A DNA stretch of 64,000 nt from Escherichia phage Paul. Below the pieces are notes generated by a model. It worked only from the letters and a program-made list of their open reading frames with translations. It was not told where the DNA came from and made no database searches. Position numbers and translations under genes: made by a program. How positions within the stretch are numbered: the stretch's first letter is position 1; every line of letters begins with the position of its first letter. Shown one piece after another: positions 1 through 64,000 of the stretch. The DNA lies in the sequence record NC_070992.1; one strand, 5' to 3'.

Positions 1-563
1 AGCCTTTCTCTCACTCTCTAAAGGGGTACTAAATAAACGGGTAGGTAATGTATTGGGTAGTATACACGGGGAAAGAATAACGGGGAGTAGGCACGGGGAA
101 AGGTTGAACGTTGAAAAGGAAGGTAAAGGCATTGCCAATAACCCTTTTTTAAATGAGGACTCCCCCCTTTTAGGGAACACGCGGGAAGCGGCTAGCCCCA
201 CTCGGTCAAATCAGAATTTTAAACTCTTATATATAAGGTTAAGAGAGAACTTAATGAATCTAATTAAAGTATTCAGACGGATGAAGTGTAAGCACAATTA
301 CTATCTTCTTCGTAAAGCTTACGGGGATGAAAGAATACACGGTTTGTACCTATCAACGTGGAGGTGTAGGGAATGTGGTAAGTTGAGATTCAGTACGTGG
401 GTGGATAGGCCTTAACGTGACATGGCCTTTATGACATAGCCTTAACATGAAGCCCCCTTTAAACCTCTTCCCTTTATCAGCGTACACGGGTTGTTGGTAT
501 GACGTGGCCTTTACGGGTTAGATATGCCTAGCCCTTTATACTCTTATTCAGAGGAGAAGAATT

Positions 564-818
564 ATGAATTTAGTATTAGACTTTTTATCAGAGATGGTGC
601 CTCGGTTCAGAACAGAGACATACGCTTTCATAATCAACAGTGACTCTGAAGATGGGATGGAAGCTACATGCTTAGGTCGTCTTGTTGATTTAGATGATGA
701 TGAAGATTTCGATATTACAATTGACGTGAGTAGCTTAGGTTGGCTCTTCTTCAGAGCATTCCGCACTTACAAAGTAGAAACATACAAAGATTATAGCAAG
801 GGAGAGACAGATGAATAA
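564..818 (+). CDS. hypothetical small acidic protein (84 aa)
   Basis: SD GAGGAG about 7 nt upstream of ATG; D/E-rich; no recognisable catalytic motif. Confidence 0.4.
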   Translation: MNLVLDFLSEMVPRFRTETYAFIINSDSEDGMEATCLGRLVDLDDDEDFDITIDVSSLGWLFFRAFRTYKVETYKDYSKGETDE

Positions 819-1380
819 TTTAATCAAAGCGATGGACCTTAACGAGTATGATTCACAGCTATGTCGCTCTGGTTGTAGCTTACAACATTTAGAAACTATG
901 GGAAACATCTCAGGACTGGCTGTACAAGATTTGTATAGTGGAAGTATTCTTAAACCAAATATTACGGAGAACAAAAACATGTTAGATTTGATTCATACTA
1001 CTCGCCCTAATTCTAAAACTAAATCAGCACCATCTACTCTGGAAGTAGTTGAATACGAATCCACTAAACATGATCACCTCCCTGACTATGCTCGTGCAAT
1101 GATTGAGATGATTGAAGAAGCTGAATATGAAATGCTCCATGATTACATTACCTCCAAAGATGAATGGCATCGTGATGTTCGAATCGAAGAGGATGGTACA
1201 GAAACAATTACGTGGATTCACAAGAGTGAGCTAGTAGACGACGCACTGCGAGACTACGAAAAATTTTTGGTCGACGGCTCTATTCTTTTAGAGGAAGAGA
1301 AGGGTGTAGAACTTCCGTGGGAGGGTGAGATAGTTACTTTAGGTAAGATGTTTAACCTGTCCGTTGGTGATTGTAAGTAA
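811..1380 (+). CDS. hypothetical protein (189 aa)
   Basis: start overlaps upstream stop (coupling); followed by hairpin terminator; no motif recognised. Confidence 0.4.
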   Translation: MNNLIKAMDLNEYDSQLCRSGCSLQHLETMGNISGLAVQDLYSGSILKPNITENKNMLDLIHTTRPNSKTKSAPSTLEVVEYESTKHDHLPDYARAMIEMIEEAEYEMLHDYITSKDEWHRDVRIEEDGTETITWIHKSELVDDALRDYEKFLVDGSILLEEEKGVELPWEGEIVTLGKMFNLSVGDCK

Positions 1381-1385
1381 TGTTT

Positions 1386-1410
1386 GCCTCCGTTGGGAGG
1401 CTTTTTGTGT
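1386..1410 (+). terminator. intrinsic terminator
   Basis: GCCTCC-GTTG-GGAGGC stem-loop followed by TTTTTGTGTTG. Confidence 0.6.
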
Positions 1411-1436
1411 TGTTGATAATGTAGAAGGAGTATAAA

Positions 1437-1910
1437 ATGTTTGGAGAAAACGGAGAACTCACGCCTGCACAGGTAGCTGAGATTACAGGAAGATTACCCG
1501 GAGTAACGGAAGAACTTGAAGGCCGTGGTATGAACCCAAGCAATGGGAAGTTTCAAAAGGGAAATAAATTCGGACGACCCAAAGGTAGTAGAGGTAAACT
1601 GACACAATTAATGTTGGACCGTGTTGCTGCAAGTCATTTGTCTCCTGATGAAGTGTTAATTCAAATTTACGAAGATCCTAATATTCCACCTGATCTTAGA
1701 TTCAAGGCTGCATCAAAAGTTGCAGATCTGGTATATCCTAAGGCGGCCTCTGTTGAAGTTAAGATTGAGGAAGAGAATGTAATCAACGAAGAATCATTGA
1801 ATGCACAAATCAAGGACTTCTTGACTGGAGCACTTGGTATCGACGTTATGCCTCCAGAAGAAGACAACTCTGAGGGCGCTGAAAAGGGGGAGGAAGCGGA
1901 CGAGAGTTAA
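1437..1910 (+). CDS. putative terminase small subunit / DNA-binding protein (157 aa)
   Basis: positional only: immediately upstream of terminase large subunit; SD AAGGAG; basic N-terminal half, acidic C-terminus. Confidence 0.3.
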   Translation: MFGENGELTPAQVAEITGRLPGVTEELEGRGMNPSNGKFQKGNKFGRPKGSRGKLTQLMLDRVAASHLSPDEVLIQIYEDPNIPPDLRFKAASKVADLVYPKAASVEVKIEEENVINEESLNAQIKDFLTGALGIDVMPPEEDNSEGAEKGEEADES

Positions 1911-2026
1911 GTAAAGGAAGCTGTATGGATGCTGGGTTTTAAGTTAACCAGATATGCAGCGAATAAGAGAGGGGAGGTTCTTTGACGAAGGGACTTTCCC
2001 TTTTCTATTTTTAAACTGGAGGAAGT

Positions 2027-3568
2027 ATGTCATTAGATAAACAAATTTATGAAGCTCTAACTGGTAACAATCTTAGTGTAGATGAAAAGAAAGCACTATT
2101 GAATATGTTGAAAGAGCGTGACCAATGGAGGAAGTATAATAGGATTTTGTCTTTCAAGGCGTATGACTTCCAAAAGAAATTTTATGCAGCAGGATTGAAG
2201 CATCGCTTTAGATTCTTGTGTGCAGCGAACCGTGTTGGTAAATCTTACAGCGAGGCATACGAGTTTGCTTGTCATGTCACAGGTCGCTATCCAACTTGGT
2301 GGACAGGGTATAAATTTAAAAGACCTATCTTAGCATGGGCAGTTGGTATTACAGGGGATTCCACAAGGAAGGTATTGCAAAAGGAATTGTTTGGTACACC
2401 TATCGGAAAGGATACAAACTTATTGGGGACAGGTGTCATTCCTCGTGATGCTATCGTCATTGATACGATAGAACGAGATGGTAACAAACTTCAAATCGTA
2501 CAAATCAAACATCAAAATGAGAGAGGAGAGTTTGACGGTTTAAGTACGTTAGAATTCCGTTCAACCCAACAGGGTGAACACACATTGATGGGTGCAACAG
2601 TTGACTACATTTGGTTAGACGAAGAAGATCCATACGAGTCTATGGCTATATTCGCACAGTGCGTCACACGTACACTCACAACTAAAGGTCTAGTTACAAT
2701 TACAGCTACACCAGAGAACGGTTTAACTGAACTGGTGGATAAATTTATGAAAGGTGAAGGGGATGAGAACACAGGTTCTCTATATTTCCAGAATGCTTCT
2801 TGGTGGGATGCCCATGCAGACCTAGGTGGACATATCACTGACCAAGATATAAAAGATATGACTGAAGGTATTCCAGCGTGGCAGTTAGAGATGCGTTCAA
2901 AAGGTATGCCATTGTTAGGAAGTGGTTTGATTTATGATGTATCGGATGACACAATTAAATGTGAACCATTCGAAATTCCTGATACGTGGAAACGTGTCTG
3001 TGCAATTGATATTGGTATTGATCACCCAACTGCTGCTGTTTGGACAGCTTACGACGCAAACACGGATACTATCTATGTTTACGACTCATATAAAGAAGGT
3101 GGCTTTACTCCAGTGTATCATGCTCCAGCTATTAATGGTCGTGGTCAGTGGATTCCTGTCATCCTACCGCACGATGCGGACAATACTGAGAAAGGTAGTG
3201 GTTCATCTGTTGCTCAATTCTATAAGAATGCAGGAGTTAACGTACAGAGTGAGACCTTCTACAACAAAATTGGAATGGATGGTAAAAAGAACTTCTTTGT
3301 AGAACCGGGAATCACAGATATCCGAGAAAGAATGATGAGTGGACGCTTTAAAGTCTTTAACACAGCCGCTAACGCTAAGCTATTCGAAGAGAAAGCTAGA
3401 TATCACCGTAAGGTTGGTAAGATTATTAAAGAACATGATGACTTAATGGATGCAATGCGCTATTCAGCGTGCTCTGTTACACATCGTGGTCGCTCTAAGC
3501 ATGACGTTAGCTACGGAAGTGCTTCTCTGTATGAGGCAAACGTAAGCAGATGGAATCAGAGCTACTAA
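2027..3568 (+). CDS. terL: terminase large subunit
   Basis: Walker-A-like CAANRVGKS, Walker B VDYIWLDEE, RNase-H-like nuclease motifs VCAIDIGIDH and HDDLMDAMRY. Confidence 0.85.
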   Translation: MSLDKQIYEALTGNNLSVDEKKALLNMLKERDQWRKYNRILSFKAYDFQKKFYAAGLKHRFRFLCAANRVGKSYSEAYEFACHVTGRYPTWWTGYKFKRPILAWAVGITGDSTRKVLQKELFGTPIGKDTNLLGTGVIPRDAIVIDTIERDGNKLQIVQIKHQNERGEFDGLSTLEFRSTQQGEHTLMGATVDYIWLDEEDPYESMAIFAQCVTRTLTTKGLVTITATPENGLTELVDKFMKGEGDENTGSLYFQNASWWDAHADLGGHITDQDIKDMTEGIPAWQLEMRSKGMPLLGSGLIYDVSDDTIKCEPFEIPDTWKRVCAIDIGIDHPTAAVWTAYDANTDTIYVYDSYKEGGFTPVYHAPAINGRGQWIPVILPHDADNTEKGSGSSVAQFYKNAGVNVQSETFYNKIGMDGKKNFFVEPGITDIRERMMSGRFKVFNTAANAKLFEEKARYHRKVGKIIKEHDDLMDAMRYSACSVTHRGRSKHDVSYGSASLYEANVSRWNQSY

Positions 3569-3574
3569 AGTAAG

Positions 3575-3600
3575 GGGGAGGTTTGTCCTCCCTTCTTTTA
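3575..3600 (+). terminator. intrinsic terminator
   Basis: GGGAGG-TTTGT-CCTCCC hairpin followed by TTCTTTT. Confidence 0.55.
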
Positions 3601-3629
3601 TTTAAGCTATCAACCGAGGGAGAGAATAG

Positions 3630-5873
3630 ATGGCTAAGCAAAAATATAGTGAAGAGGTGTTGGACGAGTTACGTGTTGACCTTCAACGTCGTTTTAATTA
3701 CGCTCAAGGTTACGTGGACATGGCTGTTAAGGGCTATGCTCGTGAAGCTTGGGAATATTTCTATGGTAACTTACCTGCACCAGTAACTGCTGGCAGCTCT
3801 AGTTGGGTAGATCGTACTGTTTGGGAATCTGTTAACGGTACATTGCAAGATATTATTAACGTATTCTGTTCTGGTGACGAAGCAGTTACTTTCGTAGCTG
3901 ACAACCAACAGGATTCTGATGCTGCTGATGTAGCAACTAAATTAGTCAACCAAATTCTTCTGCGTGATAATCCGGGATACAATATTATCTCTTCTGCTGC
4001 ACAAGAATGTCTGGTTACTCGTAACTCTTTTATCAAATATTATTGGGATGAGCACACTTCTACTCAAACTGAAGAAGCTGAAGGTGTACCACCGGAAGCA
4101 TTGGCTGCATATGTTCAGGGATTAGAAGCTGGTGGACTCAAGAATCTGGAAGTCTTCACTGAAGAAAATGAAGATGGTACAGTTGATGTTAAAGTTACTT
4201 ACGAACAAACTGTTAAACGTGTGAAAGTTGAATATGTTCCTTCAGAGCAAATCTTTGTTGATGAACATGCTACCTCTTTTGCAGATGCACAATATTTCTG
4301 TCATCGTGTACGTCGCTCTAAAGAAGATCTGGTTGCTATGGGCTTCCCTAAAGATGAGATTGAAGCATTCAACGACTGGACAGACACGATGGATACCACT
4401 CAATCTACAGTTGCTTGGTCTCGTACTGACTGGCGTCAGGACATTGATGCTGACATTGGTACAGATACTGAAGATATCGCTTCTATGGTTTGGGTTTATG
4501 AGCACTACATCCGTACTGGTGTTCTAGATAAGAATAAAGAGTCTAAACTCTATCAGGTTATTCAAGCTGGTGAGCATATCCTTCACACTGAAGAAGTAAC
4601 TCATATTCCGTTTGTAACCTTCTGTCCGTATCCGATTCCGGGTTCCTTCTATGGTCAATCAGTCTATGACATTACGAAAGATATTCAGGATTTACGTACC
4701 GCGTTAGTTCGTGGTTATATTGATAACGTCAACAATGCTAACTATGGTCGATACAAAGCTCTTGTTGGTGCATACGATCGTCGCTCTCTGCTTGATAACC
4801 GTCCCGGTGGAGTGGTTGAAATGGAACGTCAGGACGCTATTGACCTGTTCCCATACCATAACCTACCTCAAGGTATTGACGGCCTCTTAGGCATGTCTGA
4901 GGAGCTTAAAGAGACACGTACCGGTGTAACTAAACTTGGCATGGGTATCAACCCTGATGTGTTTAAGAATGATAACGCTTATGCAACCGTAGGCTTGATG
5001 ATGAATGCTGCACAGAACCGTCTCCGTATGGTGTGTCGTAACATTGCTCACAATGGTATGGTTGAATTGATGCGTGGTATTTACAGCCTTATCAGAGAAA
5101 ATGGTGAAGTTCCTATTGAGGTACAAACTCCTCGTGGTATGGTTCAGGTTAATCCGAAACAATTACCAGCTCGTCATAATCTTCAAGTTGTTGTAGCTAT
5201 CTCTCCTAACGAGAAAGCAGAACGTGCACAGAAACTGATTAGTTTGAAACAGCTGATTGCAGCAGATGCACAGTTAGCACCTCTCTTTGGTTTGGAGCAA
5301 GACCGTTACATGACTGCACAGATCTTTGAGTTGATGGGTATTAAGGACACTCATAAGTACTTACTGCCTCTGGAACAGTATCAGCCTCCTGAGCCGTCTC
5401 CGATGGAAATCCTCCAGCTCGAGATGACTAAAGCACAGGTTGAGAACGTACAGGCTTCTTCTCAGAAGATGATTGCTGATGCATTCGACCAGCGTGAACG
5501 TACTACATTCGAACAGCAGAAAGCTGCGGATGAATTAAGTCTGCGTCAGGAAGAGTTGCAGTTCAAGCAAGAAAATGCAGCAGATGCTATGACTCTGGAA
5601 AACCGTAAAGAAGATAACAATGCAACTCTGGAACAAGCTAAGCACAAGTTAGCTCTTATGCAACAGCAGGTCCGTCAGTATGAGTCTGTACTGAAAGAAT
5701 TGCAGATGGTTATGGAACATCAGGTTGACCAAGAGAAGATTGTTCAGCAGTCTCGTGTTCAGGATAAAACTTTGGAACTCCAAAAGAAAGAAGCTAATGT
5801 AACTAAGAAAGAGCAACAAACTTCTCTCAAAGATTCACGGATTCCAGGCAAACGTCTTGGAAGTAAAAAGTAA
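3630..5873 (+). CDS. portal protein (747 aa)
   Basis: position directly after terminase; size; long C-terminal Q/E/K-rich coiled-coil tail as in P22-type portals. Confidence 0.7.
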   Translation: MAKQKYSEEVLDELRVDLQRRFNYAQGYVDMAVKGYAREAWEYFYGNLPAPVTAGSSSWVDRTVWESVNGTLQDIINVFCSGDEAVTFVADNQQDSDAADVATKLVNQILLRDNPGYNIISSAAQECLVTRNSFIKYYWDEHTSTQTEEAEGVPPEALAAYVQGLEAGGLKNLEVFTEENEDGTVDVKVTYEQTVKRVKVEYVPSEQIFVDEHATSFADAQYFCHRVRRSKEDLVAMGFPKDEIEAFNDWTDTMDTTQSTVAWSRTDWRQDIDADIGTDTEDIASMVWVYEHYIRTGVLDKNKESKLYQVIQAGEHILHTEEVTHIPFVTFCPYPIPGSFYGQSVYDITKDIQDLRTALVRGYIDNVNNANYGRYKALVGAYDRRSLLDNRPGGVVEMERQDAIDLFPYHNLPQGIDGLLGMSEELKETRTGVTKLGMGINPDVFKNDNAYATVGLMMNAAQNRLRMVCRNIAHNGMVELMRGIYSLIRENGEVPIEVQTPRGMVQVNPKQLPARHNLQVVVAISPNEKAERAQKLISLKQLIAADAQLAPLFGLEQDRYMTAQIFELMGIKDTHKYLLPLEQYQPPEPSPMEILQLEMTKAQVENVQASSQKMIADAFDQRERTTFEQQKAADELSLRQEELQFKQENAADAMTLENRKEDNNATLEQAKHKLALMQQQVRQYESVLKELQMVMEHQVDQEKIVQQSRVQDKTLELQKKEANVTKKEQQTSLKDSRIPGKRLGSKK

Positions 5874-5882
5874 GGACGTCGA

Positions 5883-6119
5883 ATGAACATTAGGCATCAA
5901 TTCAATAAAGAGCACGCCGCCGCTTTGGCGGCTCTCAATCTTAACGGCAGTCTTGACGCAGCATTAGAGGCATTGAAAGAAAGACTCATGACAGAGATAG
6001 TTCAAACCGAACCTCATGAGAATAAGAAACGCGAAGATTGTTATCAAAAGTATAAAATGGTGGGTAGCTTAAAAGAGGTCATAAAAGCTGCTATCAATAG
6101 TGCAGGAGATGTTTCATAA
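5883..6119 (+). CDS. hypothetical protein (78 aa)
   Basis: ORF between portal and scaffold; no motif. Confidence 0.3.
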   Translation: MNIRHQFNKEHAAALAALNLNGSLDAALEALKERLMTEIVQTEPHENKKREDCYQKYKMVGSLKEVIKAAINSAGDVS

Positions 6120-7204
6120 TGCCACAAGATAACTATATTGACCCGAACGATTTTAAATCTTTCCTCCAACTGGATGACCTGAAAGGTTCTTTTAAAGAAG
6201 AGCTTGGTCGATTAGAATCTGAACAAGAACCAGAAGTGGACATTGACGACGAGTTCCCGGAAGATACCGGTGACAGCTTCGACTTTGATACCGACCTTCT
6301 CGGTGAAAGCGATGAGCTTAAGTTCGAAGATGAAGATGGTTGGGAAGATCATGATGAGGAAGGCGAAGTCGAAGAAGATGGGGATGACTCTGATGAAGGT
6401 GATGAAAACACTGAAGCAGAAGAGGAAGACTCAAGCGATGCAGGATATGAAGATGATTCTGCTGACGGTGATGGTGAAGTCTTTGATGTAGACTACGAAA
6501 CCGTTATCACCCTTCCTGATGGACGTGAGATGACTATTGAAGAACTCTCCAATGGCTATCTTACTGGTGCTGACATGACAGAACGAGAATCAACTCTTCA
6601 GCGTCACATGGAAGCATTTGAGGAACGTGTAGTAGGTTTGAAGGATGTATTAGAATTAGCGTCTTTAGAAGCAGACCGAGTAATTGAAGATTACAACGGA
6701 TTTGATTGGGACAAGCTTGCAGTAGAAGATCCTCAAGCATATGTTGAAAACAAACGTTTCCTAGAGAAGTACACAGCTCGTCGTAACCAGCTTGAACAGG
6801 CTCAGGTCCGTATTAAGCAGGAAGCAGCAGCTAAAGAGCAGGAAGCTTTCCAAGCCAAGAGCATTGAATGTGTTAATATTCTGAAACGTGAGATTCCGAA
6901 TTGGGATGAAAACTTATATCAAAACTTAATGCAATACGCAATTGACTTAGGTGCTACTGAAGAAGAAGTATTGAAGGAAAACCGTCCGTCTATTTTCCTA
7001 GCTCTCCATAAAGCATACCAATTTGATAAAGGTAAGCAGCAGGTGATGGCTAAGATTAAACGTCCCGGTGCTCCACGCAAGGTTGTGAAGTCTGATGCTG
7101 CAAAGTCTCGTACTTCCAATAAGCCAGACAACGCTAAGGTTGCCAAGGCATTCGCAGAGGGTCGCGTTAGTCACGAAGACGCATTCAAATTCCTCGTAGA
7201 TTAA
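6119..7204 (+). CDS. putative scaffolding protein (361 aa)
   Basis: position between portal and capsid; about 100-aa D/E-rich tract then helical K/E/Q-rich region. Confidence 0.5.
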   Translation: MPQDNYIDPNDFKSFLQLDDLKGSFKEELGRLESEQEPEVDIDDEFPEDTGDSFDFDTDLLGESDELKFEDEDGWEDHDEEGEVEEDGDDSDEGDENTEAEEEDSSDAGYEDDSADGDGEVFDVDYETVITLPDGREMTIEELSNGYLTGADMTERESTLQRHMEAFEERVVGLKDVLELASLEADRVIEDYNGFDWDKLAVEDPQAYVENKRFLEKYTARRNQLEQAQVRIKQEAAAKEQEAFQAKSIECVNILKREIPNWDENLYQNLMQYAIDLGATEEEVLKENRPSIFLALHKAYQFDKGKQQVMAKIKRPGAPRKVVKSDAAKSRTSNKPDNAKVAKAFAEGRVSHEDAFKFLVD

Positions 7205-7245
7205 TCGACAAATTAATTATTTAATAGTATAGGAGCTAACATAAC

Positions 7246-8307
7246 ATGGCTAATCCAACTTTATTTGTATCGTATGACCAGAATGGTAAAAAACTTTCTT
7301 TTGCTAACTGGATTTCTGTTCTGTCCCCTCAGGATACTCCGTTCGTATCTATGACCGGTAAAGAGTCTATCAACCAGACTATCTTTAGCTGGCAGACCGA
7401 TGCATTGGCAAGCGTTGACGCTAATAACGCACACGTTGAAGGTTCTCGTGCGGTTGATGGTGAAATGCAACCTACCGTAATCAAATCCAACGTTACTCAG
7501 ATTCTGCGTAAGGTTGTTAAAGTTTCTGATACCGCTAACACCACCGCTAACTACGGTCGTGGTCGTGAACTGATGTATCAGCTGGAGAAGAAAGGTAAAG
7601 AGATCAAGCGTGACCTCGAGAAAATCCTTCTGTCCGGTCAGGCTCGTACCGACGTTCTGGCTGACCAATACCTGACTAACTCTGCAACTGATCCTGCAAC
7701 TGTTGGTCTGAACGACACTCATGCAGCTCGTAAGACTGGTGCATTCCAGTTCCTGTGTGCTCACGGTGGTCTTGCTGGTGCTGTCGTTGACAAAACCAAG
7801 AATGGTCCTGCTGACCCGGATACTGGTGCAGTAACTGTTAAAGTTGCACAGAATGCTTCTAACCCGACCACTAACATTGGTTTTGACGAAGCTGATATCT
7901 TTGATATGACTCTGCAACTGTATACCGCTGGTTCTGAAGCAGATATCATCATGATTAACCCGGCTCATGCTAAGATCTTCGCTGGCCTGCAAGAAAATAC
8001 TCAGGGTTCACGTAAGCGTATCTTTGAGAACACCAAGCAGTTCATCTACGAAGTTAACAGCATCACTGACCCTCTGGGCCAGAGCTACAAAATCATCGTT
8101 AACCGTTGGATGCCTACCGATGCAGTTTACTTCTTCCGTAGCGCTGACTGGACTCAGATGGTTCTGCGTGCTCCGAAACGTACTGAACTGGCTAAAGATG
8201 GTTCTTACGAGAAGTGGATGATTGAAATGGAAGTTGGTCTGCGTCACCGCAACCCGTATGCTTCCGGCGTTCTGTTCACTGCTGCGGGAAAGGTAGCGGC
8301 GGCGTAA
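7246..8307 (+). CDS. major capsid protein (353 aa)
   Basis: position after scaffold; SD TAGGAG; strongly biased codon usage (CGT/GGT/CTG) typical of highly expressed virion genes. Confidence 0.75.
   Translation: MANPTLFVSYDQNGKKLSFANWISVLSPQDTPFVSMTGKESINQTIFSWQTDALASVDANNAHVEGSRAVDGEMQPTVIKSNVTQILRKVVKVSDTANTTANYGRGRELMYQLEKKGKEIKRDLEKILLSGQARTDVLADQYLTNSATDPATVGLNDTHAARKTGAFQFLCAHGGLAGAVVDKTKNGPADPDTGAVTVKVAQNASNPTTNIGFDEADIFDMTLQLYTAGSEADIIMINPAHAKIFAGLQENTQGSRKRIFENTKQFIYEVNSITDPLGQSYKIIVNRWMPTDAVYFFRSADWTQMVLRAPKRTELAKDGSYEKWMIEMEVGLRHRNPYASGVLFTAAGKVAAA
8286..8292 (+). other. candidate -1 programmed ribosomal frameshift slippery heptamer G_GGA_AAG
   Basis: X_XXY_YYZ heptamer in capsid zero frame 5 codons before its stop; -1 frame is open from 8226 and encodes GSGG linker then Ig domain; hairpin TAACAGT/ACTGTTA at 8305-8328. 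Confidence 0.5.
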
Positions 8308-8390
8308 CAGTAGAGTCCGTAACTGTTAGTCCTTCGTCGGTTGCAAGCCTTCCGACGGGGGCTACTCAGCAGTTTACAGCTACAGCAGAA

Positions 8391-9929
8391 ATGAGTGACG
8401 GCTCCACAAGCACAACCGGATTTAGTTGGTCCGTTGAGGGCGGTGGGGCTGTTTCTGTTTCTGGGCTATATACTGCACCGAGTGCGTCGCAAGAAACCCC
8501 AGCAACTATTACGGCAACAAAGTCATCCAAGAAAGGAACGGCTACTGTTAATTCTATCTATGAACCAGCGACCATTGTATCAAAAGGTCCTATTACTGGT
8601 AAGATTGGTGGCAGCACTACAGCTTTTACCACAATGTTTACTGCAACCAACTCAGCGTTCTCTGACTACGAGTTTGAAATCACTCCTCCGTCAGCAGGGT
8701 CTTTTAATCTGTCTGGTGTGTTTGGTTTAGATGACAATGCATCTGGAACAGTGACTGTAAAAGCAACACATAAAACTCAGACCTCCGTTACAGCTACTAC
8801 CTCCTTTACTGGAGTTGCTGCTAAAGCTGGAATTGTGACTAAAGGTCCGATCACTACTGCTCTTGTTGGTGGTGATTCAGTAGCTTTCAATACAATGTTT
8901 ACTGCAACCAACTCTTCAGCAGCTGATTATGAAGTTACTGTAACTCCTCCAGCTAATGGATCTTTCGTTGGTAGTTCTGTAGTTCTTTCAGCTAATGCGT
9001 CAGGAAGCACTGTTGTTAAAGCTGTTCACAAAACACAACCTAGTGCAACAGAAACTTGTACATTGTCCAACGTATCACCTAAAGCATCTTTGACAGCTAA
9101 GACAGTAACTGGTAAAGTTGGTGGAGACACTGTTACGTTTGCTGCTTTATTCACAGCAACTAACTCCTCTGCCTCCAATTACATTTTCGTAGCCAACCCT
9201 CCTGGCATGGCAACTTCTATTGATGCAACTACGGGTCTTGTCACTCTAGCAGCTAACGCTACTGGTGATGTTACTATCAAAGCTACTCACAAAACCCAAA
9301 CCTCGGTTACTGCTACAGGGACAATCAGTGGTGTAGTTCCTAAAGCTACTATCACAGGTAAATCTCTTACCGGTAAAGTTGGTGGTGATGTGATTCCTTT
9401 TGCTGATATGTTCACTAGTAACAAGCCAGCATCGGAATTTACCTATGTGTTAACTCCAACTGATGATGTAGGAGAAATCAACACTACTACAGGTGCACTA
9501 ACCCTCTTGGATGCTCCTACAGATGAAGTTATGAATGTGAAAGCTACTCATAAGACTCAAACATCTGTAACGGCAACTGCTACAATTACAGCTACTCCGA
9601 AATTTAAAGGCCTTGTTGCTTCTAATGTTTCTAACACTGTAGTTGTGGGTGCTCCAGAAAACCCACTTGCTACTGATACTATCACGATCACTGACTCGGC
9701 TCAACCGGGTGTTGTTCGGTTTGATGGTGTACCTCAGGGTGCTCTTACCGGCAAACTAATGTATGATGTAGAAGGTACTGATGCAGGTTTGATGGAATTG
9801 TCTCTTTCTGGTCAGGTATTGACAATCACGTTGTCAGCTCCTATTACCAGCGAAGATACTAAAGTAACAATGAGAACTGACCCAGCTTCTACGATATTCC
9901 GTACTTATATTGTTAAATCTGGTGCATAA
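8391..9929 (+). CDS. Ig-like (BIG2-type) repeat protein, probably the C-terminal extension of the capsid via -1 frameshift
   Basis: four to five tandem modules each containing VKATHKTQTSVTAT; reading frame stays open upstream of the ATG back to 8226, overlapping the capsid 3' end. Confidence 0.6.
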   Translation: MSDGSTSTTGFSWSVEGGGAVSVSGLYTAPSASQETPATITATKSSKKGTATVNSIYEPATIVSKGPITGKIGGSTTAFTTMFTATNSAFSDYEFEITPPSAGSFNLSGVFGLDDNASGTVTVKATHKTQTSVTATTSFTGVAAKAGIVTKGPITTALVGGDSVAFNTMFTATNSSAADYEVTVTPPANGSFVGSSVVLSANASGSTVVKAVHKTQPSATETCTLSNVSPKASLTAKTVTGKVGGDTVTFAALFTATNSSASNYIFVANPPGMATSIDATTGLVTLAANATGDVTIKATHKTQTSVTATGTISGVVPKATITGKSLTGKVGGDVIPFADMFTSNKPASEFTYVLTPTDDVGEINTTTGALTLLDAPTDEVMNVKATHKTQTSVTATATITATPKFKGLVASNVSNTVVVGAPENPLATDTITITDSAQPGVVRFDGVPQGALTGKLMYDVEGTDAGLMELSLSGQVLTITLSAPITSEDTKVTMRTDPASTIFRTYIVKSGA

Positions 9930-9935
9930 GAATAA

Positions 9936-9960
9936 AGCCGCCTTCGGGTGGCTTTTCTTG
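9936..9960 (+). terminator. intrinsic terminator
   Basis: AGCCGCC-TTCG-GGTGGCT hairpin followed by TTTCTTGTTTT. Confidence 0.6.
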
Positions 9961-9986
9961 TTTTAAGACCTATACAAGCTAGTGTG

Positions 9987-9995
9987 TAATGTATA
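9987..9995 (+). promoter_or_regulatory. TAATGTATA motif, candidate phage-sigma promoter element
   Basis: exact 9-mer 34 nt upstream of the 10029 ATG, after a terminator; same motif recurs before other operon-initial genes. Confidence 0.45.
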
Positions 9996-10028
9996 TTCTT
10001 TGTCTACATATAACAAGGAGGACAACCT

Positions 10029-10781
10029 ATGGCAATGCCAGATGTTCAATACCCCATCAATACCTATGGGTGGCTAAAGAAGGCCGTGGCCCTCTGGGCA
10101 GATAGGGACGATGACGAATTTGTTAATCAAATTCCAAACTTTATTAACTTTGCAGAGAAAGAGATTTATCGTAACTTACGTATTCCTCCTCTGGAAAAAG
10201 AAGTCTATTTAGATATCAAAGATGGAGTGGCTTATATTCCTCCTGATTACTTAGAAGCTCAATGGATGATGAGAGCCAAAGATGGTACAATCTTCCAAGT
10301 AACCTCTCCTGAAGAGATTAGCTATCGTAGACAGCATGGAACAATTAATCCATCTCATTGGAATAATCAACCTGTTAACTTTGCTCGTTTCGGGAGTCGT
10401 TTCATTTTCTATCCTAGTATTGAAGCAGATACTCCGTACTACCCTGATGATGGAAGCCCTTTGATTCCAGCAGAAAACTCAGTGATTCTTAGCTATTATG
10501 CAGACCCACCGGAATTCCATGAAGATACAGATACTAGTGCTATTCTTACTATCGCACCAGAACTCCTTCTGTACTTCACTCTACGTCATGCTTGTTTGTT
10601 TGTTCAAGATGATAATGGTGTTCAGAAATGGTCAGCACTAGGGAAAGCTATCCTTGATGAAATGGTAGAACAGAATAAGAAACAAGAGTACTCAGGTTCA
10701 CCTATCGCAATTCCGAATAACATGACTCGACTTCAGAGCAGCTTGCCTGATATTTATGGTATTCGTACTTCTCGTGTATAA
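10029..10781 (+). CDS. virion structural protein (putative head-tail adaptor, 250 aa)
   Basis: position between capsid/Ig gene and tail fibre genes; SD AAGGAGG. Confidence 0.4.
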   Translation: MAMPDVQYPINTYGWLKKAVALWADRDDDEFVNQIPNFINFAEKEIYRNLRIPPLEKEVYLDIKDGVAYIPPDYLEAQWMMRAKDGTIFQVTSPEEISYRRQHGTINPSHWNNQPVNFARFGSRFIFYPSIEADTPYYPDDGSPLIPAENSVILSYYADPPEFHEDTDTSAILTIAPELLLYFTLRHACLFVQDDNGVQKWSALGKAILDEMVEQNKKQEYSGSPIAIPNNMTRLQSSLPDIYGIRTSRV

Positions 10782-10790
10782 GGAGATAAT

Positions 10791-13700
10791 ATGATCGTTT
10801 ATAATAACCAAGCACCTGATGCAGTGAATAACGTTGGGCAGTTTGGTGCTACAGAAGGCTCTATCGGAGCTTACAAGCAGGCAGCAGAATATGCAGCTGA
10901 TTCTAAATATTGGGCATTACTAGCTGAGTCTAAGTTTGGTACAATCGATGATCTGATCGCTGAAGTAGAACGTCTGTACCAACAGGGCGCTCTTTTGCAA
11001 CAAGACATTGAAGAGTTGAAGCAAGATTTTAAAGATCAAGATGCTCGATTAATGCAACTCATTGCTCAGACCAACGCAGCAGTAGCTGACGCTCAAAACG
11101 CTCTAGCGCTAATGGACCAGAAGCTTATTGAGGTTCAAGAACGTCTCGACATCTTGCTTGGGATGTCTGTTGATGTTACTACCCTTCCTCCGGGAAATGA
11201 GGCTTCAGGACATTTCGACCCTAATACCGGCGTGATCTCACTAGGGATTCCTCAAGGACTCCCCGGAAAAGATGGGTCTGTTAAAGATTTAGACTCAGCG
11301 CCTGTAGGAACTCCAGAGCTTGGAGATTTGGGTTTCTATGTTGATAAAGATGATAATACAGTACATAAAACATCTTTGGAAAACATTGCTAGTCTTATAC
11401 CTTCTGTTCGAGATATAAGTTTGAATGGTGGGGCACCTCAGTCTGGTAATGTTTCTTTAATCATTGATAAGAACACCGTAGGACTTCCTAACGTAGAAAA
11501 CGTTGCCTCCTACAGTAAAACTGTATCTGATAATAAATTAGGCGGGTTTGTAAAAACTTACGAGAGTAAGGCTCTAGCAGAGGCTGATATCCCAAACCGT
11601 CAAATCGGAGAAACCGTATTAGTTTGGAACAATACATCGTATGTTTTCTATGAGGTAGCCCCTGATTTATCTCTTTCTCTCAAAAAGGAAGAACCTAGGA
11701 TAGTAACCGTTAACTCTCGCATTCCGGACTCCACTGGTAATATTGACATAACAATTCCTACAGGAAACCCATCCCTCTATTTGGGTGAGATGGTCATGTT
11801 TCCTTATGACCCAAACCTTCCAGTATCCTATCCTGGTATTCTTCCTGCTGATGGTAGAGTTGTATCTAAAGCAGCAGCTGGGGATTTGGGTCCGTCTCTG
11901 ATAAGCGGACAACTTCCTGTTGTTTCTGAGAGTCAGTGGCAAAACGGGTCAAGACAATATTTCTCCTGGGGTACCTTAGAAGACGGCTCTGATGCCGACT
12001 CTACTAACTATAGAGAGATACGACTTCCGGATTGGACAGGAGGTGAGGCTATTAGATCTCCAGATGTGAGCAAAGATTCTTCTTACAGCGGAGCACCTTT
12101 ATCACAAGTTCCTTATATTGTTTCAGTGAATAACATAACTCCTGATGATTCCACTGGTAACATCTCCATCACAAGATCTTCTTTGGGTGCGGCGAAGTCT
12201 GGAGACAATTCTGACATTACGTCCTTGTCGGGACTAACAACCCCAATCTCGATTGCACAAGGTGGTCTAGGTGTTACAACTCAAGAAGAGGCGTGGAATG
12301 TTGTCCGTCCTGCTGGACCAACAACGTTATCTACCGCTGCTGTGGGTGAGATGGATGCAGTAACTAAAGGGTATGTTGATCTTATCAAGTCAGATGTAGA
12401 TTACCTGAAGTCACTACCTTCACTTATAGACATATCTAAAGTAGATGGTGTAAGGAACAGTGATATGTTGAATAGCTTTTTCTCTTCAATCAAGGGAGGT
12501 ACAGCAAAAGTCTTCTCAAGTGTTCCGTTAACCTTTACTATAGATAAAACTACAACTCTGTACGGGAATTTTGACTTAAGTAACTGCACATTCAACCTAA
12601 CTGGTGGTCGGGTTATTTATGCAGATGAACGAGACCCAGATTCTTGTTTAAAAGTAATAACTTTATCAGGGTACCCACTACAAGAGTCTAGCAAAGTGTT
12701 AACAACCAATGACTCCCTTCAAGGGTGGGATAATTCCTTAGTTAAGATAACATCTACAGAGATTGACCTATATCGTTATCTCAATGGAGTATCAACCCCT
12801 AAAACTAAAGGTGAAGTTAACTTCTTAACTAAGAATAAAGAGTTAATGTATTCTCTCAAAAATACGTACAACGATCCTGTGTCCTGCACCCTCTACAAAA
12901 TACCTTTAACTAGAAACCAGATCTCCTTACCTAAGATAGAAGGTTCGATTAATATCTTTGCTTTTGATATCAGAAGATCTTTGGTTGATGTTAATATTAT
13001 TATGGATAGCAGCATAGGGCAAACATCTGTAGATTCTACTGTGTTTGGAAGTGGTTTTACTTTCGGGGTTGTTTGGAAAGTTATTGGTTCGGGGATCACT
13101 CAAACTGACACCAACTCTAGATACTCTGTCACCACTGAATTTGCCCTTAAGCATCTATTCACATCTTCTCTTGTAGGCAAGGGATGGAGATCGGTAGATG
13201 GGAATTATAGTAGAGATATGACTTTTAGGGACAGCACTTTTGATTCAATTCAAATGCACTACGGCTGCTCTTCTATCTTAATCTCTGGATGTGAGGTTCC
13301 TTCTGTCATCTTCGGTACTGGAGCCTTTGGAGAAACCACTCAGGTGATTAATTCTGATATCAGTACGTTTGGTATTAGAACGGATTACGGAGAGCACAAG
13401 GGAGATTTTTATGTTACTGGCGGCTCTATAAGAATTCCTAGTACGTCATCTGGGATTGTTGATCTATTCGTCTGTAGAAGCGACAATATCAACTCGTCTG
13501 GTGAACCCTTACAGCCGAGACCTCTCCACCTTCCGAAAAACGTCAAAATCAGCAGTAACATCTATTGGCCTGATTCTGTAACCTTGAACCTTGTTAGTCT
13601 GAAAAACAACTTCAAAACTACAGACACCAATAAGTTTATTACTCCTAGCTTAATAGATTTTTCTGGAAGTACATTTAATGGTAAGCTAGCTAGGTTTGAG

Positions 13701-14243
13701 TTTGCTCAAGCTTATTATGATTATGAGACAATGACTCCTTTCAAGATAAAGATTACCCCTTCATCAGCTAGTGGGTGTACACTTCAGGCATATATTGGCT
13801 ATCTTGCAGAGGCATCTTCATCTAGATATGAACTTGAGATTATGAACGTAAGAACTTCTTTTATGAACATATCTTCCTCTTCTTCAAACAGCTGCTTGGA
13901 TGTTTCGAAGGCTGTGGTTAACAGGTTCTCTGGGTACTCTGGTTCTCTTCGTTTTGCAGGAAGGTTTAGCTTCGACGAATGTATATTTGACTGGGATTCG
14001 TCAAATAATTTTGTCGGTGGATACTCTTCAGTGACTAATTCTATCATTGATGGAAGAAAGATCGATACAAGCACAGGAACCAGACCAATCATTAACACCT
14101 TCTTACATAGATCTCAAGGAAATATTGCGCTCAGGGCTATGGCTACGGACTCTAGAGATGTGGTAGACAAGAAGAGGGCTTTTTGTCCTAGGTCTGATGA
14201 AGTAGGTAATTTTAACATTGGCGAGATAGAGTTGTCTTATTGA
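10791..14243 (+). CDS. tail fibre / tailspike protein (1150 aa)
   Basis: N-terminal coiled coil, long Ser/Thr/Asn/Gly-rich beta-rich region; size and position. Confidence 0.5.
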   Translation: MIVYNNQAPDAVNNVGQFGATEGSIGAYKQAAEYAADSKYWALLAESKFGTIDDLIAEVERLYQQGALLQQDIEELKQDFKDQDARLMQLIAQTNAAVADAQNALALMDQKLIEVQERLDILLGMSVDVTTLPPGNEASGHFDPNTGVISLGIPQGLPGKDGSVKDLDSAPVGTPELGDLGFYVDKDDNTVHKTSLENIASLIPSVRDISLNGGAPQSGNVSLIIDKNTVGLPNVENVASYSKTVSDNKLGGFVKTYESKALAEADIPNRQIGETVLVWNNTSYVFYEVAPDLSLSLKKEEPRIVTVNSRIPDSTGNIDITIPTGNPSLYLGEMVMFPYDPNLPVSYPGILPADGRVVSKAAAGDLGPSLISGQLPVVSESQWQNGSRQYFSWGTLEDGSDADSTNYREIRLPDWTGGEAIRSPDVSKDSSYSGAPLSQVPYIVSVNNITPDDSTGNISITRSSLGAAKSGDNSDITSLSGLTTPISIAQGGLGVTTQEEAWNVVRPAGPTTLSTAAVGEMDAVTKGYVDLIKSDVDYLKSLPSLIDISKVDGVRNSDMLNSFFSSIKGGTAKVFSSVPLTFTIDKTTTLYGNFDLSNCTFNLTGGRVIYADERDPDSCLKVITLSGYPLQESSKVLTTNDSLQGWDNSLVKITSTEIDLYRYLNGVSTPKTKGEVNFLTKNKELMYSLKNTYNDPVSCTLYKIPLTRNQISLPKIEGSINIFAFDIRRSLVDVNIIMDSSIGQTSVDSTVFGSGFTFGVVWKVIGSGITQTDTNSRYSVTTEFALKHLFTSSLVGKGWRSVDGNYSRDMTFRDSTFDSIQMHYGCSSILISGCEVPSVIFGTGAFGETTQVINSDISTFGIRTDYGEHKGDFYVTGGSIRIPSTSSGIVDLFVCRSDNINSSGEPLQPRPLHLPKNVKISSNIYWPDSVTLNLVSLKNNFKTTDTNKFITPSLIDFSGSTFNGKLARFEFAQAYYDYETMTPFKIKITPSSASGCTLQAYIGYLAEASSSRYELEIMNVRTSFMNISSSSSNSCLDVSKAVVNRFSGYSGSLRFAGRFSFDECIFDWDSSNNFVGGYSSVTNSIIDGRKIDTSTGTRPIINTFLHRSQGNIALRAMATDSRDVVDKKRAFCPRSDEVGNFNIGEIELSY

Positions 14244-14286
14244 TAATTATCACCCCTCTCGAAAGGGAGGGGTTTAGGAGGATTTA

Positions 14287-16455
14287 ATGTCTAGAGAATT
14301 AATGCCCAAGTCCGGTATAATGATGCCACACGTAGTAATCAACAGAGATGCTGCGGTAGTTGGTGTCTCTACTGTAGATGGAGTTGCTGGTGCTGTTGAT
14401 CTTACTGGTAAATACTTACAGAAAACTGATGCGGCAGCTACTTATCAAACAAAAACTGAAGGTGCTTCTAAGACTTACGTTTTAGATTCAATCCAACCTA
14501 TCATGGAAGGTGCTTTGTTTAAAGCTGACCCTTTCGTAGATAATAATATTCCTTTCCGTTCCGCTGGAGCTAATGGTGTAGAATATGTGGATATGATTAA
14601 GGTTACTCCAGAGAACTCAATCAAGCTTGGCAGCTATGAGTCTTCTGTTCAAGGGGTTGAGATTCACTCTGCTGGTCGTGTTTCAGTTGTTGACAAAAAC
14701 GATTCTGGTGTGGAAACTAAATATCCAATTTACTCCAAACGATTTCGTCCTGAGATTGAAGATTTGCCATTTGCAGCTATTGGTTCTTATGTTAAAGATT
14801 CTAAAGGACGCACCATTGGTGTAAACCGTACGGGAATCAACTCTGATATCAAACAGTTTACTCAGAAAGTTACCTTCCAGCAGCCTGTAACAGTTGCAGA
14901 CGGTGTGGGTGATTATGATGCTGTGACTATGAGACAGTTACGTAACAGTGGGGGTGGTTCTGGTGGTCCTACAATGAGTGGTATTTCTAACTTTGGTATT
15001 GGTGATTTCCATTTACGTGACAGTCGAGCCTTTATTCCTGCTTTTGAAGTCCCTTCAGATGGTCAGCTCTTGAGTAGGACAGAGTATCCAGACCTATGGG
15101 CCTATGCTCAGCTTATCACTCCAATAGAGGATGCTGATTGGCTTGCAGACCCACTTAAAAGATCTCAGTATTCACTAGGTGATGGTTCTACTACTTTCCG
15201 TGTCCCTGATAAGAACGGTATCCAGTCTGGCTCTTTGAAAGGGTTATTTGGTCGTGGTAGTGGAGACTTCACTCAGAAAATCCATGAATCAGCTGCTCCT
15301 AATATTTCGGGAACCTTCGGGAGATTGGTGTATGCTTCTCAAGGATCTGTATATGAAGCAAATTCAGGGACGGGGGCCTTCTATAGTTTTGCTCCACAGA
15401 ACAAATATAAACGTATGTCCGATATCACCAGTTTGGAAGGTTCAGGTGCAACATATCCTAGTGGTTATGAATTCAGTGCTTCACTGTCTAGTCCAGTTTA
15501 TGGTCGTCAAAACGTCTCCGAGATTCGTCCTAACTCCTTTGTAGGTGTTTGGACTATTCGTGCACATGGTGGTTTCGTAGCTGCTAACACTTCTTGGGCT
15601 GTTATTAACCAAGATGCCACTAAACCTTCTTCTGGAGTTACAGCAGATGGTGGGGAGGTTATTTCAAGATATTCTGTTAATGGGGTTACTGAGGCTCAGA
15701 TGAGTTTTAGAATGAGAGCGGCTATTGGTGGTAACTATTACGCCCGATTGGCTGTTTACAATGCTACCAACGATAGAACCGCAGTCTATGACTTTAATGA
15801 GGTGGGGGATTTTTCTATAGGCGGAACATTCTTCGCTAGAGGAGGTCTTGTAGCTAACAATGCCCTTACTTTAACAGATGGACAATACCCGAAAATAGAG
15901 ATGCAACCTCTTTATATTGGTGGTGGGACTGTTCCGAGCACTGTTGTTGGTGGAGCAATGTTCTTCGAATCCGCTCTAGCGGCCAACGGGACTAAATACT
16001 ATAGATTGTTCTTCCGTCGTAAAGATGGGAACCGGACAGGTGAGGTTACTCTTGATTTCCCGACTTCTACCTCTGGTACAATAGCTCTTCAAGGTACTTC
16101 TGGTCGTGAGTATAAGAAAGATATAGTTGATGCAGAGAGTAAAGAAGCTTTTGACAGAATCAACAATCAACGTCTAGTTAACTTTGTTTATAAGGATGAT
16201 GAACAGGAGCGTGTTCGGTTTGGTATCATCGCTGAGGAAGCGGAGCTTATTGCCCCTCAGTATATTAAACATGGTAAAGCGATTGTTCATGAAACTTTTG
16301 ATAAAGACGGTAATAAAACTGGAGAGGTTTTGAAAGATCGTCCTTCAGTTGATAACAACCCGATTGTTATGGACTTGATGGGTGCTGTTCAATATCTCAA
16401 AGGAGAGGTTGATCAATTGAGAGCAGAGCTTGCTGAGCTTAAAGATGGTAAGTAA
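14287..16455 (+). CDS. tail fibre with collar domain and C-terminal S74-type intramolecular chaperone
   Basis: FRVPD/LWAYAQ collar-like segment; C-terminal TSGREYKKDIV ... GIIAEEAELIAPQYI resembles the self-cleaving chaperone domain of endosialidase/L-shaped fibres. Confidence 0.6.
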   Translation: MSRELMPKSGIMMPHVVINRDAAVVGVSTVDGVAGAVDLTGKYLQKTDAAATYQTKTEGASKTYVLDSIQPIMEGALFKADPFVDNNIPFRSAGANGVEYVDMIKVTPENSIKLGSYESSVQGVEIHSAGRVSVVDKNDSGVETKYPIYSKRFRPEIEDLPFAAIGSYVKDSKGRTIGVNRTGINSDIKQFTQKVTFQQPVTVADGVGDYDAVTMRQLRNSGGGSGGPTMSGISNFGIGDFHLRDSRAFIPAFEVPSDGQLLSRTEYPDLWAYAQLITPIEDADWLADPLKRSQYSLGDGSTTFRVPDKNGIQSGSLKGLFGRGSGDFTQKIHESAAPNISGTFGRLVYASQGSVYEANSGTGAFYSFAPQNKYKRMSDITSLEGSGATYPSGYEFSASLSSPVYGRQNVSEIRPNSFVGVWTIRAHGGFVAANTSWAVINQDATKPSSGVTADGGEVISRYSVNGVTEAQMSFRMRAAIGGNYYARLAVYNATNDRTAVYDFNEVGDFSIGGTFFARGGLVANNALTLTDGQYPKIEMQPLYIGGGTVPSTVVGGAMFFESALAANGTKYYRLFFRRKDGNRTGEVTLDFPTSTSGTIALQGTSGREYKKDIVDAESKEAFDRINNQRLVNFVYKDDEQERVRFGIIAEEAELIAPQYIKHGKAIVHETFDKDGNKTGEVLKDRPSVDNNPIVMDLMGAVQYLKGEVDQLRAELAELKDGK

Positions 16456-16458
16456 TCT

Positions 16459-16480
16459 AAAGCCCCTTCGGGGGCTTTAG
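16459..16480 (+). terminator. intrinsic terminator-like hairpin
   Basis: AAGCCCC-TTCG-GGGGCTT then short T tract. Confidence 0.45.
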
Positions 16481-16548
16481 TAGTGAGTATGTTCAAGAAG
16501 TAATGAAACTAGTATATCACAAAAGGAATACACATAGGAGATACGAAG

Positions 16549-16767
16549 ATGAAAATGATGAAACAAATCAGTTATGGGTTAGCTTGTGTTGCTACAGGTT
16601 TTGCTGTGTCAGTGGCTGTTCCTGTTAACGCAGTCCATCCATTAGTCACAGCACCAGCTCCTGTTGAGAAGCTTAGCTCTCAATGCAAGCAGAGAACTAT
16701 TCAAAATAACTTGGTTGTTATTTGTCCTGATGCTGAATCTAACGCTCTGAGAAAGATACTACCTTAA
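16549..16767 (+). CDS. small secreted/membrane protein (72 aa), possible lysis accessory
   Basis: N-terminal hydrophobic signal-like segment; immediately upstream of endolysin. Confidence 0.35.
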   Translation: MKMMKQISYGLACVATGFAVSVAVPVNAVHPLVTAPAPVEKLSSQCKQRTIQNNLVVICPDAESNALRKILP

Positions 16768-16796
16768 TTTAAAGGGATCACAAAAGGAGGTTAGAA

Positions 16797-17288
16797 ATGG
16801 ATAACGTCGCATTGCCACCTGTACATCTAAACTTAAGCCCAGCTGGAATGGAATTCATCATGAAGCATGAAGGTATGAGAACCAAGGCTTATAAAGATTC
16901 CGCAGGTATCTGGACGATATGTGTAGGGGCTACGCGCGATATGAATGGTTATCCGGTTAGGCAAGGATTAACATATTCTATAGAGGATTGTCTAGCTCTG
17001 CTAGATAGAGACACACAAGACTCTGTTCGTGCTACTCAGAAAAACATAAAGGTTCCTTTGCTTATTCATGAGTTCGATGCACTCACCTCTTTCAACTTCA
17101 ATGTTGGTAGTGGGGCACTGAGCACGTCTAAGTTAAGGAAGGTTATCAATGGAGAAGTCAAAGGTGATGTATACTCGGAGTTTCTTCGTTGGGATAAAAT
17201 TACGGTGAAGGGAGAGAAGCAGAGGAGTCAGGGTCTTCATAACAGAAGGGTTGCAGAAGCTGATCTTTATACCGAAGGTAAATATTAA
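16797..17288 (+). CDS. endolysin, GH24 (T4-type) lysozyme
   Basis: MKHEGMRTKAYKDSAGIWTICVG aligns with the T4 lysozyme catalytic Glu/Asp/Thr triad region. Confidence 0.8.
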   Translation: MDNVALPPVHLNLSPAGMEFIMKHEGMRTKAYKDSAGIWTICVGATRDMNGYPVRQGLTYSIEDCLALLDRDTQDSVRATQKNIKVPLLIHEFDALTSFNFNVGSGALSTSKLRKVINGEVKGDVYSEFLRWDKITVKGEKQRSQGLHNRRVAEADLYTEGKY

Positions 17289-17300
17289 TGGAGGTGCCTT

Positions 17301-18104
17301 TTGGCTATCGAAACTAATGCGGTAGTAGTTACCGACTTAAATCCACTCTATCCTCGTGATAGGGATTACATTTACGAAGGGGCGGCTCAAATCCGCCTCA
17401 TCAAACAAACACTACAAAACACATTCCCCAACATTACAGAGCCAGTTAATGTGGATTCTGATACTTTTAAGGTTATGTCAGAGAAGCTCAAGTTCACTGG
17501 TGATACAATGGATGTTGGTGGTCTTATGATTAAGAATGCTGCTCCGGGAACTGGCGATAAGGATATTGTCACTAAAGGTCAGATGGAAGCGTTCATGAAG
17601 AACTGGATGGAGAATAAGCTCTATCGTATCGGCTCTTATTATATCACTGAAGAAGATATTAATCCGGGTGATTCTATTTCCTTGGGGTTTGGCTCTTGGG
17701 CTAAAGTCACTGGTGTTATCATGGGTACTGGTGTAGTTAACCCTGACGGCTCTGTCCCTAACGCTCAGCGTGTTGAGTTCCAAGCAGGCGGTACAGGTGG
17801 TCGTGTGTTTAATACTATCCGTACTGAGAACGTACCTCTGATGACAATCAATGGTTCTAGCTTTAAGGTGTCAAGTAACACTCACTCACATAATATGATC
17901 TTTGGTCGTGGTGATGCAAGTGGGCACAACAGTTCTCCAAACTGGTACAACCCAGGAACTGGATACAGTAAGAGAACTGAAGCAGACACTCACACTCACA
18001 CCATTTCTGGTTCTGTTAGCTTTGGTCGTGATGACATTTCACGTCAACCTATTAACACTTTGCCACCATTCAGAGCGGCTCACATTTGGAGACGTATTAG
18101 CTAA
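17301..18104 (+). CDS. virion structural protein (267 aa), His-rich C-terminal region
   Basis: position within tail module; HTHSHN and THTHT tracts. Confidence 0.4.
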   Translation: MAIETNAVVVTDLNPLYPRDRDYIYEGAAQIRLIKQTLQNTFPNITEPVNVDSDTFKVMSEKLKFTGDTMDVGGLMIKNAAPGTGDKDIVTKGQMEAFMKNWMENKLYRIGSYYITEEDINPGDSISLGFGSWAKVTGVIMGTGVVNPDGSVPNAQRVEFQAGGTGGRVFNTIRTENVPLMTINGSSFKVSSNTHSHNMIFGRGDASGHNSSPNWYNPGTGYSKRTEADTHTHTISGSVSFGRDDISRQPINTLPPFRAAHIWRRIS

Positions 18105-18113
18105 GGAGGAATT

Positions 18114-21113
18114 ATGGCGCTGTATCCAATCAAGTCTTTAGGTGCTGTAGGCGTAATTGCTGATCAAGCTCCAACAGACTTAGCTCCTAATGCTTTCACT
18201 AATGCTATAAACGCTCGCTTTGTTGAGCAGAGGGTTTTTAAGACGGGGGGCAATGCCCCTCTTTCTTACGTAGATGAAGATAAAGATTTAACACCTCTGT
18301 CTTTTGTATCTATGCCTTTTGATTACTATAGCGCAGGTAATAGCTTTCTTATTGTGGGAACTGATAAGAAGTTATATAAGCTGACAGATGAAAGCTTGAC
18401 TGATATAAGCCGTAAGGTTGCTACAGTCACTAAGAGGGCTTCTGCCTCTATTAAGATTTATCCAGTTGTTTCTAGAATTGTTCCTAAAGAGACCACCATC
18501 TCTATGAACTTTAACCAGACTAAAGCTCTCGAAGTTTCTGTTCTTCCAGAGGATGCTAACAATGCTGAACTAGTCTGGAGTTTAAGTAATTCCTCTTATG
18601 GTCAGATAACAGTAGACCCAACAGATTCTAAGAAGGCTTCTCTAAAATCTCTGAGTAAGGAAGGTAATTTAGTTGTTACTGTGAAAACTAAAGATGAAAC
18701 TGTATCTGCTCAGATTGCTGTTAATATCATTGATGGTGATTCAGGTATCTTCCTAAGCCAAGACACAGTAACTGTTCGTAAAGGAAGCAACACTACGATT
18801 ACAGCTGTTACTGGAAAAACTCCTGTGAGCTGGTCTACTAACAACGGAGCTATCGTATCAGTTGTTCCTAACACAAACACCTTAACCGCTGTCATCACAG
18901 CTAACGGTACAGGAACTGCAACCATTACAGCAGACAATGGAACGAAGACTGCTACTTGTACTGTTAACGCAATACCTCAGATTGATAGTGTCTCTTTAAG
19001 TCAGACTGATGTTACTGTTAACAGAGGTACTCAGTATATTCTGACAGCTACAGTATCCCCAGCTAATGCTCCTAATAAGAATATCACTTGGACTTCTTCC
19101 AATCCAAACATTGCTACAGTATCTGGCACAGGAACAGAAGCTACTATCACGGCAATTACAGCCGGGTTTACAGAGATTACTGCTACTACCCAAGAAGGTA
19201 ACAGAACTGCTGTTTGTACTGTCCGTGTTGAGCTTGCTGGTAGAATGTTAAGATCTTCCTTTATGGCAACAGCAGAACCAGAACCAGTTTCTGAAGAGGT
19301 TGTAGTTCCTGAATCAGAGGATGTTGTTTACTTTGCAGCACCTACATCTGGAATTGATACAACAGGGATGGCTGAAGGTAACAACTTCTACGACTACTCT
19401 AACGTAGACGATATGGAAGGTTTTGCAAGAGCTTCTCTTTTTGCTACCCCTCTTGATTCTGTAACGTTGGATGTTGTTAGTGCTTCTCTTGATGTTGGGG
19501 AGGAGATAGTTATAACAGCGACTGCTTCCCCTGAAGGAGAGTATTCATATCTTTGGTCTGTTGATAAAACTGGATATGTTTCTACAACATCAGTAACAGG
19601 GAAAACACTTAAACTTACCGCTCTTCGTAAGGGTGAGGTTAATGTGACCTGTACAGTAAGTCAGATGACTCAGAGAGACTACGATGCATTTGATGATTAT
19701 CCTTGGTATCATGCAGTAATTTCCAACTGTGCAGTAGCAACCACCCACTATGAAACACCTCAGGTTAAAGAGTTTGAATCTGAATACTTTGTAGATCTTC
19801 CGGGGTGGGGTGAGCAGACAGTAGTGGATAATGATGGGAACCCTTCGGTTAAGAAATTCAACTGGAAGTGTGAGAGAGTAAGATCTTTCAACAACAGGTT
19901 GTTTGCTCTGAATATGAGGGAGTCCAATGCATCTGGTGTTACCACTAACTACCCGCTTCGTCTTCGTTGGTCTAACTTTGCTAATGAGAACAAAGCTCCT
20001 ACGTTATGGGATGACTTTGCTTATGATCGAGTTGTGTCTTCAGACTTGGCTTCTAACATCGTAGGTCAGACTCAAGCACTAGAAAATGGATATGCTGGTT
20101 ACATTGACTTAGCAGACTCCAACGGAAGCTTGATTGATATTCTACCTCTTAAAGATTACTTGTTCGTTTATACAGAGTTTGAAACGTACATTGGTTCTCC
20201 AACTAATAACACATATCAACCTCTGATGTTCAAGAAACTCTTTAACGATTCTGGCATCCTTGCCCCTGAGTGTGTGGTAGAGGTTGAAGGCAGTCACTTT
20301 GTTGTTACTCAGAACGACGTGATCTTACATAACGGTGCAACCAAGAAGTCAATCGCTTCTAACCGTGTTAAGAACATGCTGATTAACGAGATATGTTTAG
20401 TTAACCCTTTAGCAACTCGAGTGCATTTGCATCAGGACAAGAAAGAAGTTTGGGTTCTTTATGTAGGTCCGGGAGAACCAAAAGAAAGCTTCGCTTGTAC
20501 TAAAGCTGCTGTATGGAACTACGAGTTTGATACTTGGTCTTTCCGTACTATCCCATACGCTCAGTGTATTGGTTTGGTTGACCCTCCTGTCCTTGAAAGG
20601 GGTCCGATTTGGGCTGACTTCCAAGAGATCACTTGGGATGACCCATCAATCAAAGAGCTTGTTTGGAGAAAGGATGCAACTAACTTCCGCCAGAGGGTTA
20701 CGATAGTAGGTTCGTTCCTACGAGGTTTCTATCAAGTGGATGTTGGTGCTTTAGATTACTTCTATGATAGGCTTAATGATAAGGTTATAGAAAAACCACT
20801 GGAGATGAGGTTAGAGAGAACTGGTATTGATTTTGATAACGTCACTAATGAATGGAATCAGAAGCATATCAATAGATTCAGACCTCAAACAACAGGCTCT
20901 GGTACGTATACTTTCGAGGCAGGTGGTAGTCAATTCTCAAACGAATATGGTCATCCACATACATCCAAGACGTATACGATTGGTGTTGATAGACATGTCT
21001 CGGTGAGACTGAACCATCCATACCTTTTCTATAATGTTATAGATAATGATGTTAACAGTAATGCTGCTATCAATGGTTTAACGATAGAGTTTGCTGTTGG
21101 CGGGCGGAGATAA
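18114..21113 (+). CDS. large tail structural protein with three or more BIG2 Ig-like domains (999 aa)
   Basis: repeated about 85-aa Ig-like modules at residues about 110-370; size and position. Confidence 0.5.
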   Translation: MALYPIKSLGAVGVIADQAPTDLAPNAFTNAINARFVEQRVFKTGGNAPLSYVDEDKDLTPLSFVSMPFDYYSAGNSFLIVGTDKKLYKLTDESLTDISRKVATVTKRASASIKIYPVVSRIVPKETTISMNFNQTKALEVSVLPEDANNAELVWSLSNSSYGQITVDPTDSKKASLKSLSKEGNLVVTVKTKDETVSAQIAVNIIDGDSGIFLSQDTVTVRKGSNTTITAVTGKTPVSWSTNNGAIVSVVPNTNTLTAVITANGTGTATITADNGTKTATCTVNAIPQIDSVSLSQTDVTVNRGTQYILTATVSPANAPNKNITWTSSNPNIATVSGTGTEATITAITAGFTEITATTQEGNRTAVCTVRVELAGRMLRSSFMATAEPEPVSEEVVVPESEDVVYFAAPTSGIDTTGMAEGNNFYDYSNVDDMEGFARASLFATPLDSVTLDVVSASLDVGEEIVITATASPEGEYSYLWSVDKTGYVSTTSVTGKTLKLTALRKGEVNVTCTVSQMTQRDYDAFDDYPWYHAVISNCAVATTHYETPQVKEFESEYFVDLPGWGEQTVVDNDGNPSVKKFNWKCERVRSFNNRLFALNMRESNASGVTTNYPLRLRWSNFANENKAPTLWDDFAYDRVVSSDLASNIVGQTQALENGYAGYIDLADSNGSLIDILPLKDYLFVYTEFETYIGSPTNNTYQPLMFKKLFNDSGILAPECVVEVEGSHFVVTQNDVILHNGATKKSIASNRVKNMLINEICLVNPLATRVHLHQDKKEVWVLYVGPGEPKESFACTKAAVWNYEFDTWSFRTIPYAQCIGLVDPPVLERGPIWADFQEITWDDPSIKELVWRKDATNFRQRVTIVGSFLRGFYQVDVGALDYFYDRLNDKVIEKPLEMRLERTGIDFDNVTNEWNQKHINRFRPQTTGSGTYTFEAGGSQFSNEYGHPHTSKTYTIGVDRHVSVRLNHPYLFYNVIDNDVNSNAAINGLTIEFAVGGRR

Positions 21114-21118
21114 CAACA

Positions 21119-21142
21119 AGGGGCTTCGTGCCCCTTTTATTG
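21119..21142 (+). terminator. intrinsic terminator
   Basis: AGGGGC-TTCGT-GCCCCT hairpin followed by TTTTATTGTTTT. Confidence 0.5.
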
Positions 21143-21156
21143 TTTTGGAGGAACTT

Positions 21157-22170
21157 ATGGGTGCAGGTGGTTTTCGTAAGAACACTGGTCGCAATAACAC
21201 CACACTCCCGTACAACGTTGGGTTTCTCAATAATGTACAGGACACAGAAACTTATAACGTAGCCGTGTATGACGAACTACAGAAAGTCAGCACAGCCACT
21301 AACCAAATGTTCCAAGCTATTGACGAGATTCACGATGAGATTGATGTTCGTATCAAAGCCCTCAATGCGATGAACCTACAATTTGACGAGCTTGAGAACA
21401 GGATTACTACAGAGATTGAAACAGCTATTGCAGACATTCAAACTCAAATGGGTAATTTATCCACTGATGATATTTGGGATAACTCAGTACAACCTCCGGT
21501 TAAACTGGAAAGCTCTATCTCTGGTATTAAAACGAGTATTGAAGGTAATGATTTAAAGATTCAAACTGTGCAAGGGATTGTTAATGACCAAGGTGAAGAG
21601 ATTGCTTTGGTTCAAACAGAGTTAACTTCTCAAGGCCAACAAATCTCTGACGTAGACGGTAGAGTTACCACTGTTCAAAACTCACTGTCTCAGTATATGA
21701 AGCTTACCTCCTATGAAGCTACATGGGGTGTAAACTCTTCAGTCAACGGTCAATATGCCGGAGTTAAATTAACTAACAACGGAACTAATAGTCAATTCCA
21801 AGTAACAGCTAACAAGTTCATCGTAGGTAACGGTACGACAGGGAATAACCCTTTTGTATTTGAGAACGGAAGAGCTAGAATGGAGTTCGCTGATATAAAG
21901 AACGTCAACATCACAACTGCCATGATTGCTAATGCTAGGATTCAGTGGGCACAGATTGATAACGTTTCAGTGAGTAATGCTCAGATTCAAAACTTGGCAG
22001 CCAACAAAATTACAGCTGGGGCTATGAGTGGTACGAACTGGAGACTTACTGTTGGTGGGGATTTCCAATTAGGTGCTGGTTCTGGTAGTAACCGGTTGTG
22101 GATGAATGGTAGCCGTATCGACTTCTATGATGCAAGTGGTACGCTTCGTATTAGAATAGGGACTTGGTAA
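21157..22170 (+). CDS. virion structural protein (337 aa)
   Basis: start moved to ATG at 21157 with SD GGAGGAA, downstream of the terminator; track start at 21091 overlaps the previous gene. Confidence 0.45.
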   Translation: MGAGGFRKNTGRNNTTLPYNVGFLNNVQDTETYNVAVYDELQKVSTATNQMFQAIDEIHDEIDVRIKALNAMNLQFDELENRITTEIETAIADIQTQMGNLSTDDIWDNSVQPPVKLESSISGIKTSIEGNDLKIQTVQGIVNDQGEEIALVQTELTSQGQQISDVDGRVTTVQNSLSQYMKLTSYEATWGVNSSVNGQYAGVKLTNNGTNSQFQVTANKFIVGNGTTGNNPFVFENGRARMEFADIKNVNITTAMIANARIQWAQIDNVSVSNAQIQNLAANKITAGAMSGTNWRLTVGGDFQLGAGSGSNRLWMNGSRIDFYDASGTLRIRIGTW

Positions 22171-22171
22171 T

Positions 22172-23206
22172 ATGGCATATGGAATATGGACAACGCCAGT
22201 CGGACCGGGACCGGCTTCTCCGGCTGAGCTTTTTATTGACAGTGATACCACCTTTCCTCAATTTAAGAATAGGGTCAGTGGTAATTATAACTTTAATGGA
22301 GGCAGTAGAGATTTCCCTATTTCTGGATGGGATGGCTCAGGCCAAATCGTTGTAGTACCTACTGGCTCTTTATGTTGGCAATGGGAAGTCCCTCCTAACC
22401 TTGTCCCTGATGTGTATGTTGTAAATAATATCAGTATTGTGAATAACTCAACTTTCAGAGTTAGCATAAATATGAATCCCGGAAGTAACCCATTGTTTGA
22501 TGTAGCTTTTAATGTGTATCAAATATGGCCTAGGGCTAACAGAAACTACGGGATAACCTTTTCAAACACAGCTGATTACTTCTCTATATCAGATGCTGGA
22601 GTTGTTGGTCAATGTATTTGGGCTTGGGAAGGAAATATTAATGGCTCCATGCAAATACCAGCAATCAGTGGTTTTGATATGTCTAGGGCTTCAGTGTTTG
22701 CTAACTGGTCTGGAGGACAAGGTTTACTCTATGATGCTGGGAGTCGTAATATCAGGGTTTACCAAAACAGAACCTACGATAACGGAAACAACAACCAAAC
22801 AGGAACAATCAATAATGTGAGAGTTGCAGTGTTCTGTAATGGGGCTGGTGTTCCTACTCACAATGGGGGATTAAACATATATTCACCTAATGGTTCTCAG
22901 TGTGTATTTTCTACTTACAGAACACCTTTTATGGTTGATCGTTTTATGGCTATGAGTGGAGGGAATACTGGACTTACATATCCTATGATACCTCTGACAA
23001 ACGGAGCAGGTTCTATTAGAGGTCAGGCGGGGAGTTGGTATTTCCAACATGCTAGATCTCATACGATGAACGGCTCTTCTTTTGGTACAGGGTATGGTCG
23101 ATATATGTTCCAGTGGGATAGAAACTACGATATGGGTGGTGGTGGAGCTATCTCCCTTCAGGTTCCAGTCCTAGATGCTAGGAAAATTTTTAGAAGCATA
23201 CAATAA
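22172..23206 (+). CDS. virion structural protein (344 aa)
   Basis: ORF in structural operon; Gly/Asn-rich beta-type composition. Confidence 0.4.
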   Translation: MAYGIWTTPVGPGPASPAELFIDSDTTFPQFKNRVSGNYNFNGGSRDFPISGWDGSGQIVVVPTGSLCWQWEVPPNLVPDVYVVNNISIVNNSTFRVSINMNPGSNPLFDVAFNVYQIWPRANRNYGITFSNTADYFSISDAGVVGQCIWAWEGNINGSMQIPAISGFDMSRASVFANWSGGQGLLYDAGSRNIRVYQNRTYDNGNNNQTGTINNVRVAVFCNGAGVPTHNGGLNIYSPNGSQCVFSTYRTPFMVDRFMAMSGGNTGLTYPMIPLTNGAGSIRGQAGSWYFQHARSHTMNGSSFGTGYGRYMFQWDRNYDMGGGGAISLQVPVLDARKIFRSIQ

Positions 23207-23215
23207 GGAGAACTT

Positions 23216-23998
23216 ATGGCAATTAGAATGGGTATAGAAGAACTAGACCCGATGGTTCAACAGGCTTCAAAGAAGTATGGTATACCAGCTGCTTTGATTC
23301 ATGCTGTAATTCAAAGGGAGTCTAGTGGTCGTCCTAAGGTAGCTTCCGGAACTGGTCCTGTTGGTTTGATGCAGATCAGTAAAGGGTTAGCTAAAGATTA
23401 TGGTTATAAACTAGAAGATAGGCTTGACCCAGCCAAGAATATCGACATGGGTGCTCGCTATATCAGAGACAATCTTAAAGCTTTTAATGGTGATGTTAAG
23501 AAAGCAATGGTTGGCTATTCAGAAGGTATTGGTGGAGCTAAGCAGATGTTCGCTGGTAAAAGAGGGTTTACCCCTCAGGCTCTTGACTCTATGAACAACA
23601 AACACTTCCTTCCTTTCTATGGTGATGCAGCTTCTCAGATTGCTAATCCTATTGGGGCTTTACAAGCTGTTCAACCAGTCAACCAGTTTAGTCCTGATAC
23701 TCTAGACAGAGAGAAGGCTGCACAAGCTCCAACTCAGGCAGAGATTGCTGCTTCTAAGACAGGAGCTTTAGGAGGTAATCCGGTAGAGTTTTACTCTGAT
23801 GAAGTGCAGGAAGGGGAAGACCAGAAGCCTCAACAGAACTTTGGTAATGCAGTATTAGGAGTAGCTGCTATGCTTGCTGGTAAACCCCCTACTTCTCAAA
23901 CAGTTCAGAGGGCAAGTGCACCACATGCAGCAGGTTCTCAGTACAGTCCACAAACACAAGCAGTGCTCAGGCGTTTGGCTAGCATTGGTGTAAAGTAA
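23216..23998 (+). CDS. internal virion protein with lytic transglycosylase (SLT) domain
   Basis: ESSGRP ... GLMQI ... DYGY pattern of soluble lytic transglycosylases; SD AAGGAG. Confidence 0.7.
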   Translation: MAIRMGIEELDPMVQQASKKYGIPAALIHAVIQRESSGRPKVASGTGPVGLMQISKGLAKDYGYKLEDRLDPAKNIDMGARYIRDNLKAFNGDVKKAMVGYSEGIGGAKQMFAGKRGFTPQALDSMNNKHFLPFYGDAASQIANPIGALQAVQPVNQFSPDTLDREKAAQAPTQAEIAASKTGALGGNPVEFYSDEVQEGEDQKPQQNFGNAVLGVAAMLAGKPPTSQTVQRASAPHAAGSQYSPQTQAVLRRLASIGVK

Positions 23999-24017
23999 TA
24001 ATCTTTAAGGAGGACTT

Positions 24018-25070
24018 ATGTCTTTATTTGGAAAATCAGCTTCTAGCAAAACCACAGTGGCTCCTTCCTCTCAGGTTGATGCCCTGCTGAAGCAGATTGT
24101 TGCTAATGCTCAGAATATGCAGAACAACGATCCGGGATTCATCTCCCAACAGCTGGCTGGGTTTAATGGCAACCAACAGGGTGCTCTGAATAACTTAGCA
24201 GCTTCTACAACTCAGAAGCAATTGGCTGATATGTACACACCTCGTACACAGCAAGGACTGGACCAACTAAACGCTCTTGCTCAACAGTATCAGAATATTG
24301 TCAATGGTGGTGGTCTAACTGCTGATGGTGTTAATAACTTTAGTAAAGGGTTGAATAACTCAGCTCTTGCTCAAGCTACTAGTAAGGCAGCTTCCAATGT
24401 ATCTCTCGGAAATGGCTCCGACTCTGGCTCTCTTCGTAGAGCTGCTGCTCAAGGTGCTGCCCTGAACGGTGCTAATACAAACTTAGCTCGTACTATCAGT
24501 GGTAAGAACATGGGAATCAGTGCTCTTCAACAAGACCAAAACTTCCAGAGAGGCTTACTTGGTGCTCAGTCAGGGTTGGCTGGACAGAATCTCAATCTTG
24601 GTGCTCAGGGTGTTCAAGCAACTCAACAAGCCATCCAGAATCAACTCATGGCTGGTAATCTACAACAGCAGCAAGCTCAGGCTCAAGCTGATATTAATTG
24701 GCAGAACGCTATTGGCTCTCAGCAGTATGGATGGAATCAGCTTAACAACCAACTTAATGTATTAAACAGTGTAAGTCCAATGGCTGGATATACAATTAAG
24801 AATGCCGCTCCGGGTGTTAACACAGGACAGCAGATTCTCGGTGCTGGTATTACTGGATTAGGTATTGCAGGTCGTATGGGCGCTTTCTCTCCTAACCAAC
24901 AGACTCAGAATGCTTGGAGTTCCTATAATAATTCAGGTGGGCAATCTGGCATGGCTGGTCCTATGATTGGAGGTTCTAATCTTTCTCAACAGAGAGGTCA
25001 GTCTAACTGGTTATCCACAGCAGGTAGTAATATCTTAGGTGGGGTCTTAGGGGCATTCGGAGCAAACTAA
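24018..25070 (+). CDS. Q/N-rich internal virion protein (350 aa)
   Basis: SD AAGGAGG; low-complexity Q/N/G/A-rich; Gly-rich hydrophobic C-terminus; paralogous to the next gene. Confidence 0.45.
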   Translation: MSLFGKSASSKTTVAPSSQVDALLKQIVANAQNMQNNDPGFISQQLAGFNGNQQGALNNLAASTTQKQLADMYTPRTQQGLDQLNALAQQYQNIVNGGGLTADGVNNFSKGLNNSALAQATSKAASNVSLGNGSDSGSLRRAAAQGAALNGANTNLARTISGKNMGISALQQDQNFQRGLLGAQSGLAGQNLNLGAQGVQATQQAIQNQLMAGNLQQQQAQAQADINWQNAIGSQQYGWNQLNNQLNVLNSVSPMAGYTIKNAAPGVNTGQQILGAGITGLGIAGRMGAFSPNQQTQNAWSSYNNSGGQSGMAGPMIGGSNLSQQRGQSNWLSTAGSNILGGVLGAFGAN

Positions 25071-25082
25071 AGGAGATTTAAT

Positions 25083-26051
25083 ATGGCTTTATTCGGAGGC
25101 GGAGGTAGTAAAACTACTTCCCAAATGATTCGCCCTGAATACATTAAACAGTATATTGACCAGCTTAATAAGCAGATTGGTAATACTAGTTCAGGGGATT
25201 ATGTTTATCGAGATAATATAGGGTTTAATAATAATCAGACAGAGGCACTTAATAACCTAGCACAATCTGGCGCTCTAGGCACTCTCTCACAGCAATACAT
25301 GGATGCAGCAGGTCAAGGCTTGGGTTATCTAGATAATGCCTATAAAGGCTATCAGAGCCTCTCTGGTCAAGGTGGTATTACTGGAGAACAGATTGGTGCT
25401 CTCGCTGGTCAACTGTATGATGATGACGCTGTGCAAGCAGCCATTACAGCTAATAACGAACAGGTTCAACAGAACTTAGCACGTAATGCTCTTCCTCAGT
25501 TAGCTCAACAGTTTGCTGGTCAACAAGGTTCAGGTGCTCGTATGGCTAAATCTTTTGCCCAAGGTGATGCTCTGAATCAGATGCAAGGTCAAGCAACAGA
25601 TATCACCAACAGTGCCTATAACTCGGCTATTAGTCAAGCTGAAAGTATCCTCTCTGGTAATAGACAGAATCAGGCAGCTGCTCTCTCAGGTCTTTCTACT
25701 ATTGGTTCTAACCTTTCCAATTTAGGTCAACAAGGTGCTGATTTATCTCAACAGCAAATACTAAACCAATGGAAGGCTGGGTTGCAGCAACAACAGCAAC
25801 AACAGAATGAATATGATAATGCCTACCAGAATGCTCAGAACGCAGCTAACTGGGGATGGCAGGATATTAACAACCAACTAGGTGCAGCAGGTGTACTTAA
25901 CGGCGCTCTCGGACAAACTACAACCACTAAAACATCTGGTGGCAAAGGTGGTTTCCTTGGTGGAGCTATGAGTGGTGCAGCAGCAGGTTCTTCCTTTGGG
26001 CCTTGGGGTGCATTGGCTGGGGGTGTAATCGGTGGGTTGGCTAGTAATTAA
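25083..26051 (+). CDS. Q/N-rich internal virion protein, paralog (322 aa)
   Basis: shares N-terminal SKTT and ALNNLA segments and Gly-rich C-terminus with 24018-25070. Confidence 0.45.
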   Translation: MALFGGGGSKTTSQMIRPEYIKQYIDQLNKQIGNTSSGDYVYRDNIGFNNNQTEALNNLAQSGALGTLSQQYMDAAGQGLGYLDNAYKGYQSLSGQGGITGEQIGALAGQLYDDDAVQAAITANNEQVQQNLARNALPQLAQQFAGQQGSGARMAKSFAQGDALNQMQGQATDITNSAYNSAISQAESILSGNRQNQAAALSGLSTIGSNLSNLGQQGADLSQQQILNQWKAGLQQQQQQQNEYDNAYQNAQNAANWGWQDINNQLGAAGVLNGALGQTTTTKTSGGKGGFLGGAMSGAAAGSSFGPWGALAGGVIGGLASN

Positions 26052-26064
26052 TTAGGAGACAAAT

Positions 26065-27720
26065 ATGCAACAGACAACTTACGCTCAGGTCAGAAGTCGT
26101 GACCCGAGAAATACTTTCTATGGTGTTAATCCGGGAGCGGCTTCGGCCTCTCCTTATATGGCTAGACCTACTCAGACAGCAGATGTTTCTATGTACCAGC
26201 GTCCTGCTGTACCTTCATCTCTCGCAGGTCTTGTCTCTCAAGCAGAAGAAGATCAGAATGCTATGGTGAATCCGGGATTTCAGCAACGTCTTATGGAACA
26301 ACAGAATCAAGGAACCCCAACAAGTCTTCAGGGTATTGATATTGGAGAACCAGCCACTGTAGCAGCTAATCCTAATTTATCCACTGATCAAGGTTTACAA
26401 GATGCGGGACTTATGCCTAGTGATCCTCTTCCGGTAACACCCCCTACTAAACCACTAGAAGCTGGTCCTATGGAGTTTACTCCTTCTCAAGTAGAACAAG
26501 CACAAGGTGTTGTTAACACTCTTGCTCAAGGTCAGGACACTGGTGATGGTATGGCTGCTGCTACTCGTGCTAAAGATCAGGAACGTGTTAACAACGATAT
26601 CTTGCAAGTTGCGAAAGCTAAAGACCCTTCAGAAGCTTGGAACAAACTACAGAAAGAACCATTCTATCAGAACTCTAGTTTCTATACAGGTTTGATGGGT
26701 GTAGGTCTTTCCATTATGTCAGGTAAGTCTCCTATTGAAGCTTTCCAGATTGGTCAGGGAATGGCTAACCAAGATGAGACTAAGAAGCAACTAGAAGCTA
26801 ATCGTGATGCCCTGATTGAACAAGGTTTCTCTCAAGACTCAATTGCAGCTGCTATTGCTAACGGAGACCCATCTCTACTGAAGATGAGAGCTGTAGACCC
26901 TGCTCAGAAAGAAGCGTTGTATGCTGCTCGTGAAGAACGACAAAATGCTGAATGGGATAGACGTCAACAGATTCAAGAGCAAACTATGCGTGAGCGTGCT
27001 GATGAAACTCGTCGTGCCGCTGAAGAAAGGGCTAACATGAACTTCGAACGTCAGAAAGAGTTGATTGGCTATCGTGATAAAGTTAAGGCTGAACGTGCTG
27101 AACAAGCTGCTCAGAGTTTTAACTTTAATCCGAAAGAAGTTCGTCTTGCTCAGAACACAGCTGAAGGTACGGTTGCTAAGCAGTGGGCAGAGAAAGGTGG
27201 TCTGTTTAACCAGTCTAACAAAGACTTGGATTTGGCTGATAAGGCTGTTAAGGATAAAGATTATCAGACAGCTCGTTCTGCTTACATGCAGGCTATTATG
27301 AACTCCGCAAGGGCTGAAATCGGTGCTACTCGTTCTCTTACCGAAGAAGACTTGGGGCACTTTGCAGAAGACCCGTCAATCTTCGTTCGTGTTGGCAACA
27401 AGTTTGCACTGAAATCTGGATGGCGTCCTACTGATTCTGCTCTTGCTTATGCTCGTAAGCAGGCTAACGTTGGTCACACCTCTGCAATGAAAGGTGTTGC
27501 TGATGCTAAGAGAGCTACGATTGAAGCTTATATTGGTTCTGGTATGGATAAGAAGAGGGCTACTGCATTGGTCAACCGTGCAATCCCTTCTGGCGGTTTC
27601 TATGACCCTCTAGGTGTTTTCTCTGAACAAGCGGAAGAAGCAGTTGGTGGTGCAGCAACCAATCCTAAGCTTAATGGTGCTTTATCAGCTGTCGAAGACA
27701 CTAGCTGGTTCACTCAATAA
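26065..27720 (+). CDS. internal virion / ejection protein (551 aa)
   Basis: SD TAGGAG; position among internal proteins; helical charged C-terminal half. Confidence 0.45.
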   Translation: MQQTTYAQVRSRDPRNTFYGVNPGAASASPYMARPTQTADVSMYQRPAVPSSLAGLVSQAEEDQNAMVNPGFQQRLMEQQNQGTPTSLQGIDIGEPATVAANPNLSTDQGLQDAGLMPSDPLPVTPPTKPLEAGPMEFTPSQVEQAQGVVNTLAQGQDTGDGMAAATRAKDQERVNNDILQVAKAKDPSEAWNKLQKEPFYQNSSFYTGLMGVGLSIMSGKSPIEAFQIGQGMANQDETKKQLEANRDALIEQGFSQDSIAAAIANGDPSLLKMRAVDPAQKEALYAAREERQNAEWDRRQQIQEQTMRERADETRRAAEERANMNFERQKELIGYRDKVKAERAEQAAQSFNFNPKEVRLAQNTAEGTVAKQWAEKGGLFNQSNKDLDLADKAVKDKDYQTARSAYMQAIMNSARAEIGATRSLTEEDLGHFAEDPSIFVRVGNKFALKSGWRPTDSALAYARKQANVGHTSAMKGVADAKRATIEAYIGSGMDKKRATALVNRAIPSGGFYDPLGVFSEQAEEAVGGAATNPKLNGALSAVEDTSWFTQ

Positions 27721-27740
27721 GACCTAAGTCCTGCCTTCTA

Positions 27741-27749
27741 TAATGTATA
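27741..27749 (+). promoter_or_regulatory. TAATGTATA motif, candidate phage-sigma promoter element
   Basis: exact 9-mer 38 nt upstream of the ATG at 27788. Confidence 0.45.
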
Positions 27750-27787
27750 TAGGGGGTAGGACATTTTTATTTATAAAAGGAGACGTT

Positions 27788-30700
27788 ATGGCTAACATTA
27801 AACCGTGGGAAGAAGCTTCCAAAGCTCCTGCGTATCTGAATGCCTCTCCGGAGCAACAAGCTCAAATGAGAGAACAATATAAGGCAGCAGGTGGCTCTAT
27901 TCCTGAGGAACAACCAGTAGCACAACCACAACAAGAAGAACGTGGTGCTATAGGTGAGTTTGCTCAAGGTGTGTCAAATGCTCTTCAATCCGGTGGTGCA
28001 AATATTGCAGCTAGTGCTGCTAAAGGTATTGGTGGTTTAGTTGAGATTGGTGAGAATCTAGCTGGAGCACAAACTAGTTACGGTAAGCGTATCCAAGAAA
28101 ACTCTCAGAACCTTCTGAAAGAACGTATGGATAAGATTGAGGATGGGATTGGTAAAACTGTTGGTCAGTATGCTGGTGTTGCTGGTGATATTGGTATGAC
28201 TGTTGCTAACCCATTAGCTGCTGCTGCTATCATCGCAGGTCGTGAGACAGGTCGTGCATATGCAGACCAAACCCCTGAAGAGGGAGAAGATAAGTCTATT
28301 CTAGATGCAGCCTTAGTTGGTGGTGCTAACTATGCGGCTCAGAGAATCCTTCCGGGTGCTGTTGGTACAGCTGAGTCCACACTTGGACGTATCGGTCAGA
28401 ACGTTGCTAGTAACGCAGTGGCTGGTGCTAAAGGCGGTGCTCTTGTAGGTGCTGCTGAAGCTCAGAACAAGCATGGAGATGATACAACCTTTGCTAATGT
28501 ATTAGAGGGTGCTATCGAAGAAGGTGCTATGGGTGCTGCATTCGGTGGTGCAGTTGGTGGGGTTCACGGTTTGATTAGCCGTCCGGATTCTGCTGTCTTC
28601 AAGAATACTCCAGAGTATGCGAAGACTGATATTGCTGCTGATGACGAACTGATTCGTAGTGCTAAGAATGTTGATGAATTGAAAGAGGCTTACTCTAAAG
28701 CTGAAACTGCTAACGCTGCTTCTGCTCTGAACCTTCTCGATGAGAATGGATTCCGTATTACAGATGCTGTTGCTGTAGATTCTCCTCCTGCTCAGCGTAT
28801 TCTTAATACTGACCAAGCTCGTGCTGAGAAAGCTGCTTCCGTTCAGAAAGAGCATTCCAACATTCCGGGCCTTAATCCTTTAGCTTCTCCTGCTAAGACT
28901 CGTGGTAAAGCTTTCGCTGATAATGAGCACAACCAGAAGCAGGCTGTTGCTATGAAGGATGCAATGGCTGATTACACCAAAGACAACACGAAAGCTCTTA
29001 CAGATGTTCTAGATAACCTAGATCGTGAATTAACATCCCTACGAGCTTCTGGTAATTTTACTGGTAGTCCGATTGATATTAAGAATCGTACACAAGCTGA
29101 CCGTGACTTCATTGATGCTTACAAGACTTTCTACAATGAAGCAAATCGATTCAAAGCTCGTGAAGGTGAAGACTTTAATAACTTTGTAGAGAAAGCTGCT
29201 GAACTACAAAAGATGGCTGATAATGTTTCTCCAGAGATGAAGAAAGCTATCGGTGGGTTGAAGAAACTGAAAGGTATGCCTGAAGGTTTTAATCCTATCC
29301 AAGATGCTTACACTCTGAACAATACAGCTAAGTTCATGAGCAATCAAGATCGTGGTTGGACTTCCCTGACTGATGATGGCTTCCGTGAGGCTTCTTCACC
29401 TAGTCTGGTAATGAACACTCTCGGTGCTGCTAAGTATGCTCTGAATCGCTTCTCTTCTCAGCGTGCTCGCTCTCAACGTGTTAAGCAACAAGAATCTAAC
29501 AGTGAAGCTATCCGCTCTCTTGCTCGTGGTGATTTGGAAGTTGCTCGTGCTAAATCTACTGCTGATGAAGCTCGTGCTAAGATGGAAGAAGAACCAGTTG
29601 TTGATGACATTAAATTTAAGACGCAAAATGACGTGGAAACCGAACCGGTTCGGGAGCCTTCTTCTAGTACTGTGACGGAAGAAAATCTTCCTTCTTCTGC
29701 TCCTCAAGAAACCCCTCTTACAGCTCGTGATTTAGTTGCGCAAAGACGTGCTATCCGTCAGGCTGAACAGCGTCGCGCTGAAGAAGAGGCATTGGCTGCT
29801 CAAGAAGCTCCGGTCGAACAAGCTCCACAGGCTGAACCTCTCCCTGCTCGTAATCCTTTAGAGGAGCGTCGTGCAATGGAACAGCAACGTGCTCAAGAAG
29901 AGGCCGCACAGGCTCCAGAACCCACTGTAGAGGAACCAACAGTTAAAGCTGAGCCATTACCTGCCCGTGCTCCTAAAGCTCCTAAGGAAGCTGTACAGGA
30001 CGTTAAACCGGCAAGTGGTGTAGAACGTTTAGCTGCTATGTCTAGTGCTGCTCGTCAGGCTACCAAAGATCGTGCAGAACGCTTTGCTCGTTCTCTGTAC
30101 TCTAAGGCTGCTAAAGCTAAAGCTACTGCTGAAAACTTCTTGGCTTATAAAGGTGATCCTAAGGAATTGATGCGTCGTATTCGTCAGGAAGATAATGCTA
30201 TCAACACTGAACGTCATGAAGAAATGGCTCGTAACCAGCTGGCTTCTCAGCAAGGTATTGCTACTGCTAAGAACAACACTGTACGAACTAATTTTGCTGA
30301 ATGGGTTAAGGAACGTGGTCTGCCAGAAGACATTGCTACTAAGGCATTACGTGCTGAAGAGAAAGGTTTAGGTGGGAACGTTACTAACTTGGATAGTCTG
30401 AAACGTCGTGCTGAAAGGTTGTATCAGAAGCAGCGTGAGGATGAATTTGATAGATTGTATCAACAAGCTCTAGAAGAGAACAAAGCTTTCGATAAGAAAG
30501 ATGCTCCTAAACTGGTTGACCAGAAGAAAGAGCTTCAGTCTGAGATTGATACTTTGATTGATTCTGAACCTTTACGTCCTGCTCAGAAAGATGCTATGCG
30601 TAAGCTGATGAATGACTTTGTAGATGGGAAGTTTAAATCTTCAGAGAAGGCTGGTAGGGAAGAGGCTTTGGAAGTTGGTCAGATGAAGGATATTTGGGAT

Positions 30701-32209
30701 GGGTTTATTAACACCTATAACAGAGAAGTGAATGCCTTCAACAAAGCTAACAAGAACTCTCAGTATGAAGCTGCTGCTAAGCATTTACAGGCTCGTGAAG
30801 AACGTCTTGCTACTCTGAGAAACAAAGCTCAGGCTCGTTCAGATGCTAAGGCTGCTGTTGAGAACGAACGTAAAACTTTAGAGGCTATTGCAGCTCAGAA
30901 GAGTGAGATTGAGAAGATGATGGAAGGTTTACCTAAACCTGTTCGTGAGGCTCAGGAATCTCGTACATTGAAACAGTTGGCTGCTCACCACGATAAGAAC
31001 TCTCCAGTTCCTCCAGAGAAGTTCCGTAGTTACATTGAACGTATCCATAACGCCGAGTCAGACTACCTTGATCGTCAGCGTCGTTTAACTGATGCAGAGG
31101 AAGATGCTCGTCAGGCCAAGTGGAACAAGATGTATGAGCAAGCGGAAGAAATGAACCGTAAGTTTGATGTGGACAAGAGAGTTAAGCGCAGTGAAGAGCT
31201 TAAAGCGGCCCAAGAGCGTGAGAATGACCTTATGGCAGTACAACGTCAACGTGATGACATTCATCGCCGCCTGATGCGTACTATGGAAGATAAGGGCATA
31301 TCTAGAGAGGATGCTGAAGCATTTGCTGGTTCCTATATGGATAACCGTTATGCACTTCTTGAGAAGCCTATGACTCCTACTGAACATCAGAATGCTCGTT
31401 CTCGTATCGAAGCTGATGTTGAGAAGTTTGCTAAGAAGTACGAATCAATGACTCCTATCGAGAAAGAGATTGTTAAGGTTACTGGAGATACTGAAGGTAA
31501 GCTTGATAACTTGGATGCGGATACTAGGAAGGCTATTGAGGAGGCTCAGAAGGTTGACTCTGATATTAAGAAACTGCAAGAGGAAGAGTTGGAGATGGAG
31601 AAGATTCGTTCTGCTCTGCCTGATGATGAAAGATCTCAAGCAAATTCTGATATCTTGGAAAGCATTAAACAACAGGAAGAGGTCTTTGCTGATAAAGTAG
31701 AGAAAGCTTTCTTGAGTGGGAAGAGCTTGGATGAGTTGGCTAGTGTGGCTGAAGTTTTAGACAGGGTTCATGGTGCAGATAAGGCTGGTAACAACCGTCG
31801 CTTTGTACGTGCATTGCAGACTGCTGCTGAAAACAAGAAGAAGTATGGTGATAATCCAGTAGCTTGGTTTAGTGCTGATGATTATTCTGCTATTGCTAAA
31901 CTTGGTGCTTCTTCCGCAGGTGGTAACAAATCTAGAGCACTGGAGAAGATCTTTGGTTCTACAGCTGAACAGGCTAAGAGTAAGTTGCTTGGCAGGGATG
32001 ATGTAGCGAAGATGAGACGTGTGATTGAAGAGAACCCTGATGTTAAGATTCCTTCTTACAAGACAACGAATCGTACTGAGTACTTGCAGTTCTTGGAGAA
32101 GTTTAATGACGAAGGGAAGCCGAAGATTAAACGTGGCTCATTGTCAGAGAAGCTTGAACGCAGTAAGCGTCAATCGAGACTCCGTGTAAGAGTTCGACCT
32201 AAGGAGTGA
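27788..32209 (+). CDS. large internal virion / ejection protein (about 1473 aa)
   Basis: start set at ATG 27788 with SD AAGGAG (track start 27743 lacks SD); Ala-rich helical coiled-coil composition. Confidence 0.5.
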   Translation: MANIKPWEEASKAPAYLNASPEQQAQMREQYKAAGGSIPEEQPVAQPQQEERGAIGEFAQGVSNALQSGGANIAASAAKGIGGLVEIGENLAGAQTSYGKRIQENSQNLLKERMDKIEDGIGKTVGQYAGVAGDIGMTVANPLAAAAIIAGRETGRAYADQTPEEGEDKSILDAALVGGANYAAQRILPGAVGTAESTLGRIGQNVASNAVAGAKGGALVGAAEAQNKHGDDTTFANVLEGAIEEGAMGAAFGGAVGGVHGLISRPDSAVFKNTPEYAKTDIAADDELIRSAKNVDELKEAYSKAETANAASALNLLDENGFRITDAVAVDSPPAQRILNTDQARAEKAASVQKEHSNIPGLNPLASPAKTRGKAFADNEHNQKQAVAMKDAMADYTKDNTKALTDVLDNLDRELTSLRASGNFTGSPIDIKNRTQADRDFIDAYKTFYNEANRFKAREGEDFNNFVEKAAELQKMADNVSPEMKKAIGGLKKLKGMPEGFNPIQDAYTLNNTAKFMSNQDRGWTSLTDDGFREASSPSLVMNTLGAAKYALNRFSSQRARSQRVKQQESNSEAIRSLARGDLEVARAKSTADEARAKMEEEPVVDDIKFKTQNDVETEPVREPSSSTVTEENLPSSAPQETPLTARDLVAQRRAIRQAEQRRAEEEALAAQEAPVEQAPQAEPLPARNPLEERRAMEQQRAQEEAAQAPEPTVEEPTVKAEPLPARAPKAPKEAVQDVKPASGVERLAAMSSAARQATKDRAERFARSLYSKAAKAKATAENFLAYKGDPKELMRRIRQEDNAINTERHEEMARNQLASQQGIATAKNNTVRTNFAEWVKERGLPEDIATKALRAEEKGLGGNVTNLDSLKRRAERLYQKQREDEFDRLYQQALEENKAFDKKDAPKLVDQKKELQSEIDTLIDSEPLRPAQKDAMRKLMNDFVDGKFKSSEKAGREEALEVGQMKDIWDGFINTYNREVNAFNKANKNSQYEAAAKHLQAREERLATLRNKAQARSDAKAAVENERKTLEAIAAQKSEIEKMMEGLPKPVREAQESRTLKQLAAHHDKNSPVPPEKFRSYIERIHNAESDYLDRQRRLTDAEEDARQAKWNKMYEQAEEMNRKFDVDKRVKRSEELKAAQERENDLMAVQRQRDDIHRRLMRTMEDKGISREDAEAFAGSYMDNRYALLEKPMTPTEHQNARSRIEADVEKFAKKYESMTPIEKEIVKVTGDTEGKLDNLDADTRKAIEEAQKVDSDIKKLQEEELEMEKIRSALPDDERSQANSDILESIKQQEEVFADKVEKAFLSGKSLDELASVAEVLDRVHGADKAGNNRRFVRALQTAAENKKKYGDNPVAWFSADDYSAIAKLGASSAGGNKSRALEKIFGSTAEQAKSKLLGRDDVAKMRRVIEENPDVKIPSYKTTNRTEYLQFLEKFNDEGKPKIKRGSLSEKLERSKRQSRLRVRVRPKE

Positions 32210-32216
32210 TAAAAGA

Positions 32217-32258
32217 AAAGCCCTCAAGGAGAAATCCAAGAGGGCTTTATTTGTTTCT
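32217..32258. terminator. bidirectional intrinsic terminator at the convergent module junction
   Basis: AAAGCCCTC ... GAGGGCTTT 9-bp stem flanked by an A-run upstream and T-run downstream. Confidence 0.55.
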
Positions 32259-32572
32259 AAGTTTTAAAAACCATCAAATTCGTCATACATCCCAATTTTC
32301 TTCAGAAGTCTGGATGTTCATCTTCAAAGCATCCTGAGATGCCTCCATAGAACCAATCTGATTTACTTCCAAGGATAACAACTTCTTCATTCATATACCC
32401 TCCTAGATTGTGTTTATAAAATTAGTAAGTTTCTCTTCACTTTCATCAAAAGCTTTTCCAGCTGCTCCCATCTCCCAAGTATCGGCATTGTCAATAAAGC
32501 TCTGAGCTTCTAATAGATCGTGGATTAAGTCGAAGAGTTTATTTTTATCTGCTTGTGTGATCATGTCAGTTC

Positions 32573-32830
32573 CTAGATTAAATCGTAATACTGAATAATG
32601 TCAGAGAGTTTGAACTCTCGAATCTCATCTTTATCTACATCTATCGCTGTCATAATCCAACAAGGTTTGCCACCGTTATGAAAACGGGAGCTAGCAACGG
32701 AGGTTCGGAGTGGAATAACGGACCGGTCAGCAACCTCGCCTCTCCAATTGCGATAGCGAAAGCGAAGCACTTGTTGCGTAGATTTTTGATCATCACTCAT
32801 TTCCTTTTTTGAATTGTTTTCTTGCATCAT
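32573..32830 (-). CDS. hypothetical protein (start uncertain)
   Basis: track ORF 32573-32941 overlaps the HNH gene; an internal ATG at 32830 removes the overlap. Confidence 0.25.
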   Translation of the reverse strand: MMQENNSKKEMSDDQKSTQQVLRFRYRNWRGEVADRSVIPLRTSVASSRFHNGGKPCWIMTAIDVDKDEIREFKLSDIIQYYDLI

Positions 32831-33194
32831 TCTCTTCTTTTGTTTTAATCTTATGACAAGGGTCTTTACACAGAACCTGAAAACCTTCTTTCTCACACAG
32901 AGCACGAGAGATGATCTCATCCCAAGTTGCTTCGTGGTCAAGAGGAACTATAGGTTCTATGTGGTCAATAGCCATATCCTTTACAGGGTGGTCAGAACCA
33001 CACATGGCACACTTAAAGTGCATTGCCAGTCTACCTGTCTTTGGATTAATCTTCTGCTCTGTCTTGGCGTCTGCTAGTGCATCGAACATGGGCTTCCACT
33101 TTCTAGTCAGAGAACGAATCCCTGACTTGATGAAAGAGTTGTAACGAGCTTCAGTCCACATTCCACTACAGCGAGTCTTCTCAGACTTCGCCAT
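32793..33194 (-). CDS. HNH endonuclease
   Basis: CAMCGSDHPVKDMAIDHIEPI ... LCKDPCH: Cys pairs plus His-Asn-His core. Confidence 0.7.
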   Translation of the reverse strand: MAKSEKTRCSGMWTEARYNSFIKSGIRSLTRKWKPMFDALADAKTEQKINPKTGRLAMHFKCAMCGSDHPVKDMAIDHIEPIVPLDHEATWDEIISRALCEKEGFQVLCKDPCHKIKTKEENDARKQFKKGNE

Positions 33195-33373
33195 AATCAG
33201 CTTCTTCCCAAACTCGTTTGTTTACACGATGACTCACCTTACCCTCACGAGGAATACGACCAGTTCTCTGATCAAACAGTTGATGTTTAATCTTTTGGTC
33301 TTTACGAGATTCACGGTTGGAGGAGTTTTCATCATATGAACGATAATCAAATTTACCCATTATAATATCCTTA

Positions 33374-34192
33374 TTACCAAGATTTATCTAACCATGTCCA
33401 GTCGAACAGGTCTTCCGGAGTCTGACCAACAAAGAGAAGCCGAGCATTCTCGAGCATCTTCTCTTCATCTTCAGTATCGAACTTCTTATAATATTCCATT
33501 CGTACTATATGATACATGGTCCACTTATCTGTAACACCAGCCAACAGACTAGCTGCTGCTTTCTTCCCGACACCTTGACGTCGTAGCTGGAGCTTACCGC
33601 CCCACATAACTTCTTTACGTTCACCACATCCGGGAATGTTATCTGTCCCATCCCCAATCAACATTTGATAGAAGAAATTTTGCCATGATACCAAGTCAGA
33701 TACATAATGAGGAGGTACTTCTCTTTGTTTCTCTCCACAGGCCCAACGATAGTGCCATCCGGGAGTTATTAATAAATCTTTGTCTCTGGTACAGATGATA
33801 GTGTTCTTATCTCTACGCTGCCTCTCAGCTAGAGCATCATCGGCCTCTCTTCCAAATACATCAATATATTCGTACTTGCCTTTAATGTAATCACCAACGT
33901 TTTGCCAGTGAAAAGGTCTTTCTCCTGGAGGTCTGTTTGCTTTGTAACCTTGTTGCTTGGCAACATCGAAACGGAAGTTACCGCCTTCGCTGAAGTAGAA
34001 TACAACCTTATTACAACCTGAGCGATCAATGATAGTATCTATCTTATACTGAAGTCGTTCAATCATGAAATTGTAATCAACTGGAACACGTCCTGTGTCA
34101 AGAAAGGGATGCTCCTGAGTAAGAGCACCCACTTCATACCGAAGAACGTCAGCGTCCACTATAGCAACTTCAGGGAGCTTAACGTCTTCCAT
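33374..34192 (-). CDS. 5'-3' exonuclease / flap endonuclease
   Basis: GREADDALA and TRDKDLL motifs typical of the PolI/T5-type 5' nuclease family. Confidence 0.75.
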   Translation of the reverse strand: MEDVKLPEVAIVDADVLRYEVGALTQEHPFLDTGRVPVDYNFMIERLQYKIDTIIDRSGCNKVVFYFSEGGNFRFDVAKQQGYKANRPPGERPFHWQNVGDYIKGKYEYIDVFGREADDALAERQRRDKNTIICTRDKDLLITPGWHYRWACGEKQREVPPHYVSDLVSWQNFFYQMLIGDGTDNIPGCGERKEVMWGGKLQLRRQGVGKKAAASLLAGVTDKWTMYHIVRMEYYKKFDTEDEEKMLENARLLFVGQTPEDLFDWTWLDKSW

Positions 34193-34193
34193 A

Positions 34194-34717
34194 TTATTCT
34201 CCTAACAGCTTACGAATTTCACTACGGAAGTTATCATACTCTTCAGGATATTCAAACCCACACTCAAGAAGGGCATAATGAACAACCTTCAGCAAATCCT
34301 GAACCTTATTCTTATCTCTGTGTCGATAAGCGTATTTGATCATATTGGTTTGTTGGAAGTTCAACTGAGGGTTTGCATGGTAAAACTCAATAGGTTGAAT
34401 CATTTTATTATTGGGGTTATAATGGGAACCTCCCACCATAGATGCTAATGCTGGATTACCTTGAGATGCCATTTCTAATTGCTCCGTGTGGTCGTGTGTG
34501 TAATCTACTAAAGAAGCCTTGTTACCAGTCACTTTAGGTAAAATTGCGCTAGCTGTTTCTGTGTACTTACCGCCATCAACATTAATTTGAAACTCCACAA
34601 GTTCATCCTGTAGTTCATACCCTGATAAGCTTGATAGCTCCTCTAGCTCATCTCTGAGGAAGTTTGTGTGCTTTCTTTGGGTTGCAAGTGCTTTCTTTAA
34701 AAGAACTATTTCTTCAC

Positions 34718-34727
<10 letters not shown>
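34194..34727 (-). CDS. hypothetical protein (177 aa), DUF3310-like by recollection
   Basis: conserved-looking KYAYRHR and HYALLE segments; no function assignable. Confidence 0.35.
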
Positions 34728-36213
<1,486 letters not shown>

Positions 36214-36214
<1 letters not shown>

Positions 36215-36474
36215 TATTCTATTCCACGCTCTTTCAGAGCTTCTAACAATCCATTGTGATTAGCAGCACATTCTGTGTACTGGTCCTGATACCACTCCAA
36301 CGTAGTGGCTAGTGCTTTTCCTTGAGCACTTTCTAAAAGAGGTAGGTCAACCCTACATTCAGCTTTTAGGTTTGTTGGTAAGGGCATTGATTGCCTGCTG
36401 TTGTCGCTCGTTGAACAAGCTGACATACTCATCACTAGCGCAGACATTATAAAAAACTGGTTTAGTTTTCTCAT
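36214..36474 (-). CDS. candidate o-spanin (outer-membrane lipoprotein)
   Basis: signal peptide MRKLNQFFIMSALVMSMSAC with lipobox-like Cys, Pro-rich mature part with two further Cys; overlaps i-spanin 3' end in another frame. Confidence 0.4.
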
Positions 36475-36709
36475 AATGCATCTCTTTATAAACGGTTTCC
36501 GTGTTCTTCTTCCAGTTAGATAAACCGGTAAGAACTCTCTGAGCAACTTCATCAGCTGCTCTACTTCTTTCAATCTCTAACTCTTGTTGATGTTTCTCTT
36601 TATCCAGATTGCTACTGTCTGTTTGGTACTCGTTAAACTTCATACCACCAAAGAATACAAGAGCTGAGAAAACGATAAACCCTAAGTTATCACTTAATGT
36701 GTTTTGCAT
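36359..36709 (-). CDS. candidate i-spanin (N-terminal TM plus periplasmic coiled coil)
   Basis: TM segment LGFIVFSALVFFGGM, then helical charged domain with one Cys; SD GGAG 5 nt upstream of ATG 36709. Confidence 0.4.
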   Translation of the reverse strand: MQNTLSDNLGFIVFSALVFFGGMKFNEYQTDSSNLDKEKHQQELEIERSRAADEVAQRVLTGLSNWKKNTETVYKEMHYEKTKPVFYNVCASDEYVSLFNERQQQAINALTNKPKS

Positions 36710-36726
36710 GTTATCTCCAACGAAAA

Positions 36727-36748
36727 AAGCCACCCGGAGGTGGCTAAG
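36727..36748 (-). terminator. intrinsic terminator after SSB gene
   Basis: minus-strand AGCCACC-TCCG-GGTGGCT hairpin followed by TTTTTTCG. Confidence 0.55.
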
Positions 36749-36766
36749 CTATAACAAGGAGAGTTA

Positions 36767-37513
36767 TTAGAATGGGCTATCGTTGTCGTCTTCATAAGTA
36801 GAAGCAGGCTCTTTATCAATCGTAGGGATTGAAGGAGTAGCTTCTTTCTGTTCTGTTTCAGAAGCACGAGTAATTTCACGACCAGCCAGAGGCATGTTCT
36901 TAGCGTCATTAGCTTGAGTAAGCAGGTTGCGCTGGAACGGGAACATTAGTTGATAGGATGCTACGTTCTCATCAGTTTCAGCATACGGTTCGAAGAATAC
37001 CAGAGGACTACGAGCTTCACCAACTGCTGCACGATATTTGGTTGGGATTGGAGAAATGGTTTTGATGGAGTTTTTAACTTCACCAGCTTTGTTAGTGTAA
37101 GAGTTAACCAGAATGTTAACAGGCTGGCCTAACAGAACATCCTTGAACCAAGACAGATCACCTTTCAGTGCTTGAATGCTTGGGTCAATCATCTTGCAAA
37201 GATCAAGAATACCAGAGTTCTTAGCTCGTGGGTTTACATCATAGCTCTTGAACTGGCAAGCCGGACGTGGTTCTAATGCCTTACCATCGGAATCTTTACC
37301 AGTAGCATCAACACCAATCAGCTCGAAAGCCAAATCCATACGGAAAGCCGGATTCTTAGGAGTTACTGCTTTGGTCTTCGGGTCAATCCAAGGGTCACGA
37401 TTGTGAACACCCAAACCTACTACACGAACGATACGTGCTTCGTATTCACCATCAGGGATTACATCGTAGTTGGATTTACGGGAAGCAGTTGCGATAGTTG
37501 GAATCATAGACAT
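36767..37513 (-). CDS. putative ssDNA-binding protein (T7 gp2.5-like)
   Basis: acidic C-terminal tail ending YEDDNDSPF; strong SD AAGGAAA; biased codon usage; own promoter and terminator. Confidence 0.5.
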   Translation of the reverse strand: MSMIPTIATASRKSNYDVIPDGEYEARIVRVVGLGVHNRDPWIDPKTKAVTPKNPAFRMDLAFELIGVDATGKDSDGKALEPRPACQFKSYDVNPRAKNSGILDLCKMIDPSIQALKGDLSWFKDVLLGQPVNILVNSYTNKAGEVKNSIKTISPIPTKYRAAVGEARSPLVFFEPYAETDENVASYQLMFPFQRNLLTQANDAKNMPLAGREITRASETEQKEATPSIPTIDKEPASTYEDDNDSPF

Positions 37514-37572
37514 ATTGTAATTTCCTTATTTAATTTGAAAGATTGTTGCTCTCTTTGAGCGGTTATGTATAG

Positions 37573-37581
37573 TATACATTA
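37573..37581 (-). promoter_or_regulatory. TAATGTATA motif, candidate phage-sigma promoter element
   Basis: exact 9-mer on minus strand 60 nt upstream of the SSB ATG; part of the 15-bp palindrome ATGTATAGTATACAT. Confidence 0.45.
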
Positions 37582-37847
37582 CGCTTATACCGATAAGAGT
37601 ACTATATAATATAAGTATCTTTGGTAGTAGATATAACACACCAGTAATGTATATATTGTATAGCTGATAAAGTTATTGCAGGCTTGTATATTGGGCAATT
37701 CACAGAACCCCTTGCAAGTACCGAAGGGCAGGAGCCACCTGCGAGATAAAAATAGAGAATTAAGGAATCCTTGATTTAGGTTGAGGACTCCTAGGACTTT
37801 GATTCTCTATTAAAATCAAAAGAAAACTTAACTTAAAACAATAACTT

Positions 37848-38486
37848 CTACCATTCTAAAAGACCTTTAAAACTAGTTTGTTCTACTGTTCTCTGAAAAG
37901 GTAAGTTAGTTCTAGCTTGAGATTCTAATTGAATCTTCTTTCGGATTTCCTCCAATTGCTCTCTACTTTTATCCCCCACTGGAAACAATATAGTTTCTAA
38001 TACGCTTTTTCTCTCAGCGAACTCCTTACGAATTTCTTGCAGAGACACAGCTTTGTAATCAATTTGTTCCATTGAAGTACAAAAGTATCTCCAATCTTTT
38101 ATAGTAGAATTATGAGTATGAGCATAGATATTATACCTTCCTCTCATTTCATCAGAGTGAATAGGAATATGAGTTACCCAAAATTCTTTGTACTTATAAT
38201 CACCACTGATGTGTCTAAAGACTTTCATCATATCAGGGAGAAGTTCTAATCTGTCATGGTTTCCTAAGACAAGATGTTTCTCTCCTTTTACTTCAGCGAT
38301 GATATCAAGAGCATACTTTTCAAACACCCAATCACCGGTAAAGAAGATTTTATCACGCTTAGTTACATGATCAAATGCAGCTAGGATTGCTTTGTCGTGT
38401 TCTTCGATGGTTTTAAATTGCTTACGAAAACTACAGATGTTGCGATGACCTAAGTGACCATCTCCTGCAAAATAAACTTCAGCCAT
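37848..38486 (-). CDS. calcineurin-like metallophosphoesterase
   Basis: GDGHLGH, GDWV, GNHD and HTH metallophosphatase motifs in order. Confidence 0.7.
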   Translation of the reverse strand: MAEVYFAGDGHLGHRNICSFRKQFKTIEEHDKAILAAFDHVTKRDKIFFTGDWVFEKYALDIIAEVKGEKHLVLGNHDRLELLPDMMKVFRHISGDYKYKEFWVTHIPIHSDEMRGRYNIYAHTHNSTIKDWRYFCTSMEQIDYKAVSLQEIRKEFAERKSVLETILFPVGDKSREQLEEIRKKIQLESQARTNLPFQRTVEQTSFKGLLEW

Positions 38487-38495
38487 AAAGACCTC

Positions 38496-38711
38496 TTAGA
38501 TAGTGCACCCGTCGCAAGTTAAATCGCCTAGAAGGGATAGAGAAAGTAATCTGGATTGCTCATCACTGTATAGTTGATCAATCTCTTCTTTAAGTTTTGC
38601 CAACTCTATGAAATTGATAAGTTGTCCATGTTCAAGACAGTCTGTTTTTAGTATAAATAAAACTTCAGCGTCTGTTGAATCTTCACTTGAATATTTATCA
38701 ATGTATTCCAT
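38496..38711 (-). CDS. hypothetical protein (71 aa)
   Basis: ORF only. Confidence 0.3.
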   Translation of the reverse strand: MEYIDKYSSEDSTDAEVLFILKTDCLEHGQLINFIELAKLKEEIDQLYSDEQSRLLSLSLLGDLTCDGCTI

Positions 38712-38867
38712 TTTTTACTCCTATTAACTATGACCAAGATTTAGCTTTTACTTCGACGTATGTTTTAACTTCACCTTTCAAGACTTCCTGAGAAGCAATT
38801 GCACTTTCCTCAGAGTGATGTACAACGGTGATCTCTTTCTTTCCAATTCTATAAGTGTGAATCCAAA

Positions 38868-39086
38868 TCATGATACTTCCTTAATATCAATTAGTTCATA
38901 GCTGCATCCTGCATCTTTGCAAGATTGCTCCAATTTCTGTGTTGCCTCTATTGGGTTTTCGCCATCAACTACCTCTTTTTTACAAGAGGCTACTACGTTA
39001 TAGGCATCAGTCCAAAATCTACTTTTATACTCAATTAAATAATATTTCATCGAGATGTTGTCCTCCCCCAATCTTTTACGTAGCAT
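38868..39086 (-). CDS. hypothetical protein (72 aa, start uncertain)
   Basis: ORF only; an unlisted 58-aa signal-peptide ORF (about 39050-39226) may overlap its 5' end. Confidence 0.3.
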   Translation of the reverse strand: MLRKRLGEDNISMKYYLIEYKSRFWTDAYNVVASCKKEVVDGENPIEATQKLEQSCKDAGCSYELIDIKEVS

Positions 39087-39222
39087 CGACCGTTAACCCA
39101 CTTTGTCTCTGATTTAAACTCTTGAGACAACCTCACTTCACAGTCTTCTTTACTAGCATCCCCTCCGATATCAATCAGATATAAGAATAGAGCTATACCT
39201 AAAGTCCAAAGGATTATTCTCT

Positions 39223-39633
39223 TCATCGAATCACCAAAGGCTCTTCAGAGTACACAGGAGCGGCTATTTCTACAGGAGGTGCTGCCCTAAGGTCATTAAG
39301 CCTTACACCCTTCAGCATGCCATCTAGGTGGTCCTTCTTAGGGATTCCAACAGGGAAGTCGTCAATCCAAATATCTACAAAGAAACCTAGCTGACGACAT
39401 ACATCATCCTTCTGAACGCCATTGCAAAAGATGATAGGAATCTGCAAACACTCTGCATCAATCTTAATGTCGTGGTTATCGTACCCATTAGGCTCTGCAA
39501 AGCGATAAGTTACAAAACGTACATCATAACCCTTTGCTTGCATTAATGTCACCACAGAGCGCCACAGCTCTTTATCTGAGGTGTAAGTATCATCGTAATC
39601 TAAACCAATATTCATGTCGAATCCTTTAGACAA
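39223..39633 (-). CDS. small HAD-family phosphatase / nucleotidase-like protein
   Basis: N-terminal DxDxT motif (GLDYDDT) and downstream DIWIDD. Confidence 0.45.
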   Translation of the reverse strand: MSKGFDMNIGLDYDDTYTSDKELWRSVVTLMQAKGYDVRFVTYRFAEPNGYDNHDIKIDAECLQIPIIFCNGVQKDDVCRQLGFFVDIWIDDFPVGIPKKDHLDGMLKGVRLNDLRAAPPVEIAAPVYSEEPLVIR

Positions 39634-39852
39634 GAAAAGCCGCCCTAAGGCAGCTTCTTATTTAACTATTCACTTTAGCTTCAAGTGTTTCATTTTCAAT
39701 ACTCAAGTCAATCACTACGCCAGTAAGCTCAACGACTGCTTGGCGAAGGGCATCTTTACCCATAGAATGTACTTGAGATAAGAAGAAAGCTTTACCTTCT
39801 TCCGTGGATAGAGTTTCTTTTAATTCAGAAGCAGTCATTGATATTCCTTATT

Positions 39853-40044
39853 TTACATTGTATAAATTCGCATGATTGTACCACCATCAGCTTCGATAGC
39901 AGCAACAACTTCATCTCGTTCTTCATCCGTGTACACTAGTACGCTTTTAAACGAACCAGTAATGTCTGTGTACAAAATGTTGTACTTGGGAGGTGGCTTA
40001 CGGTAAATACCTTCCATCACTCTTTCTCCTCTCGTTCTTTCCAC
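39853..40044 (-). CDS. hypothetical protein (63 aa)
   Basis: ORF only. Confidence 0.3.
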   Translation of the reverse strand: MERTRGERVMEGIYRKPPPKYNILYTDITGSFKSVLVYTDEERDEVVAAIEADGGTIMRIYTM

Positions 40045-40200
40045 AGTTCGGCTAGCTCTAGGTAGAACTCAGCCTCATCAGGACGTCCTTGTTCATTACA
40101 GATGGCGCTCTGACGATAACACCAATCCGATGGCATCTCTTCCACTTTAATCTCCTTGTTACGAACCAATCAATAAGAATAGTTCATTCGTCTTATTTAT

Positions 40201-40392
40201 TCACTCTACCAATGCAGGTACTTCCATCCTTTTAACTGTGAATGTCTTGTTTGGAAACTTTCGAACTAGTTCTGCTGCTTTGGTTATTGCTAAGTTCTCT
40301 GTCTCAAAGATATACAGTTGACCATTTAATGCTATAAGAGTGGAGCCGCCACTGAAGACGGCCCAAGATTCATAATAACCACGAATACTCAT
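40201..40392 (-). CDS. hypothetical protein (63 aa)
   Basis: ORF only. Confidence 0.3.
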   Translation of the reverse strand: MSIRGYYESWAVFSGGSTLIALNGQLYIFETENLAITKAAELVRKFPNKTFTVKRMEVPALVE

Positions 40393-40400
40393 AACTTACC

Positions 40401-42245
40401 TTAATGTGTGTGCATCCAGTTAAGCCCAATCTGACAATCAGATGCCAGAGGACATTCCATGTTCAAGTACTCACCAGCCTTCTTAACACAAAGCTCGGTG
40501 TGCTCTTTAAGTTTCTGTACATCATTACGGTTCACTGAGAATTGACCTTCATCATGCATATCAATTACCTTAGCACAACGAACCCCATCCTTCTCAATCC
40601 ACTTGTTAAGGAACATCATAGCATATTTCATAACAACAGCACCGGCACATTGCAGGAGTGTGTTAAGGGCTTTATGAACCATAACTTTACCAGTGGCATC
40701 TCGTCTCATTGTAATCTTACGACCATCAACGCCAATCAAGTATCCCTGAGCAGCCTTTTCTGTCATACGATCAATGAGGATTGCAATACATGGGTTCTCT
40801 GCTAAGAAACGTGCTCGCATCACTGAACCTTCGTCAGCCCCACCACCTACAATTGAACCAAGCTTAGCATCACCAGCACCATAGTTGAATGCATAGATAA
40901 ACGTTTTAGCGTTGTCACGAGTAGGAAGACCAGCAAGTTTCTGGTTGTGAGAGTGAATATCACCTTCAAGGAGGATATCACGATACATAATAGCAGAAGC
41001 TAAACCACGTTCTGCCAGAGCTTTCTTAGCTGGATTATTCTCTTCTATTGCTTCAGCAAGCATGTCCCTACACTCTTTAATGAGGTAGTGTGCAAGCATA
41101 CGCAATTCTAATCCAGAACCATCATACCCCAAGAATACCTCTTTACCAGCGGGTATGTAATATTTGTAAGCACCTACAGGCTTGTCTTTCTTCCCCGGCT
41201 TACCTTTCTCATAAATTACGTTAGTACCTTTTCGTATATAACAACCATCAGGAACAACGTTAGTAATAATGAAAGGACGAGAGTGATCATCATCTGAGTT
41301 ATAGTCAGACTCAAACAGACCGCGACACTCATGACCAAACAAACCACGGGAGGGAATATTAACCACGATACGATGTTTGAATCGAAAAGTCGGCGTAGCG
41401 CAGCTGTTAGCTTCTGCCGAAAGTTTACCATCTTCGCGCTCCTTTGCTATAAGTCCACTAATAAGACCTAGCCTGTGAGCCGCTACAACGCGTCTCTTAA
41501 GCAAACTTCCGACACTCCCTAGCTCACCCCCTAACCCTTCTTCAAGAGTCTCCTCGAGGTTTGTAGGAGCTGTAGGCCACTTGTTTGAGGTAGCTAGTGC
41601 TATCTTAATCTCATCAAAAGTGATAGGTCTACGTCGGTTAGGATTTAAACCTAAACCAAATACATAAGCCTTCATGTAGTTCTTAGTTTTAAACCGAAAA
41701 TGCTTCTCTAAGAACTTTCTAATATCAGCGTCAACCATCTCGGCTGTCTGCTTCTGTTTAGCATTACCTCGCATCCAAGCTGAATACCATGCTTGGTATG
41801 TTCCATACTTCCGCATATCTTTCTTGATTTCAAAAGTATTCCAAGGTTTCTTTGATACGTTAAACTCTGGAGGAAGAAAACCCTCATCCATAAGGGCTTC
41901 TTTAACTCGGGCATCTTTCGATGGGTCAAAGTCTACGTACTCAACACAGGTGAATGCTCCACCAATGTCTTCTCTCTTAAGTCCAACTCTATCACAATAG
42001 GCTTGAGGCCATTTCTGTAAAGCTCCAGACTTCTTAAACGGCTTCATGTAAGTAGAGCCATCTAGTCTCATCTTAGGTAAGAGAGGAATTAATTCTTTGT
42101 CAATATTAACAATAATCTCTTTAAGGAGGTGAACATACCACCGAGCATTTCTTCGGTTGAAACTCACTCCGTGCTTTGCTTGCTTAGAGATTATATCAGC
42201 GACAGTCATCTCTGTCAAAAATGGAAGAGCGTCCGGGTTGCTCAC
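40401..42245 (-). CDS. DNA polymerase, family A polymerase domain only
   Basis: motif A GYDGSGLELR, motif B RDNAKTFIYAFNYGAG, motif C IDMHDE; no 3'-5' exonuclease domain in this ORF. Confidence 0.85.
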   Translation of the reverse strand: MSNPDALPFLTEMTVADIISKQAKHGVSFNRRNARWYVHLLKEIIVNIDKELIPLLPKMRLDGSTYMKPFKKSGALQKWPQAYCDRVGLKREDIGGAFTCVEYVDFDPSKDARVKEALMDEGFLPPEFNVSKKPWNTFEIKKDMRKYGTYQAWYSAWMRGNAKQKQTAEMVDADIRKFLEKHFRFKTKNYMKAYVFGLGLNPNRRRPITFDEIKIALATSNKWPTAPTNLEETLEEGLGGELGSVGSLLKRRVVAAHRLGLISGLIAKEREDGKLSAEANSCATPTFRFKHRIVVNIPSRGLFGHECRGLFESDYNSDDDHSRPFIITNVVPDGCYIRKGTNVIYEKGKPGKKDKPVGAYKYYIPAGKEVFLGYDGSGLELRMLAHYLIKECRDMLAEAIEENNPAKKALAERGLASAIMYRDILLEGDIHSHNQKLAGLPTRDNAKTFIYAFNYGAGDAKLGSIVGGGADEGSVMRARFLAENPCIAILIDRMTEKAAQGYLIGVDGRKITMRRDATGKVMVHKALNTLLQCAGAVVMKYAMMFLNKWIEKDGVRCAKVIDMHDEGQFSVNRNDVQKLKEHTELCVKKAGEYLNMECPLASDCQIGLNWMHTH

Positions 42246-42261
42246 TTTATACTCCTTTAAA

Positions 42262-42684
42262 TTATTGGTAAAGTAAATCTGTAAATGCTTGGTTATCTTC
42301 TATCACATCTAACATGGTAGCTTCGTCACTGTAAGCCCTAACCGTCCCGTTGACAACTGTCCAAGGAGGAGGTGGAGGTGGTGCATGGTTAGCCCTAGCT
42401 TCACGAGGTTGCTCTCGTACTAAATGAGCCACAACCCTTTGATTAGCAACTTCTTCTCTTTCTCGAATAGCTCTTTGGATGTAAGCCAGTTTCATACCCC
42501 AAGCTTCTTCAAATTCTTGAGGGTGTTTATCGCTGATAACCACATACTGACGTTCAGGAATACCAGAGCGAATCTCTGATAATAGTTCATGGAACAGGTC
42601 CAGTTCGTGCTCAGTGAGATTCATTTCAATATCATCCCACTTGAGAACTAGGAAACGGTTTTGGTGTCTAGCTGGTAATGGCAT
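42262..42684 (-). CDS. hypothetical protein with poly-Pro tract (140 aa)
   Basis: ORF; APPPPPPW segment. Confidence 0.4.
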   Translation of the reverse strand: MPLPARHQNRFLVLKWDDIEMNLTEHELDLFHELLSEIRSGIPERQYVVISDKHPQEFEEAWGMKLAYIQRAIREREEVANQRVVAHLVREQPREARANHAPPPPPPWTVVNGTVRAYSDEATMLDVIEDNQAFTDLLYQ

Positions 42685-42847
42685 CCTACTCCACCTCTAC
42701 TTCAATGTAAGTTCTCTCGCCAACATCGTCTTTTAAGACCCATGACTTGGCATCTTCTTCCGACTTAAAAGCTTTCACAACGCTGTATCCACCTTCCCAT
42801 TCATCACCGAACCAGCGCTGTCCTACGTAAATGTATTCTTTCATCAC

Positions 42848-43132
42848 TCAACCTTTCGGGAATGGCATTAAAAATTCTACAGCAGATTTGATTTCGTTAT
42901 TGATTCGTGAATCACGGTAAGAGATAAACTTACCTTTGCTGTCACGTAACATCACATGGGTTCTGGCTGTTTTGTGAGGAAGCAAAGTGATACTGGTTGG
43001 GATAGTATCAATTCCTACAGAGCATGAATTAATAGTCTTACTCTCTACTAGCAGATAAGACCAAGTACGGGGTTTCTGCTCCGGACGGTTGGGGTATGTG
43101 TCTCGAATCTGTACCATAGCTAATTTATTCAT
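42848..43132 (-). CDS. hypothetical protein, paralog family B (94 aa)
   Basis: shares KTARTxVxLR ... GKFISY ... PFPKG with the adjacent gene. Confidence 0.4.
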   Translation of the reverse strand: MNKLAMVQIRDTYPNRPEQKPRTWSYLLVESKTINSCSVGIDTIPTSITLLPHKTARTHVMLRDSKGKFISYRDSRINNEIKSAVEFLMPFPKG

Positions 43133-43133
43133 A

Positions 43134-43388
43134 TTAAACTCCTTTAGGGAATGGGATGAGATTTTCTACTGCAACACGAAAAGATTTTTCTACGTTCTTA
43201 TTCTTATAAGAAATGAATTTACCATCAGCACCACGAAGGATTACATTAGTGCGAGCTGTTTTAGGGTTAATCTCAATCATCCGTTCGATGACCTTGTTTG
43301 ATTTGTTGTGGTGGTTAGTGAAAGTCCACTTAACAATCTTGCCATCTCTGGTTACATCAAAAATATTTACGATTTTTACAATAGACAT
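43134..43388 (-). CDS. hypothetical protein, paralog family B (84 aa)
   Basis: tandem paralog of 42848-43132. Confidence 0.4.
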   Translation of the reverse strand: MSIVKIVNIFDVTRDGKIVKWTFTNHHNKSNKVIERMIEINPKTARTNVILRGADGKFISYKNKNVEKSFRVAVENLIPFPKGV

Positions 43389-43412
43389 ATTTATTACCTA
43401 GGAAATTTAATT

Positions 43413-43440
43413 TGGTTTATATAAAAGAAAAGGCCACCCA
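43413..43440 (-). terminator. intrinsic terminator-like hairpin
   Basis: minus-strand GGCTACCC-AAAT-GGGTGGCC followed by TTTTCTTTT. Confidence 0.45.
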
Positions 43441-43456
43441 TTTGGGTAGCCTCATA

Positions 43457-43774
43457 TTACGATGAGCTTAAAGCTCCTTTGCGTGCTCCAGCTGCTTTTC
43501 CAGCTCGATCACCACTTTTGCCGCCGTTTGAACGGTTTGAGCTGACTGATTCAACACGTAAGTTGCTTGACGCATTAGAACCTCCAGACTTGACAGCTCG
43601 TTTGTGTCCAACGTCTTTACCTCTGACAGCAGCTTTTCCATCGCGCTTTTCAACGATGCGACGTGCACGGTGGCGCTGAGCATCTCCGCTCTTGCTCCCA
43701 ATTCCCGTTTCACCGCGCTTGATCGCAGTTCTTCTTTCTTGTGCATAATCTCTCTTTCCTACATGGTCTGCCAT
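43457..43774 (-). CDS. basic low-complexity protein (105 aa), possible nucleic-acid-binding
   Basis: SD AAGGAG 6 nt upstream of ATG; K/R/G/S-rich; third-position usage matches the genome; flanked by TAATGTATA motif and terminator. Confidence 0.45.
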   Translation of the reverse strand: MADHVGKRDYAQERRTAIKRGETGIGSKSGDAQRHRARRIVEKRDGKAAVRGKDVGHKRAVKSGGSNASSNLRVESVSSNRSNGGKSGDRAGKAAGARKGALSSS

Positions 43775-43810
43775 TTAGAACTCCTTAATATATCAGTGTA
43801 CACTAAGGAG

Positions 43811-43819
43811 TATACATTA
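43811..43819 (-). promoter_or_regulatory. TAATGTATA motif, candidate phage-sigma promoter element
   Basis: exact 9-mer on minus strand 37 nt upstream of the ATG at 43774. Confidence 0.45.
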
Positions 43820-43828
43820 TGGATGCTA

Positions 43829-44077
43829 TTAAAACTCTGCTAAGTATTTAATATCAGAGGCATATACCTCATCAAAGGAAATAACTTCTCCGTTGTAAAT
43901 AAGTTCTATCTTCAGTATACCAGAGCATTTGGTGTCTTTAGAGTCAACTCTGATAGAGAGCTTATTAACTATCTGAGCTTTAATCTCTTCTATCATTAAC
44001 TCTTGGTTATTATTCACTCCACCCTCCCGGTGGTACAAAACCCTCAGGAACGTCAATGATAGTAGGTTCTCCATCAT
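43829..44077 (-). CDS. hypothetical protein (start uncertain)
   Basis: ORF; 5' end overlaps 44010-44195 so the true start may be internal. Confidence 0.25.
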   Translation of the reverse strand: MMENLLSLTFLRVLYHREGGVNNNQELMIEEIKAQIVNKLSIRVDSKDTKCSGILKIELIYNGEVISFDEVYASDIKYLAEF

Positions 44078-44195
44078 TCATGCAGGTGTCTTCATTGAAC
44101 TCTTCACACTCAAAACATGCTCGTTCGATATTTTTGTAGAAGTCGATGGTTGATGAACCATCACCACAATCTCGGATAACTAAAGCGACTTTCAT
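44010..44195 (-). CDS. hypothetical Cys-containing protein (61 aa)
   Basis: start overlaps PhoH stop (coupling). Confidence 0.3.
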   Translation of the reverse strand: MKVALVIRDCGDGSSTIDFYKNIERACFECEEFNEDTCMNDGEPTIIDVPEGFVPPGGWSE

Positions 44196-44923
44196 TTATC
44201 TTGTTCCTTTTCCATAGCTTTAACAATAGCTTTACAGAAACCAGAACGAACAATGTCATCCGATTCGCCGTCTACAATCTCAGCGAACTCATACAGATCA
44301 TGTTCATCAATAAAGTTAGTAGCCCAAGTAAGACCGCTCTCACGACCACGCATATCATGCTGGTTAGTATCACCCATACAGAACAGCTGAGAGGTTTCTC
44401 CCAATCGAGTCATGATTGAGAAGGCTTCATCTTTAGTGGTGTTCTGGAACTCATCAACGATAACGATAGCATCATTGAAAGAACGACCACGGAGATACTC
44501 CAGAGGTACGAACTCAATGTTACTGTTACCGAGCTGGCATTCATAGAACCCCTTACCATATCGCTGAGTAATAACATCAATGATAGGCATCAGGTAAGGT
44601 TCAAACTTCTCGCGCATCCCTCCCGGAAGTAACCCAAGAGAATTACCCATGCCGACCGAAGGGCGACTCAGGATGATCTTCTGAATCTTACCACTCTTTA
44701 GTGCATCAATAACCGTGGAAGTGATTACAAAGGTCTTACCACAGCCCGCAGGAGCGTCTGTGAACACAACTTGTTTAGTCTTGATAGCATTTAGTAGTTC
44801 AGACTGAAACTGGTTCTGAGGTACTACAGGCTTCGCTAAAACCACTTCTTCAAACTCTCGCTTACCTTTACGAGTGACAAGTGCTTCCCGACGAAGATCT
44901 TTCCGTGATTGACGACGACTCAT
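44192..44923 (-). CDS. phoH: PhoH-like ATPase
   Basis: Walker A GCGKTFV and overall PhoH-like pattern. Confidence 0.8.
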   Translation of the reverse strand: MSRRQSRKDLRREALVTRKGKREFEEVVLAKPVVPQNQFQSELLNAIKTKQVVFTDAPAGCGKTFVITSTVIDALKSGKIQKIILSRPSVGMGNSLGLLPGGMREKFEPYLMPIIDVITQRYGKGFYECQLGNSNIEFVPLEYLRGRSFNDAIVIVDEFQNTTKDEAFSIMTRLGETSQLFCMGDTNQHDMRGRESGLTWATNFIDEHDLYEFAEIVDGESDDIVRSGFCKAIVKAMEKEQDK

Positions 44924-45117
44924 TTACGCTCTCCAATTTCTTCGTAATGACATTCAGTAGTTAAACAATCTTTACAGATTGCTGTATAAACCCTGACGTT
45001 AGTAAATCGTTTGTTCTTCCCTTTGGTTGGAGAGCCTTTGGCAAGCTCTCTGATAACCTTGTTACTTAAATGAAGGTTTGTCCCTTCACATTTAGAGCAC
45101 TTCACCACAATGTCCAT
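44920..45117 (-). CDS. small zinc-ribbon protein (65 aa)
   Basis: CSKC ... CKDC Cys pairs. Confidence 0.4.
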   Translation of the reverse strand: MDIVVKCSKCEGTNLHLSNKVIRELAKGSPTKGKNKRFTNVRVYTAICKDCLTTECHYEEIGERK

Positions 45118-45302
45118 TCAGTAAGAGACCACAGAGAGTCACCTATGTGGGCATTGTCATTCCTGATGAGGTCTTTGATTTTATCAACATCAGTTAAGTG
45201 AGTCACATTCAAAACATCCTCAACATCCGGGGCATATTTAAATATGGCAACAATACTGTTGTGATCTTCAGCATATCTTTCTAGAACATAAACTACGCTC
45301 AT
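45102..45302 (-). CDS. hypothetical protein (66 aa)
   Basis: ORF only. Confidence 0.3.
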   Translation of the reverse strand: MSVVYVLERYAEDHNSIVAIFKYAPDVEDVLNVTHLTDVDKIKDLIRNDNAHIGDSLWSLTEWTLW

Positions 45303-45443
45303 GCGAAATCCTCTAACTTCGTAGAGAGTTTAATGATGCTGTTAATACTAATAATCTGATCTTGAGAAAGAATTCTACCTTTCATTTTACGGGACATCTT
45401 TCTTTTTGATCGTCTTTCTTGATAGAATCGGTTCTTTAAAGTC

Positions 45444-45767
45444 TTAACCATGACGTACACCTGTTTTAAGTCTGTAAACAGATAGGGCCATACAGGCCAC
45501 TGTTTCACTGTGTGGGAGATGCATTCCTGTAGAACCATCCCAGTCTTTGAACTCTTTGTCAAAGACTCCGGTAGGCTCTGGATACAAGGCTTGCAACTCA
45601 ACCAAATCATTAGCAACTTGTTGCCATTTATCATCAGACCAGATAGGGTCATCCAACCAGTAATACAAATAGGAATGGATGATCAATTGCCTTCTGTGCC
45701 GATTAATTACTTCAGCGGGACTTATTTCACTTCCATTTGAAGTCCTAAATGTATTACTGTCGATCAT
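45444..45767 (-). CDS. hypothetical protein resembling the N-terminal Ia domain of NAD-dependent DNA ligase (107 aa)
   Basis: HSYLYYWLDDPIWSDDKWQQVANDLVELQALYPE resembles the LigA Ia pattern YLYxVxDxPxIxDxEYDxLxxELxELExxxPE. Confidence 0.35.
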   Translation of the reverse strand: MIDSNTFRTSNGSEISPAEVINRHRRQLIIHSYLYYWLDDPIWSDDKWQQVANDLVELQALYPEPTGVFDKEFKDWDGSTGMHLPHSETVACMALSVYRLKTGVRHG

Positions 45768-45970
45768 TATGAAAATTTCCGTTCCGTTAAAAAGTACTGA
45801 ACTTCATTATCTGGAGACCAAACCTTTTCTCCATTTACCAATTTCTTAGCATCTTCATACGAAGCACAATCCAAAGCAGGGTTATCAGGTGTCGGTTTCC
45901 CTAGGAAATATTTCCAAGTCCAACGCTCTCCGTCATCATCTTGACAGTCAAGAGTCCATAATGTTTTCAT
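45767..45970 (-). CDS. hypothetical protein (67 aa)
   Basis: ORF only. Confidence 0.3.
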   Translation of the reverse strand: MKTLWTLDCQDDDGERWTWKYFLGKPTPDNPALDCASYEDAKKLVNGEKVWSPDNEVQYFLTERKFS

Positions 45971-46221
45971 TTCACAACCTTAAATTTGAATGTTGTTGGG
46001 TGGTAATAATGCAACCTATTGATAGTGTGCTTTGTTTCAAGGTATGTCCTACAGGAGTGGCACATAACATGAGACAAACCAGTCACAGGATTGGGCTTAA
46101 AATTGATGATCGGCTTTTCTTTCTTACAGAAGCTACAGACTTTCTTTTCCATCTTTTCTCCAGTGGTCAACGAATTGCTGAAACACTTTATGTTCGAATG
46201 TGAAACTTCGAGCAATCCCAC
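45967..46221 (-). CDS. small zinc-ribbon protein (start uncertain)
   Basis: CSFCK ... CHSC Cys pairs; 5' end overlaps the upstream ORF. Confidence 0.3.
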   Translation of the reverse strand: MGLLEVSHSNIKCFSNSLTTGEKMEKKVCSFCKKEKPIINFKPNPVTGLSHVMCHSCRTYLETKHTINRLHYYHPTTFKFKVVK

Positions 46222-46366
46222 ACTCTATGAAAGTAGAAGGCATATAGTCTACATCATCTTTAGATGTATGACCATAAACTTGAATAAGCTTTTTAATTTT
46301 ATCCTTCTCTCTTCGAGGAAGCATTCTAAATGCCTCCTGAATATCTGTAATATGTTTGATTTTCAT
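46133..46366 (-). CDS. hypothetical protein (77 aa)
   Basis: ORF only. Confidence 0.3.
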   Translation of the reverse strand: MKIKHITDIQEAFRMLPRREKDKIKKLIQVYGHTSKDDVDYMPSTFIECGIARSFTFEHKVFQQFVDHWRKDGKESL

Positions 46367-46512
46367 CAGAAATTCCTGCTAATCCTCTGGATTATGAGAA
46401 CAGCAATACTCACATACTCCGCAACATGGACAAATTTCTACACTTGGGTCATATGCGTCATCAACTGTCATCCCACACTTGGTGCAGAACACGTCATCAT
46501 CTTCTTCCAATA

Positions 46513-47169
46513 TTAACTCTCCAAAGTTTTCTTCAGGGCTGCCCATGAGATTGGGTAGAGCTTAGCCATCTCTTCGTCTAGGGATTTAGCAAATACTCGA
46601 ACTTCGTATTGAGCGTGAGAGGAGAGTCGCTGACGACACAACTCAAACCAGCCATACAAAGAACCAGTCCACACCCACTCAGTGATCATCCCCTGAGGTA
46701 GTACAAATCGGGCTTGCTCTGGTGCAATAAACTCAATCAACTTGTCATATGCTGCTAGAGAAGCTTCATATGCATCGTTAATTAACATTAATGCTTCAGC
46801 TCGCTCTCCGTCGATGAGCTGAACCCCTGAACCTGCATGGAGGTCCGAAGGTCTCGCAAAAATCTCTTTAGGGATGAAGACTTCAACTGCTCCATCTTTA
46901 TACCGCCGGGACATTTCGTTCCACGAGAATCCAACCTGATGCTTGCCCAGCTGTCTCGCAATTGCGATAGGTGCTTTGCATCGGAAACTGACTTGCGGGT
47001 GTCGGAATGGGGTAACATGCTTCTCTCTTGCGAGGAAGTTGATGAGACGTTCATCACGTTCATTTAAATCACCTTCACGGGTTACGCCAAAGGAAACTCG
47101 AGCTGCGTTTACTACGCTACGATCACTTCCCATAGCTTCGATTAATGTTGCTTGTAATTGTTCATTCAT
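46513..47169 (-). CDS. thyX: flavin-dependent thymidylate synthase ThyX-like
   Basis: HVTPFRH ... KAPIAIARQ ... NEMSRRY aligns with the ThyX core; the expected RHR signature reads KHQ. Confidence 0.75.
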   Translation of the reverse strand: MNEQLQATLIEAMGSDRSVVNAARVSFGVTREGDLNERDERLINFLAREKHVTPFRHPQVSFRCKAPIAIARQLGKHQVGFSWNEMSRRYKDGAVEVFIPKEIFARPSDLHAGSGVQLIDGERAEALMLINDAYEASLAAYDKLIEFIAPEQARFVLPQGMITEWVWTGSLYGWFELCRQRLSSHAQYEVRVFAKSLDEEMAKLYPISWAALKKTLES

Positions 47170-47184
47170 CCGTGAATTTCCTTA

Positions 47185-47394
47185 TTAATATTCCTTGATT
47201 GGGGATACCACAAAACCACCAAGAGGTGAGGTAAAAGATTTATGTAAGCTTATTTTGCTATAAATCTTTGGAGCCATCTTAAGAGCCTTCTTAAAACGAC
47301 GAGCATCTTTACGAGTAGCAAAATGCTCTGTAACAGGTATAGAATGGTCTTGGTAGATACAATACATCACCGTCCAGTATTTTCCCATAATCAA
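47185..47394 (-). CDS. small protein, paralog family A (69 aa)
   Basis: shares TRxxARxFKK core and C-terminal aromatic/Tyr end with 48871-49486 ORFs. Confidence 0.4.
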   Translation of the reverse strand: MIMGKYWTVMYCIYQDHSIPVTEHFATRKDARRFKKALKMAPKIYSKISLHKSFTSPLGGFVVSPIKEY

Positions 47395-47663
47395 ACACCT
47401 AGTGCAGTAGTTAAAAATGCTTTCAGGTTTGCCTCAGTCTGCATACCAGAGAGGCTGTAGTGTGCACCACTGTTACGGTCAGGTACGACGAAAGCAGGTA
47501 TGCTTCGTACACCATATTTAACAGCTTGTTCACGACCATCTCCTTCAAGGATGTTAATCTCTTCCACTTCTACATCAAACTCCCTAACAACCTTCTCAAA
47601 GGTAGGAGCCATTGCTTTACATGGAGCACACTGATCACTATAAAACTTAATTACTTTAGACAT
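47391..47663 (-). CDS. thioredoxin-like protein
   Basis: CAPC active-site CxxC near N-terminus, thioredoxin-fold length. Confidence 0.65.
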   Translation of the reverse strand: MSKVIKFYSDQCAPCKAMAPTFEKVVREFDVEVEEINILEGDGREQAVKYGVRSIPAFVVPDRNSGAHYSLSGMQTEANLKAFLTTALGV

Positions 47664-47671
47664 ATAAATCC

Positions 47672-47851
47672 TTATGCGGTCAGGATGTGAAGCAGGAATG
47701 GGATAACAACAGCTACGATAACCATGATAGTTGATGCTGTTTGAATCTCACCTTTCTTATCAGGAGTTTCTTCAATAAGCTTACCAGAAGCCCAATAAAT
47801 ACCACCACCAATAAAGATAGCCCAAATACCCCATACGATTGCTGATAACAT
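47672..47851 (-). CDS. small two-TM membrane protein (59 aa), holin-like candidate
   Basis: unlisted ORF; SD AGGA; two hydrophobic helices LSAIVWGIWAIFIGGGIYWA and TIMVIVAVVIPFLLHIL. Confidence 0.3.
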   Translation of the reverse strand: MLSAIVWGIWAIFIGGGIYWASGKLIEETPDKKGEIQTASTIMVIVAVVIPFLLHILTA

Positions 47852-47912
47852 ATATCTATATCCTTATAAATAAGTTCGCCCCACCTCGGGTTAGGAGACA
47901 GGGCGGAGGTTT

Positions 47913-48476
47913 TTAGTAAGACACATCACCACTTGAATGGGACATGTTGCTCTTGACGAAGTAACAATACTTGCCAAGACCTTCATTAATTTCTTGAAGC
48001 ATACTCTGATCGACAGGGTAGGAGGCTAAATCACCATCAAACTCATCCATCTTCTCAATAATACACATCAAGGTCATGCACATATCAGAGAGCATACCAT
48101 CCATATCTAGATCAGCATTCCCCTCTGAGAACCAAGCGTGGGATAGGTAGTTAGCTGCTGTAGCATCCACTTTAACACAGTGGTAACGCATACGTTCAGC
48201 AATACGATCTCCTACTTGTCGTGCGTAATCTTCCAGCTCATCAAACATACCATGAACACCCTGAAATCCTGCACCAGAGACGTTCCAGTGGTAGTTTTTA
48301 GCTTTGATATGCAAGAGTTCCATGTTAGCTTGTAAGCAGCTCAGGATGTGTTCTATGCTGTTTCCACTAATCATGCCTTGCATCGTTTCAAGGCGAGAGA
48401 TTGATAGGTCGGACCGGTCTAACATACTATAGCTGTCACGACCAATATCAGGTAAATCAAAGACATTCTTATGCAT
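47913..48476 (-). CDS. Dps / ferritin-like protein
   Basis: KNYHWNVSGAGFQGVHGMFDELEDYARQVGDRIAERM matches the Dps ferroxidase-helix pattern; start set at ATG 48476 to avoid overlap. Confidence 0.5.
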   Translation of the reverse strand: MHKNVFDLPDIGRDSYSMLDRSDLSISRLETMQGMISGNSIEHILSCLQANMELLHIKAKNYHWNVSGAGFQGVHGMFDELEDYARQVGDRIAERMRYHCVKVDATAANYLSHAWFSEGNADLDMDGMLSDMCMTLMCIIEKMDEFDGDLASYPVDQSMLQEINEGLGKYCYFVKSNMSHSSGDVSY

Positions 48477-48798
48477 TTGGGTTTTCTCCATCAAGTTCAA
48501 CTGAGTTAGCAACGTTACGTGCAATATTATCCATTACCTGCTGGGTAATTACGATGCAGTTCTGTGGGTCTACTGACTTAGAACGCCCCATTTCAGGGTC
48601 ATACACCTTAACACGCTTAGCAGTTGAACCTGTAACCTGAAGAACCTTCAATAGATATCCCTGATTACCAATAGACCAAGCAACAACATCACGATTCTTG
48701 ATAAAGCGACCAAGCATATCACGATGATAAAACTGTTGCATCACCTTGGATTTTGTAATCTCTTCAGTGGGCGGGGCCACTTTACTCAAATCTAACAT
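48469..48798 (-). CDS. hypothetical protein (109 aa)
   Basis: ORF; near-match AAATGTATA motif about 40 nt upstream at 48838-48846. Confidence 0.35.
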   Translation of the reverse strand: MLDLSKVAPPTEEITKSKVMQQFYHRDMLGRFIKNRDVVAWSIGNQGYLLKVLQVTGSTAKRVKVYDPEMGRSKSVDPQNCIVITQQVMDNIARNVANSVELDGENPNA

Positions 48799-48870
48799 AA
48801 CTCTCTCCTGTAAAATACAAATTCTTATTGTACTCTATATACATTTGAGAGTTACCATATCTACTACCAA

Positions 48871-49080
48871 TTAGTAGTAAACTACTTTAGACATAAAAGA
48901 ACCCGAGCTAGGGTCTTCGTACCAGCGATGAATGTCAGCACTTTTAACAGTTCCTATTAGAGCTTTCATATTCTTTTTAGCGACACGAGCCTCTTTGCGA
49001 GTGTTAAACAGTTTGATATTATCTTTACCTAAGTGTTGTTTCTGTTCCCAGACAACACGAATAGCCCACATCTTTTTCAT
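48871..49080 (-). CDS. small protein, paralog family A (69 aa)
   Basis: tandem paralog; ATGA-type junctions. Confidence 0.4.
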   Translation of the reverse strand: MKKMWAIRVVWEQKQHLGKDNIKLFNTRKEARVAKKNMKALIGTVKSADIHRWYEDPSSGSFMSKVVYY

Positions 49081-58940: not shown

Positions 58941-59019
58941 TTTCTAATCCACCTGAAGGGTAAACCCTTTCATCTAATTAACCTTTAAATTGTGCCCCTT
59001 TGCCAGAGGCACCCATTGA

Positions 59020-60123
59020 TTACAGCGCTTGCTCTAACTGATGTTCCAGATGATCTGGAATGTACCCTGTGATGTTATTATCACTGTGACCTGACTCACG
59101 AAGCAAGTCAAAAATAGCACGGATACGTTGTTCTGGTGCAGATCGTACTTGAGACAAGTCAGTTGTACGAAGCATAACCAGAATCTCTTGATATAAGTTG
59201 TTAGCGTTCCCTCGTACATATCCAAGGAATCCATAGAAGTCTGAGATAAGACGTAAGTCAACAAGAACCTCTCCGTTGGAGTTGGTTCGACGTAAACGAA
59301 TACGACCAGACTGTTCTACTTCATGAGAACGACAATACAAAACATCACGGGCCATACAATACCCTGAATGCAAATCCGATTCGTCCAGATTGTAATCCAG
59401 AGGAAGGTAAGGAAGCATTGGGGCAAATCGTACAGTATTTAAATGCTCAATAAACTGATCATTGCTCATCTCTGCGTTATCTAAAGCCAGTTTCTTCAAC
59501 ATCAAGAAGCGGTTAACCAGATTGAGAAGTTGACCACGTTTCCACTTAGGCTCACTGATACGGAACTCAATTGAACCATATTGTGCAAGTGGCAGAAGGT
59601 TCAGGGATGTATACTTATCCCATGAACGAACCAGACGATTGAAGAACTCTTCATCGTCGTAGTTAAATGCGTCAGAGGCATTCATTACCTGTGCTTGTAC
59701 CACTGCAAAAGCAGGGCAGAAGTTGCTACGGTAACGATGATAGCCTGAACACTTGAACAACATCTTTTCATAGAAGGTCCAAGCGAGAATGGTTTTCTTG
59801 AGGATATTACTATCAGCATCCCTCATATCCATATGAACGTGAGTAGAGCAACGCCAAGTCCCCTCGGCGTGCGATTCAGCTACTGCTTCACTCAGGTTGT
59901 TGATAGCGTCTAACAACTCCTGTCCGTTGTAAGGCCGTGAACATACCATTTCACAACCATTACGCAGGGAACCATCCTCTGTACAATCCCACATATCTGC
60001 TTCGATATGGTCGGAGCCTTCGAGTTCTAGTTCGATACCGACACCGCACTGAAGTGCAATTGAACTATGCGCCTCAGTTAAACGACCTTCTCGATATCCA
60101 AAAGTTTGCGCTACAGTTGTCAT
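59020..60123 (-). CDS. glutamine-synthetase-like amidoligase (carboxylate-amine ligase)
   Basis: IELELEG strand, GSLRNGCEMV, STHVHMD, consistent with the GS/GCS-like amidoligase fold. Confidence 0.55.
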   Translation of the reverse strand: MTTVAQTFGYREGRLTEAHSSIALQCGVGIELELEGSDHIEADMWDCTEDGSLRNGCEMVCSRPYNGQELLDAINNLSEAVAESHAEGTWRCSTHVHMDMRDADSNILKKTILAWTFYEKMLFKCSGYHRYRSNFCPAFAVVQAQVMNASDAFNYDDEEFFNRLVRSWDKYTSLNLLPLAQYGSIEFRISEPKWKRGQLLNLVNRFLMLKKLALDNAEMSNDQFIEHLNTVRFAPMLPYLPLDYNLDESDLHSGYCMARDVLYCRSHEVEQSGRIRLRRTNSNGEVLVDLRLISDFYGFLGYVRGNANNLYQEILVMLRTTDLSQVRSAPEQRIRAIFDLLRESGHSDNNITGYIPDHLEHQLEQAL

Positions 60124-60737
60124 AACGAATCCACCAACGTAATATTGTAATTGCTAAGGTTTTCAGAAATGTGATGAAAGTGTTCCAGAAGTCGCATCGG
60201 TTGCTGACCGTAAGAGTCACGAGGTGCTTCCAGATCTACTTGTCCTACCAGTGCACCTTTATAGTGCACCTTACCATCCGTAGGGTTGATGTAAATATAA
60301 CGAGTAACCAATCCTTCGAATTCAGGATTGAACAGACTGTAAACCATCTCTCCAGAGATAGCACGACCAACACCCGGAGCATTTCGAATCTTATTACCCA
60401 TTAAGCCCTTTGCTCTCTGGCGAACAGGGTTAATATGAGTCCAGCTTACAGTGTTACCGTTATGGAACAGATAACCAACGTCAGGTGATTCAAGAATTAA
60501 GGTTGGGTCGAACACTGGAATATTCATCGTAGTGTTTCGAAGATTCCCTTGCTCATTCTTGTACCACTGCTCTACAACAAAGTACAGAGCCTGTTCTGCT
60601 TCGTGAGAGAAGTCATCACTGCGGAAGTTACCGCTCTGCTCAACACCAATCACAAAACATGGAAGGTTGATACTACCTGCTCGTTTAGCAATCCATGTAC
60701 CATTATAGTAATGAGAAAAATCAGCTACTAAGCTCAC
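60120..60737 (-). CDS. hypothetical protein (205 aa), cluster member
   Basis: ORF overlapping neighbours by 4 nt; no motif recognised. Confidence 0.35.
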   Translation of the reverse strand: MSLVADFSHYYNGTWIAKRAGSINLPCFVIGVEQSGNFRSDDFSHEAEQALYFVVEQWYKNEQGNLRNTTMNIPVFDPTLILESPDVGYLFHNGNTVSWTHINPVRQRAKGLMGNKIRNAPGVGRAISGEMVYSLFNPEFEGLVTRYIYINPTDGKVHYKGALVGQVDLEAPRDSYGQQPMRLLEHFHHISENLSNYNITLVDSL

Positions 60738-60746
60738 GATAACCTC

Positions 60747-61553
60747 TTATGCTACCTGAAGGAGTTTGATCTGCTGGTCCGCTTCTTTAACGTTGTTGCC
60801 GTTAATGATTTCATGAAGCTTCTCAATCGGAAGGCGAGAGTGTAATGCCATCAGAGTGGACATATCGCACTGCTGAACAACCTTGTCAACCTGATCGTAA
60901 ACAAACTTACGGTTTTCACGATCACTAATCCAGAAGTTAGACAGTGAACGGTATTCAATACCATAGTCTTTATAACGGATTGCAGATGCTTTGCCATAGA
61001 GTTCTTTACGGCGAGTATCTTTGTCCATAATAACTGCTGGAAGTGACAGGAAGTAATCACACAGCACACCCAACATCATCTGAGTTTGCAGAGTGATATC
61101 CAAAGCACCAACCACACCAAGATGTACGTGACCACCGGCAGTACGAAGTCCCTTATTCTGAGAAGTCGGGGATGGATTCTTCTGACCAGTGAAGGCGTTG
61201 AAATCAGGAGTGCACCCGAAGATGAACGCTGATTCGTTGAAAGTTTTCATCTCTTCTTCAGTGAAGATGTGAGAGCTAACACCCGGAGCAGTTTCCATGT
61301 CCAGTTTGTTCAGGACATTATTGGTGAGATCGATACCACGTTGCATGTTATCGTTAAACGCTTCAAAACCGCTCTGTGGGTCAATATCAAACTCAGCCAG
61401 TACGTTGTCCTCTTGAAGACGAACATCCTTAGCCAGGGTGATCTTATCGTCCTTAGAACAGCCTAACAGACCAGCCACAGAAGTGATGATGCCATTGCTG
61501 GTACGAACAAACATTTCAGGATCAGAGCCGATAAGGAATTTGCGCTTAGTCAT
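60747..61553 (-). CDS. candidate second COOH-NH2 ligase-like protein (268 aa)
   Basis: FLIGSDPEMF and GGHVHLG resemble the ExE and HxH elements of GS-like ligases; weaker than 59020-60123. Confidence 0.4.
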   Translation of the reverse strand: MTKRKFLIGSDPEMFVRTSNGIITSVAGLLGCSKDDKITLAKDVRLQEDNVLAEFDIDPQSGFEAFNDNMQRGIDLTNNVLNKLDMETAPGVSSHIFTEEEMKTFNESAFIFGCTPDFNAFTGQKNPSPTSQNKGLRTAGGHVHLGVVGALDITLQTQMMLGVLCDYFLSLPAVIMDKDTRRKELYGKASAIRYKDYGIEYRSLSNFWISDRENRKFVYDQVDKVVQQCDMSTLMALHSRLPIEKLHEIINGNNVKEADQQIKLLQVA

Positions 61554-62517
61554 TGTAATACTCCACTAGTTCAGAAAAGAGAGATGAGATTGTGTTACCA
61601 ACTTCTTCAGTAGTAAGGCCAGAACTTGGGCCAGTACGTTGAATTAGTCGGGCTGTAAAGTTTTGTACTATAATGTTTTCCAACTTATTGTCTATTGCTT
61701 CACGTTTGTGACCATGACAGTTGGACCAGAGTCTTAACCACTCTGACATTGTTTCATACTCGTCCGGGTCTTGATCTTTAGCACGAGCAAATCTTCGTAA
61801 GGCATCTTGGTTATGGTTGCGAACATAACCGTCCTTGTTGTCACCAACACCGAAGGGGTTTTGAACCCATACTTGTTTCGTGTATTCATCAGAGTCTACA
61901 ACCAAAGGAAGGAATGCTGCTGCTGACATATTGTTGTTAACAACAATAGAGGTGCTCTCGCTACTCCCATTGGCTCTTCCTCGTTGAGACCACCCACCGA
62001 AGAAGTCACGACCCAACCCAGCTAACACTAGAGCGATTCCGATGCGTTTACGCTTCAGCCACTCTTCCCTGTCTTCAATTCCTTCTGCTAGGAAATCCAT
62101 TCCACGATACTGCCCTTCCAGAATACTGCGGAAAAGCATAAGTCCTGTGAAGATTTGATCTGCTGGATGCTCACGGAGGTTGACAGCAACACTATTCGCT
62201 GAAGTGATCGTAAATACATCACGATAGCAAGACATAGAGTTCATAATGTCTGCTGTTTCAACCAAGTTCTTTTCAATATCAGATGAAACATGACCGTGAA
62301 AAGAGTGAGTCCAGTAATTCAACATCTCCAGTTGCAAGTTGATATCACGGTTGAAACGTCTATAACGTCCTTCTTCCGTGATAACTTCGCCATCAATATC
62401 ATTTACGCATTGGCCTTGCATGTAGTTGTGAATACCGAAGCACCCACGACCTAAGAACTTCTGTTCCCCTAAATCTTGTTGAAGATTCAGAGGTACGATC
62501 GTTGTGGAGATTGACAT
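61546..62517 (-). CDS. hypothetical protein (323 aa), cluster member
   Basis: ORF; no motif recognised. Confidence 0.35.
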   Translation of the reverse strand: MSISTTIVPLNLQQDLGEQKFLGRGCFGIHNYMQGQCVNDIDGEVITEEGRYRRFNRDINLQLEMLNYWTHSFHGHVSSDIEKNLVETADIMNSMSCYRDVFTITSANSVAVNLREHPADQIFTGLMLFRSILEGQYRGMDFLAEGIEDREEWLKRKRIGIALVLAGLGRDFFGGWSQRGRANGSSESTSIVVNNNMSAAAFLPLVVDSDEYTKQVWVQNPFGVGDNKDGYVRNHNQDALRRFARAKDQDPDEYETMSEWLRLWSNCHGHKREAIDNKLENIIVQNFTARLIQRTGPSSGLTTEEVGNTISSLFSELVEYYND

Positions 62518-62527
62518 AACTAACCTT

Positions 62528-63721
62528 TTATTTTCCTAAAAATAATCCGCTCATAACACCATCCCACTCAGAGGATGGAATCACTGAATACTCCGAACTT
62601 TGGTCCAGAATCCCACTACTAAATCGCTGAACAATGTTGTAGATGTTGAACAGGTCTTTAGCCTCGGCACGAATGCCGTAGATTAGCCTGTTAGCTGTTT
62701 TCTCATTTTTAGACACGCGACGGGTAAAGTTAACCAAAAGATTGTCACCTTTAAGTATCTCTGACCCATCTTTTACTAGATCGGGGTGCATCACTGGCAA
62801 GAACATTGAGTTGTTAACTCGCAATTCTGCTGTTTCATCGTTCTCATAATGAATCCACTTAAAGTCTTCATCACGGAAGTGACCACATCCATCTCTGTAC
62901 GACTGCTGACGCCAAGGCACTTGAAATGCTTCAGCGTATTTATCAGCCATACCTACTGTAAACAGCGACGCTGGGAAGATACAAGCATCCCAATCATTAC
63001 CAACCAGAGTTGCTTTCGTTTCGCCCAAGAGGTTAGTGTAAGTGCTAACCATTCGTGAGTAAACATAAGCCTGAAGGATTGTCCAGCCTTCAACCAACCA
63101 TTTATGAAGGAAGGTTTCAACTTGACTCTCTTCATCTTCGCAATAGAAGGTTCGATCTAACATCAAATAGAACAGACAACGATCAGCAGGAACATTCTCA
63201 GTTGCTACCCCCATAAAACCTTTCTCGTGCCAGCGTAAACAGGAGGGACGATCTTTGTCCACAAATGCTTCCATAGCTTCCAGTACAGCACGAGGTGTGG
63301 TTCGATGCTCAGGGTTTTTGTCATTCCAACGTTCAATGTTGTTTTTAAGCTCGCCTTCGTAATCAATAGCACCCCAACCTAAAGCTGCGGATACAGGTTT
63401 TTCATCACGCCAACGTCTAAAACCTAACATCTTCATGTGAGTTCCGGAGTTCCAGATATGCTTGATTTTACACATATCCATTTCTCGACTTAACAGGAAC
63501 TCTTCCCCATCAGCACTACGAACGTTAGCTTCTTCATGCCACACTCGAACGTGCATATTCCACCCATGAGTTGCCTCATACATGTTAGGGTCGAAGTATT
63601 CATCTTCGTCATCATCCTCATCAACGCCACCGTTATAGTTGCGAAGCTGAAGGAACCCATAACAAGGAGGGTTGACCGTTAAAACATTACCTTCAGTATC
63701 TTCTAATGTTACTGGAAACAT
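62528..63721 (-). CDS. hypothetical protein (397 aa), cluster member
   Basis: ORF; acidic N-terminal tract, several Cys; no motif recognised. Confidence 0.35.
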   Translation of the reverse strand: MFPVTLEDTEGNVLTVNPPCYGFLQLRNYNGGVDEDDDEDEYFDPNMYEATHGWNMHVRVWHEEANVRSADGEEFLLSREMDMCKIKHIWNSGTHMKMLGFRRWRDEKPVSAALGWGAIDYEGELKNNIERWNDKNPEHRTTPRAVLEAMEAFVDKDRPSCLRWHEKGFMGVATENVPADRCLFYLMLDRTFYCEDEESQVETFLHKWLVEGWTILQAYVYSRMVSTYTNLLGETKATLVGNDWDACIFPASLFTVGMADKYAEAFQVPWRQQSYRDGCGHFRDEDFKWIHYENDETAELRVNNSMFLPVMHPDLVKDGSEILKGDNLLVNFTRRVSKNEKTANRLIYGIRAEAKDLFNIYNIVQRFSSGILDQSSEYSVIPSSEWDGVMSGLFLGK

Positions 63722-63732
63722 TATACCAACCT

Positions 63733-64000
63733 CTATTGGTTTTTAATCAACTCAATCGACTTACGGATATAAAGAATATCTCGGAAGTTTCTGTAGTTGT
63801 TCATAAATTGGTGCTTCTGGAAAGTAGCTTCTTCCAGAGCTTTCTTTGCTTCTGCGTAGTTTTTACGGGCAAGATGTACAACCCGCTCTGGTAACACATT
63901 TGCATGACGGATGACATACTTGTGAGCTTTCATGTTGCTTTGCTCACGAGTAATCTTACCTTTAGCAACTTTGATACCATTTGCAATCCAAGCAAGTTCT
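63733..64000 (-). CDS. hypothetical protein, 3' part (partial)
   Basis: reading frame open from beyond the window end through the listed 66-aa ORF. Confidence 0.35.
   Translation of the reverse strand, partial: ELAWIANGIKVAKGKITREQSNMKAHKYVIRHANVLPERVVHLARKNYAEAKKALEEATFQKHQFMNNYRNFRDILYIRKSIELIKNQ

Follow-up and report, generated by a model that had tools for sequence, protein, structure and literature searches.

Within the genome of Escherichia phage Paul (NC_070992.1), two open reading frames (ORFs) of 105 and 92 aa share one short, GC-rich stretch of a single strand, which raises the question of which of them is a gene, how it is expressed and what its product may do. The analysis covered a window of 64,000 nucleotides of this record, which derives from a phiEco32-like Kuravirus and carries the locus on its minus strand. 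A preliminary description of the same DNA had proposed a self-contained, independently expressed unit for a basic low-complexity protein of 105 aa, and had hinted that the 92-aa frame may also be read. The best explanation of the locus, and in our judgment a highly probable one, is a phiEco32-type monocistronic middle-gene cassette that consists of the promoter P58, gene 58 and a terminator. The locus was matched in 97 phage records by megablast, and it is 94.5% identical to the phiEco32 cassette across 43354-43897. The parts of the cassette are as follows.

43811..43819, minus strand: promoter element TAATGTATA, P58, middle class, phage sigma factor gp36; exact match to the published consensus tAATGTAtA
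43457..43774, minus strand: gene for the 105-aa basic protein, ATG to TAA; orthologue of phiEco32 gp58 and SU10 gp56, member of phrog_4590
43420..43453, minus strand: intrinsic terminator closing the unit; 10-pair stem 43453..43430, then TTCTTTT

The phiEco32 literature states that host RNA polymerase with gp36 was shown experimentally to recognise TAATGTATA, that gp36 promoters carry the single element tAATGTAtA upstream of a middle or late gene and do not require a −35 element (PMC8948821, PMC4331800), and that gene 58 of phiEco32 lies downstream of one of six gp36-dependent promoters identified by experiment (PMC8948821, PMC4331800). In the window, the motif that had been proposed as the unit's own promoter is TAATGTATA at 43819..43811, 36 nt upstream of the ATG; it stands at the site orthologous to phiEco32 P58, its orientation fits the downstream gene, and it is kept in every Kuravirus and Nieuwekanaalvirus relative examined. 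The window contains five copies of the motif where 0.74 would be expected, and a count of five was reached in 0 of 100 shuffles. Two published rules bear on the start site: in gp36 promoters it follows the element by 6-8 bp (PMC8948821), and the centre of AATGTA is at −11.5 (PMC12276001); by both, therefore, +1 of P58 is predicted at about 43804.

43803..43805, minus strand: predicted P58 transcription start, placed by two published rules

The remaining signals claimed for the unit are also present. The strong Shine-Dalgarno (SD) sequence upstream of the 105-aa ORF is TAAGGAG, 6 nt before the ATG. The terminator downstream of it forms a 10-bp stem with 6 G-C pairs and a 4-nt loop (−18 kcal/mol, z = −3.3); no other minus-strand site in 42800-44300 resembles a terminator. 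In phiEco32 the promoter element, the leader up to the ATG and the stretch into the gene start are identical to the window, and the gene order is the same (PhoH ... 58-57-56 ... DNA polymerase). SU10 differs from the window by an extra 97-aa gene between its gene 56 and the terminator. Its 104-aa orthologue, CDS56, was identified by mass spectrometry, where 2 peptides covered 18.3% of it (PMC4281155 Table 2). The proposal of a self-contained, independently expressed unit for a basic protein is thus supported by experiment in two relatives, through the gp36-dependent promoter of phiEco32 and the detection of the SU10 orthologue, and abundance of the 105-aa product is plausible. The unit had already been mapped in phiEco32, and in this respect the finding is largely ordinary.

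The 105-aa product (10,985 Da, pI 11.5, without any cysteine) matched phrog_4590 with E = 1.5e-40. The ORF is annotated in phiEco32 as phi32_58 (YP_001671803), whose product is 98% identical to the window protein and has A19 and V25 where the window protein has K19 and I25. Homologues were found in 251 phage records and 1126 representative clusters; the family is almost exclusively phage-borne, and a scan of bacterial genomes matched only two short MAG contigs. In public records gene 58 is named 'hypothetical protein'. In the literature searched, no function or fold is assigned to gp58, and no paper mentions it by name. The dN/dS of the 105-aa frame is 0.10-0.20, with synonymous changes far exceeding non-synonymous ones, and the variable columns at its three codon positions number 24/12/46. 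Among LUZ24-like phages the corresponding counts, 34/22/85, again favour this frame, which encodes the HNH-like protein described below. Judged by these substitution patterns, the 105-aa frame is the gene and is under purifying selection.

The locus is locally GC-rich, as had been described, with a GC content of up to 0.53 against 0.33-0.45 in the flanks. In the 105-aa frame the GC content is 0.59, 0.58 and 0.34 at codon positions 1, 2 and 3, and the third-position value (GC3) of the long ORFs of the window is 0.366 ± 0.057, with a maximum of 0.57. Because codon positions 1 and 2 carry the excess and GC3 is genome-like, the local GC excess is attributed to the amino acids used. A foreign origin of the GC-rich patch was ruled out, since its GC3 of 0.34 matches the genome mean of 0.366.

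The second frame on the same strand is the following.

43468..43746, minus strand: +1 frame, 92-aa ORF; taken to be non-coding and to result from the amino-acid composition of the 105-aa protein

This ORF does have the G-rich third positions ascribed to it (61% GC there, 42 G in 93 codons), and several observations could be taken to favour true dual coding, in which a 105-aa basic and a 92-aa helical protein, both functional, would be made from one mRNA. In 10 of 10 Kuravirus and Nieuwekanaalvirus sequences the +1 frame stays open over 96-102 codons, and in LUZ24 and L009 over 86-92; gene callers picked this frame in 5 of 6 LUZ24-like records; gene 58 has a dS of about 0.5, half the value of its neighbours, the PhoH gene and gene 57 (0.8-1.4); and a 45-nt block of the gene is without synonymous change in 97 genomes. 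The substitutions argue otherwise. The second positions of the +1 frame coincide with the third positions of the 105-aa frame, which are the most variable sites (46 columns), and +1-frame codons that differ from relatives comprise 0-4 synonymous and 10-36 non-synonymous cases. The dN/dS of the +1 frame, 1.35-4.1, is indistinguishable from that of the +2 frame. Moreover, 7-11, A24 and L008 have stops within the +1 frame, the +1 peptides of Pseudomonas phages are unrelated in sequence, the 92-aa ORF found no family match in Pfam and PHROG, and its GC3 of 0.61 exceeds that of every long ORF in the window (maximum 0.57). Its length is also expected by chance: when the 105-aa frame was recoded synonymously, at least 96 open +1 codons were obtained in 10.9% of the trials, that is, chance yields an ORF of such length in 11%. 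Only 13 of the 105 residues have T at codon position 2, the usual source of +1 stops, and the +1 ORF stays open because such residues are few. Genuine overlapping phage genes, such as lambda Rz/Rz1 and the phiX174 overlaps, have both frames constrained and both products detected. Gene 58 resembles them in having two long same-strand ORFs in different frames on one short mRNA, but constraint is seen in just one of the two, and relatives have lost the other. By this comparative evidence the +1 ORF is non-coding, and the hint of a second, 92-aa reading is unsupported. Dual coding was rejected on the non-coding-like substitution pattern, the stops in distant homologues and the recoding simulation, and is left with next to no probability.

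The 45-nt block lies within the 105-aa gene.

43649..43693, minus strand: 45-nt block, codons 28-42, KSGDAQRHRARRIVE; nucleotide-invariant among relatives

The block is at least 99% identical in 97 of the 97 phage records carrying the gene (100% among the matches listed), and the adjacent 45 nt fall below 99% identity in 58 of the 92 records matching there. Synonymous variation is absent from the block despite its 4- and 6-fold degenerate codons. However, the case for a unique element is weakened by a comparison of the window with EP335, in which about 20 exact matches of at least 45 nt occur in 43 kb; such runs are thus no rarity in Kuraviruses that have diverged. A structured RNA family was also considered for the locus and set aside, as a search of 43000-44200 against Rfam returned nothing at E ≤ 1.

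The nature of the 105-aa product is suggested by its conserved core.

43529..43618, minus strand: HNH-like ββα core (predicted), residues 53-82, KDVGH-KRAVKS-GG-SNASS-NL-RVESVSS-N-RS

The core signature of phrog_4590 is H-x6-GG-x5-NL-x8-N (His57, Gly64-Gly65, Asn71-Leu72, Asn80). In 121 sequences H57 is invariant and R8, E13, R34, R38, G64, G65, N71 and N80 are at least 90% conserved; L72 is conserved at 90% or more in the 33 closer relatives. In the AlphaFold model the core (pLDDT 88-93) comprises strands 53-57 and 72-76 and a helix, 77-82, which contains N80, and H57 is placed at the end of the first of these strands. Most members have the aspartate before the histidine at −1; the Kuravirus group, with DVGH instead of DVDH, has it at −3. 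HNH nucleases carry a catalytic His at the end of β1, as a rule with an Asp before it, a structural Asn (N-L) ahead of β2 and a metal-binding Asn or His in the helix that follows, and H57, N71 and N80 stand at the corresponding places. Together, the signature and the model suggest that the gp58 family falls within the HNH superfamily; gp58 itself lacks the four zinc-binding cysteines. Of the proposed 'basic low-complexity protein', the first term stands (pI 11.5), but low complexity does not describe a conserved, probable HNH-superfamily member with H57 invariant in 121 sequences.

Profile and structure searches are consistent with this placement. The window protein itself had no Pfam hit, and most relatives score under the gathering thresholds; one common segment gave sub-threshold Pfam matches to HNH in 16 of 33 members and to HNH_3 in 10 of 33. 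Among the close relatives P0065 came nearest, with an HNH_3 score of 24.6 bits (cutoff 24.8). The Pfam HNH cutoff of 21.4 bits is exceeded only by more canonical family members, the bridging P0091 with 40.9 bits and the fused P0189 with 24.9 bits. A profile from the broader alignment retrieved only HNH domains among PDB sequences (Cas8f-HNH, E = 0.02; Cas9, E = 0.14), and a profile from the close alignment retrieved only insignificant ribosomal-protein matches. In a Foldseek search of the PDB, 17 of 18 matches were ββα-Me nucleases, the Gme HNH nicking endonuclease 4H9D being the first, all with E > 1; in BFVD, phage proteins with an 'HNHc domain' were found at E = 1e-4. Alignment by hhalign to one canonical HNH_3 protein aligned the motif correctly but at a low probability, 2.6%. 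The large proteins that carry the module had no Pfam or PHROG domain besides it.

The gp58 protein has in common with the HNH superfamily (Pfam HNH PF01844, HNH_3 PF13392, 4H9D, Cas9, Cas8f-HNH, colicin/pyocin DNases) the pattern DxxH/H-x6-GG-x5-NL-x8-N, which in gp58 is predicted to lie on a β-hairpin plus helix. Two CxxC zinc pairs are typical of many HNH enzymes, though not universal. The gp58 protein is without them; its 'SVSSN' aligns with 'CETCN' of P0091, which puts serines at the second CxxC. It also differs from HNH enzymes in comprising only about 100 aa with no DNA-recognition domain, and from the superfamily in a family-specific N-terminal segment, KRDY-x-QE-R...GETGVGSKSGDAQRHRARR. 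We infer from sequence and model that gp58 may be a metal-dependent ββα-Me nuclease or nickase. Because the zinc site is absent and the Asp before the His is Gly in the Kuravirus group, it could also be catalytically weak or inactive. The Lys/Arg-rich N- and C-terminal segments would hold gp58 on DNA, with no separate specificity domain, and the protein would act in phage DNA metabolism, either in host DNA breakdown or in the processing of replication or recombination intermediates. In Kuravirus, Nieuwekanaalvirus, 7-11, A24, LUZ24, LAh_6 and PhCF1.2, the gene lies up to a few kb upstream of a family-A DNA polymerase gene, among nucleotide-metabolism genes, a statement that covers annotated phage contexts with a labelled polymerase. 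In L008 and L009, no DNA polymerase was found within the 1.5-kb flanks, where other, unidentified neighbours lie; because of these contexts the polymerase link may be an inherited shared module and not a matter of function.

Expression of gene 58 may be controlled in its leader as well.

43780..43811, minus strand: leader hairpin; 5' arm ACUCCUUAGUGUA (43811-43799), 3' arm UAUAUUAAGGAGU (43792-43780)

The Shine-Dalgarno sequence AAGGAG (43786-43781) lies inside the 3' arm. RNA with both arms is predicted to fold at −14.7 kcal/mol (z = −2.9) with 13 bp that include AAGGAG, and RNA from 43803 onward is predicted to be nearly unstructured (−1.3 kcal/mol, z = +1.7). The hairpin is retained in 14 relatives, where two single-base variants keep the pairing; no compensatory double changes were found among them, and covariation support is therefore absent. 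No anti-SD follows the other TAATGTATA sites of the window, and no terminator was found upstream of P58 in the region scanned. Folding energies and the published start-site rule together yield a new suggestion, namely that synthesis of gene 58 is gated at translation. Read-through transcripts from upstream would fold the SD into the 13-bp hairpin and be locked, and transcripts initiated at P58 would start within the hairpin, lack the anti-SD and be translated. With such gating the predicted nuclease would be made only once gp36 is active.

The T4-type precedent for control by a promoter inside a hairpin has been reviewed (PMC3014915). In T4 e (lysozyme), soc, 49 (endonuclease VII) and I-TevI and in Aeh1 mobE, a phage-specific middle or late promoter is in the 5' half of the hairpin and the SD in the 3' half, and the same layout is predicted at P58. 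As in the e/49/I-TevI/mobE design, read-through RNA would be locked and promoter-initiated RNA open at P58, and the predicted product of gene 58 is of the nuclease type, as again in T4-type cases. The sigma factor differs, being gp36 with TAATGTATA at P58 and gp55 with TATAAATA in T4. In the literature searched, no hairpin control of translation has been described for phiEco32-like phages.

Other roles for gp58 have to be weighed against an active nuclease. It might be a non-catalytic nucleic-acid-binding protein whose degenerate HNH fold serves as a scaffold for coating or bending DNA or RNA, in the manner of a histone-like or replication accessory factor. The pI of 11.5, the Lys/Arg/Gly/Ser-rich tails modelled at pLDDT 53-68, the loss of the zinc cysteines and, in the Kuravirus group, of the Asp before the catalytic His would all suit such a role, and the strong promoter, SD and terminator of its own suggest stoichiometric, not catalytic, amounts; the SU10 orthologue was, in addition, detected in PEG-concentrated phage preparations. 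We nevertheless regard this role as unlikely, since a mere scaffold is not expected to keep residues at catalytic positions, whereas across 121 diverse sequences H57 never varies and the conservation of N71 and N80 is 90% or more, and an Asp is always retained at −1 or −3 of the His. Many bona fide HNH enzymes, e.g. Cas9 HNH and the colicin DNases, are also without a cysteine zinc site. That gene 58 is a free-standing selfish homing endonuclease gene targeting the neighbourhood of the DNA polymerase gene is very unlikely. Homing endonuclease genes are usually sporadic in distribution, but the gene is present in 97 of 97 records matching the locus and was reported in 5 of 5 C3-morphotype phages; it is under purifying selection (dN/dS 0.1-0.2), and its product of ~100 aa has no domain for recognising a long DNA target. 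Genes that are really mobile insert beside gene 58 as extras, namely an HNH_3 endonuclease gene in EcoN5 and a phrog_9585 gene in SU10. These points are set against an HNH_3-type similarity, as in I-HmuI-like homing enzymes, the presence of the gene across unrelated phage lineages and differing gene contexts, its position in LUZ24-like phages, where it adjoins DNA polymerase genes or lies between parts of them, and the RBS-sequestering hairpins that are typical of I-TevI and mobE.

The family might also supply the site-specific nickase responsible for the localized single-strand interruptions in the DNA of tf/LUZ24-like phages, and perhaps in that of other phages. Homologues occur in the nicked phages tf and Rembedalsseter and in the nick-motif carriers LUZ24 and PaP3, the enzyme is not named in either of the two papers on nicks, and the best structural match is an HNH nicking endonuclease, HNH enzymes often being nickases. 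We consider this hardly probable, as the nick motif WACTRTGMC is not enriched in the window (2 observed against 4.4 expected), a k-mer scan found no strand-biased over-represented 8-10-mer, Kuraviruses are not reported as nicked, gp58 is without an evident specificity domain, and LUZ24-like phages encode other nucleases. A wider proposal takes the mini-HNH protein as a dedicated DNA nickase of the replication module common to phiEco32-, 7-11- and LUZ24-like phages; it would make the single-strand interruptions of the tf/LUZ24 group, its nicks would prime or resolve replication in Kuraviruses, and the promoter-in-hairpin lock would keep it off until the middle phase. This proposal is speculative and, on balance, quite improbable.

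The preferred reading remains the middle-gene cassette described above, with gp58 as a probable small HNH-type protein. For this phage group the frame question is already answered by experiment, and current understanding stays unchanged unless gp58 proves to be a specific nickase. Comparative data show how a long open +1 frame arises of itself in the gene of a K/R/G/S-rich protein, an artefact that misled the annotation of at least 5 LUZ24-like genomes ('membrane protein'). The analysis offers a plausible fold and chemistry, HNH nuclease-like, for the widespread and so far unnamed family phrog_4590 with its 1126 representative clusters, which travels with the phiEco32/LUZ24-type DNA polymerase module. 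It also points to a predicted translational lock in the style of T4 lysozyme, in a phage with another sigma factor.

The transcription unit of gene 58 lies on the minus strand and consists of the following features, as read from the sequence:

43819-43811, minus strand: promoter element TAATGTATA
between promoter element and ATG, minus strand: leader of 36 nt with TAAGGAG inside
43774-43457, minus strand: ORF of 105 aa (gene 58), ATG at 43774
43746-43468, minus strand: second ORF, 92 aa, in the +1 frame of the 105-aa ORF
43453-43420, minus strand: terminator, a stem-loop with a 10-bp G+C-rich stem and a T-tract

The promoter motif, Shine-Dalgarno (SD) sequence, ORFs, terminator and GC-rich patch named in the preliminary description are thus all present. 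The terminator (fold energy -18 kcal/mol, z = -3.3) is the only terminator-like site on the minus strand in 42800-44300, and GC content peaks at 0.53 at the locus versus 0.33-0.45 in the flanks. A megablast search with 43300-43900 matched 97 phage records at 80-99% identity, all from Escherichia/Shigella phages of the phiEco32 group (Gordonclarkvirinae: Kuravirus and Nieuwekanaalvirus). The phiEco32 annotation lists the 105-aa ORF as phi32_58, 'hypothetical protein', between the PhoH-like and DNA polymerase genes; both the unit and the fact that it is expressed were known beforehand from phiEco32 and SU10.

Four independent tests all favour the 105-aa frame as the gene. Among 10 Kuravirus and Nieuwekanaalvirus sequences, 24/12/46 columns vary at codon positions 1/2/3 of this frame, so that in the 92-aa frame most of the variation falls on position 2, where any real gene is under the tightest constraint. 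Over the overlap, dN/dS (Nei-Gojobori) was 0.10-0.20 for the 105-aa frame and 1.35-4.1 for the +1 frame, which behaved like the empty +2 frame. Codon positions 1/2/3 of the 105-aa frame have GC contents of 0.59/0.58/0.34, GC3 being at the level of the 39 long ORFs of the window (0.366 ± 0.057); GC3 of the 92-aa frame is 0.61, above the maximum of 0.57 among them. The local GC-richness results from Gly, Arg, Ala and Ser codons, and foreign DNA as its source was ruled out by the normal GC3 of the 105-aa frame. Stop codons interrupt the +1 frame in Salmonella phage 7-11, Cronobacter phage A24 and one metagenomic relative, and the peptides it encodes in Pseudomonas phages bear no relation to the 92-aa one, for which no family match was found in Pfam or PHROG. 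A +1-frame stop requires T at codon position 2, found in only 13 of the 105 residues, and at least 96 open +1 codons arose in 10.9% of 20,000 recodings that kept the protein and used the codon usage of the window.

The proteomic check proposed earlier has in effect been carried out on SU10, whose CDS56 is the 104-aa orthologue of the gene 58 protein: Orbitrap MS detected it through two peptides, at 18.3% coverage and with a listed mass of 10.8 kDa (PMC4281155 Table 2). The 105-aa frame is translated. The suggestion that the 92-aa frame might also yield a product found no support, and dual coding is effectively excluded by the substitution pattern, composition, stops in homologues and frequency of chance recoding. 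The sole point in its favour is the synonymous divergence of gene 58, which is about half that of its neighbours (dS ~0.5, versus 0.8-1.4 for PhoH and gene 57). This low value is partly due to an invariant block:

43649-43693, minus strand: 45 nt, codons 28-42 of gene 58, defined by conservation among relatives

The block is at least 99% identical in all 97 gene-carrying phage records, with 100% in every row listed, versus less than 99% in 58 of 92 matching records for the adjoining 45 nt; it contains the 8-bp palindrome CGTGCACG. Diverged Kuraviruses, however, not rarely share exact runs of at least 45 nt (window versus EP335: about 20 in 43 kb), which makes the significance of the block uncertain and weakens it as support for dual coding, as does the fact that each synonymous frame-0 change alters the +1 peptide.

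The 105-aa protein had been described as low-complexity; the alignment instead reveals a real conserved domain. The protein matches phrog_4590 (unknown function) with E = 1.5e-40, and tblastn found homologues in 251 phage records, including Pseudomonas LUZ24/PaP3/tf-like phages (~60% identity) and Salmonella 7-11, Cronobacter, Aeromonas, Proteus, Vibrio and Photobacterium phages. An exhaustive profile search gave 1126 representative clusters, and a one-pattern scan of bacterial genomes returned two short MAG contigs only, consistent with an essentially phage-borne family. In 121 sequences H57 is invariant, and conservation reaches at least 90% at R8, Y10, E13, R34, R38, G64, G65, N71 and N80; the same level holds for L72 in the 33 closer relatives. 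Judged from the alignment, DV(D/G)H-x6-GG-x5-NL-x8-N is an HNH signature. The same segment matched Pfam HNH in 16 of 33 relatives and HNH_3 in 10, all below threshold (at best 24.6 bits versus a cutoff of 24.8), and six relatives matched the NCBIfam model of the HNH-containing protein IscB. In the metagenomic protein P0091 the family-specific N-terminal 75 residues are followed by a canonical HNH ending with cysteines, 'NLQFLCETCNLRK'. It passes Pfam HNH at 40.9 bits, and by its sequence it naturally bridges the cysteine-free family and standard HNH proteins; the fused member P0189 scores 24.9 bits versus a cutoff of 21.4. Against PDB sequences, a broad family profile matched HNH domains only (Cas8f-HNH, E = 0.02; a Cas9, E = 0.14). 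The AlphaFold model built from the 121 sequences (mean pLDDT 77; 88-93 over residues 31-80) has strands at 53-57 and 72-76 and a helix at 77-82, a β-β-α arrangement. In the PDB, 17 of 18 Foldseek matches were ββα-Me nucleases, with the Gme HNH nicking endonuclease on top, all at E > 1 for a domain this small; the best BFVD matches were phage 'HNHc domain' proteins (E = 1e-4). Unlike textbook HNH enzymes, the gene 58 protein has no cysteines, with serines at the second CxxC position, and no DNA-recognition domain; in the Kuravirus group the Asp before His is replaced by Gly, with an Asp two residues earlier, and both terminal segments, N and C, are very basic and modeled with lower confidence. 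Some depositors have already labelled homologues 'HNH endonuclease' or even 'Cas8 protein', so the relationship has been caught sporadically by automatic annotation.

Depositors of five out of six LUZ24-like Pseudomonas phage records placed the CDS in the +1 frame of the HNH-like gene and described its product as having a transmembrane domain (positions within the retrieved loci):

L014 4014-4283: LUZ24 gp26, +1-frame CDS
L023 375-689: tf_29, +1-frame CDS
L024 417-668: UFV-P2 CDS, +1-frame CDS
L025 474-668: Rembedalsseter CDS, +1-frame CDS
L027 414-683: PaP3 orf38, +1-frame CDS

Codon-position variability in this group (34/22/85) shows that constraint acts on the HNH frame. GTG or TTG seems to serve as the start codon in several of these genes, and this probably led gene callers astray. 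In the metagenomic P0116 the +1 frame comes first and the HNH frame after it, most likely through an indel or assembly error.

The sequence and model evidence indicates that the core is HNH-like with conserved residues at the catalytic positions, and the protein probably acts as a nuclease or nickase that depends on metal; a non-catalytic DNA-binding scaffold is a rather improbable reading. The basic tails would tether the protein to DNA, and the predicted nuclease would act on host DNA or on replication/recombination intermediates in the middle phase. A homing endonuclease is unlikely, since the gene is in all 97 records and its product lacks a recognition domain. It is attractive, if improbable, to see in the family the nickase behind the localized nicks of tf/LUZ24-like phages, all of which carry a homologue and for which the papers on the nicks name no enzyme; the nick motif, however, is not enriched in the window, and no comparable strand-biased word was found there. 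Complete mini-HNH modules are also C-terminal in metagenomic fusions of 450-958 aa (P0134, P0138, P0147, P0161, P0182, P0208 and P0212), whose N-terminal parts matched no Pfam or PHROG family, and N-terminal in P0217; the fusion partners could hint at function.

The family lies up to a few kb upstream of a family-A DNA polymerase gene in Kuravirus, Nieuwekanaalvirus, 7-11, A24, LAh_6, PhCF1.2 and the LUZ24 group, among the nucleotide-metabolism genes PhoH, ThyX, NrdG/NrdD and MazG. In the LUZ24 group, where the polymerase is split, the homologue comes directly after its exonuclease part; the unannotated phage TacPo2 has a similar layout, and in 7-11 the orthologue is just downstream of gene 69, whose late promoter has been validated. 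The 1.5-kb flanks of two distant metagenomic homologues contain other genes and no DNA polymerase, so the association may reflect inheritance as a module and not a functional link. The short gap of a few bases that separates the gene 58 stop from the terminator (equivalent to 43454-43457) is a hot spot for insertions, occupied in three relatives:

L015 3372-3665: SU10 CDS55, 97-aa Cys/His-rich gene, phrog_9585
L021 908-1201: Ptacy1532 gene, 97-aa Cys/His-rich, phrog_9585
L020 917-1411: EcoN5 gp047, 164-aa canonical HNH_3 endonuclease

These inserted genes would ride on the transcript of P58, the gene 58 promoter; neither kind is present at this gap in the window. Just downstream of the terminator, two minus-strand genes (43134-43388 and 42848-43132) are tandem paralogues, both phrog_6814, with C-terminal 41 residues 56% identical and ending PFPKG; the 'autotransporter adhesin' label on one of them in some records looks like an annotation artefact.

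Host RNA polymerase with the phage sigma factor gp36 recognises phiEco32's middle and late promoters, which consist of a single element, tAATGTAtA, and six of which were experimentally identified, upstream of genes 6, 13, 26, 40, 58 and 68 (PMC8948821; PMC4331800); the SU10 paper calls three of them middle promoters. The motif noted ahead of the 105-aa ORF proved to be a documented promoter: by sequence, 43819-43811 is the orthologue of P58, promoter and whole leader being near-identical in 14 relatives, and orthology to the mapped P58 indicates gp36 dependence. The exact 9-mer occurs five times in the window versus 0.74 expected, and none of 100 shuffles reached five. Two copies, at 37573-37581 (minus) and 37645-37653 (plus), stand back to back 64 bp apart and appear to mark an exit point of gp36 transcription in both directions.

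Leader RNA with both arms folds into a 13-bp hairpin (ACUCCUUAGUGUA / UAUAUUAAGGAGU; -14.7 kcal/mol, z = -2.9) that buries the SD. According to published rules, gp36 promoters start 6-8 bp past the element (PMC8948821), with AATGTA centred at -11.5 (PMC12276001). The predicted P58 start, ~43804, falls within the 5' arm, so P58 RNA would lack the anti-SD, the upstream segment pairing with the SD; RNA from this start is essentially unstructured in folding (-1.3 kcal/mol). Upstream of P58, a scan that extended to 44300 revealed no terminator-like site, so read-through RNA should exist and be translationally silent. Gene 58 is thus predicted to be gated translationally by a promoter inside a hairpin: in read-through RNA from upstream promoters the SD would be sequestered and left untranslated, and in P58-initiated RNA it would be open. 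T4 genes e, soc, 49 and I-TevI, as well as Aeh1 mobE, are reported to have this architecture (PMC3014915). The hairpin is conserved among relatives, without compensatory changes, and no anti-SD follows the other TAATGTATA sites of the window. A weak sigma-70-like promoter (TTAGCA-16-CATAAT, 43816-43843, minus) overlaps the gp36 element, and the SU10 paper places a sigma-70 promoter with a poor -35 at the same position; a start from it would keep most of the anti-SD, whereas a gp36 start would not.

Beyond what was known of this unit, the present analysis formally settles which of the two frames is the gene, draws together the case for a cysteine-free mini-HNH family linked to a polymerase module, and proposes a testable translational lock.

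What the first reader, a model, noticed from the sequence alone, without database searches (positions are those of the whole stretch)
45444..45767. Stand-alone protein resembling the NMN-binding Ia domain of NAD-dependent DNA ligase
A 107-aa ORF has the spacing of aromatic, acidic and Pro residues seen at the N-terminus of bacterial LigA, the domain that binds the NMN moiety of NAD+, with no adenylation domain attached. An isolated Ia-like domain could bind NAD+/NMN or interfere with host LigA. The assignment is from memory of the LigA sequence and is tentative.
Basis: inference. Interest (0 to 1): 0.4.

Follow-up and report, generated by a model that had tools for sequence, protein, structure and literature searches.

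The report
Stand-alone ligase NAD-binding domain in phage
An E. coli phage that has no DNA ligase of its own encodes just the small NAD-recognising head of the bacterial ligase as a separate 107-residue protein; this family was described by computation in 2022, and its function has never been tested.

Summary
Window 45444..45767 (minus strand) is a real 107-aa gene under purifying selection (dN/dS about 0.1). It matches Pfam PF22745 "Nlig-Ia" (E 4e-33), and the same model also matches residues 4-54 of authentic E. coli LigA. Profile comparison with E. coli LigA (E 6e-9) and fold searches (the top 25 PDB hits are all LigA N-termini) agree.

All five positions that bind NMN in LigA stay conserved in kind across 273 relatives: Y, Y, D, W/F/Y and Q/D. 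A loop and a third helix are specific to the solo proteins.

The window is a phiEco32-like Kuravirus. Neither it nor its closest complete relative encodes a ligase catalytic module.

Iyer et al. 2022 described solo Nlig-Ia in 81 phages. Their example, ECBP2_0056, is the syntenic orthologue (76% identity).

No experimental study was found in the held library. The protein most likely binds NMN or NAD+ without catalysis, and a role acting on host LigA is not excluded.

My own additions:
- The gene sits in replication or nucleotide-metabolism modules in unrelated phages.
- One lineage fuses the domain to a helicase, and one has it next to NAMPT.
- It is widely mislabelled "DNA ligase".

The parts
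45444..45767 (-). Gene for a 107-aa stand-alone Nlig-Ia (LigA domain Ia-like) protein; the end coordinate range includes the TAA stop at 45444-45446
   Evidence: ORF list and sequence. Pfam PF22745 at 114 bits, E 4e-33, covering model positions 1-88 of 92. PHROG 6466, E 6e-40. dN/dS 0.08-0.12. AlphaFold2 model with pLDDT 89.6 and pTM 0.82.
45576..45719 (-). Residues 17-64: two-helix hairpin (H17-37, H45-61) homologous to LigA domain Ia. It carries the predicted NMN-contact residues Y35, Y36, D45, W48 and Q49.
45513..45551 (-). Residues 73-85: family-specific conserved loop F-x-D-W-D-G-S-T-G-M-H-L-P. It is not covered by any profile or HMM match to LigA.
   Evidence: F73 99%, W76 90%, G78 90%, T80 90%, G81 99%, L84 96%, P85 84% across 273 sequences. 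E. coli LigA matches only positions 2-52 of the 92-position Pfam model.
45447..45506 (-). Residues 88-107: third helix (H88-106), also specific to the solo proteins
   Evidence: Secondary structure of the model. Full-length structural matches (TMq 0.7-0.9) occur only to phage solo proteins in BFVD.
45767..45970 (-). Upstream 67-aa gene of unknown function; its stop overlaps the Nlig-Ia start
   Evidence: Annotated in the reference phage as gp062. No PHROG match.
45299..45451 (-). Downstream 50-aa gene of unknown function; its start overlaps the Nlig-Ia 3' end by 8 nt. The 117-aa ORF listed at 45299..45652 is this gene extended to an upstream in-frame ATG.
   Evidence: Reference gp060. PHROG 35253, E 6e-9.
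44192..44923 (-). PhoH-like ATPase gene, downstream in the same block (context)
   Evidence: Reference annotation. A recurrent neighbour of Nlig-Ia, found in 10 of 92 loci.
46513..47169 (-). ThyX thymidylate synthase gene, upstream in the same block (context)
   Evidence: Reference annotation. The same PhoH...Nlig-Ia...ThyX order is seen in phage ECBP2.
47877..47905 (-). Terminator-like hairpin upstream of the gene block (11 pairs, T-rich tail)
   Evidence: Consensus scan only.
43430..43453 (-). Terminator-like hairpin downstream of the gene block (10 pairs, T-rich tail)
   Evidence: Consensus scan only. The reference record annotates a terminator at a nearby, not exactly matching, position.

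Best explanation
The gene encodes a small three-helix protein. It is a free-standing copy of the NMN-recognising domain Ia of bacterial NAD+-dependent DNA ligase, with a family-specific conserved loop and third helix added. It has no catalytic module and is not a ligase.

Most likely it binds the nicotinamide-mononucleotide moiety of free NMN and/or NAD+ non-catalytically, using the same residues as LigA. Y35 and W48 would stack on the nicotinamide, and D45 and Q49 would hold the ribose.

It is made together with the phage's replication and nucleotide-metabolism genes. The phage brings its own polymerase, primase-helicase and 5'-3' exonuclease but must borrow the host's NAD+-dependent ligase. 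I infer that the protein senses or buffers the nicotinamide-nucleotide pool on which that borrowed ligase depends, for example when host defences degrade NAD+. This is what Iyer et al. 2022 proposed.

What is shown here: homology, fold, residue conservation, architecture, absence of a ligase gene, and genomic context. What is inferred: ligand binding and the physiological role.
For: - Homology: PF22745, E 4e-33. The same model hits authentic E. coli LigA residues 4-54 at 48.5 bits against a cutoff of 27. hhalign E 6e-9. PDB profile hits lie only at LigA N-termini.
- Binding positions: all five positions equivalent to E. coli LigA Y22, H23, D32, Y35 and D36 are among the most conserved columns in 273 relatives. 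By my own knowledge of Sriskanda & Shuman 2002 (reference 14 in PMC7470946), these residues are needed for the reaction with NAD+. The review states that nicotinamide stacks on a pair of tyrosines in Ia.
- No ligase in the phage: none in the reference annotation, none by Pfam on 10 of the window's large non-structural ORFs (the rest are named by the reference annotation), and no tblastn match of the LigA catalytic region to the window.
- Context: the gene lies in replication or nucleotide-metabolism modules in unrelated phages, and next to NAMPT and PRPP synthase in Rhodococcus phage Weasels2.
- The published prediction is the same.
Against: - No binding data exist for any member; none was found in the held library.
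- The D36 equivalent is Q in this protein and in 77% of the relatives sampled, and Y35 is W. The pocket is therefore not identical to that of LigA.
- In LigA the NAD+ pocket is completed by the nucleotidyltransferase domain, which is missing here.
- A 107-aa protein could hardly buffer millimolar NAD+, and a sensor with no effector domain needs an unknown partner.
- NAD-salvage genes lie within 7 kb in only 1 of about 92 sampled loci.
Confidence: 0.55

Rival explanations
1. The free Ia domain docks onto the host LigA, either on its nucleotidyltransferase domain or in place of its own Ia. This would stimulate or sustain adenylylation at low NAD+, recruit LigA to the phage replisome, or inhibit it. 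On this reading the protein is a ligase accessory or hijacking factor rather than a metabolite sensor.
For: - The phage and its relatives lack any ligase yet encode their own replisome, so they depend on host LigA (PMC9503650).
- The gene sits among replisome genes in unrelated phages. Examples: after primase-helicase and Pol I in Arthrobacter phage Adumb2043, between RecA and the clamp loader in Dp-1, and in the gp45-gp44-gp62...gp33-gp59-gp32 block of T4-like contigs.
- It is fused to an SF2 helicase in ReqiPepy6 and ReqiPoco6.
- In LigA, Ia works by closing over the NTase domain.
Against: - The cis Ia of LigA has a large advantage in effective concentration over a free domain.
- No LigA-interaction data exist.
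- The host range spans Proteobacteria, Firmicutes and Actinobacteria, while the most conserved residues are the ligand-contact ones rather than an obvious interface.
- Early and middle phage regions mix replication genes with many unrelated small genes, so the context is weak evidence.
- The helicase fusion is confined to one lineage.
Confidence: 0.2
2. The Ia-like pocket recognises a different nicotinamide-containing target, such as the NMN end of NAD-capped RNA or a nicotinamide-derived signal. Alternatively the fold has been reused as a ligand-independent adaptor in the phage replication or nucleotide-metabolism machinery.
For: - The W/Q variant of the pocket and the extra invariant loop F-x-D-W-D-G-S-T-G-x-H-L-P show that the solo family has diverged from LigA Ia.
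- LigA matches only the first 52 positions of the Pfam model.
- Occasional fusions and tandem triplication (P0220) suggest a modular binding unit.
Against: This is pure inference, with no supporting context such as Nudix or decapping genes. The NJ01 'NAD+ diphosphatase' neighbour is only a 43-aa zinc ribbon. Conservation of exactly the LigA NMN-contact positions is most simply explained by NMN or NAD+ itself.
Confidence: 0.12
3. It is a functional NAD-dependent DNA ligase, as annotated in many GenBank records and stated for phage YF01.
For: Annotations such as 'NAD-dependent DNA ligase' or 'DNA ligase' on orthologues, and the statement in PMC9965538.
Against: The protein has 107 residues. There is no match to the adenylation domain PF01653, nor to the OB, zinc-finger, HhH or BRCT domains that E. 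coli LigA shows. It has no nucleotidyltransferase module, hence no site for the lysyl-AMP intermediate.
Confidence: 0.01

Closest known systems
Solo Nlig-Ia proteins of phages (Pfam PF22745; Iyer, Burroughs, Anantharaman & Aravind 2022, Viruses 14:1977; type example ECBP2_0056)
   Same: Same family and same gene. ECBP2_0056 is 106 aa, 76% identical over 100 residues, and lies in the same PhoH...ThyX interval. It has the same stand-alone architecture and its phage also lacks a ligase.
   Different: Nothing substantive; this is an orthologue in another kuravirus. Three details were not mentioned in the text of that paper that I read. The clade carries W/Q instead of Y/D at two pocket positions. 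The C-terminal loop is conserved. The gene sits in replication modules.
Domain Ia of bacterial NAD+-dependent DNA ligase LigA (e.g. E. coli 2OWO/5TT5, E. faecalis 1TA8/1TAE)
   Same: Homologous two-helix hairpin, 29% identity to E. coli LigA 2-53. The positions of Y22, H23, D32, Y35 and D36 are retained as Y, Y, D, W and Q.
   Different: It is not attached to a nucleotidyltransferase domain. It has an extra conserved loop and third helix that no profile or HMM match to LigA covers. D36 is Q and Y35 is W in this clade. It is essentially virus-restricted, with only 4 loci in 185,579 species genomes, at least one of them a predicted prophage.
Phage small-molecule sponges against NAD-derived immune signals (Tad1, Tad2) and phage NAD+ reconstitution pathways (NARP1/2)
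   Same: These are phage-encoded proteins acting on the NAD+ network during host-phage conflict, which is the same general arena as the proposed role. This comparison rests on my own knowledge, not on any test here.
   Different: There is no sequence or fold relationship. Tad proteins bind cyclic ADPR-type signals that lack nicotinamide. NARP enzymes are catalytic. No anti-defence activity has been shown for Nlig-Ia.

Membership tests
Pfam PF22745 Nlig-Ia (solo phage form) | Score above the curated gathering threshold of the family model, over its full length | tested here: met
   114.3 bits against a cutoff of 27, residues 16-100 on model positions 1-88 of 92. All 52 aligned relatives match.
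Pfam PF22745 Nlig-Ia (solo phage form) | Alpha-helical hairpin fold superposable on LigA domain Ia | tested here: met
Pfam PF22745 Nlig-Ia (solo phage form) | Stand-alone protein with no ligase catalytic module in the same polypeptide | tested here: met
   107 aa with no other Pfam domain. Homologues are 60-210 aa, with few exceptions.
Pfam PF22745 Nlig-Ia (solo phage form) | Host phage lacks a separate NAD+- or ATP-dependent ligase catalytic module (true of 80 of 81 phages in Iyer et al.) | tested here: met
   None in the 64-kb window by tblastn with LigA 70-671. None among 10 large non-structural ORFs scanned with Pfam. None annotated in the complete 77-kb reference genome. ATP-dependent ligases were checked only through Pfam and the annotation.
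Pfam PF22745 Nlig-Ia (solo phage form) | Conservation of the ligand-contact residues of LigA Ia (E. coli Y22, H23, D32, Y35, D36) | tested here: met
   Y35, Y36, D45, W48 and Q49. Three are identical in kind (Y, D, aromatic). H to Y also occurs in T. filiformis LigA. D36 to Q is a polar but uncharged change. Family frequencies are Y 99%, Y 99%, D 100%, W/F/Y about 99%, and Q 77% / D 16%.
Pfam PF22745 Nlig-Ia (solo phage form) | Actual binding of NAD+ or NMN | not testable with these tools
   No ligand docking or experiment is available, and no published measurement was found.
NAD+-dependent DNA ligase (LigA, EC 6.5.1.2) | Nucleotidyltransferase (adenylation) domain with the motif I lysine | tested here: not met
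   No PF01653 match even at E <= 10, whereas E. coli LigA gives 370 bits. The protein ends about 40 residues after the Ia hairpin.
NAD+-dependent DNA ligase (LigA, EC 6.5.1.2) | OB fold, zinc finger, HhH and BRCT DNA-binding modules | tested here: not met
   None detected. All are detected in E. coli LigA by the same scan.
Polymorphic-toxin immunity protein Imm41 (PF15592) | Score above the Pfam gathering threshold | tested here: not met
   21.2 bits against a cutoff of 26.9, over 36 residues only. Just 3 of 52 relatives give any hit. Imm41 is described as alpha+beta with different conserved motifs. I treat this as a chance or marginal match.

The most novel reading that the evidence does not exclude
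The free Ia domain is a counter-defence or replication-assurance factor. It would capture NMN or NAD+ with higher affinity than LigA's own Ia and dock on the host LigA nucleotidyltransferase domain, or strip inhibitory NMN from it. This would keep the borrowed host ligase adenylylated, so that lagging-strand joining of phage DNA continues while NAD+-depleting defences such as SIR2 or TIR systems are active. That would be a new way for ligase-less phages to evade abortive infection, and the first example of a cofactor-specificity domain supplied in trans.
Probability: 0.12. Interest if true: 0.7.

Novelty: already known. Interest (0 to 1): 0.3.

Why it matters
NAD+ is central to many bacterial anti-phage systems, and to the host ligase that ligase-less phages must borrow. 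A widespread, virus-restricted, free NMN/NAD+-recognition module is a plausible but untested player in that conflict. It occurs in 276 of 50,697 phage records and in about 590 clusters at 50% identity.

The protein is small, confidently modelled and easy to test. There is also a practical point: hundreds of database records, and at least one paper, call it a "DNA ligase". That wrongly implies these phages are self-sufficient for nick sealing.

Tried and rejected
- **Imm41 lead.** The Pfam hit is below threshold, is seen in 3 of 52 relatives, and the fold description differs. Dropped.
- **NAD-metabolism neighbours.** NAMPT and PRPP synthase abut the gene in Rhodococcus phage Weasels2. phmmer and tblastn with those seeds and a LarB-like seed found nothing in the other ~91 loci, so there is no general association.
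- **Hidden ligase module.** Pfam on 10 large window ORFs gave an ATP-grasp, amidoligases, a CCA/poly(A)-polymerase-like NTase, a Metallophos phosphoesterase and a 3'-5' exonuclease, but no ligase. tblastn of LigA 70-671 was negative.
- **Fusion partners of longer homologues.** Pfam found nothing beyond Nlig-Ia. PHROGs matched one C-terminal extension to a 'minor head protein' family, which is uninformative.
- **'NAD+ diphosphatase' neighbour in phage NJ01.** It is a 43-aa zinc-ribbon ORF, not a Nudix enzyme.
- **Immediate neighbours in the window.** Only PHROG families of unknown function.
- **Literature.** Ten searches found no experimental work on the family in the held library. The primary LigA structure and mutagenesis papers were not held, so the residue roles rest on my own knowledge plus the review.
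- **Tools.** The afdb50 fold library was unavailable. Model coordinates could not be read, so I could not measure whether the conserved loop lies over the Y35/W48 pocket.

Full report
**What is in the sequence.** The ORF lies on the minus strand at 45444..45767 and has an ATG start, 107 codons and a TAA stop. Its start overlaps the stop of a 67-aa upstream gene (TAATG). Its last 8 nt overlap the start of a 50-aa downstream gene. The ORF listing entry of 117 aa at 45299..45652 is that downstream gene extended to an earlier in-frame ATG. The reference phage annotates the short form, and a PHROG family matches it.

The gene is one of about sixteen tightly packed minus-strand genes lying between two terminator-like hairpins, at 47905..47877 and 43453..43430. 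These come from a consensus scan only. The block includes thioredoxin, ThyX and PhoH.

The window is a phiEco32-like podophage of E. coli (Gordonclarkvirinae, Kuravirus). It is about 96% identical over this region to vB_EcoP_WFI101126, in which the gene is gp061.

**Is it real?** Against six kuravirus orthologues, dN/dS is 0.08-0.12, with dS up to 1.6. The large protein database holds 144 homologues with E <= 1e-3, all 69-185 aa. An exhaustive profile search finds 592 clusters at 50% identity with E <= 1e-10, nearly all 60-210 aa. This is a conserved protein-coding gene, not a chance ORF.

**What it is.**
- Pfam assigns it to PF22745 "Nlig-Ia, DNA ligase-like N-terminal NAD+-binding domain" at 114 bits (cutoff 27, E 4e-33), over essentially the whole model.
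- PHROG 6466 matches at E 6e-40.
- The same Pfam model matches residues 4-54 of authentic E. coli LigA at 48.5 bits, but only over model positions 2-52 of 92.
- A profile of 52 relatives aligned to E. coli LigA 1-100 gives hhalign probability 95.9% and E 6e-9 over 52 columns at 29% identity.
- Searched against PDB sequences, that profile retrieves LigA chains from six or more species, always at their N-termini. The best E is 3e-4.

In the viral structure library, full-length matches (TMq 0.7-0.9) go to about 18 phage proteins of similar size. Phage NAD+ ligases follow, aligned over 45-80 columns only.

**Residue-level comparison.** By the alignments, E. coli LigA H18, Y22, H23, D26, P28, D32, Y35 and D36 correspond to H31, Y35, Y36, D39, P41, D45, W48 and Q49. 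From my own knowledge of Sriskanda & Shuman 2002 (cited as reference 14 in PMC7470946), Y22, H23, D32, Y35 and D36 are the Ia residues required for reaction with NAD+. The review itself states that the nicotinamide stacks on a pair of tyrosines of Ia.

| Position here | LigA equivalent | Frequency in 273 solo-family sequences |
|---|---|---|
| Y35 | Y22 | Y 99% |
| Y36 | H23 | Y 99% |
| D45 | D32 | D 100% |
| W48 | Y35 | W 89%, F 6%, Y 4% |
| Q49 | D36 | Q 77%, D 16% |

The last two positions co-vary. W goes mostly with Q (208 sequences), and F or Y almost always goes with the LigA-like D (26 sequences). The predicted pocket is therefore the best-conserved part of the protein. In this clade, however, it is a W/Q variant of the LigA Y/D pocket.

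A second conserved block has no counterpart in the profile and HMM matches to LigA: F73-x-D-W76-D-G78-S-T80-G81-x-H-L84-P85, each 84-99% conserved. A direct multiple alignment did tentatively place LigA's D-S-P-T beneath the D-G-S-T of this motif. I infer, but could not verify, that this loop and the third helix complete the pocket that the nucleotidyltransferase domain completes in LigA.

**What it is not.** It is not a ligase. It has no adenylation, OB, zinc-finger, HhH or BRCT domain, whereas E. coli LigA shows all of these in the same scan.

The phage does not carry a ligase elsewhere either:
- The complete reference genome annotates a polymerase, a primase-helicase, 5'-3' and 3'-5' exonucleases, dCTP deaminase, ThyX and others, but no ligase.
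- Pfam on ten of the window's large non-structural ORFs finds none.
- tblastn with LigA 70-671 is negative on the window and on all fetched loci.

Even so, orthologues are labelled "NAD-dependent DNA ligase" or "DNA ligase" in many records, and one paper lists it as the phage's ligase.

**Prior knowledge.** Iyer, Burroughs, Anantharaman and Aravind (Viruses 2022, PMC9503650) named the domain Nlig-Ia and reported it as a solo protein in 81 phages. They noted that all but one of these lack any ligase catalytic module. They proposed it as a stand-alone NAD+-binding sensor or shield against NADase effectors. Their example, ECBP2_0056, lies between PhoH and ThyX in a sister phage and is 76% identical to the window protein. 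The finding is therefore the orthologue of the published type example. Ten literature searches found no experimental work on the family in the held library.

**Distribution and context.** tblastn finds the domain in 276 of 50,697 phage records. Hosts include Escherichia, Arthrobacter, Clostridium, Enterococcus, Erwinia (jumbo phages), Rhodococcus, Carnobacterium and Streptococcus. It is almost absent from cellular genomes: 4 loci in 185,579 species representatives, at least one of which coincides with a predicted prophage.

In annotated phages the gene lies in replication or nucleotide-metabolism modules:

| Phage | Position of the gene |
|---|---|
| Erwinia Phobos | near thymidylate synthase |
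| Arthrobacter Adumb2043 | after primase-helicase and Pol I |
| Streptococcus Dp-1 | between RecA and the clamp loader |
| Clostridium CS42 | between NrdD and NrdG, next to primase |

I ran an unbiased clustering of ORFs within 7 kb in 92 loci, most of them IMG/VR contigs. The recurrent neighbours were a SleB-like hydrolase (22 loci), the gp33 late coactivator (21), gp32 SSB (17), DUF932 (16), gp59 helicase loader (11), PhoH (10), a staphylococcal-nuclease homologue (10), clamp-loader gp62 (8) and gp44 (7), RegA (8), ThyX (7), thioredoxin (7) and the gp45 clamp (6). This is the T4-type replication block.

The association is suggestive but not decisive. Such regions also hold many unrelated small genes, and many of the sampled loci are related to one another.

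Two special cases stand out:
- In Rhodococcus phage Weasels2 the gene overlaps the end of a nicotinamide phosphoribosyltransferase gene, the enzyme that makes NMN, with a PRPP synthase gene nearby. This was unique among the sampled loci.
- In ReqiPepy6 and ReqiPoco6 the domain is fused to the N-terminus of a 542-aa SF2 helicase that is mis-annotated as "DNA ligase".

**Mechanism.** I commit to non-catalytic binding of the NMN moiety of free NMN and/or NAD+, using the LigA-like pocket. The protein would be co-expressed with replication genes in a phage that depends on the host's NAD+-dependent ligase, and would serve to sense or buffer that nucleotide pool. My confidence is about 0.55 for ligand binding and a non-ligase role, and lower for the physiological purpose.

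The main rival, at about 0.2, is a trans-acting effect on host LigA. This fits the replisome context and the helicase fusion, but has no direct support. A different nicotinamide-bearing ligand, or a ligand-independent adaptor role, is possible at about 0.12. The database label "DNA ligase" is refuted by the architecture.

**Verdict.** The family has been known since 2022 and has a Pfam entry, but its function has not been tested. The interest is modest. The value lies in a clean, testable candidate for phage handling of NAD+ or NMN, and in correcting a widespread mis-annotation.

Noticed in passing
L017 3959-5587 (Rhodococcus phage ReqiPepy6 gp102; also ReqiPoco6 gp102): Nlig-Ia (PF22745, E 2e-32) is fused to the N-terminus of a 542-aa SF2/DEAD-like helicase that both records annotate as 'DNA ligase'. 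Related Gordonia, Arthrobacter, Streptomyces and Lactococcus phage helicases lack the domain. I did not see this fusion mentioned in the text of the 2022 paper that I read.
   Followed up: partly
L014 1027-4288 (Rhodococcus phage Weasels2 gp245-gp242): PRPP synthase, an HNH endonuclease, NAMPT (PF04095 + PF18127) and solo Nlig-Ia lie in a row, with Nlig-Ia overlapping the NAMPT stop. An NMN-producing enzyme sits next to the predicted NMN-binding domain. This arrangement was unique among about 92 sampled loci.
   Followed up: yes
Proteins P0220, P0182 and P0210 (metagenomic homologues): P0220 (321 aa) appears to carry three tandem Nlig-Ia-like units (three stretches by the family profile, two by Pfam), with the LigA-like F-D pocket variant in the first unit. 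P0182 and P0210 carry a roughly 200-aa C-terminal extension; the P0182 extension matches PHROG 13900 ('minor head protein').
   Followed up: partly
GenBank/RefSeq records and PMC9965538: The ~100-130-aa solo proteins examined here are labelled 'DNA ligase' or 'NAD-dependent DNA ligase' in many phage records (Escherichia, Arthrobacter, Clostridium, Enterococcus, Erwinia, Streptococcus Dp-1). One paper counts it as the phage's ligase. This is a propagated mis-annotation.
   Followed up: yes
window 46379-46546 (-): A 55-aa acidic ORF with a CxxC...CxxC zinc ribbon. Its 43-aa counterpart in phage NJ01 is annotated 'putative NAD+ diphosphatase', apparently only because of similarity to the NudC zinc ribbon. 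There is no Nudix domain.
   Followed up: partly
window 45444-45767 (-), residues 32-67: A sub-threshold Pfam match to Imm41 (21.2 bits against a cutoff of 26.9). Imm41 is an immunity protein linked, among others, to ADP-ribosyltransferase toxins. Only 3 of 52 relatives match, so it is probably chance.
   Followed up: partly
window 55264-63721 (-): A cluster of an ATP-grasp enzyme, a glutamine amidotransferase, an Amidoligase_2 protein, a phiEco32-type COOH-NH2 ligase (PF14395) and several large ORFs with no Pfam match. This is the known phiEco32-like peptide-ligase and modification gene set, whose substrate I did not look into.
   Followed up: no
window 50236-51636 (-): A 466-aa protein with only a weak poly(A)-polymerase/CCA-adding head-domain match (19 bits, below cutoff). 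The reference annotates it as 'nucleotidyltransferase'. It lies next to the 3'-5' exonuclease and primase-helicase genes.
   Followed up: no
window 45967-46221 (-) and 46133-46366 (-): Two overlapping-frame small ORFs upstream of the gene. One is an 84-aa Cys-rich protein (PHROG 15951, with weak similarity to the N-terminal zinc fingers of HNH and endonuclease VII). The other is a 77-aa protein in PHROG 4452, labelled 'anti-restriction nuclease'. They overlap by about 90 nt, so one start may be miscalled.
   Followed up: no

Follow-up and report, generated by a model that had tools for sequence, protein, structure and literature searches.

Since 2002, the motif RHR-x7-S has been treated as the signature of the flavin-dependent thymidylate synthase (ThyX) family (Myllykallio 2002, as cited in PMC2826268) and has been used to filter sequence sets; one evolutionary survey dropped sequences with more than two residue differences from RHRX7S (PMC2826268). 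What, then, is a protein that aligns with ThyX along its length but lacks RHR? We analysed such a gene in a 64,000-nucleotide stretch of DNA (hereafter, the window) from Escherichia phage Paul (NC_070992.1), a Kuravirus (phiEco32-like C3 podovirus of E. coli). The original prediction was of a ThyX homologue that reads KHQ in the place of RHR, with possibly altered handling of substrate or cofactor and a conceivable role in pyrimidine modification. On the basis of sequence comparisons and a structural model, we consider it very likely that the protein, a member of a distinct and widespread KHQ-x8-S class, is a functional ThyX that would convert dUMP to dTMP and, together with a dCTP deaminase encoded nearby and a dNMP kinase, contribute to dTTP supply.

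Identity of the gene and placement of the motif

The gene is the sole open reading frame (ORF) of its interval and starts with ATG, around 9 nt downstream of an AAGGA ribosome-binding sequence (Table 1). Residues 8–206 of the encoded protein match positions 1–190 of the 191-position Pfam profile PF02511 (Thy1/ThyX; E = 1.8e-43). The match spans the full length and scores 149 bits (cut-off, 24.8); with the NCBIfam thyX equivalog TIGR02170, the score is 129.2 bits (cut-off, 87.9). The ORF is also assigned to the PHROG thymidylate synthase families; its Pfam match is to Thy1 only, and no homology to ThyA was found. An AF2 model of the monomer, for which 66 homologues served as input, has a mean pLDDT of 94.6 and a pTM of 0.88. 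In a Foldseek comparison of this model with the PDB, the top 50 matches are all T. maritima ThyX (TM of 0.77–0.83, E of around 1e-18), with TM values of 0.81–0.83 to 1o26/8reo and 31–34% identity in the structural alignments to T. maritima ThyX chains. Enzymes of this family are homotetramers in which each active site is formed by three subunits. The predicted homology and the good alignment of the core are thus borne out, and the protein is a full-length ThyX as judged by homology and modelled fold, but non-canonical when held against the traditional signature. Its sequence matches that of the Escherichia phage KM01 ThyX with 100% identity, and the 6.5 kb around the gene, used as a query, are approximately 93–95% identical to the best-matching Gordonclarkvirinae genomes.

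The motif can be placed with little ambiguity. HMMER alignments to 6j61 (Thermus) and 1kq4 (T. maritima) set K76-H77-Q78 of the phage protein under R78-H79-R80 of T. maritima ThyX (Tm, the numbering used throughout for reference residues), and MAFFT alignments give the same placement. One extra residue precedes the motif serine, so that the phage protein reads KHQ-x8-S87 where Tm has RHR-x7-S88. The tripeptide RHR is absent from the whole 218-amino-acid protein, which therefore lacks the canonical signature. Alignment with characterised ThyX proteins, proposed at the outset as a check of motif placement, upheld KHQ at the position where RHR(x7–8)S is expected. Because hundreds of Pfam-positive sequences carry the variant, RHR-x7-S marks the canonical class of ThyX and not homology to the family.

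Table 1 Coordinates of thyX, its key codons and associated nucleotide-metabolism genes in the window (Tm, T. maritima ThyX; Mtb, M. tuberculosis ThyX; Hp, H. pylori ThyX)
Feature	Position	Strand	Basis or comment
thyX CDS, flavin-dependent thymidylate synthase, non-RHR class, 218 aa	46513..47169	-	ORF, PF02511, TIGR02170, AF2, Foldseek
Codon R181 (= Tm R174), dUMP-activating arginine	46627..46629	-	R in 150/150 representatives; role from PMC8316439
Codon Y172 (= Tm R165 = Mtb R190 = Hp R165)	46654..46656	-	Canonical FAD phosphate/ribityl ligand (PMC6514825), lost here
Codon R154 (= Tm R147)	46708..46710	-	Invariant in both classes
Codons S87-R88-R89-Y90 (= Tm S88-G89-R90-Y91)	46900..46911	-	Catalytic Ser/Arg/Tyr kept; class-specific Arg88 for Gly89
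Codons K76-H77-Q78 (= Tm R78-H79-R80)	46936..46944	-	Alignments; AAG CAT CAG read on the minus strand
Codon R56 (= Tm E58)	47002..47004	-	Glu in 7/7 canonical sequences and 1/150 variant-class representatives
Codon H51 (= Tm H53), stacks on folate and flavin	47017..47019	-	Conserved; role from PMC11940539
DUF3310/T7 gp1.7-like deoxynucleoside monophosphate kinase, 177 aa	34194..34727	-	Pfam DUF3310; PHROG 26149 (deoxynucleoside monophosphate kinase), E 1.3e-83
dCTP deaminase, 177 aa	49690..50223	-	Pfam DCD PF22769, E 3.6e-34; TIGR02274 equivalog, 106.8 bits (cut-off 92.8)
Nucleotidyltransferase, 466 aa, next to dCTP deaminase	50236-51636		No Pfam, NCBIfam or PDB match

A widespread class with coupled substitutions

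The KHQ triad is strongly conserved. Among the 120 closest database clusters (54–92% identity), the three motif columns are K in 120, H in 119 and Q in 120, and the pattern ARQLxKHQxGFSWNExSRRY is unchanged in the 115 of these homologues in which the pattern search read it, down to 54% identity. A scan of 1.84 billion cluster representatives recovered 6,912 ThyX relatives; we aligned the best 150 of them (representatives of 50%-identity clusters, 37–57% identical to the phage protein) with the phage protein and T. maritima ThyX. Of these 152 sequences, 77 have KHQ and 16 have KHK as the triad, most of the others having RHT, RHQ, KHT and similar; RHR occurs in only two, one of which is T. maritima ThyX itself. 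By these counts KHQ is the commonest triad and a class-wide trait, rather than a chance or one-off mutation. Inteins, which tend towards functionally critical sites, interrupt some homologues (P0122, L077 and L083) precisely between KHQxGF and SWNE. The invariance of KHQ and its surroundings, together with the insertion of inteins there, indicates that the motif region is under purifying selection.

The class extends well beyond the relatives of phage Paul. ThyX proteins of at least 60% identity are found in 105 phage records, and the class as a whole is represented in over 100 genomes of Kuravirus type, in many phages of other groups and, as a chromosomal gene, in Spirochaetia, Chloroflexota, Nitrospinota and Poribacteria. 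We scanned one genome per prokaryotic species with two patterns taken from the alignment of close homologues, ARQLxKHQxG and W.WTGSL, and recovered 70 loci, all 70 with the variant signature. On a complete Spirochaetia chromosome of 1.79 Mb (OZ251568.1, locus L017), the gene overlaps the end of an SDR gene and adjoins genes of the de novo pyrimidine pathway (DHODH, OMP decarboxylase/phosphoribosyltransferase, aspartate carbamoyltransferase and a dihydroorotase-like gene). Its neighbours on Chloroflexota, Nitrospinota and Poribacteria contigs encode 2-oxoacid dehydrogenase, an MFS transporter, AcrB, IspH, MlaA and an aminotransferase, and on a contig of 1.55 Mb it adjoins a folate gene of the formiminotransferase-cyclodeaminase type. 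The Nitrososphaerales and Amphritea loci have a viral or prophage-like appearance, with RNR, clamp and primase genes. Given that the gene is kept in housekeeping contexts in several phyla, the bacterial members are putative thymidylate synthases of the cell, and another role for them is very unlikely. In phages, the gene lies beside RNR (GADU21), primase/helicase (Faunus) or dNK (SP-15), contexts that are typical of dNTP supply.

Our searches of the literature on ThyX, the RHR motif and phage or Kuravirus ThyX found no biochemical or structural study of the non-RHR class. Among PDB ThyX matches, those that best fit the motif segment are T. maritima chains with RHR, and none has a KHQ-type motif region. 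Liu and Yang are said to have described ‘distinctive ThyX motifs’ in a cyanobacterial ThyX in 2004, which may be a prior description of the class. The class may otherwise have gone unremarked because the earlier survey filtered on RHRX7S (PMC2826268).

The triad is one of several positions at which the class departs from a canonical comparison set of seven sequences. Besides the loss of Glu at Tm position 58, where the phage protein has Arg (Table 1), the canonical R-H-R at positions 78–80 is mostly K-H-Q or K-H-x in the class, and position 89, G or Q in canonical sequences, is R in the phage protein and in 142 of 150 representatives. Position 143 is canonically R (K or A in two of the seven), and P both here and in 130 of 150. 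At position 165, canonical sequences have R or H and the phage protein has Y; the class has mostly Y, L, A, M or F, with a basic residue (H) in only 3 of 150. The assignment of Y172 to Tm R165 is supported by the gap-free alignment of the stretch from Tm R147 to R174; the phage protein also differs from T. maritima by N163 to S. Across 164 sequences, R80 occurs with E58 in 8, neither residue is present in 151 and mixed states occur in 5, a correlation that is confounded by phylogeny because it essentially splits two clades. As the changes are coupled across the class, KHQ cannot be read in isolation. We also considered the change of G89 to R as the sole compensator for the loss of R80, and rejected it: SRRY is found with RHR as well (P0255), and SGRY with KHQ (P0245).

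Cofactor, substrate and catalytic residues

In the Mtb and H. pylori structures, the residues of the RHR motif (Mtb R95-H96-R97, ligands of the FAD ribityl and phosphate groups), Mtb S71 (Tm T55) and Mtb R190 (Tm R165) bind FAD through hydrogen bonds to its AMP phosphate, ribityl group and FMN phosphate, and only the first arginine of the motif also contacts the isoalloxazine ring and dUMP (PMC6514825). In reduced T. maritima ThyX, R78 faces N1/C2=O of the flavin (PMC11940539); Basta 2012 places both R78 and R80 among the hydrogen-bond partners of dUMP (PMC3498832). The initial view that the RHR arginines are part of the dUMP site is therefore right in that the first arginine touches dUMP, with R80 added by Basta 2012, but the motif mainly holds the ribityl and phosphate groups of FAD.

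At the ribityl and phosphate ligand positions, the phage protein keeps H77 and T53 and has K for R78, Q for R80 and Y for R165; K76 retains a positive charge at the flavin-N1 position of Tm R78. As judged from the alignments, much of the flavin-phosphate clamp is swapped in the variant class. We infer that the substitutions typical of the class (K in place of R78 and Q in place of R80, the absence of E58 and R165 and a new arginine at position 89) would re-wire the way in which the ribityl and pyrophosphate groups are held and leave the chemistry the same. Activity and cofactor use are extrapolated for the phage protein, because the signature is absent and the FAD ligands R80 and R165 are missing. 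Of the suggested alteration in substrate or cofactor handling, the cofactor half finds indirect support in the loss of two FAD ligands and in the exchange of Arg for Lys at flavin N1/O2; the substrate half does not, as the dUMP residues are conserved.

A different flavin mode with the same reaction (a weakly bound or exchangeable FAD, FMN or another flavin, or a different reductant) is conceivable, and we regard it as a tentative possibility. It would fit the class-wide coupled changes at Tm E58, R78, R80, G89, R143 and R165, several of which fall on the RHR and Mtb R190 ligands described above. Weighing against it, the phylogenetic confounding also applies to this correlation of substitutions, the ligands H79 and S/T55 are retained, the charge at K76 is kept and the new arginines, R88 and, in close relatives, R56, could assume phosphate binding.

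The residues that act on the substrate are a different matter. The phage protein retains Tm H53, R74, Q75, N85, E86, S88, R90, Y91, E144, R147, R174 and Q180 (its own H51, Q73, E85, S87, R89, Y90, R154 and R181 being the equivalents of H53, Q75, E86, S88, R90, Y91, R147 and R174), and the catalytic and dUMP-binding set is near-invariant in 270 members of the class. Kinetics and structures show that S88, R90, Y91 and R174 activate dUMP and assist methylene transfer (PMC8316439). With all dUMP-binding and dUMP-activating residues conserved, an altered substrate is unsupported, and the substrate is probably unchanged.

The same residues bear on two further explanations. The protein could have lost its catalytic activity or taken on another role, such as that of a regulator that binds dUMP or folate, given that two of three motif residues and the RHRX7S signature, previously a filter for genuine ThyX (PMC2826268), are lost. 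A dead enzyme would not be expected to retain S88, R90, Y91, R147 and R174, and the conservation of the catalytic residues, the invariance of the motif region across hundreds of clusters and the position of class members as the local thyX in housekeeping contexts make this explanation extremely improbable. It could also methylate another nucleotide (UMP or dCMP), as does the ThyX paralogue PolB in polyoxin biosynthesis; ThyX paralogues of relaxed nucleotide specificity do exist (PMC5954106). We give this hardly any credence, as the protein retains R174 and R90, which recognise uracil, and R147 and R74, which bind phosphate, the score lies above the thyX equivalog cut-off and the genes around it point to dNTP supply rather than antibiotic synthesis.

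Probable role in thymidylate supply, proposed DNA modification and known ThyX systems

The reading that we favour, an ordinary dUMP methylase of a variant class, is consistent with the other nucleotide genes of the phage. The window encodes a dCTP deaminase and a gp1.7-like kinase (Table 1), the latter the likely catalyst of the step from dTMP to dTDP. The same trio of dCTP deaminase, ThyX and dNMP kinase is listed for Kuraviruses in the literature (PMC9965538). In the 64-kb window we found neither thyA nor dut and no further thyX, and a tblastn search of it with E. coli ThyA gave nothing better than E = 0.58. From the identities of these genes, which the profile matches establish, we infer the reaction and the fluxes of a pathway as follows. 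The phage dCTP deaminase would convert dCTP to dUTP, which host dUTPase (Dut) would cleave to dUMP. ThyX, with NADPH-reduced flavin and methylene-tetrahydrofolate, would then methylate dUMP at C5 to yield dTMP and tetrahydrofolate, and because it is tetrahydrofolate that ThyX releases, no dihydrofolate reductase would be needed. The phage gp1.7-like kinase would phosphorylate dTMP to dTDP, and host NDP kinase (Ndk) would complete dTTP. The expected outcome is more dTTP for a genome with a G+C content of 42% (0.40–0.45 in the window) that replicates in a host of approximately 51% G+C.

Could the route lead instead to modified DNA? Gordonclarkvirinae are reported to be unusually resistant to restriction–modification systems and to have no known modification pathway, which makes a non-canonical pyrimidine conceivable as far as the sequence goes; dU-for-T DNA has been offered as a speculation, prompted by the dCTP deaminase and the adjacent nucleotidyltransferase, in a discussion of this group that does not mention ThyX (PMC11990801). 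The occurrence of a ThyX that is at least 60% identical in 105 phage records, together with the dNMP kinase, argues against a dU genome. A changed product, such as 5-hydroxymethyl-dUMP or another C5-substituted dUMP that feeds the DNA modification behind the resistance, would draw on the same suspected genes, on the lack of any Pfam, NCBIfam or PDB match for the nucleotidyltransferase and on the exocyclic-methylene intermediate of ThyX, which nucleophiles could trap (PMC8989533). We consider it very unlikely. None of the residues for hydride transfer or dUMP activation is altered, and the class is found both on bacterial chromosomes, beside pyrimidine biosynthesis or housekeeping genes, and in very different phage groups, beside RNR or primase. 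Pfam and PHROG searches of the ORFs of the replication and nucleotide module, which covered mainly ORFs of at least 100 amino acids within the window (the genome is longer by around 12 kb), found no ThyA-like dUMP hydroxymethylase, 5-hmdU DNA kinase or aGPT-Pplase (the pathway of PMC8989533), and no glycosyltransferase. The DNA of phiEco32 has been restriction-profiled, mapped and subcloned (PMC9965538); for Kuraviruses, neither restriction digests nor base compositions are given in the SU10 and Korf 2019 papers. The suggested pyrimidine modification route is accordingly unsupported: dCTP deaminase, ThyX and the gp1.7-like kinase would make up an ordinary dTTP route, and the class occurs in bacterial housekeeping contexts. 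Taken more broadly, it is unlikely that flavin use in the class is fundamentally different, or that Kuraviruses make a C5-modified dUMP other than dTMP that contributes to the restriction resistance of Gordonclarkvirinae.

Most likely, then, the gene provides an ordinary function through a non-textbook class of a known enzyme. If the protein is an ordinary dTMP synthase, as we favour, the result is a useful refinement of annotation and not new biology. Its wider interest is that a large class lacks two of the three RHR residues and another FAD-binding arginine and yet, from its sequences, looks fully functional. Motif-based surveys would under-count ThyX, and the flavin-phosphate clamp appears to be evolutionarily replaceable, which matters for the mechanism and for ThyX-targeted inhibitors. 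For Gordonclarkvirinae, a conserved thymidylate synthase speaks against the published suggestion of dU-containing DNA as the source of restriction resistance.

Phages of the PBS1 type, which have dU in place of T and are the model suggested for Gordonclarkvirinae in PMC11990801, share with phage Paul a dCTP deaminase route that raises dUTP and dUMP; a dU genome of this type requires that thymidylate synthesis be avoided, whereas phage Paul encodes a conserved ThyX and a dNMP kinase. Canonical ThyX (T. maritima TM0449, 1o26; Thermus thermophilus, 6j61) belongs to the same Pfam/TIGRFAM family and has the same fold as the phage protein, with H53, the dUMP ligands R74, Q75, E86, S88, R90, R147 and R174 and the lid tyrosine Y91 in common, but has RHR-x7-S rather than KHQ-x8-S and the FAD ribityl and phosphate residues that are largely replaced here. 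The canonical motif is also found in phages: the ThyX proteins of mycobacteriophages L5 (gp48) and Rizal (gp90), cyanophage S-CAM9, Thermus phage phiYS40 and Pseudomonas phage PAJD-1 are, like that of phage Paul, auxiliary thymidylate synthases carried by phages and encoded in modules for nucleotide metabolism or replication, but they keep E58, RHR and R/H165 and are only around 24–33% identical to it. Closer in motif are the ThyX proteins of Erwinia phage Faunus and Roseobacter phage CRP-227, which have KHQ, that of the N4-like Klebsiella phage GADU21 (Schitoviridae), which has KHK, and those of Bacillus phages SP-15 and Bolokhovo and Streptomyces phage MulchMansion, which have a K-Y-x triad. 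These non-RHR proteins share with the phage Paul enzyme a lysine at position 78, the sequence SRRY, proline or alanine at position 143 and the lack of a basic residue at position 165. They vary at the second and third positions of the triad, and some, including SP-15, have large insertions after the motif; their hosts and genome types are unrelated to those of phage Paul, and they are annotated plainly as thymidylate synthases.

Signatures, inteins and cellular context of non-RHR ThyX

Several homologues carry signatures intermediate between the RHR and non-RHR ThyX classes, and because of these we suggest that the classes may have evolved stepwise. The database homologue P0245 (221 aa) combines KHQ with SGRY, R143 and H165 (Thermotoga maritima numbering), and six Chloroflexia loci (L062, L066, L068–L070 and L074) combine KH[IV] with SGRY, K143 and Q165. 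Inteins are present in non-RHR homologues: in P0122 (480 aa), an HNH-containing intein splits the motif exactly between KHQSGF and SWNE, and two Chloroflexia genes (L077 and L083) encode intein-bearing proteins of 632–642 aa. The Spirochaetia locus L017 is a cellular housekeeping context for a KHQ-class thyX, which is directly adjoined by genes for DHODH, OMP decarboxylase/PRTase, ATCase and a dihydroorotase-like protein.

Locations of features in the window and in prokaryotic loci
Feature	Location	Strand	Remarks
Family A DNA polymerase, polymerase domain	window 40401–42245	−	
Cysteine-rich ORF, 55 aa	window 46379–46546	−	CxxC ... CPCCGVCEYCC
Small paralogous ORF 1/4	window 47185–47394	−	
Thioredoxin	window 47391–47663	−	between thyX and dcd
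Ferritin/Dps-like protein	window 47913–48524	−	between thyX and dcd
Small paralogous ORF 2/4	window 48871–49080	−	
Small paralogous ORF 3/4	window 49080–49289	−	
Small paralogous ORF 4/4	window 49289–49486	−	
'Nucleotidyltransferase', 466 aa	window 50236–51636	−	PHROG 12715 match only
Family A DNA polymerase, 3′–5′ exonuclease domain	window 51581–52138	−	
phiEco32-type amidoligase cluster	window 54142–63721	−	
KHQ-class thyX and pyrimidine de novo genes	L017 5980–11255		Spirochaetia chromosome OZ251568.1
Intein-bearing Chloroflexia thyX	L077 5860–7785		
Intein-bearing Chloroflexia thyX	L083 5398–7293		

Polymerase, nucleotidyltransferase and amidoligase genes

The family A DNA polymerase appears to be split, with its polymerase and 3′–5′ exonuclease domains encoded by separate genes around 9 kb apart. 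Between the exonuclease gene and dcd lies the 'nucleotidyltransferase' gene, the product of which had no match in Pfam, NCBIfam or PDB sequences; the BASEL authors name it as a possible DNA-modification gene (PMC11990801). The amidoligase cluster encodes a gamma-glutamyl cyclotransferase (GGACT), an ATP-grasp enzyme, a glutamine amidotransferase, an Amidoligase_2 protein and a 'phiEco32-like COOH.NH2 ligase', together with three ORFs that lack any family match.

Small ORFs around thyX and dcd

Interspersed with thyX and dcd are the four small paralogous ORFs (each 65–69 aa). All four have W7 in common, their core reads T-R-x-x-A-R-x-x-K, and each has a tyrosine at the C-terminal end. The cysteine-rich ORF overlaps thyX, starting 34 nt within its 3′ end; at the corresponding site, phage WFI101126 instead has a gene of different size.

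Follow-up and report, generated by a model that had tools for sequence, protein, structure and literature searches.

The minus-strand gene at 47913..48476 of the window, by which we mean the whole 64,000-nucleotide stretch of Escherichia phage Paul DNA (NC_070992.1) that was analysed, encodes a Dps-type mini-ferritin by all available tests, with a Dps pattern that goes far beyond chance. Judged from its sequence, the protein belongs to a divergent, phage-specific Dps subfamily, and is neither an orthologue of the host Dps nor one that the phage took from its host recently. All the residues of the ferroxidase centre are intact, the fold is predicted to be that of a Dps subunit, the gene keeps its place among its neighbours across related phages, and purifying selection on it is strong, with pairwise dN/dS values of 0.02-0.07 among five Kuravirus orthologues. 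Iron sequestration and oxidative protection is the most plausible role, as the first-pass annotation had also proposed, and would be carried out during the replication phase of the infection.

The gene and its start codon

A single open reading frame fills the interval exactly, from the ATG at 48476 to the TAA stop at 47913-47915, and its product has 187 amino acids, a mass of 21.2 kDa (computed 21.17 kDa) and a pI of 4.69. The strand had been left unstated in the first-pass annotation. We prefer the ATG as the start because it is preceded by a GGAG Shine-Dalgarno sequence, because 12 of 15 homologues have MH[KN] at the equivalent position, because the GenBank CDS of phiEco32 phi32_67 starts at the same ATG, and because the mass given for the SU10 orthologue, 21.2 kDa, fits the 187-residue form (PMC4281155). 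An in-frame TTG at 48524, giving 203 residues (16 more), was ruled out by the overlap with the upstream gene, the N-termini of the homologues and the mass of the SU10 protein, while the plus-strand reading frames inside the same interval (42-79 amino acids) found no support. The features of the locus are collected in Table 1.

Table 1 Features of the Dps locus and its surroundings, in the order of transcription
Feature	Coordinates	Strand	Remarks
Primase/helicase region	52132..53922	minus	
Nucleotidyltransferase	50236..51636	minus	
dCTP deaminase	49690..50223	minus	
Three small paralogous genes	48871..49486	minus	
gp68, 109 aa	48469..48798	minus	phi32_68 orthologue; phrog_10984; its 3' end shares 8 nt with the start of Dps
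Shine-Dalgarno GGAG	48486..48489	minus	9 nt before the Dps ATG, within the 3' end of the upstream gene; read directly
Dps-family mini-ferritin CDS, 187 aa	47913..48476	minus	orthologue of phiEco32 phi32_67 / SU10 CDS67
Codons 1-40 of Dps	48357..48476	minus	acidic N-terminal extension, found only in the Kuravirus-like clade
Codons 63-94 of Dps	48195..48290	minus	end of helix A and helix B; six ferroxidase-centre residues
G+C-rich hairpin, 11 bp	47877..47905	minus	begins 8 nt past the Dps stop; conserved in Kuravirus
59-aa protein	47672..47851	minus	hydrophobic-looking by eye
Thioredoxin	47391..47663	minus	
Fourth small paralogue	47185..47394	minus	
ThyX	46513..47169	minus	

Relatives of the phage protein

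The gene had been read as phage-encoded from the letters alone, and its surroundings confirm this: over the 8 kb around the gene, the DNA agrees to about 94% with that of Kuravirus genomes (phiEco32-like prolate podophages). A tblastn search found the protein in 135 phage records, 96 of them full length, mostly from Escherichia Kuravirus and relatives at 80-99% identity. The orthologue in phiEco32 (NC_010324), phi32_67 (YP_001671812), is 98.4% identical, with three amino acid differences, the same length and the same neighbours; in the window, however, one more phrog_4939 paralogue stands between trx and thyX, which the phiEco32 genome lacks. SU10 CDS67 shows 96.3% amino acid identity, again with the same length and neighbours, and was reported to contain a DPS domain and to be, together with CDS68, among the few genes common to all five C3 phages then sequenced (PMC4281155).

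As far as annotation goes, then, the gene is not new: it is in the phiEco32 record and is discussed in the SU10 and Privateer papers. The entry for phi32_67 has carried the words "DNA binding protein" and "member of the Dps family" since the genome was deposited, of which the first-pass annotation was not aware. The label "DNA binding protein" is also attached to phrog_3636, and many public records name phage Dps proteins "integrase", a mis-annotation that is widespread.

Among 1.84 billion cluster representatives, the clade profile retrieved 3358 Dps-like proteins at E <= 1e-3, and only 7 clusters at E <= 1e-30. In the 90%-clustered database the members of the phage clade score 125-345 bits and bacterial Dps at most 82 bits. 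The clade also holds the Dps proteins of the Grimontviridae, namely those of Salmonella phages of the SE131/7-11 type and pSal-SNUABM-01, of Proteus phages Privateer and P59, and of the Aeromonas LAh phages and BUCT695.

Dps family membership and predicted fold

The assignment to a Dps/ferritin-like family is borne out by several searches. Pfam PF00210 (Ferritin-like) matches with 31.1 bits (E = 2.7e-7), above its gathering cut-off of 24.5, with residues 55-109 alone aligned. A phmmer search of the PDB sequences returned 36 distinct chains, all of them of the Dps family or named Dps-like, the best being M. smegmatis Dps2 (E = 2.5e-9, residues 52-176 aligned), and a profile built from 16 members of the clade reached 53 PDB Dps sequences, those of E. 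coli and L. innocua among them, with a best E of 6e-15 and matches that cover residues ~40-177. The E. coli Dps equivalog model of NCBIfam, NF006975, gives 35.1 bits, far under its cut-off of 114, so that function cannot be transferred as from an orthologue.

The AlphaFold2 model of the monomer, computed from a 68-sequence alignment, is a four-helix bundle predicted at high confidence (pLDDT 87.2, pTM 0.75), with helices at 41-65, 71-98, 125-150 and 154-176 and a short extra helix at 107-112 in the B-C loop. A short helix in this loop is a hallmark of Dps proteins, and the model has no fifth, C-terminal E helix of the kind seen in ferritins. In a Foldseek search of the PDB with this model the best 50 matches are all Dps or named DPS-like, and the canonical Dps chains superpose with target-normalised TM-scores of 0.76-0.92 and rmsd values of 1.1-2.7 Å.

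The protein was also considered as a classical 24-meric ferritin or bacterioferritin, and this was rejected. Maxi-ferritins have an intra-subunit di-iron site marked by conserved ExxH motifs, but in the phage protein the sole ExxH in helix A (E53-x-x-H56) is not kept, H56 being Tyr or Arg in clade members, and the best matches in both sequence and structure are Dps proteins, not maxi-ferritins.

The ferroxidase centre

The helix pattern with His, Asp and Glu that had been noticed in the central region corresponds to a complete Dps ferroxidase centre. Residues 43-83 of E. coli Dps align by BLASTP to phage residues 55-95 with no gap, and the numbering of the E. coli sequence used matches the published H51/W52/H63/D67/D78/E82. 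The residues of L. innocua Dps were mapped with a MAFFT alignment that included E. coli Dps. On these alignments the phage residues H63, W64, H75, D79, D90 and E94 correspond to H31, W32, H43, D47, D58 and E62 of L. innocua, and to H51, W52, H63, D67, D78 and E82 of E. coli, respectively.

All six are invariant in the 16-sequence alignment of the phage clade, whose members go down to 48% identity, and H63, W64, H75, D90 and E94 remain invariant across 68 phage and bacterial sequences, in which the bacterial Dps proteins go down to 23% identity. Of the two findings that the first-pass annotation had named as refuting it, missing ferroxidase ligands and a fold other than a four-helix bundle, neither was observed.

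Charge, N-terminal extension and pore

The phage protein departs from the textbook Dps in several features outside the ferroxidase centre. It is strongly acidic, with 29 Asp and Glu against 14 Lys and Arg per subunit. Residues 1-45 have a pI of 4.9 and contain one Lys and three Arg against seven Asp and Glu, the C-terminal tail holds a single Lys, and by composition and alignment a Lys/Arg-rich tail of the E. coli Dps type is absent from both ends. DNA binding through a Lys-rich tail is a property of E. coli-type Dps and is not found in every member of the family.

These features bear on the possibility that the protein acts chiefly by binding and condensing DNA, coating or compacting that of the phage or of the host as Dps does in stationary-phase E. 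coli. The annotation as "DNA binding protein" in phiEco32, in many relatives and in phrog_3636 speaks for such a function, as does the location of the gene in the replication module, and some Dps proteins with N-terminal helices, such as that of Lactococcus, use them for DNA binding. Against it stand the low pI, the acidic excess, the Lys-poor N- and C-termini and the missing E. coli-type tail, and we regard a chiefly DNA-binding protein as unlikely; from its composition, direct binding to DNA is not expected. The label on the Kuravirus gene is doubtful because the protein is so acidic and has no Lys-rich tail, and is probably just the family name, inherited rather than tested. Likewise, the first-pass suggestion that the protein protects DNA from oxidative damage should not, on these sequence features, be taken to mean direct DNA binding.

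The N-terminal extension carries a conserved motif, S-x-x-R-L-[ED]-x-M, in which R28 never varies and at least 90% of the clade members have M32. Within the extension a helix at 25-37 is predicted at low confidence (AlphaFold2, pLDDT 50-67). Of the three aspartates of the acidic, ferritin-like three-fold pore by which Fe2+ enters L. innocua Dps, D121 is kept as D149, and D126 and D130 are replaced by P154 and S158; further acidic residues, D147 and D156, lie near the mapped positions, and the segment P154-V155-(D156)-Q157 at the start of helix D is conserved and specific to the phage clade. Since two of the pore aspartates are replaced, iron uptake could differ from that of L. innocua Dps. The Met content of the protein is 8.0%, and Cys residues are present in helices C and D, which are rich in Met and Cys.

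Gene neighbourhood and probable transcript end

The gene sits in a minus-strand block of middle and replication genes (Table 1). Its position near thioredoxin and ThyX, between primase/helicase and dCTP deaminase on one side and DNA polymerase on the other, recurs in Proteus phage P59, Salmonella phage SE131 and Aeromonas phage BUCT695. In these it adjoins thyX, a complete gene for anaerobic ribonucleotide reductase, or a short ORF similar to the C-terminus of NrdD. Among the arguments from context, the proximity of redox- and oxygen-sensitive enzymes of dNTP synthesis speaks most for protection, in which the protein would scavenge peroxide and iron.

The same neighbours could be read differently, with the protein capturing host iron as a store or as a donor for phage or host iron enzymes needed in dNTP synthesis, or withholding iron from host processes, rather than acting as a protectant. 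Dps cages do store iron, and in the relatives the gene lies directly beside the anaerobic ribonucleotide reductase genes or the NrdD-like ORF. However, the Kuravirus region 46000-52000 contains no recognisable iron-dependent enzyme, ThyX being a flavoenzyme; Dps cages hold little iron, no partner for its release was identified, and gp68 does not have a ferredoxin-like Cys cluster. A donor or withholding function therefore seems improbable, and the protective role remains the one that we prefer.

Matches to a sigma70-like promoter are not in excess in the window (13, against 14.8 in shuffled sequences), whereas the phage-sigma motif TAATGTAT is enriched (11 versus 2.95). The scan of the window gave no copy of this motif near the Dps gene, to which no dedicated promoter was assigned. 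The hairpin downstream of the stop codon folds as RNA with −15.9 kcal/mol, with a z of −1.8 in the window and of −4.3 to −4.4 in relatives, and its T-tract is weak in the window. In one relative (L006) the stem has another sequence, is still perfectly paired and is followed by a T-run, and in ECBP2 it is lengthened. It is probably either a terminator or a 3' stabiliser of the mRNA, ending the gp68-Dps message.

The coupled partner gp68 and the sister contigs

In tblastn searches gp68 and Dps occur together in all 15 C3-podophage loci, adjacent or overlapping and start/stop-coupled in most of them; in Moazamivirus thyX is inserted between the two. Homologues of gp68 with 31-34% identity lie directly upstream of Dps in the Proteus and Aeromonas phages, and in 70 other Dps-bearing viral contigs no gp68 was found beside Dps. 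The protein has no match in Pfam or NCBIfam. Its AlphaFold2 model (pLDDT 66) shows five strands in a small beta-barrel, for which Foldseek gave no significant PDB match, the best (E = 0.013) being to Tudor/KOW/SH3-like barrels, and a Cys cluster of the bacterioferritin-associated ferredoxin type is absent. Peptides of gp68 were likewise identified in the mass spectrometry of SU10 (PMC4281155).

A search with gp68 retrieved three metagenomic contigs of 82-90 kb from a sister clade (L091-L093), whose gp68 is 74-77% identical to the copy in the window, and which have no detectable Dps within about 4 kb on each side of it. The slot after gp68 is occupied by a protein of 145-155 amino acids, again start/stop-coupled, which begins with SSMGRL[ED]xM, a motif known from the N-terminal extension of the Kuravirus proteins, and does not retain the ferroxidase ligands. 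By hhalign, this protein matches the alignment of the phage clade with a probability of 76% (E = 2.4e-5) over the N-terminal motif and helices A-B, and a broad Dps alignment over the full length but weakly (probability 18%, E = 1.3e-3). No match to the 145-residue protein was found in isolated phages. It may be a Dps that has degenerated, or else a helical protein of other descent that has the N-terminal module in common with Dps; relatives can apparently do without a ferroxidase centre at this slot, within the ~4 kb examined per side, which hints that the N-terminal module and the coupling to gp68 have a role independent of iron oxidation.

In its strongest form this would mean that the conserved role is non-catalytic, with gp68 and either the cage or the N-terminal module jointly serving some process peculiar to the phage, and iron oxidation being secondary. 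The constant company of gp68 in the C3-podophage loci, the detection of both proteins in SU10 and the persistence of gp68 with a motif-bearing, ferroxidase-less protein in the sister contigs would fit such a role, but the ligands are invariant in the clade itself and beyond it, as far as bacterial Dps with 25% identity, which is hard to explain without catalysis. Moreover, the homology of the sister protein to Dps is only moderately supported by the two hhalign comparisons, and the Grimontviridae proteins keep gp68 yet do not have the N-terminal module, so that a conserved role of this kind is hardly credible.

A related reading, suggested by the ferroxidase-less protein in the sister-contig slot together with the repeated detection of Dps in particle preparations (see below), is that the Dps cage of the C3 podophages was recruited, with gp68 and the SxxRL[ED]xM module, for a phage-specific task, iron oxidation being dispensable in some lineages. 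We consider this recruitment unlikely. Candidate tasks would be a virion- or DNA-associated cage, or a protective compartment linked to the replisome.

Expression and possible presence in the virion

The protein is made during infection by relatives of the phage. SU10 CDS67, which is listed as a middle gene, was identified with 6 peptides and a coverage of 35.8%, the most peptides of any middle-gene product (PMC4281155), and the orthologue in Privateer was detected by mass spectrometry of CsCl-purified phage (PMC7881722). Such detection in phage preparations of two distant relatives raises the possibility that Dps is more than a cytoplasmic enzyme in the prolate C3 podophages and is associated with the virion, either packaged or bound to the capsid. 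The BFVD database contains predicted Dps-like domains within proteins named "prohead protease" in uncultured phages, which indicates that capsid-targeted Dps may exist elsewhere.

However, the SU10 preparation was not one of pure virions, as DNA polymerase, thioredoxin, the sigma factor, scaffold and terminase were also present (PMC4281155), and a later cryo-EM and mass spectrometry study of SU10 assigned gp20-24 as the head-internal ejection proteins, in a text that contains neither of the terms Dps and gp67 (PMC9509320). The gene belongs to the middle/replication module and not to the late structural one, and a cage of ~250 kDa would easily co-purify with virions. A virion-associated Dps is thus very unlikely.

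Proposed role of the phage Dps

With moderate confidence, and by analogy with characterised Dps proteins, we propose that the phage protein forms a dodecameric cage which clears the cell of Fe2+ and H2O2 and so is protective during phage replication. As in the solved Dps structures, the cage would be hollow and built from twelve subunits, each a four-helix bundle. Two Fe2+ would be bound at each inter-subunit centre, to which one subunit would contribute H63, H75 and D79, and its two-fold partner D90 and E94, with W64 close by. Oxidation of this iron by H2O2 (or O2) would yield Fe3+ that is kept inside as a mineral core, so that both Fenton reagents would be removed from the infected cell. Dps would be made as a middle, replication-phase protein, and what it would protect is the replicating phage DNA and the nearby redox-sensitive nucleotide enzymes, namely the flavin-dependent ThyX and thioredoxin and, in relatives, the anaerobic ribonucleotide reductase. 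That the protein assembles into a dodecamer, oxidises iron and is protective is here inferred from the family; a search of the literature found no biochemical or genetic experiment on any phage Dps. An antioxidant role has also been proposed for the Dps genes of gut phages by Benler et al. (PMC8008677).

A phage copy makes sense because gp79 shuts off host sigma70 transcription, which would block the induction of host dps and catalase. The shut-off by gp79 of phiEco32-type phages is described in two reports (PMC12276001, PMC8948821). In the lytic infection by YerA41, few host genes are induced as strongly as dps and catalase (PMC7354516).

Significance and comparison with known Dps proteins

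The gene call itself adds nothing new, and the gene is an ordinary one. What makes the protein worth following is that it is conserved, strongly constrained, abundantly expressed and present in every C3-podophage locus examined, in a group that includes therapeutic candidates and is now part of the BASEL collection. The labels "integrase" and "DNA-binding protein" are misleading and could cause these lytic phages to be wrongly flagged as temperate in the safety screens of phage therapy. The points of residual interest are the coupling to gp68, the acidic N-terminal module, the ferroxidase-less sister protein and the "integrase" mis-annotation, and the gp68-Dps pair is a simple system in which one could test what use a virulent phage has for controlling iron and peroxide itself.

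Among phage proteins, the Grimontviridae Dps are stand-alone and syntenic with the Kuravirus copy but have 146-154 amino acids and no N-terminal extension. Other stand-alone phage Dps proteins are those of the Lactobacillus phages LP65 and Semele, Bacillus phage G (gp346), Synechococcus phage S-SRM01 and the gut "Gratiaviridae", which show at most 28% identity or match by structure only and do not have gp68 as a neighbour. In 80 viral contigs no Dps was fused to a larger protein, and the sizes are 125-175 amino acids except for the Kuravirus type.

The bacterial proteins used for comparison were M. smegmatis Dps2 (2Z90/4M35), B. anthracis Dlp-2 (1JIG), B. subtilis MrgA (2CHP), E. coli Dps (1DPS) and L. 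innocua Dps (1QGH). In contrast to bacterial Dps, to which it is only 22-27% identical, the phage protein has a 40-residue acidic N-terminal extension in the place of the basic tail. Bacterial and phage Dps nevertheless share the same ligand spacing, H-x11-H-x3-D-x10-D-x3-E, with a Trp beside the first His.

Gene partners of Dps

Dps is translationally coupled to the small gene directly upstream, gp68, which is predicted to fold as a small beta-barrel. The two genes were found together in 15 of the 15 C3-podophage loci examined, and in none of 70 other Dps-bearing viral contigs was gp68 detected beside Dps. Three sister-clade metagenomic contigs (L091-L093) retain gp68 at 74-77% identity, and their Dps slot is occupied by a 145-155 aa protein which has the N-terminal SSMGRLxxM motif in common with Kuravirus-type Dps and lacks the ferroxidase ligands. 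This protein gives a weak-to-moderate hhalign match to Dps profiles (probability 76% and 18%), and may be a degenerate Dps.

Coordinates of features discussed in the text
Feature	Position	Strand	Remark
gp68 (phi32_68 orthologue, phrog_10984)	window 48469-48798	-	directly upstream of Dps
gp68 counterparts in relatives	L003 3639-3923; L005 3690-3959; L004 2385-2651; L015 4615-4929
Protein in Dps slot, 145-155 aa	L091 4321-4758; L092 4322-4789; L093 4321-4764
Hairpin after Dps stop codon	window 47877-47905	-	equivalents in related loci L006 and L009
NrdD C-terminus-like ORF, ~100 aa	L003 4359-4694; L004 4411-4710		directly downstream of Dps; Privateervirus and Moazamivirus
Nucleotidyltransferase, 466 aa, phi32_73 orthologue	window 50236-51636	-
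Four paralogous genes, 65-69 aa	window 48871-49080; 49080-49289; 49289-49486; 47185-47394	-
TAATGTAT sites (examples)	window 46, 9757, 9987, 12844, 24755, 27741, 28495	+
TAATGTAT sites (examples)	window 25139, 37574, 43812	-

Upstream of gp68 sits a tandem of three of the 65-69 aa paralogues. The fourth separates thioredoxin from thyX, two genes that are just 15 nt apart in phiEco32. The four are 26-30% identical, keep W5, T27-R28, A31-R32, K35 and a C-terminal Tyr, and both of the two that were scanned match phrog_4939.

On the other side of Dps, the ORF found in Privateervirus and Moazamivirus matches the C-terminus of the anaerobic ribonucleotide reductase NrdD, with 46-47% identity to Aeromonas phage NrdD; it may supply a spare glycyl-radical domain, much as GrcA does. 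The nucleotidyltransferase reaches only a sub-threshold match to the Pfam PolyA_pol head domain (19.2 vs 23 bits). It carries a CCA-adding-enzyme-like annotation in other records, despite which ARAGORN detected no tRNA genes in the window.

Candidate transcription signals

The window holds 11 copies of TAATGTAT, the core of the phage-sigma (gp36-type) promoter, against 2.95 expected. This count was reached by 0 of 100 shuffles, and none of the 11 sites is near the Dps gene. The hairpin 3' of Dps persists in L006 with a different stem sequence, and in ECBP2 its stem is lengthened. That the stem is maintained through such changes points to a functional element, either a terminator or a 3' stabiliser.

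Dps in public records and Dps-like regions of larger proteins

The Dps orthologue itself is named 'integrase' in the IME267 GenBank record, and in many further phage records (among those listed, EcoN5, IMEP8, EK5 and YW01) the label 'integrase' stands at the matched stretch; one record has 'ferric iron binding protein'. The 'integrase' name is an annotation error, and could falsely imply a temperate lifestyle.

The Dps profile also matched 20 separate stretches of a 1156-aa metagenomic protein (P0124), of which the top-scoring spans profile positions 62-97, corresponding to the ferroxidase helix region; this looks like an odd repetitive protein.

In BFVD, predicted structures of three uncultured-phage proteins of 333-763 aa named 'prohead protease' (A0A6J7XDU5, A0A6J7WPK9 and A0A6J7WIS1) contain a Dps-like four-helix-bundle domain. 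These entries hint that Dps may be capsid-targeted cargo in some phages, an arrangement that recalls the ferritin-like cargo of encapsulins.
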